Origin: Octopus bimaculoides
Lineage: Eukaryota
Direction: 5' to 3'
Assembly: GCF_001194135.2 (NCBI RefSeq)
Contig: NC_069001.1
Location: 17,823,629-17,857,709, forward strand
Length of the DNA stretch: 34,081 bases
Position 1 is the first letter of the stretch. The number at the start of each line of letters is the position of its first letter. Shown here piece after piece: positions 1 through 34,081 of this stretch. The position numbers and the translations under genes are program-made. A model generated the notes under the pieces. It saw nothing but the letters and a program-made list of their open reading frames with translations, was not told the origin of the DNA and did no database searches.

Positions 1-11331: not shown

Positions 11332-13387
11332 NNNNNNNNNNNNNNNNNNNNNNNNNNNNNNNNNNNNNNNNNNNNNNNNNNNNNNNNNNNNNNNNNNNNN
11401 NNNNNNNNNNNNNNNNNNNNNNNNNNNNNNNNNNNNNNNNNNNNNNNNNNNNNNNNNNNNNNNNNNNNNNNNNNNNNNNNNNNNNNNNNNNNNNNNNNNN
11501 NNNNNNNNNNNNNNNNNNNNNNNNNNNNNNNNNNNNNNNNNNNNNNNNNNNNNNNNNNNNNNNNNNNNNNNNNNNNNNNNNNNNNNNNNNNNNNNNNNNN
11601 NNNNNNNNNNNNNNNNNNNNNNNNNNNNNNNNNNNNNNNNNNNNNNNNNNNNNNNNNNNNNNNNNNNNNNNNNNNNNNNNNNNNNNNNNNNNNNNNNNNN
11701 NNNNNNNNNNNNNNNNNNNNNNNNNNNNNNNNNNNNNNNNNNNNNNNNNNNNNNNNNNNNNNNNNNNNNNNNNNNNNNNNNNNNNNNNNNNNNNNNNNNN
11801 NNNNNNNNNNNNNNNNNNNNNNNNNNNNNNNNNNNNNNNNNNNNNNNNNNNNNNNNNNNNNNNNNNNNNNNNNNNNNNNNNNNNNNNNNNNNNNNNNNNN
11901 NNNNNNNNNNNNNNNNNNNNNNNNNNNNNNNNNNNNNNNNNNNNNNNNNNNNNNNNNNNNNNNNNNNNNNNNNNNNTATATATATATATATATGCATACA
12001 TGTATATGTATACATATGTATATATATAGATGTACATGTAATATGTTCACATATACACATATATATATGCATACAGATATCTATACATATATATACACCC
12101 ATCACACACACATACACATGCACACAAACACACACATTAGTCATTTGTTTTCTTATCCAAAACTACGTCAAAAGTACTGAATGGATCTTTATGAAATTTG
12201 GAAATTATATCCTATGCATAACGGCCATAACCCCCATGAAAATTCATATATTTTTGATGTTGATGAAATTTTAACCATACATATTACACATAAATAAAGC
12301 AATGTTTCTAAAATTTCTTCTTCATAGAAGTTACAAAGACTCCTTCGTGGGTACTTCACACCCACAATTTAGTCATTTTTCCTAAGCAAAGAGGAATACA
12401 GTTGTACCATTGGAAGCTATAGGGTCACCTGAACATACAGATGAGCATTATTTGTAATTCAACGGTACAACAGTGTAAGACTATCCTTTCAGATATACTT
12501 ACATTGTGATTTCTGCAATGTGGTGCATAAATTGTCAAAATGAGACGCATCTTTGCCTCCACTGATTCACTTGCAAAGTGTTGAGTAAAATTATTTCGTT
12601 GCAGACCTCCTTTGAGTCTTTTTATTATCACTGCGATTCACATAGTCCCCAGTTGGTAACATTGATTTCAAGGCCTTCCCAGATGAGAGACTGGTTGTTC
12701 TAAGACATTTATCGATTGTAAATTTTGTCTGCATAATTACTTATCGGTATANNNNNNNNNNNNNNNNNNNNNNNNNNNNNNNNNNNNNNNNNNNNNNNNN
12801 NNNNNNNNNNNNNNNNNNNNNNNNNNNNNNNNNNNNNNNNNNNNNNNNNNNNNNNNNNNNNNNNNNNNNNNNNNNNNNNNNNNNNNNNNNNNNNNNNNNN
12901 NNNNNNNNNNNNNNNNNNNNNNNNNNNNNNNNNNNNNNNNNNNNNNNNNNNNNNNNNNNNNNNNNNNNNNNNNNNNNNNNNNNNNNNNNNNNNNNNNNNN
13001 NNNNNNNNNNNNNNNNNNNNNNNNNNNNNNNNNNNNNNNNNNNNNNNNNNNNNNNNNNNNNNNNNNNNNNNNNNNNNNNNNNNNNNNNNNNNNNNNNNNN
13101 NNNNNNNNNNNNNNNNNNNNNNNNNNNNNNNNNNNNNNNNNNNNNNNNNNNNNNNNNNNNNNNNNNNNNNNNNNNNNNNNNNNNNNNNNNNNNNNNNNNN
13201 NNNNNNNNNNNNNNNNNNNNNNNNNNNNNNNNNNNNNNNNNNNNNNNNNNNNNNNNNNNNNNNNNNNNNNNNNNNNNNNNNNNNNNNNNNNNNNNNNNNN
13301 NNNNNNNNNNNNNNNNNNNNNNNNNNNNNNNNNNNNNNNNNNNNNNNNNNNNNNNNNNNNNNNNNNNNNNNNNNNNNNNNNNNNNNN

Positions 13388-13422
<35 letters not shown>

Positions 13423-13492
13423 TTAATATATATATGCATATACACATGTATATAGATGCATATGCAGATGTGTGTATACATATAAAGTAATG

Positions 13493-13935
13493 TTCGTAGC
13501 CACTTCAACATGGCTATTCCGTTCGAACGGACTTTACTGCGATTTTTTAACCTTAAGAGGATTTTTTAACATCCTCATGCTAGTTAACGATGCATACCTG
13601 CATCCGATATATTGCGAGCGGGTGTGAGGTGAGTCCCTACCACCTTCTAGCCACGGGACCAGCATACCAGCCTGGTTTCGGGCTATTTCTGTCTCTCTCT
13701 CTTCAGTAATGGACACATCATCTTCTATAGATGGCTGTAGCTCGCTTCTGCTCGTAATATATATAAATTCAAGCGACACACAGTCGTTGATTTTGCAAAA
13801 AGCAAAAATGCTAGTTCTAAAATCTCTCTAAGAGATGAATGCAGTATTTGTACTGACAAGTGGAATATTCGTAGCCATTTCAACATGGCTGTTCCGTTCG
13901 AACGTACTTTACTGCGATTATTTAACCCCAAGAGG
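13493..13935 (-). repeat. 375-bp unit with 68-bp terminal direct repeats (13493-13560 and 13868-13935) containing a hammerhead-like motif
   Basis: The two 68-bp copies differ at about 6 positions. CTGAAGA..GAAAC lies on the minus strand between them. Confidence 0.7.
13659..13712 (-). ncRNA. Candidate minimal type-I hammerhead ribozyme
   Basis: Minus strand reads CCATTA-CTGAAGA-G(18 nt)C-GAA-ACCAGGCTGGT-A-TGCTGG. The core is canonical, stem III is near-palindromic with a GUA triplet, stem I is 5/6 paired and stem II is weak. Confidence 0.5.
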
Positions 13936-13980
13936 ACATCTTCTCTAGCTGGTTAACCCCTCGTATTTTTCCAGACATAT

Positions 13981-14340
13981 GCACAGGCGTAGTAAGGAGC
14001 TTGCTCTCCACCTATACGATTCTGGGTTCAGTCTCACTGCATGGCACAATGGGCAAGTGTCTTCTACTATAGCCTCAGGCCGACCAAAACCTTATGAGTG
14101 GATTTAGTAGACGGAAACTGAAAGAAGCCCGTCTTATATACGTGTGTGTGTTTGAATATGTTTGTTCTCCACCACCGATGGTTGAGGTGTCTAGGCCCCC
14201 GTAACTTAGCGGTTCGTGAAAAATATCGCGTTTTAAGAAATAAGACCTGGGGTCGACTTGTTCGACTAAAACCCTCCAAGGAAGTGCTCCAATATAGCCA
14301 CAGTCAAGGAAACAAGGAAAAGATAAAAGCTAAAAGATAA
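13981..14340 (+). mobile_element. Near full-length tRNA-derived SINE (same family as 6728)
   Basis: GGGTTCAGTCTCACTGCATGGCAC..GGGCAAGTGTCTTCTACTATAGCC..GACGGAAACTGAAAGAAGCCCGTC..CCCGTAACTTAGCGGTTC..A-rich tail. Confidence 0.85.
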
Positions 14341-15524
14341 CATATCTAGGATTATATTACGTAAAGTTCCTTTTCTCTTTTTAACACTGTGATAGAAGNN
14401 NNNNNNNNNNNNNNNNNNNNNNNNNNNNNNNNNNNNNNNNNNNNNNNNNNNNNNNNNNNNNNNNNNNNNNNNNNNNNNNNNNNNNNNNNNNNNNNNNNNN
14501 NNNNNNNNNNNNNNNNNNNNNNNNNNNNNNNNNNNNNNNNNNNNNNNNNNNNNNNNNNNNNNNNNNNNNNNNNNNNNNNNNNNNNNNNNNNNNNNNNNNN
14601 NNNNNNNNNNNNNNNNNNNNNNNNNNNNNNNNNNNNNNNNNNNNNNNNNNNNNNNNNNNNNNNNNNNNNNNNNNNNNNNNNNNNNNNNNNNNNNNNNNNN
14701 NNNNNNNNNNNNNNNNNNNNNNNNNNNNNNNNNNNNNNNNNNNNNNNNNNNNNNNNNNNNNNNNNNNNNNNNNNNNNNNNNNNNNNNNNNNNNNNNNNNN
14801 NNNNNNNNNNNNNNNNNNNNNNNNNNNNNNNNNNNNNNNNNNNNNNNNNNNNNNNNNNNNNNNNNNNNNNNNNNNNNNNNNNNNNNNNNNNNNNNNNNNN
14901 NNNNNNNNNNNNNNNNNNNNNNNNNNNNNNNNNNNNNNNNNNNNNNNNNNNNNNNNNNNNNNNNNNNNNNNNNNNNNNNNNNNNNNNNNNNNNNNNNNNN
15001 NNNNNNNNNNNNNNNNNNNNNNNNNNNNNNNNNNNNNNNNNNNNNNNNNNNNNNNNNNNNNNNNNNNNNNNNNNNNNNNNNNNNNNNNNNNNNNNNNNNN
15101 NNNNNNNNNNNNNNNNNNNNNNNNNNNNNNNNNNNNNNNNNNNNNNNNNNNNNNNNNNNNNNNNNNNNNNNNNNNNNNNNNNNNNNNNNNNNNNNNNNNN
15201 NNNNNNNNNNNNNNNNNNNNNNNNNNNNNNNNNNNNNNNNNNNNNNNNNNNNNNNNNNNNNNNNNNNNNNNNNNNNNNNNNNNNNNNNNNNNNNNNNNNN
15301 NNNNNNNNNNNNNNNNNNNNNNNNNNNNNNNNNNNNNNNNNNNNNNNNNNNNNNNNNNNNNNNNNNNNNNNNNNNNNNNNNNNNNGTGTGTGTGTGTGTT
15401 TGTGTGTTTGTAATTGTGCGATTTGTAACGTAAATAATGAAACCATCCCACAATAGTGAGTTTTATGTTATTCTAATGATTATTATATTAGTTCTATATA
15501 AGAAAACGATGCAATTCATTTATG

Positions 15525-15564
<40 letters not shown>

Positions 15565-15863
15565 TGTGTTTGCGTCCGTGCGTGCGTGTCTGTGTGTATT
15601 TTCTATTTACTCATATATGAATGGAAACTGTTCTTCCTCATTCAGTTAGTTGTATGTTATTATAATGATTAAATTAATACAAATACTAAGATAGACTCCA
15701 CGAATAAAACCAGTGAGGTGTAGTATTGTTATGACTGCATTACCGGCTTTAATGATATCTTGCATAGTAATTTCACGGTAATACTTTCACTTGTGTGTGT
15801 GTATCTATGGTAAACACATGGATGACACCATTACCATTTGTAATCATTATATCAGTGAATGTA

Positions 15864-16082
15864 AGGCGGCGAGCTGGCAGAATCGTTAGCACGCCGGGCG
15901 AAATACTTAGCAGTATTTCGTCTGTCTTTACTTTCTGTGTTCAAATTCCGTCGAGGTCGACTTTACCTTTCATTCTTTCGGGGTCGAAATACATTAGGTA
16001 CCAGTTGCGTACTTGGGTCGATCTAATCAACTGGTCTGCTCACTAAAAATTTCGGATCTTGTGCCTAGAGTAGAAAAGATTA
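15864..16082 (+). mobile_element. Second SINE family copy
   Basis: AGGCGGCGAGCTGGCAGAATCGTTAGCACGCCGGGCGAAA..GTTCAAATTCCG (B-box-like)..GTCGACTTTACCTTTCAT; homologous to the minus-strand copies at 32885-33215. Confidence 0.75.
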
Positions 16083-16155
16083 TATCACTGAATGTCATCT
16101 GGATTACAATTATGATAATTATAAATGGAAATATTGGACATCATTTATGGAGTTA

Positions 16156-16202
16156 ACTAGAGTGGTGAGTGTTACCCGTCTTATGACGGGTAACGTTCTA
16201 GT
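16156..16202. mobile_element. 47-bp ACTAGA..TCTAGT micro-element with a perfect 10-bp hairpin (Helitron/Helentron-terminus-like)
   Basis: GTTACCCGTC-TTAT-GACGGGTAAC at 16171-16194. On the minus strand the hairpin is followed by 10 nt and then CTAG-T. Confidence 0.45.
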
Positions 16203-16348
16203 AAATACATACATACATATGTATGTGTGTGAATGTGTGTGGATGTGTATGTGTGTATGCATGCTTACATACATGCATGTATGTATGTATGTATGTATGT
16301 ATGTATGTATGTATGAGTGTGTGTGTGTATGGATATATACATATATAT

Positions 16349-17306
16349 ACTAGAATTGAAAAAATGCGCATGCTCAAAAGGGTTACAGAATGTCATAATA
16401 AATCTTAAAAAGTATGGGACTAGCATTGTTGCTCAAAAATATTGGAATCACTATATGTTGTACATTCTGTGGCATCCTTTTTGTTACAAGAAATGTGTTT
16501 AGTTCGTCGAAATTAAGTTATATTAGAAAATAAGTTAAATTATCGTATCCTCAATTTTAACAAAACAATTGTATACAAATGCTAATGTCATCTTTCAATA
16601 GCATTGTTGCTCAAAAATATTGGAATCGCTGTATGTTGTACATTCTTTGGCATCTTAAAACGAAAAGAGACTCGTGTGTAAATTACGATGTCACGATAAT
16701 TATTAATCCGAGTTCTTAATATAAAGATTTGAAAATGTACAAAACATGATCTTTAACTTCCAATAAGTAAATTCATTATAACACTTTTCATGCCAAAATA
16801 TATATATATAAAAAAAAACTTATTTCACATTGAATGCAAATTACCATGATAATTAAAAAAAAAGACTGGATTTATGATGAAGTCGTAGCTATATAACAGC
16901 GAAAGTACGGAACAGAAATAATTATAAGCAAAGATAATTCGCATTATGATACACATATTGATGGAGTAGTTATGCAAATTAAACAAGTTATTACTAAATT
17001 AGTTTTGATTGATTACTTGTAAATTTATAAAAAATATCACTCATAGATTGAATTATTGCGTAAACATAACATTAGTATTTCAACGCATTGTTTTGTTAAA
17101 ATGGAATATACGACATTTTAACTTAATTAATTTTTAATATAACTTAATTTCGATGAACTCAACAAATTTCATCTGCTAAAATGATGCCACAAAATGTACA
17201 ACATATAATGATTCCAATATGTTTGAGCAACAATGCTAGTTCCATACTTTTTAAGGTTTCTTATGACCTGTAAACCTCTTGAGCATGCGCATTTTTCAGT
17301 TCTAGT
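16349..17306. mobile_element. Foldback/MITE-like element, about 960 bp, with about 200-bp imperfect TIRs
   Basis: 16349-16548 is the reverse complement of about 17108-17306 (roughly 80% identity by eye). Termini are ACTAGAA..TTCTAGT, and a subterminal block is copied directly (16422-16476 and 16600-16654). Confidence 0.75.
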
Positions 17307-18002
17307 TTCGTACTTTTTAAGGCAATGCTTGTAAGATTTTGTATATGTACCGTATTTCTCCCAATAGTGTGGCAGTTAATGGGTGTACTTCTGTGTGTAT
17401 GAGTGTGTGTCGGGGTTGTGGGTGCTTGTTCTTGTGTGTGAGGGTGTGTATGTCTATGTGTGCGTGCTTGTTCTTGTGTGCGAGTGTGTGTGTGTGTGTG
17501 TTTGTGCGAACGTGTTCTTGTATAGTCCAACACATCATGTTTAATTTAGCTTTAAAATTAATAGAAATCAATGTTATATTTCTTTCTTACACATTTCCTT
17601 TAATCTACATGTTGCAATATTTCGGCTCTTTGGACTATTATAACNNNNNNNNNNNNNNNNNNNNNNNNNNNNNNNNNNNNNNNNNNNNNNNNNNNNNNNN
17701 NNNNNNNNNNNNNNNNNNNNNNNNNNNNNNNNNNNNNNNNNNNNGTGAACATACATTTATATGAATAAACGTCCGAGCTTGAATGAGCGTAAAACTGACC
17801 AATGCTCTGAGAGAATTTGATAAACTGAAACTCCATGAAAGCTTGTATGTTTGCATTTTGGTGCAGACGATTGTATGAGTATTCATGTTTGTCCCCTCAC
17901 CACTTTGCAACCATTGTTTTGCTTACGGTCTTATAACTTGGTGGATCGGCTTAAGTGAGCGATTAAATGAGTACCCCACCTTAATAAACAAAATGAATGA
18001 GC

Positions 18003-20224
18003 TTGATAACTCGTGGTGTCAAGTGGTAACATGAACAACGTTTGGTGTCAGTTGGCAGCGTAAAGAACGTCTGGTGTCTGTAGGCAACTAAAGGGCGCGT
18101 GGTATCAGTTGGCAACGTATAGAAAGCGCGGTGTCTGTTGGCAACGTCAAAGACGCGTGGTATCGGTGGGAAACGTCGCGTAGTGTCAGTTGGCAATGTA
18201 AAGAACGCTTGGTGTTTGTTGGCAACGTAAAAAACGCGTAGTGTCACTTGGCAACGTAAAAGTAGTGTGGTATCTCTTGGCAACGTAAAGAATGTGTGGT
18301 GTCTGCTGGTAACGTAGAAAACGCGAGGTGTCAGTTGGTAACGTAAAGAACGCGCGGTGTCAGGTGACTACGTACGTAAAGGACGCGTGGTATCAGTTGG
18401 CAGCGTAAACAACCCGTAGCGTCTGTTGGTAACGTAAAGAACGCGTGGTATCAGTTGGCAGCGTAAAGAATGCGTAGTGTTTGTTGGCAATGTAAAGAAC
18501 GTGTGATGTCTGTTGTCAACGTAAAGAACGCTTGGTGTTTGTTGGAAACGTAAATAACGTGTAGTGTCACTTGGCAATGTAAAAGAAACGTGGTATCTCT
18601 TGGCAACGTAAAGAATGCGTAGCGTCTGTTGGCAACGTAAAGAACGCGAGGTGTCAGTTGGTAACGTAAAGAACGCGCGCTGTCAGGTGGCAACGTAAAG
18701 CACGCGTGGTATCAGTAGAAAACGTAAAGAACGCGTAGTGTTTGTTGGTAACGTAAAGAACGCGAGGTGTCGGGTGGCAATGTAAAGAACGTGTGGTATC
18801 AGTTGGCAACGTAAAAGAAACGTGGTATCTCTTGACAACGTAAAGAATGTGTGGTGTCTGTTGGTAACGTAAAAAACGCGAGGTGTCAGCTAGTAACGTA
18901 AAGAACGCCGTGTCAGGTGGCAACGTAAAAGACGCGTGGTATCAGTGGGAAACGTAAAGAACGTGTGGTTGGCAACGTAAAGAACGTGTGGTGTCTGTTG
19001 GCAACGAAAAGAACGCGTTGTGGCTATTGCCAACGTAAAGAACGCGTTGTGGCAGTTGGTAACGTAAAGAAATCTTGGTGCTTGTTGGCAACGTAAAGAA
19101 CGCGTAGTGTCACTTGGCAACGGAAAAGAAGCGTGGTATCGTTGGCAACGTAAAGAATGTGTGGTGTTTGTTGGTAACGTAAAGAACGCGCGGTGTCAGG
19201 TGGCAACGTAAAGCACGCGTACTGTCTGTTGTCAACGTAAAGAACCCGTAGTGTCAGTTGGTAACGTAAAGAACGCGCGGTGACAGGTGGCAACGTAAAG
19301 AACGCATGGTATCAGTTGGCAGCGTAAAGAACGCGTGCAGTTTGTTGGCAACGTAAAGAAGGCGAGATGTCTGATGGTAACGTAAAGAACGTGCGGTGTC
19401 AGGTGGCAACGTAAAGCACGCGTGGTATGAGTTGACTGCATAAAGAACGCGTAGTGTCTGTTGGCAACGTAAAAGACGCGTGGTATCAGTGGAAAACGTA
19501 AAGAAAGTGTGGTGTCTAATGGCAATGTAAAGAATGCGTGGCATCAGTTGGCAATTTAAAGAACGTGTAGAGTCACTTAGCAACGTAAAGAACGCGTTGT
19601 GGCAGTTGGCAATGTAAGGAACGCTTGGTGTTTGTTGGCAACGTAAGGAACGCGTAGTTTCACTTGGCAACGTAAAAAAAGCGTTGTATCCTTTGGCAAC
19701 GTAAAGAATGTGTGGTGTCTGCTGGTAACGTAAAAAACGCGAGGTGTCTGCTGGTAACGTAAAGAACGCAGTGTCAGGTGGCAACGTAAAGGACGCGTGG
19801 TATCCGTTGGCAGCGTAAAGAACGCGTAGTGTCTGTTGGCAACGTAAAGAACGAGAGGTGTCAGTTGATAACGTAAAGAACGCACGCTGTCAGGTGGCAA
19901 CGTAAAGCACACGTGGTATCAGTTGGAAGCGTAAAGAACGCGTAGTGTTTGTCAGTTGGTAACGTAAAGAACGCGTGGCGTCAGTTGGCAACGTAAAGAA
20001 CGTATAGTGTCACTTGGCAACGAAAAGACGCGTGATTTCAGTGGGAAACGTAAAGAACGTGTGGTGTCTGTTGGCAACGTAAGGTATGTGTAGTGTCTGA
20101 TGGCAACGTAAAAAACGCATTGTGGCAGTTGGCAACGTAAAGAAAGCTTGGTGCTTGTTGGCAACGTAAAGAACGCGTAGTGTCACTTGGCAACGTAAAG
20201 AATGCGAGGTGTAAGTTGGCAACA
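18003..20224. repeat. Satellite/minisatellite array of about 75 diverged 29-bp monomers (consensus about GGCAACGTAAAGAACGCGTGGTGTCAGTT)
   Basis: Direct reading; monomer count estimated from length divided by 29. Confidence 0.95.
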
Positions 20225-20450
20225 TAATGATCGCATCAGTTTTTGTGACTAGCTTGAGGTCATCTGTGAATTACAAATTTGCACGAAACGTAAAGGTGTT
20301 TAAAAGCATGCGCCTGCTAGAAATAAGAGCTGAAGTCTTAATTAAACCAAGGTACAGCACCAAAATAGCAGAGAAAAACAGTAGGCGAGGAAACGGAAAT
20401 AATGCATTCATAAGCACAAAATAAAATATTATCCAGTTTTTACTAGCTAG

Positions 20451-20509
20451 TTCGCACTGACGAGGCTCGCGGATTAAACATCTAAAAGCCGAAATATATA
20501 TATATATAT
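20451..20509 (+). ncRNA. Candidate hammerhead ribozyme core, interrupted in its (TA)n stem III by the LTR element
   Basis: CTGACGA (20457-20463), GGCT..AGCC stem II (20464-20467 and 20487-20490), GAAA (20491-20494), then (TA)n. Confidence 0.5.
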
Positions 20510-20819
20510 TGATGCAACCACCGAAAAACAAATTAATGTTATATCCCTATCTTCCGAGCTGGGTATGAAACCGTATTCTGGTTGTTGAGGATAATGGCAT
20601 TTCCTTTGTAATGTTTTGATCATGTAAAAAGAAAAAAGTTAGTTCCACTACCCACGTATGGTCTCCGTGTTATTTCTTCCTCCTGTTGCCTGTTGTCTTC
20701 GTTACGTGCTCCGGTCGGGGCTTAGTCGTGGCGGATATCCCGACTCACTGAGCGTCGACGTTCGCGCGCGCGCGAGTTTCCTCTTCGTAGAGGTGCTTCG
20801 CGTGCGGGCGTTCGTAACA
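20510..20819 (+). repeat. 5' LTR (310 bp, short form)
   Basis: TG..CA ends. 20510-20609 matches 22476-22575 (3 mismatches) and 20610-20682 matches 23397-23469 (identical). Confidence 0.85.
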
Positions 20820-20822
20820 AAC

Positions 20823-20840
20823 TGGTGTCAGAAGTGGGAT
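20823..20840 (+). promoter_or_regulatory. Primer-binding site complementary to the 3' end of tRNA-Leu
   Basis: TGGTGTCAGAAGTGGGAT is the reverse complement of ATCCCACTTCTGACACCA (tRNA-Leu CAG/CAA-type 3' end, from recall); it lies 3 nt after the LTR CA. Confidence 0.85.
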
Positions 20841-20864
20841 TGATTAATTGCTGCAGTGAGTTAG

Positions 20865-22475
20865 TTGTTCGTTGTGGCTTCGGAAGGTGCACGTACGAGG
20901 GGCCAGGCTAGGAGGGAGGAAGTGTCCCTGGCCTTGATTGTGAGGATGCTGGAAGAACAGAAGGAGAGCTTCGCTGAACTCAGGAAAGAGCAACAGAGGT
21001 TGCAGGAGGATCACCGACAGTTTAGGGCGGAGTTACGCGGACTGAGCAGTGATGTCGCATGTTGTAAACAGCAGATGGAAAGGCTGGACAAGAGACTGGA
21101 GCGCGTTGAGAAATTTTGTGCTGCCGAGCCTGAGGTTGCTAAACCTGAAGAAGTTGCTGTTGCTGCGTCATCACGTGATACTCCGACGTCTGGATGCGGA
21201 ACTCCTGGAGTTCGAGGTAGCGGTGTGGTCCCGATTAGGAAGAAGCCACAAGAGGCGCTGGCTAGGGCTCTGGAGTTCGAGTCCTATGTGAAATCGAGCA
21301 CCGGAAATTTCCGGATGAGTGATAGCTCTGGATTCAAGGCAAGGAGAGTAAAAGTCCGTGAAGTTGAAGGACTTGGGAATAGTCAAAAACTTTGTGAGCG
21401 GAAGGAAGAGATGACTGGTGTGTGTTGTTGGCACTGTGGGAGAAGTGGACACAGGCGGCGGGACTGCTATAGTTGGCGGCGAGAGAAGAAACAGAACGAT
21501 AGAGCAGGGTCTGTTTTCAAGGGCGAGTGCTGGTGTTGCAAGAAACAGGGACACATGAGTTATGACTGCCCAACAAGAAATAAGGAGTCGGAAAAACTAA
21601 GAGGAGCTGGTGTTAAGGGGCAACCACCGACCAGACGTTCCAAAGGAGCCCCACACTCGAGACGGCATGCAAGGACTGTGATGGACAGCCTACGAGTGAG
21701 CGGAACAGTTAACGGTCGGACGTGTTCTCTAGTAATTGATTCGGCCTCGGGACAGACTTTTGTGAGGTCCGATGTGTTTCAGGATCTAAACCTGCCAGAG
21801 GCATCGCATCAGTTGTGTGGAGTGACCGGACATTGCACTGAGATGAGAGGGCCAGTTAATGTCCGGATCGATGTTGCTGGACTAGAAGTTGTGCTTCCTG
21901 TTTATGTGGTTGAAATGGAGGATCTGTGCATTTTAGGGTTGGACTATTTAACGTCCATGGCTTGTCATCTGGACTTGCGGTTAATGAAGCTTTCGGTACA
22001 GGGAAGATCGGTCCCTGTTAAGGTGGTAAGACGGACCACGCCTGGTAGCGAGGTAAGAGCGCTACGGACGACAGTGATACCACCGAGGTTGGAAAAGCTG
22101 CTCCAGTGTCGTGTGAGCAGCCCGATTGATGGCTGTCTGGGGCTGGTGGAGCCCGACAGACGAAGCAAGTTGAAAGCTGGAGTGAGGGTCGGACGAACCT
22201 TGGAAGCAGGAGCTGATAAAGTGTTGGATGTAGCAGCCAACTCTTCTGCAGTGGGACAGAAGATTTGTGAAGGACAAATCGTGGGACTGTGTCAGGCAGT
22301 GGACCATCGGCAGAGTCGGTTGCATTGTGCAGGAGAAGAAGTGCACAGTAAAAAGTGCAAACAGGCCACGGTGACTGGATGTGTGTCAACCGGAGAAGTG
22401 CAAAAGAATCGATTTAGGAGTTTGGAAAATGTTGTTTGCTTTTGTCGGGACGACAAAGAACTAGGGAAGGGGTAG
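20865..22475 (+). CDS. Retrotransposon Gag-protease ORF (536 codons open; first ATG at 20946)
   Basis: N-terminal coiled coil; two CCHC knuckles (CWHCGRSGHRRRDC, CWCCKKQGHMSYDC); retropepsin motifs VSGTVNG..LVIDSAS and CILGLDYL. No RT (YxDD), RNase H or integrase motifs. The stop codon abuts the 3' LTR. Confidence 0.85.
   Translation: MFVVASEGARTRGQARREEVSLALIVRMLEEQKESFAELRKEQQRLQEDHRQFRAELRGLSSDVACCKQQMERLDKRLERVEKFCAAEPEVAKPEEVAVAASSRDTPTSGCGTPGVRGSGVVPIRKKPQEALARALEFESYVKSSTGNFRMSDSSGFKARRVKVREVEGLGNSQKLCERKEEMTGVCCWHCGRSGHRRRDCYSWRREKKQNDRAGSVFKGECWCCKKQGHMSYDCPTRNKESEKLRGAGVKGQPPTRRSKGAPHSRRHARTVMDSLRVSGTVNGRTCSLVIDSASGQTFVRSDVFQDLNLPEASHQLCGVTGHCTEMRGPVNVRIDVAGLEVVLPVYVVEMEDLCILGLDYLTSMACHLDLRLMKLSVQGRSVPVKVVRRTTPGSEVRALRTTVIPPRLEKLLQCRVSSPIDGCLGLVEPDRRSKLKAGVRVGRTLEAGADKVLDVAANSSAVGQKICEGQIVGLCQAVDHRQSRLHCAGEEVHSKKCKQATVTGCVSTGEVQKNRFRSLENVVCFCRDDKELGKG
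22455..22475 (+). promoter_or_regulatory. Polypurine tract
   Basis: AAAGAACTAGGGAAGGGGTAG immediately before the TGATGC start of the 3' LTR. Confidence 0.8.
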
Positions 22476-23469
22476 TGATGCGACCACCGAAAAACAAATT
22501 AATGTTATATCCCTATCTCCCGAGCTGGGTCTGAAACCGTATTCTGGTTGTTGAGGATAATGGCATTTCCTTTGTCTTGTCAACAACCACAGCTATTTTT
22601 AGCGTAGATGTGATCGTTGACTCTTTCCGGTCACCAAAAGTTCAGAAAAACAAGTGAGGAATTGTACTGAACTGACCCAGCTTTGGGAGGGGGTAAGGTA
22701 GCACTGTAAAGCTACCGTATTTGTGATTAATACGACAGCGATATTNNNNNNNNNNNNNNNNNNNNNNNNNNNNNNNNNNNNNNNNNNNNGAGGCAGTTGG
22801 CCAGTCGGTTAGCCAGTGAAGATGTCCAGGAGTTGGATGAAGAACGTCAGCCAGTGAAGATGTCCAGTAGTTGGATGAAGAACGTCAGCCAGTGAAGATG
22901 TACAGCAGTTGATGTGAAAGCCAGTGGGTCAGCAAGATGAACAGAGAGACTGACAGTCAGAGGCTGAGAAAGAGAGAGGCTATGGGGAGAAAGTACCAGT
23001 CAACCGATAGAGACTGAGGCAATGAGAGAGAGAGACAGAGATGGAACTGTTGTGGAAGCCAAGAGATTGTAGTAGTCAGTTGGTCACTACTTTGTGGATT
23101 ATAGTAGGAGTTCTGAAAGAAAGGGAATTCGTGCGGTGAAGGTTTGTTTAAATATTCTTTAAAATGTACTTCGTCGATACATGTTTTAAAAGAAGAAAAG
23201 AACTGTTAACTTTTGTGTGATGTTAACTGAAAAGAAAAGAAAGAACTTTGTGACATGTTGTTAATGGAAAAGAAAAACAACGAAGTGAAAGAACTTTTAA
23301 TTCGACTTGATATATGAAAACCTTTCTATTGTTACACGTGCTTAGAACTTTATTGCTAAATGTTATTTGAATTGTTATGCAATGTATTGATGATGTAATG
23401 TTTTGATCATGTAAAAAGAAAAAAGTTAGTTCCACTACCCACGTATGGTCTCCGTGTTATTTCTTCCTC
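22476..23469 (+). repeat. 3' LTR (long form, over 990 bp, truncated by a gap)
   Basis: Matches both parts of the 5' LTR, separated by about 820 extra bp (22576-23396). Confidence 0.8.
22811..22910. repeat. 38-bp tandem repeat, about 2.6 copies, inside the 3' LTR
   Basis: AGCCAGTGAAGATGTCCAG(G/T)AGTTGGATGAAGAACGTC at 22811 and 22849, partial at 22887. Confidence 0.9.
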
Positions 23470-23591
23470 NNNNNNNNNNNNNNNNNNNNNNNNNNNNNNN
23501 NNNNNNNNNNNNNNNNNNNNNNNNNNNNNNNNNNNNNNNNNNNNNNNNNNNNNNNNNNNNNNNNNNNNNNNNNNNNNNNNNNNNNNNNNNN

Positions 23592-23625
<34 letters not shown>

Positions 23626-23626
23626 T

Positions 23627-23875
23627 GCGTGAAGGTGCATGGCCCACTGGTTAGAGCATCGAGCTTACGATCGTGAGGTTGTGAGTTCGAATCGCGGACC
23701 AGGCTGCGTGTTGTGTTCTTAAGCAAGACATTTTATTTCGCGTTGATCCAGTTCACTCAGCTGTAGAAATGAATTGCGACGTCACTGGTGCCAAGCCGTG
23801 TCGTCTTTTGCCTTTCCCTTGGATAATATTGGTGGTGTGGAGAGGGGAGGTCGGTATGCATGGGCGTCTGCTAGT
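23627..23875 (+). mobile_element. tRNA-derived SINE (third family)
   Basis: A-box-like TGGCCCACTGG (23640-23650), B-box GAGTTCGAATC (23683-23693), CORE-like TTAAGCAAGACATTTTA. Confidence 0.8.
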
Positions 23876-25014
23876 ATATATATATGTATGTATGTATGTA
23901 TGTATATACATATTCAATACAAAGGAAAACAGTTTCCTTTATAGGGATGGAAAAAACATCCAATTTTCCACTGGTTTTTCAGTGACTACCCAATATAGTA
24001 GAGAAAAACATTTCGCAACCCAAAAGGAGTGTATATTCAATATACAAAAATTAAAAGAAAATGGAGATTTACGATTGACATATTTTAAATATAATTTATT
24101 ATCGTAATATTATATTACAATAAATATAATATAATATATGAATAGAAATACAAATATTAATCCTACAAATTATTTCGATTCATATTCAATAATGAATTTA
24201 TAAAAAAATTCATATTTATGGGTATGAATCTATTCAGGAAAATATTTGACAAAATTAGACAAAATTAGACAAAATTACAAGAAAGGATTGTTACATATAA
24301 GAATAGACTACGTTAAATATATTTGTAAGTGTGAGCGTCAATAATTTAAAAATATAATTTTAAAAATTCAAATAAATTAAATAAATTAAAACTAGTATAA
24401 CGGTCAAAAATATTCTTGTGCACTTTTAATATATACTAATCTAATCTAAAAATCTTTCTGCCCATTATATTTCATATATAGAAAAAAATCTAAATAACAT
24501 GTTAAGAATTTATGGCGGAGTAGGAAATATCTTCTTTTATTCTTCATACTATTAGGAAAAATATATATTTTATTCAGACAAAATATTCAGAAAGATTCGT
24601 TAATCTCACAAAAAACGACGCCTTATTAAGAATGGCTAAATAGCAAAAATATAATTAAAATACTTTATCTTCCCTAGGCCAACGCTGAATAATATTATAA
24701 ATTACACTATATTAATTATTTATAATTACCTATACTAAAATTGCAATCAAATTAAAAATCAAATTAAAAATTTATTAAGAAAATAACTTTCGAAAAAAAT
24801 GAAACCCGTAAATATACGTTATAATAACATAATTATATTATTATGATAATATAAATTAACGAAAGTCATTAAAATAACCTTTAATCAACTATTTATTCAT
24901 TGAAAAGTTTATTCTAAATATGCCGATATTAAACAATTTTATGAAATTGCGATTATTTATTACCTATACTAATTCATACATAATAAATAAATAAATTATC
25001 AAAAATTTACTTAG

Positions 25015-25018
<4 letters not shown>

Positions 25019-25098
<80 letters not shown>
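25019..25098. repeat. (CA)n(TA)n compound microsatellite
   Basis: Read directly from the sequence. Confidence 0.95.
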
Positions 25099-25102
<4 letters not shown>

Positions 25103-25294
25103 CCACCCCACCACCCACACACACATATTACATTATCTATTAATTTATTTGATTTCTTATCAATTTATTTATGTATTAATTTATATTTCTTAATTAATTA
25201 ACGATCCATTAGGTAACATGCATATGAATTCAAATATATATAGAGAGATACTTACATATGCATATATATGTGTTTGTATGTGTGTGTATAGAAC

Positions 25295-26511
25295 ACAGGG
25301 TGCGGACGGTATTTGAGGACACATGCACTTTTAGTCTTTATTTTATTTGACTAATTTTTATTGAACTTCTATTTCAGAAAATAGCAATGACAGGCCCTAT
25401 GCTTGCTAATGAAATTAAAAGGCATGTTGTGATTGTGGTTTTGAAGGCTAAGCAGGGTGATTTAGAAATTTCTCGTTTTCTGAAATTTGCAAGATCTTAT
25501 GTTCACAAGAGTCAGTGTGAGTTAGAGAAAGAAGATGGAAACGTATTACCTATATCAAAACGTAAAAAAATTCCAAACGCTCTGATTCTATAAAGACACC
25601 TGAATTTATTAAGGGAGTTAAGCGAAACATTGAAGACAATCCAGGAAAATCAATGAGGTCAATTGCAAAAAATTTTCCTGTGTCACAAAAAGCAATCAGA
25701 AGTGTTGTGCATGAAGATATCAGATACAAATTTTACGTGATGAGGAGAGGTCAATTCATGTCAGAAAAAAATAAAAGAAAGCCGTTTAATCAGATCCAAA
25801 AGACTTTTGAAAAAACTTTAAAATCCATCAGAAGCTGGTGTGATTTGATTTTTCTCAGATGAGAAAAACTTTGACCAGGACCAGAAAACTAACAGAAGAA
25901 ATGACAGATGGCTATGTGAGGTTCCAAAATTTCCTGCAAGTGTCATGGTTTTGGGTGTTGTTAGCAATGAAGGACATTTGATGCCGCCTCGCTTTTTTCC
26001 ACAAGGCCTTAGGGTGAATGCCACTGCGTATATTAAGGTTCTGGATAAAGTTGTTAAGCCTTGGATCAACAGTGTACGGAATGGAAGGCCTTATGTCTTT
26101 CAACAAGATTCTGCACCATCACACAAGGCTCAAATGACACAAGTATGGATGGCCGACAATTTGCATGATCACATAACCTCTAACATTTGGCCTACTAATT
26201 CTCCAGATCTCAATCCACTAAACTACTATATAGAGAGCATCGTTGAGAAAAGTGTCAATGAACACCCATGACACCAAAGATTCTTTGAAAGCCGATATGA
26301 ACAAGGACCACTTAATCCGAGCTTGTAAACGATTTCGATCCCGCGTGGAGGCGGTTATTAATGCCTATGGTGATTTTATTGAATTAAATTATTAAATTGA
26401 TAATTTAGCTTTATGTTTATATTATTTTTATAAAAATACACTTTTATTCTGTTATCATATAAGCATTTTTTAAAAACATAAATCTGTCCTCAAATACCGT
26501 CCGCATCCTGT
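25295..26511 (+). mobile_element. maT/DD37D (Tc1/mariner superfamily) transposon, full-length and decayed
   Basis: 27-bp TIRs ACAGG(G/A)TGCGGACGGTATTTGAGGACA at 25295-25321 and 26485-26511, with 1 mismatch. Confidence 0.92.
25387..26390 (+). pseudogene. DD37D transposase pseudogene
   Basis: FSDEKNF, VMVLGVVSNEG, FQQDSAPSH and WPTNSPDLNPLNY; 37 residues lie between the second D and the third position (here N). Several frameshifts. Confidence 0.9.
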
Positions 26512-26697
26512 TTGTATACATATATATATATATATATATATTTCAATACGGAGCAAATAATTCAGGGGGAAAAATATTTGCGAAGATGTTAAAAATGATA
26601 ATAACAGAATCAATGATATAGGCGATTGCAGGACCCCAAAAAGCATTAAATAGCTGAAGGATTAAGAATTAATCGAAGGACATACAAGGTATGTCTA

Positions 26698-26985
26698 CCT
26701 GCTGGAAATAACAGTCAAAACTCTTATTTAAATCGTCAGAATACACTGATAATAACTACAGAAATCAACCGTCTGAAAGCAAACGACCTCTCCATCATAG
26801 TAAGGCGTGCTGAGGAAGGTGAGGCTGTAATACCAGTCCAGAAACCTGTCCACGTGAGCCCAAATACTTGAATGTATACCGAGAGATTGTCTTAGTCCGT
26901 TTGCCTTCAGACGTTTGATTTCTGTAGTTATTATCAGTGCATTTTGGCGATATAAATATGAGTTTTGACAGTTATTTCCAGCAGG
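26698..26985. mobile_element. 288-bp MITE-like palindrome with 88-bp arms
   Basis: 26698-26785 versus the reverse complement of 26898-26985 shows 8 mismatches. The right end GGG|TTAG resembles a piggyBac GGG|TTAA end. Confidence 0.8.
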
Positions 26986-27149
26986 GTTAGAAAAGAAATT
27001 CTCGTTATAATCTTTTAATGTTTCATCATCAAGATCATAATCATTCATAATTTTCTTAGCTTCCAAGTTAATGGATCTTAAAACAATCCTTTCTTGTAAT
27101 TTTGTCTAATTTTGTCAAATATTTCCCTGAATAGATTGTTTATATCTGG

Positions 27150-27372
27150 GGTATCTATATGTGTTTTTGTGTTTATCCCCCGCCACCGCTAGACAACCGG
27201 TGTTGGTTTCTTTGCGTCCCCATAAATTAGCTGTTCAGCAAAGAAGACTGACAGATAACTAGCAGACTTTAAAAGCAAAATAAGTTCTTGGATCGATTTG
27301 TTCAATTAAACCCTTCAAAGCGTTGCCCCAGCATGGCCGCAGTCCAGTTACTGAAACAAGATAAAAGATAAA
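27150..27372 (+). mobile_element. SINE 3' half (family of 6728/13981)
   Basis: CGCTAGACAACCGGTGTTGG..CCCCAGCATGGCCGCAGTC..ACTGAAACAAGATAAAAG. Confidence 0.75.
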
Positions 27373-27729
27373 CGTTTGTTTAGGTTGACAAGATGATAAA
27401 AGTTTTTTAAAGAATCATCCAAATTTTTTTAAACATGTAAACATTGTCCATCGCTTTTACAACTTCATAGGTGCGCCCCTTCACTGTGAGAGATATGGCT
27501 GTAAGATACTGAAGGTAAACGAACAGTCTACACTCACCAGACTACACCCTCACCCCTTTGTATAATACCTCTGGGGCATCGTAAAAGGTTGCCAAACGGG
27601 TTGACATGCAAAAGCCGTGAGAATAGGGCCAAGTTGTTTGTAATTTTGTAAAACAAAAAATACTGGAATAGTTTTGTATTCATGTTTGTCTATTTCTCCT
27701 TCCACTCTTTCGCATACAACACGCACACA

Positions 27730-27892
27730 CTACATACACACATACATACATACATACATACGCATACATAGACACACACATACATACACACACACATACA
27801 GACATACGTTCGTGCATATATACATACATACCCCCGTACATACATACATACATACATACATACATACATACATGCATGCATTCATACATACA

Positions 27893-27926
<34 letters not shown>

Positions 27927-27940
27927 CATACGTACGTACA
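27730..27940. repeat. (TACA)n-rich microsatellite
   Basis: Read directly; similar tracts occur at about 8395-8520, 16205-16330 and 28530-28624. Confidence 0.9.
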
Positions 27941-29064
27941 TACTTAGAAACAATAGCCAGGAGTTAATGTAAAAGGAACTTGTTTGAAAGTAATCAAAAC
28001 AAAAAAAATAAAGAAATTGAGAGCATAGAAAGATTTTAAAAACCGCAAGAGAACCCTTCCCTCTCAACCCCTAACCCCTAAAGAAAGGGTGGGGGAAAAA
28101 CCTAAATTATGTAAACAATGAACAATAGCGTGTTGAATACGAACCTGGAACTCTTGGTTTTTGTATACTGAAAGAAGTCAACAATGGCAATAAAAACACA
28201 ACTCGACTCTTTTGTATCATAATTAACATACTGACTTCAGTGTTGTTGAGCAATTTGTATTACACACGCACACATACATACACATATATAAGTATTTATG
28301 TGAGTATATGCTTTTTTATGTTTAATTATTGTTGCTATGTATGAATTTCCACGGCGAGGCAGGGTGGTGTGGTAAGGTGCAGTGGTGCGGCTTACTGGTT
28401 TCAATGTTGAGATCTTCAGAAAATTGACAGCAAAGAAAAATAATGGAATCCCATATACCGGTGCGTGTGTGTGTGTATGTGTGTGTGTGTGAATGTATAC
28501 TTACGCCCACCTACTCATATACCACACACACACACACGTACATACATACATACATATATACATACATACATACATACATACATACATACATACATACATA
28601 CATACATAAATATATATATATATANNNNNNNNNNNNNNNNNNNNNNNNNNNNNNNNNNNNNNNNNNNNNNNNNNNNNNNNNNNNNNNNNNNNNNNNNNNN
28701 NNNNNNNNNNNNNNNNNNNNNNNNNNNNNNNNNNNNNNNNNNNNNNNNNNNNNNNNNNNNNNNNNNNNNNNNNNNNNNNNNNNNNNNNNNNNNNNNNNNN
28801 NNNNNNNNNNNNNNNNNNNNNNNNNNNNNNNNNNNNNNNNNNNNNNNNNNNNNNNNNNNNNNNNNNNNNNNNNNNNNNNNNNNNNNNNNNNNNNNNNNNN
28901 NNNNNNNNNNNNNNNNNNNNNNNNNNNNNNNNNNNNNNNNNNNNNNNNNNNNNNNNNNNNNNNNNNNNNNNNNNNNNNNNAAATACGACATTGCACTAAT
29001 ATATATAATAGATTACTGACCACTACATTTATATTTTTTTTCTCTCCTTGTTTCTTTCTGTGTT

Positions 29065-29103
29065 CCTTTCTGTTGAAGAGCGTAGGCTCGAAACGTTAAA
29101 GAC
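29065..29103 (+). ncRNA. Hammerhead-like motif with a variant core (CUGUUGA)
   Basis: CTTT-CTGTTGA-A-GAGC(GTAG)GCTC-GAA-ACGT-T-AAAG: stem I CTTT/AAAG, 4-bp stem II and palindromic ACGT stem III. Confidence 0.45.
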
Positions 29104-29479
29104 TTTCTCTACTCCCGAGCGTTATACTAATACATCCATTTTTTGTTTACACCACCTGTCTTCGTCTGTTGTTTTTTCGTAAATTCTCCCATATATATAG
29201 AGAGAGAGAGGGGGGGAAGGAGAGTATTATTAACTTTTGCTTACTTCGATTTTCCATTAAAATAATTTAAATGATCTGATGAGCTTGTCCTGCCTTGATT
29301 TTTTTGTTTTTCCTTCCTTTAATTTATACCCGCTGACTTGCAAGTAGGCTACGGATTCCCAACTCCATCCCCCGGTGTGAACTTGGATCCTAGTAGCTTA
29401 ACAGTTGGAACACTCACACAGCGTACCAGTGGCCTAAACTATTCCTATTCTCTGTATATAGGTATGTATGTATATGTAT

Positions 29480-29481
<2 letters not shown>

Positions 29482-29560
<79 letters not shown>
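29482..29560. repeat. (TG)n microsatellite, about 39 units
   Basis: Read directly from the sequence. Confidence 0.95.
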
Positions 29561-29566
<6 letters not shown>

Positions 29567-32225
29567 CGTGTGTGTGTGTATTTATATGTCAGAATGTGTG
29601 GGTTGTGCTCTGATGATACTTTGTCTATTTTATTAACTAGAGAAAGACTCATTAACAAATTATCCGAAAGGATTGCACGTTGCATACATGCCAAGAAATC
29701 CACATTCACCCATTACAGTAGAAACACTGCAGCACCCTCACAATCATAACTAACATGCGCAGAGAATCCCACGCCACCGAATACACATCCACCCATAACA
29801 GTAGAAACAACCCACCATCTTCACAACTATAGCTAACACACACCAAATATGCGCATTCACCCATTACAAACAACCCAACACCATCACAGCCTACACGGAG
29901 TACCCCAACACAGTAATGAACAGCCTACATCGAACACCCGGATGTGTGTGTATGTGCATGTATATGTACGTGGATATCTATATGTAAATATGTGTGTGTA
30001 AATAGCAAGGGATTAACCCAAAACGATTACCGGTTTGCTCTCAGTTAGGTATTCAAAATATGTTATTCAACAGTTAACATAGAAATCCAATGAAGTTCCT
30101 ATAAGACCAGAAATTAGAGGAATATTCGGTTGAATAATTCTGAATATCTTTCCTTAACCACATAGATTTCCTGAAGTATGAATATTAACAATATTAGTAA
30201 GTATTACTACGAAGTTGCATAGCATTACATTTAATTCTTCTTTTTATAAACGGCCTTACATAGACCAACACATGTTTCAATTGCACCGATTAGTAACCGT
30301 TGCAATAGCAACCTTACTATAGTTTCTTCAGTTTCTTTTATCTACTCTGCGTTGTATGTGTNNNNNNNNNNNNNNNNNNNNNNNNNNNNNNNNNNNNNNN
30401 NNNNNNNNNNNNNNNNNNNNNNNNNNNNNNNNNNNNNNNNNNNNNNNNNNNNNNNNNNNNNNNNNNNNNNNNNNNNNNNNNNNNNNNNNNNNNNNNNNNN
30501 NNNNNNNNNNNNNNNNNNNNNNNNNNNNNNNNNNNNNNNNNNNNNNNNNNNNNNNNNNNNNNNNNNNNNNNNNTATATATAGATATATATATATATATAT
30601 ATATATATATTCTTACCTATATATATCTATATCGGTAAGCTTCGAGCAGCTCGTAGAAGGTATAAAAAAAAACAACTTTCAGGATCAATAATGGTTTATT
30701 GGCGTAAAATGTTGTAATTGTTTCGCGTATCGGATTTCGTTAGGCTGAAAAAAGTTATTTTATAGTTCGCGGTTAGCAACTGGCGTTGCTATATATGCAT
30801 GCACACTAATATGCGTTTGTACAGTTTTAGTGTTAAGTGATAAACTACCAACTTACCTAGGACTATTATGTTCCCCTATTGACCAGAAGCATTATCTCTC
30901 TCCTCCTTCTCTTTCTCCCTCTCTTCTAACAAATTCCTACTTACTCCTAAATTTCCTTTTTTTGTCCTCCTGGCATTATTTCCCTTTATTTTTCTTTGGC
31001 TCTGTTTAAATGGATATACAGGGTTCCACAATATATTCATTTATTTATTTACAGTTAACATAGCAAATGACCCCAGCCTATATTCACAAAGACCTTCCCC
31101 TCCCCTTTTTGTTCTCTCACTCCGTGCTTTCCAGTCATTTTTGATCAAATCTCCTGCTATTCATTGCAAAGTGAAAGAAATTGAAATACGATTATTACTT
31201 AATACACTTTATTTATACTTTATGCACAATTTTATACACTTAATACACAGCTCATAAAATAAGTATTCACTCTTATCTTTCCATTTTTCTCATAAACAAG
31301 AAAAAAATATCGCCATACATATGATACAACCTTTAGTTAAATTGCATATATCTGCCACGTAAATAAGCGTGAATATTTCACGGAATTGCACTCATGCGCA
31401 TGCGTTAAGTGATAGGTGATATAAAAAATTTAGCTCAATTTTTTTAAAAATACACTTTTCGCTATCCAATCACCATCACCACCACCATCATCANNNNNNN
31501 NNNNNNNNNNNNNNNNNNNNNNNNNNNNNNNNNNNNNNNNNNNNNNNNNNNNNNNNNNNNNNNNNNNNNNNNNNNNNNNNNNNNNNNNNNNNNNNNNNNN
31601 NNNNNNNNNNNNNNNNNNNNNNNNNNNNNNNNNNNNNNNNNNNNNNNNNNNNNNNNNNNNNNNNNNNNNNNNNNNNNNNNNNNNNNNNNNNNNNNNNNNN
31701 NNNNNNNNNNNNNNNNNNNNNNNNNNNNNNNNNNNNNNNNNNNNNNNNNNNNNNNNNNNNNNNNNNNNNNNNNNNNNNNNNNNNNNNNNNNNNNNNNNNN
31801 NNNNNNNNNNNNNNNNNNNNNNNNNNNNNNNNNNNNNNNNNNNNNNNNNNNNNNNNNNNNNNNNNNNNNNNNNNNNNNNNNNNNNNNNNNNNNNNNNNNN
31901 NNNNNNNNNNNNNNNNNNNNNNNNNNNNNNNNNNNNNNNNNNNNNNNNNNNNNNNNNNNNNNNNNNNNNNNNNNNNNNNNNNNNNNNNNNNNNNNNNNNN
32001 NNNNNNNNNNNNNNNNNNNNNNNNNNNNNNNNNNNNNNNNNNNNNNNNNNNNNNNNNNNNNNNNNNNNNNNNNNNNNNNNNNNNNNNNNNNNNNNNNNNN
32101 NNNNNNNNNNNNNNNNNNNNNNNNNNNNNNNNNNNNNNNNNNNNNNNNNNNNNNNNNNNNNNNNNNNNNNNNNNNNNNNNNNNNNNNNNNNNNNNNNNNN
32201 NNNNNNNNNNNNNNNNNNNNNNNNN

Positions 32226-32590
32226 GGATTGGGATACCTAAGAGGTATCAACTCAACCATCTCCGAGGAACAGAGGCCATTACTGTAGTTATAGACAGAG
32301 ATACAGAGAGAAGAGTACGTCTCTGGGTGAAAGGTTGGAATGCGTTCGTTAGTGAGTTAATGACAATCAGCTGAATGACAATCTTTAGATGTGATCCAGA
32401 ATATCTGACTTCGTTTTTAGCAACATCAACCCAGATGTGGAAACAGTTCTCCATTGTGGACCTAACTGGGCCTTGGTGAATGCCAACAGCTGTTGGAGAA
32501 TGAAATACCCTTTTGCTCTGAACACAAGGGGCTAGTCTTTTGGACGTGGTCATAGTTTGCTAAGGGTGAGCTTTCACCAGGAGTGATCGC
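32226..32590 (-). mobile_element. CR1/L2-like LINE ORF2 3' fragment, decayed
   Basis: Frameshift-corrected reading LFRAKGYFILQQLLAFTKAQ / VRSTMENCFHIW / SLTNAFQPFTQRR / NGLCSSEMVELIP resembles the post-RT C-terminus of CR1/L2-group LINEs. Confidence 0.65.
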
Positions 32591-32884
32591 TTATTAGCTT
32601 TAAACTTATAAAAAGTTATTATTATTATTATTACTTACAAATTGTAAAATTCGACACCGCTTACCGAATAATCGCAGATACAAATAGCGTAAGAATTATT
32701 TGCTAATCTGCCACGTCGATGCACATGTAGGATAAAATTCAATAACGAATAAAAAAACAGCGCTAGTGTTGTAAACTTTATCGATCGCAAATATTCAATG
32801 TATGTTGGGGGTTTTTTTTACCGGATTATATATGTGTATGTGTGATATATTCTTTCAACTATAGACACAGGGCTTTAATTTTTT

Positions 32885-33215
32885 GTGGTGGGAGATGCTA
32901 GTTGATTACATCGACCTAGTACTTATTTTATCGACCCCGAAGGAATGAAAAGCAAAGTCGACTTCGGTGGAATTTGAACTCAGAAATACCGCTAAACATT
33001 TCGTCAGGTGTGTCAACGATTTTGTCAGCTCACCATAATATTGGTTTCAAATTTTGCCACAAAACCAGCAAGTTCGGGGAAGGTTAAGTCTATTACATCG
33101 ACTCTATTACTCAACTGGTACTTATCTTATCGATCCCGAAAGGCTGAACGGTAAAGTCGACTTCGACGGATGAAATACCGCTAAGCATTTTGCCTGGCGT
33201 GCTCACCACCTTACC
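32885..33215 (-). mobile_element. Two head-to-tail SINE copies (family of 15864)
   Basis: Two runs of TTATCGA(C/T)CCCGAA..AAAGTCGACTTCG..AAATACCGCTAA(A/G)CATTT; a third eroded copy lies at about 33490-33605. Confidence 0.7.
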
Positions 33216-33512
33216 ATAACATTAACAACCACTTCTTTCTCTCAGCACCATCCAAGGGCGAACGATATTTCACACATTTCATGATTTCTTTTACATACAA
33301 TTTGTGCTTGTCGTGGGAAAATTTTCATGGAAGAACACAAAAGTGGTTTCCCATTGCTTTTGTGCAGGCGTGTGGGGGTTTTGTGTTTACAAGGCGCCAT
33401 TTTGTCGACTGCATACAGGTAAGTTTACCACACTTGTCTGGGCACTTTAAACGTTAGGAAGAAGATCAAATATCACAAGACACTCTATGACTCCTACTAA
33501 TCAACTGATCTG

Positions 33513-33560
33513 TATTAATTAGATTTTATTGACCGAGAGGTCAATAAAATCTAATTAATA
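33513..33560. repeat. Perfect 22-bp inverted repeat with a GAGA loop
   Basis: TATTAATTAGATTTTATTGACC-GAGA-GGTCAATAAAATCTAATTAATA. Confidence 0.95.
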
Positions 33561-33639
33561 TGAAATGCAAAACTAACATCGGTGAAATTTGAACTAAAGA
33601 ACATTAAGAAAAAGAACAGTTATTACAAGGCATTTTGTC

Positions 33640-34081
33640 CAAGACTGGTAACCTTGATGCCATTTATGGTCAATGCCTGCAGGAAAGACATGAACGGGAA
33701 GAAGATTCCAGAGGGGGATGTTCTGGGAGGAAAGACTGAGCATAATGATTAGTGCAGGAGGCGAAGGGTTTGGATGCATCGTGAGTGACGAAAGATGAGT
33801 GGATTGGGATACCTAAGAGGTATCAACTCAACCATCTCCGAGGAACAGAGGCCATTACTGTAGTTATAGACAGAGATACAGAGAGAAGAGTACGTCTCTG
33901 GGTGAAAGGTTGGAATGCGTTCGTTAGTGAGTTAATGACAATCAGCTGAATGACAATCTTTAGATGTGATCCAGAATATCTGACTTCGTTTTTAGCAACA
34001 TCAACCCAGATGTGGAAACAGTTCTCCATTGTGGACCTAACTGGGCCTTGGTGAATGCCAACAGCTGTTGGAGAATGAAAT
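33640..34081 (-). mobile_element. CR1/L2-like LINE 3' end; 33801-34081 is identical to 32226-32506
   Basis: Same motifs as the 32226 fragment, plus the C-terminal LWNLLPVHVFP. Confidence 0.65.

What the first reader, a model, noticed from the sequence alone, without database searches (positions are those of the whole stretch)
20510..23591. LTR element encoding only Gag-remnant plus protease, with all cis signals intact
Seen: LTR, 18-nt perfect tRNA-Leu PBS, one 1.6-kb ORF with no stops or frameshifts whose stop codon ends exactly at the PPT/3' LTR boundary, and LTR copies differing at only 3 of 173 alignable bases. No RT, RNase H or integrase. Every other element in the window is riddled with stops. 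Known: non-autonomous Gag-only LTR elements (TR-GAG) are described mainly in plants. Inference: either a young parasite mobilised in trans by an autonomous Gypsy helper, or a single recent deletion derivative; an ORF retained under selection would suggest an interfering or co-opted protein.
Basis: partly seen in the sequence, partly recalled or inferred. Interest (0 to 1): 0.75.

Follow-up and report, generated by a model that had tools for sequence, protein, structure and literature searches.

The report
Deleted octopus Gypsy retrotransposon copy
This is a real but ordinary non-autonomous copy of an octopus Ty3/Gypsy retrotransposon that lost its capsid core, reverse transcriptase, RNase H and integrase through three internal deletions. 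It belongs to a small subfamily sharing two of those deletions, and its short 5' LTR is probably an assembly artefact.

Summary
The element is real. It has LTR ends, an 18-nt PBS matching the tRNA-Leu(CAA) 3' end, and a 536-codon open frame whose TAG abuts the 3' LTR. The LTRs show 3 mismatches in 176 comparable bases. The two N gaps lie in the 3' LTR, not in the ORF.

It is not a Gag-plus-protease element made by one deletion. Compared with a near-full-length Octopus sinensis relative, it carries three internal deletions:
- J1 at 21254/21255 removes about 143 aa of capsid core, in frame.
- J2 at 22323/22324 removes RT and RNase H, in frame.
- J3 at 22408-22429 removes integrase.

Exact single-copy contigs from independent runs cover all three junctions. 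Other contigs with 1-6 mismatches cross J1 and J2 at about 5-15 copy-equivalents. This points to a small non-autonomous subfamily, alongside capsid- and integrase-containing relatives.

Caveats:
- The 5' LTR as assembled lacks 818 bp present in the 3' LTR, and its internal joint is found in none of 8 runs, so it is probably collapsed.
- The ancestral gag ATG is GTG here.
- RNA evidence is negligible.
- The open frame is expected for a young copy and needs no selection.

Verdict: a new member of a known kind, of low to moderate interest.

The parts
20494..20509 (.). (TA)n microsatellite flank on the 5' side. The same motif resumes at 23592 after the gap.
   Evidence: An exact 107-nt contig covering 20417-20523 at single-copy depth (17.8) in X1 joins the flank to the LTR start.
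20510..20819 (+). 5' LTR as assembled (310 nt, TG...CA). It consists of segment A (20510-20609) joined directly to segment C (20610-20819). The A|C joint is probably an assembly collapse that lost the ~818-bp middle segment B.
   Evidence: Searches give the repeat structure. In some searches, none of 8 runs has a contig crossing 20609/20610. Left-side contigs continue into B ('CTTGTCAACAACCACAG...'). Right-side contigs come from the end of B.
20823..20840 (+). Primer binding site TGGTGTCAGAAGTGGGAT, complementary to the 3' end of tRNA-Leu(CAA). It follows a 3-nt AAC spacer.
   Evidence: It matches 18/18 the printed human tRNA-Leu-CAA-2-1 3' end. It is identical at L002:8382 in O. sinensis. The octopus tRNA itself was not examined.
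20874..20876 (+). Position of the ancestral gag start codon, mutated to GTG in this copy. The first in-frame ATG is at 20946.
   Evidence: L002 has CCACCATGGCTTCA at this position, and P0002 starts MASEGAR against VASEGAR in the window.
20865..22475 (+). Open frame of 536 codons (509 from the first ATG). It encodes the Gag N-terminal coiled-coil region, then the capsid deletion, the NC region, the protease, the post-protease region, an RNase H/integrase linker fragment and translated pre-PPT sequence.
21254..21255 (+). J1: in-frame deletion of the capsid core (~143 aa, ~430 nt). KKPQE is joined to ALARALEFE.
   Evidence: BLASTP against P0005 and P0004 and blastn against L002, where 8780 joins to 9208. 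An exact 61-nt contig covering 21221-21281 has single-copy depth in X1, X2 and X4. Variant contigs also cross the joint at 2-6x single-copy depth. Weak SCAN/PNMA capsid-like hits lie in the deleted part of relatives.
21426..21569 (+). Nucleocapsid region with two CCHC zinc knuckles: CWHCGRSGHRRRDC at 21426-21467 and CWCCKKQGHMSYDC at 21528-21569.
   Evidence: There is 87% identity to P0004, a CCHC-type protein.
21696..21953 (+). Retropepsin-type aspartyl protease. The active-site motif is DSAS (21738-21749), not the usual D-T/S-G.
   Evidence: Pfam Asp_protease_2, E=4e-6, aa 278-360. DSAS is also present in L002 and in crab P0003.
22323..22324 (+). J2: in-frame deletion of RT and RNase H (~1.37 kb; L002 10296 joined to 11667) with 2-nt GC microhomology.
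   Evidence: An exact contig covering 22279-22362 is present in X5. Variant contigs cross the joint at ~4-13 copy-equivalents.
22324..22407 (+). Retained fragment of the RNase H-integrase linker, still read in its native pol frame.
   Evidence: blastn 76% to L002 11667-11749. tblastn 64% over 28 aa in the frame of the L002 RNase H ORF.
22408..22429 (+). J3 zone: deletion of integrase (~1.3 kb; L002 11750-13074). About 22 nt here cannot be clearly assigned to either side.
   Evidence: An exact 105-nt contig covering 22333-22437 has single-copy depth in X1, X2, X4 and X5. About 3-5 copy-equivalents share this arrangement. A sister single-copy contig has other letters between 22412 and 22428.
22430..22475 (+). 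Pre-PPT non-coding sequence and the polypurine tract (AGGGAAGGGGTAG). The ORF's TAG stop (22473-22475) lies inside the tract.
   Evidence: 88% identity to L002 13075-13123, which sits directly before that element's 3' LTR. Contigs covering 22427-22493 are multi-copy.
22476..23591 (+). 3' LTR. Segment A is 22476-22575. Segment B is 22576-23393, with a 44-N gap at 22746-22789 and a 38-bp tandem repeat of 2.7 copies at 22811-22911. Segment C is 23394-23469. The expected last ~137 nt fall in the 122-N gap.
   Evidence: The A-to-B continuity is multi-copy in reads. The relative's LTR is ~786 nt, which supports a long LTR as the normal form.

Best explanation
The locus is one insertion of a non-autonomous, internally deleted Ty3/Gypsy LTR retrotransposon, most likely in Octopus bimaculoides.

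Compared with a near-full-length relative (gag with capsid, protease, RT, RNase H, integrase), the element has lost three blocks:
- the capsid core (J1, in frame);
- RT plus RNase H (J2, in frame, with 2-nt microhomology);
- integrase (J3).

It keeps what reverse transcription and integration need in cis: LTR ends, a tRNA-Leu(CAA) PBS and the PPT. The remaining frame would encode a fusion of the Gag N-terminus, two zinc knuckles, the protease, a short pol linker piece and translated non-coding sequence.

Shown:
- the anatomy;
- the three deletions;
- that all three joints exist in the DNA of several independently sequenced samples;
- that J1 and J2 recur in several diverged paralogous copies;
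- that relatives with capsid and integrase sequence are present in the same genome.

Inferred:
- the deletions arose by template switching of reverse transcriptase at short homologies;
- the deleted RNA was then packaged, reverse transcribed and integrated by proteins supplied in trans by autonomous relatives, giving a small subfamily;
- this particular copy is a young, now decaying insertion whose open frame needs no selection to explain it. Its start codon is lost and it shows no specific RNA;
- the short 5' LTR is an assembly collapse, and the true 5' LTR is about 1.1 kb like the 3' LTR.
For: - Family placement: the ORF hits octopus gag and protease fragments at 75-87% identity.
- Full-length relative: O. 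sinensis L002 has LTR (~786 nt), the identical PBS, gag, PR, RVT_1, RNase H, Integrase_H2C2/rve and PPT, in Gypsy order.
- Collinear matches define the joints. J1 is L002 8780 joined to 9208. J2 is 10296 joined to 11667. J3 is 11750 joined to 13075. BLASTP to P0005 and P0004 shows the ~143-aa capsid gap.
- Exact contigs at single-copy depth cover every joint: 21221-21281 at depth 18 / 38.9 / 44 in X1, X2, X4; 22279-22362 in X5; 22333-22437 in X1, X2, X4, X5. They also cover flank to LTR (20417-20523).
- Depth of contigs crossing J1 is 116 / 577-632 / 373-436 / 63, against single-copy depth of about 17 / 42 / 45 / 7. That gives about 7-15 copies.
- Depth at 22295-22300, which should be almost entirely J2-crossing contigs (only 29 nt lie left of the joint), is 95 / 550 / 705 / 115, or about 5-16 copies.
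- Loose ends show copies continuing into capsid (TTCGATGGCAAGGTG...) and integrase (GGCAGATGGAAGATGCCGACTTAGGGC).
- The 5' LTR joint is absent from 8 runs.
- The start codon is lost.
- RNA is negligible.
Against: - No second copy was seen with its own flanks, LTR pair or target-site duplication, so retrotransposition of the deleted form is inferred from junction depth only. Segmental duplication or recombination between copies could spread a junction.
- Copy numbers come from mean k-mer depth of short contigs and vary about 2-fold between runs.
- No intact autonomous helper with the same LTR and PBS was identified in this species.
- The reference for the deletions is a decayed copy from another species (76-88% identity near the joints), so joint positions are accurate only to a few bases and J3 is fuzzy.
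- It was not verified that the 2015 runs come from the assembled individual, so a private real deletion in the 5' LTR is not fully excluded.
Confidence: 0.7

Rival explanations
1. This is a dead, one-off deletion derivative. A full-length element inserted here and then lost internal sequence at the DNA level. The other junction-bearing copies arose by segmental duplication or gene conversion, not by trans-mobilisation.
For: - The exact sequence of this copy is single-copy.
- No independent flanks of other copies were seen.
- The start codon is lost and there is no specific RNA.
- The exact J3 arrangement is low-copy, about 3-5.
Against: - J1- and J2-crossing contigs differ from this copy by 2-10% and reach 5-15 copy-equivalents, whereas this copy's LTRs differ by only 1.7%. 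Copies made by duplicating this insertion should be no more diverged than its LTRs.
- The 5' flank is single-copy, so the locus is not in a recent duplication.
- Three independent post-insertion deletions, two of them in frame, that all spare the PBS and PPT are less likely than deletions made during reverse transcription.
Confidence: 0.15
2. The truncated structure is an assembly artefact. A full-length element was collapsed or misjoined by the short-read assembler.
For: - The scaffold is gap-rich, with 13 N runs.
- The 5' LTR A|C joint has no support in 8 runs.
- The LTRs are ~100-300-copy repeats that contigs cannot bridge.
Against: - J1, J2 and J3 are each covered by exact contigs at single-copy depth in runs from several samples and years.
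- The shared letters at the joints (at most 2-6 nt) are far shorter than any assembly k-mer.
- This rival therefore holds only for the 5' LTR, and possibly for the link between the flank and the internal region through the LTR.
Confidence: 0.05
3. The capsid-less Gag-NC-protease fusion ORF is kept by selection. It could act in cis to favour packaging of its own RNA, as the IAP 1-delta-1 gag-pol fusion does. Or it could be a host-co-opted or interfering protein.
For: - Both large coding deletions are in frame.
- The frame is open for 536 codons.
- The J1-bearing lineage appears older (up to ~10% divergence near J1) than this insertion, so the lineage may have kept the frame for some time.
- There is a precedent in mouse IAP 1-delta-1 (PMC6466679).
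Against: - The initiator ATG is lost in this copy.
- RNA is near zero and not copy-specific.
- The last ~50 codons are accidental read-through of linker and non-coding sequence ending in the PPT.
- LTRs, PBS and PPT are retained, as in a mobile copy rather than a domesticated gene.
- With 1.7% LTR divergence, about 14 substitutions are expected in the ORF. My estimate of the chance of no stop is about one half.
- ORF status of the sister copies is unknown.
Confidence: 0.1

Closest known systems
Mouse IAP 1-delta-1 (I-delta-1) elements
   Same: An LTR element with an internal in-frame deletion that fuses gag to downstream pol sequence in one ORF. It is non-autonomous and needs Gag and Pol from full-length relatives. 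The deleted form is a substantial part of the family (PMC6466679).
   Different: - IAP is a vertebrate class II endogenous retrovirus and this is an invertebrate Ty3/Gypsy element.
- IAP 1-delta-1 has one 1.9-kb deletion, whereas here there are three deletions removing capsid, RT/RNase H and integrase.
- Trans-mobilisation and a cis effect of the fusion protein were shown experimentally for IAP. Nothing of that kind is shown here.
TR-GAG and GAG/PROT-only non-autonomous LTR retrotransposons of plants
   Same: LTRs, PBS and PPT are kept, with a single ORF from the gag end of the element and no RT, RNase H or integrase. Twenty-eight sugar beet families retain only GAG/PROT domains (PMC13570524).
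   Different: - TR-GAGs are defined by a retained GAG ORF. Here the capsid core of Gag is deleted and the protease is retained.
- This is an animal (cephalopod) host.
- The subfamily is small.
ETn/MusD, LARD and TRIM-type non-autonomous LTR elements
   Same: They depend on an autonomous relative's proteins and keep LTR, PBS and PPT. The non-autonomous form can outnumber or rival the autonomous one (PMC6466679, PMC13570524).
   Different: Those elements have essentially no coding capacity. This one keeps 1.6 kb of recognisable gag, protease and pol sequence in an open frame.
Autonomous Ty3/Gypsy elements of octopus (e.g. the copy in O. sinensis VCDQ01000480, L002:~7593-13906)
   Same: - The PBS is identical, the PPT is near-identical, and gag and protease share about 77-80% nucleotide identity.
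- Domain order and the DSAS protease motif are the same.
   Different: The relative carries capsid, RT, RNase H and integrase, although it has decayed with frameshifts. Its LTR sequences are not alignable between the two species.

Membership tests
Ty3/Gypsy (Metaviridae) LTR retrotransposon | Direct long terminal repeats with TG...CA ends flanking an internal region | tested here: met
   20510-20819 and 22476-23469+ share segments with 3/100 and 0/76 mismatches. The ends are TGATGC...GTAACA. Caveat: the 5' LTR as assembled lacks 818 bp, and the end of the 3' LTR is in a gap.
Ty3/Gypsy (Metaviridae) LTR retrotransposon | PBS complementary to a tRNA 3' end next to the 5' LTR, and a polypurine tract next to the 3' LTR | tested here: met
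   The PBS matches 18/18 the printed human tRNA-Leu-CAA 3' end and is identical in L002. The PPT AGGGAAGGGGTAG abuts 22476 and is conserved in L001 and L002.
Ty3/Gypsy (Metaviridae) LTR retrotransposon | Pol domain order PR-RT-RNase H-IN | tested here: met
   This holds only in the full-length relative L002. The window copy itself keeps only PR and a linker fragment.
Ty3/Gypsy (Metaviridae) LTR retrotransposon | Target-site duplication flanking the insertion | tested here: inconclusive
   Both flanks are (TA)n, and the 3' junction lies in the gap 23470-23591.
TR-GAG (terminal-repeat retrotransposon with GAG domain) | A single ORF encoding GAG with its capsid domain | tested here: not met
   About 143 aa of capsid core are deleted at J1. 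Pfam finds no capsid-type domain in the ORF.
TR-GAG (terminal-repeat retrotransposon with GAG domain) | All enzymatic domains (PR, RT, RH, IN) absent | tested here: not met
   The protease domain is present (Asp_protease_2, E=4e-6). RT, RH and IN are absent.
Non-autonomous deletion-derivative subfamily (IAP 1-delta-1-like) | The same internal deletion joint is shared by several copies | tested here: met
   J1 and J2 are crossed by variant contigs at about 5-15 copy-equivalents in X1, X2, X4 and X5. Only about 3-5 share the J3 arrangement. The loci of these copies were not seen.
Non-autonomous deletion-derivative subfamily (IAP 1-delta-1-like) | Copies lie at different loci, each with its own LTR pair and TSD (evidence of transposition after the deletion) | not testable with these tools
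   No searchable octopus genome assembly was available, and public-run contigs are about 60-500 nt.
Non-autonomous deletion-derivative subfamily (IAP 1-delta-1-like) | Mobilised in trans by an autonomous relative; the fusion protein acts in cis | not testable with these tools
   Only indirect evidence exists: capsid- and integrase-containing copies are present in the same genome.
Domesticated gag/protease-derived host gene | Loss of LTR/PBS/PPT, an intact start codon and detectable expression | tested here: not met
   LTRs, PBS and PPT are present, the ATG has mutated to GTG, and RNA is near zero and not copy-specific.

The most novel reading that the evidence does not exclude
The capsid-less Gag-NC-protease fusion frame has been kept open by selection within a non-autonomous cephalopod Gypsy lineage. 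The protein would favour packaging of its own RNA in cis (as in IAP 1-delta-1) or interfere with the helper. That would make this an animal counterpart of plant 'semi-autonomous' GAG/PROT elements.
Probability: 0.1. Interest if true: 0.6.

Novelty: new member of a known kind. Interest (0 to 1): 0.28.

Why it matters
Non-autonomous LTR retrotransposons that keep part of gag are well described in plants and in mouse ERVs. They are hardly described in molluscs: the mollusc LTR survey I read does not mention non-autonomous elements at all (PMC6238403). A small capsid-less, RT-less subfamily in octopus adds one more case of parasitism on Gypsy elements. It also shows that de novo LTR counts in cephalopods mix autonomous and derivative copies. 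In practice, it is a warning that LTR structure in this short-read assembly is unreliable: the 5' LTR here is very likely collapsed. LTR-based dating, and claims that cis signals are intact, should therefore be made from long-read assemblies. Nothing here bears on a long-standing open question.

Tried and rejected
1. I first read the ORF's C-terminus (..FRSLENVVCFCRDDKELGKG) as the start of the RT region, implying one deletion from RT to PPT. Alignment to L002 showed instead an RNase H-integrase linker fragment plus pre-PPT non-coding sequence, and therefore two separate deletions.

2. My first script read only the first record of a two-record file and seemed to place the near-full-length copy in the O. 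vulgaris locus. I corrected this: the near-full-length copy is L002 (O. sinensis). L001 (O. vulgaris) is a different deletion derivative.

3. Horizontal transfer between octopus and crab. Petrolisthes proteins hit at 61% identity locally. The crab locus shows only 66-70% nucleotide and 47-54% amino-acid identity and lacks this PBS. I rejected the idea.

4. Splicing as the origin of the deletions. J1 has no GT..AG boundaries. J2 starts with GTAAC but does not end cleanly in AG given the single C at the joint. This is not supported, though it is not strictly excluded for J2.

5. RNA support. Three raw RNA runs and one RNA contig set gave only scattered reads, mostly from other copies.

6. A look-up of an O. 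bimaculoides paralogue locus (P0002) found nothing on record.

7. tRNA and Rfam scans of the window and loci found nothing, so the PBS could only be compared with a published human tRNA-Leu sequence.

8. The multiple alignment of the ORF with paralogue proteins was distorted by the deletions. I used pairwise BLASTP instead.

9. I ran no further search on finding an intact pol in O. bimaculoides, because read ends already show integrase-containing copies.


Full report
**What is in the sequence**

The window is a gap-rich short-read scaffold with 13 N runs. The ORF's closest database hits are Octopus bimaculoides gag and protease fragments at 75-87% identity, so the window probably comes from that species.

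At 20510-23591 there is an LTR element inserted in a (TA)n tract. Its parts, in order, are:
- A 5' LTR at 20510-20819, running TGATGC...GTAACA.
- An AAC spacer, then the PBS TGGTGTCAGAAGTGGGAT at 20823-20840.
- An open frame at 20865-22475.
- The purine tract AGGGAAGGGGTAG, whose last three letters are the stop codon.
- A 3' LTR starting at 22476.

The PBS is the exact reverse complement of the last 18 nt, CCA included, of human tRNA-Leu-CAA-2-1 as printed in PMC10359600. It is letter-for-letter identical in an O. sinensis relative. The octopus tRNA itself could not be examined, because no tRNA was found in any sequence held.

The two LTRs share 100 nt with 3 mismatches and 76 nt with none.

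**Gaps**

Both N runs in the finding lie in the 3' LTR. The first, 22746-22789, is in its middle segment. The second, 23470-23591, covers the expected last ~137 nt of the LTR and the junction with the flank.

The stretch 20510-22745, which holds the whole ORF, has no N. The frame question therefore does not arise. Continuity across the gaps could not be shown: contigs run into the first gap from both sides without bridging it. Because the 3' end is unread and both flanks are (TA)n, no target-site duplication can be read.

**The LTRs are not equivalent**

The 3' LTR has three segments:
- Segment A, 22476-22575.
- Segment B, 22576-23393 (818 bp), containing a 38-bp tandem repeat.
- Segment C, from 23394 on.

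The 5' LTR joins A directly to C at 20609/20610.

I laid contigs from eight public DNA runs on that joint. Four of the runs are from 2015 and come from one sample. None crosses the joint. Every contig arriving from the left continues into segment B ('CTTGTCAACAACCACAGCTATTTTTAGCGT'). Every contig arriving from the right comes out of the end of B. Depth falls to zero or near zero at 20611-20616.

In the same runs, every other unique joint of this element is recovered at single-copy depth. The O. sinensis relative has LTRs of about 786 nt, and the O. vulgaris copy continues from A into B.

The short 5' LTR is therefore most likely a collapsed or wrongly closed assembly gap. If it were real, the copy would lack most of U3.

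**Three deletions, not one**

A near-full-length relative was retrieved from O. sinensis (L002). It has LTRs, the same PBS, gag, protease, RVT_1, RNase H, integrase (H2C2, rve, C-terminal domain) and the PPT, in Gypsy order. It is decayed by frameshifts.

The window matches it collinearly in pieces:

| Window | L002 | Meaning |
|---|---|---|
| up to 21253 | up to 8780 | gag N-terminus |
| 21249-22323 | 9208-10296 | gag C-terminus, protease, post-protease region |
| 22322-22407 | 11667-11749 | RNase H-integrase linker fragment |
| 22430-22477 | 13075-13123 | pre-PPT sequence, PPT, LTR start |

This defines three joints:
- **J1 (21254/21255)** removes about 430 nt, or about 143 aa. KKPQE is joined to ALARALEFE. 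In paralogues this interval reads FDGKVSWEAY...TMQE and carries weak SCAN/PNMA capsid-type matches.
- **J2 (22323/22324)** removes about 1.37 kb, covering RT and RNase H, with a 2-nt GC overlap. The retained 84-nt piece is still read in its native pol frame, so the deletion is in frame.
- **J3 (22408-22429)** removes about 1.3 kb covering integrase. About 22 nt there cannot be clearly assigned to either side.

The last 15-23 codons of the ORF (from 22430, or from 22408 if the unassigned J3 letters are counted) are translated non-coding sequence ending in the PPT.

The predicted product has these parts:
- a coiled-coil Gag N-terminus;
- no capsid;
- two CCHC knuckles;
- a protease (Pfam Asp_protease_2, E=4e-6; motif DSAS);
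- the post-protease region;
- 28 aa of pol linker;
- a junk tail.

The ancestral initiator is GTG in this copy. L002 has CCACCATGGCT at that position, and paralogue P0002 starts MASEGAR. The first in-frame ATG is at 20946.

**Are the deletions real?**

Yes. Exact contigs with zero differences cover:
- J1 (21221-21281) at depth 18 / 38.9 / 44 in X1, X2, X4;
- J2 (22279-22362) in X5;
- J3 (22333-22437) in X1, X2, X4, X5;
- the flank-to-LTR joint (20417-20523).

These depths equal those of the unique flank. The overlaps at the joints are at most a few letters, far below any assembly k-mer. A misassembled full-length element is therefore excluded for the internal region.

**One copy or a family?**

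Besides the exact contig, several contigs with 1-6 mismatches cross J1 completely. One example is a 113-nt contig at depth 37.5 / 203 / 26 in X1, X4, X5. Others are 60-61-nt contigs at depth 122 and 244 in X2.

| Measure | X1 | X2 | X4 | X5 |
|---|---|---|---|---|
| Single-copy depth (approx.) | 17 | 42 | 45 | 7 |
| Summed depth of J1-crossing contigs | 116 | 577-632 | 373-436 | 63 |
| Depth at 22295-22300, taken as J2-crossing | 95 | 550 | 705 | 115 |

From these numbers:
- J1 is present in about 7-15 copies. That is a quarter to a half of all copies matching the sequence just right of the joint.
- The J2 row gives about 5-16 copies. Only 29 nt lie left of J2 in that stretch, so contigs laid at its start should be those that cross the joint; this is an inference, not a direct count.
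- About 3-5 copy-equivalents share the 22413-22427 segment of J3. Other contigs diverge at 22412 into different sequence. One single-copy sister contig has other letters between 22412 and 22428.

Read ends also show copies that continue into capsid after 21254 (TTCGATGGCAAGGTGTCGTGGG...) and into integrase after 22407 (GGCAGATGGAAGATGCCGACTTAGGGC). Longer relatives therefore exist in the same genome.

The junction-sharing copies differ from this one by 2-10% near J1. This copy's LTRs differ by only 1.7%, and its 5' flank is single-copy. That pattern fits repeated insertion of an already deleted lineage better than duplication of this locus. Because no second copy was seen with its own flanks, this remains an inference.

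**Expression and selection**

Three raw RNA runs (about 6% of each was read) and one RNA contig set gave a few dozen reads. Most are 95-99% alike, meaning they come from other copies. None crosses a joint, and there is none at all in 22180-22279. The one long RNA contig is of the capsid-containing type.

An open 1.6-kb frame is not surprising in a young copy. With 1.7% LTR divergence, about 14 substitutions are expected in the ORF. By my estimate the chance of none creating a stop is about one half. The lost ATG fits neutral decay.

I therefore see no positive evidence for selection or co-option. The ORF status of the sister copies is unknown.

**Mechanism**

- Shown: the cis elements for reverse transcription (PBS, PPT, LTR ends) are present, RT, RNase H, integrase and capsid are absent, and the deleted form is multi-copy.
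- Inferred from established retroelement biology: the deletions arose by template switching of reverse transcriptase at short homologies. The deleted RNA was then packaged and copied by Gag and Pol from autonomous relatives.

**Comparison with known kinds**

The closest functional analogue is mouse IAP 1-delta-1. It has an in-frame internal deletion, a gag-pol fusion ORF, and non-autonomous but successful spread (PMC6466679).

Plant TR-GAG and GAG/PROT-only families are similar in outline (PMC13570524). Strict TR-GAG membership fails, because the capsid is missing and the protease is present.

A survey of mollusc LTR elements that includes O. bimaculoides does not mention non-autonomous elements (PMC6238403).

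**Verdict**

This is a real, ordinary non-autonomous Gypsy derivative belonging to a small subfamily. The assembly of its 5' LTR is unreliable. It is a new member of a known kind, of low to moderate interest.

Noticed in passing
window 18008-20234: A 29-bp satellite (consensus AACGCGTGGTGTCAGTTGGCAACGTAAAG), about 77 copies at 74% matches, lies directly upstream of the element. Long spurious ORFs run through it on the minus strand.
   Followed up: partly
window ~23625-23800: A tRNA-like sequence with box A- and box B-like motifs (TGGTTAGAGC, GAGTTCGAATCGC) lies just after the (TA)n tract. Its k-mer depth in DNA runs is enormous (about 1e5 in X1 against a single-copy depth of about 17), so it is probably a very abundant tRNA-derived SINE. 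ARAGORN and Rfam found nothing.
   Followed up: partly
window 21738-21749; L002 ~9706; P0003: The protease catalytic motif is D-S-A-S rather than the usual D-T/S-G-A. It is conserved in the O. sinensis copy and in a crab (Petrolisthes cinctipes) relative, so it is a family trait and not a defect of this copy.
   Followed up: partly
L003 (Petrolisthes cinctipes JAWQEG010000216), 10199-13499: A porcelain-crab Gypsy element is the nearest non-cephalopod relative (61% aa identity locally). At locus level it shows only 66-70% nt and 47-54% aa identity and has a different PBS. There is no sign of recent horizontal transfer.
   Followed up: yes
L001 (O. vulgaris OX597815) 17945-19368: An independent deletion derivative of the same family. 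The post-protease region continues as in the full-length form past the J2 position, and only ~930 nt separate it from the PPT and 3' LTR. Several database 'proteins' (P0001, P0008, P0009) also skip internal gag or protease parts. Internal deletions, or spliced gene models over decayed copies, are therefore frequent in this family.
   Followed up: partly
window 20565 and 22531: At this one LTR position the 5' copy has A and the 3' copy has C, while nearly all family reads have T (loose ends 'CTGGGTTT'). Two different changes at the same site in two LTRs of one element is odd. It may reflect assembly noise in a high-copy repeat.
   Followed up: no
window 20819-20821: Some contigs sharing the LTR end continue not into the tRNA-Leu PBS but into 'ATTGGTGTTAAGAGACAGCCTA' (X5, 3 contigs) or into unrelated AT-rich sequence. 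Some may be 3' or solo LTR ends. The first may be a sub-lineage with a different primer site.
   Followed up: no
run X15 (organism B): A 2016 run from a second species label holds 12% of the element's 31-mers, so near-identical family members occur in another species.
   Followed up: no
window 20350-20404: In the unique 5' flank, the only contigs found in X5 and X1 differ from the window at 20350, 20351, 20353 and 20404. This could be haplotype differences or assembly errors in the scaffold.
   Followed up: no
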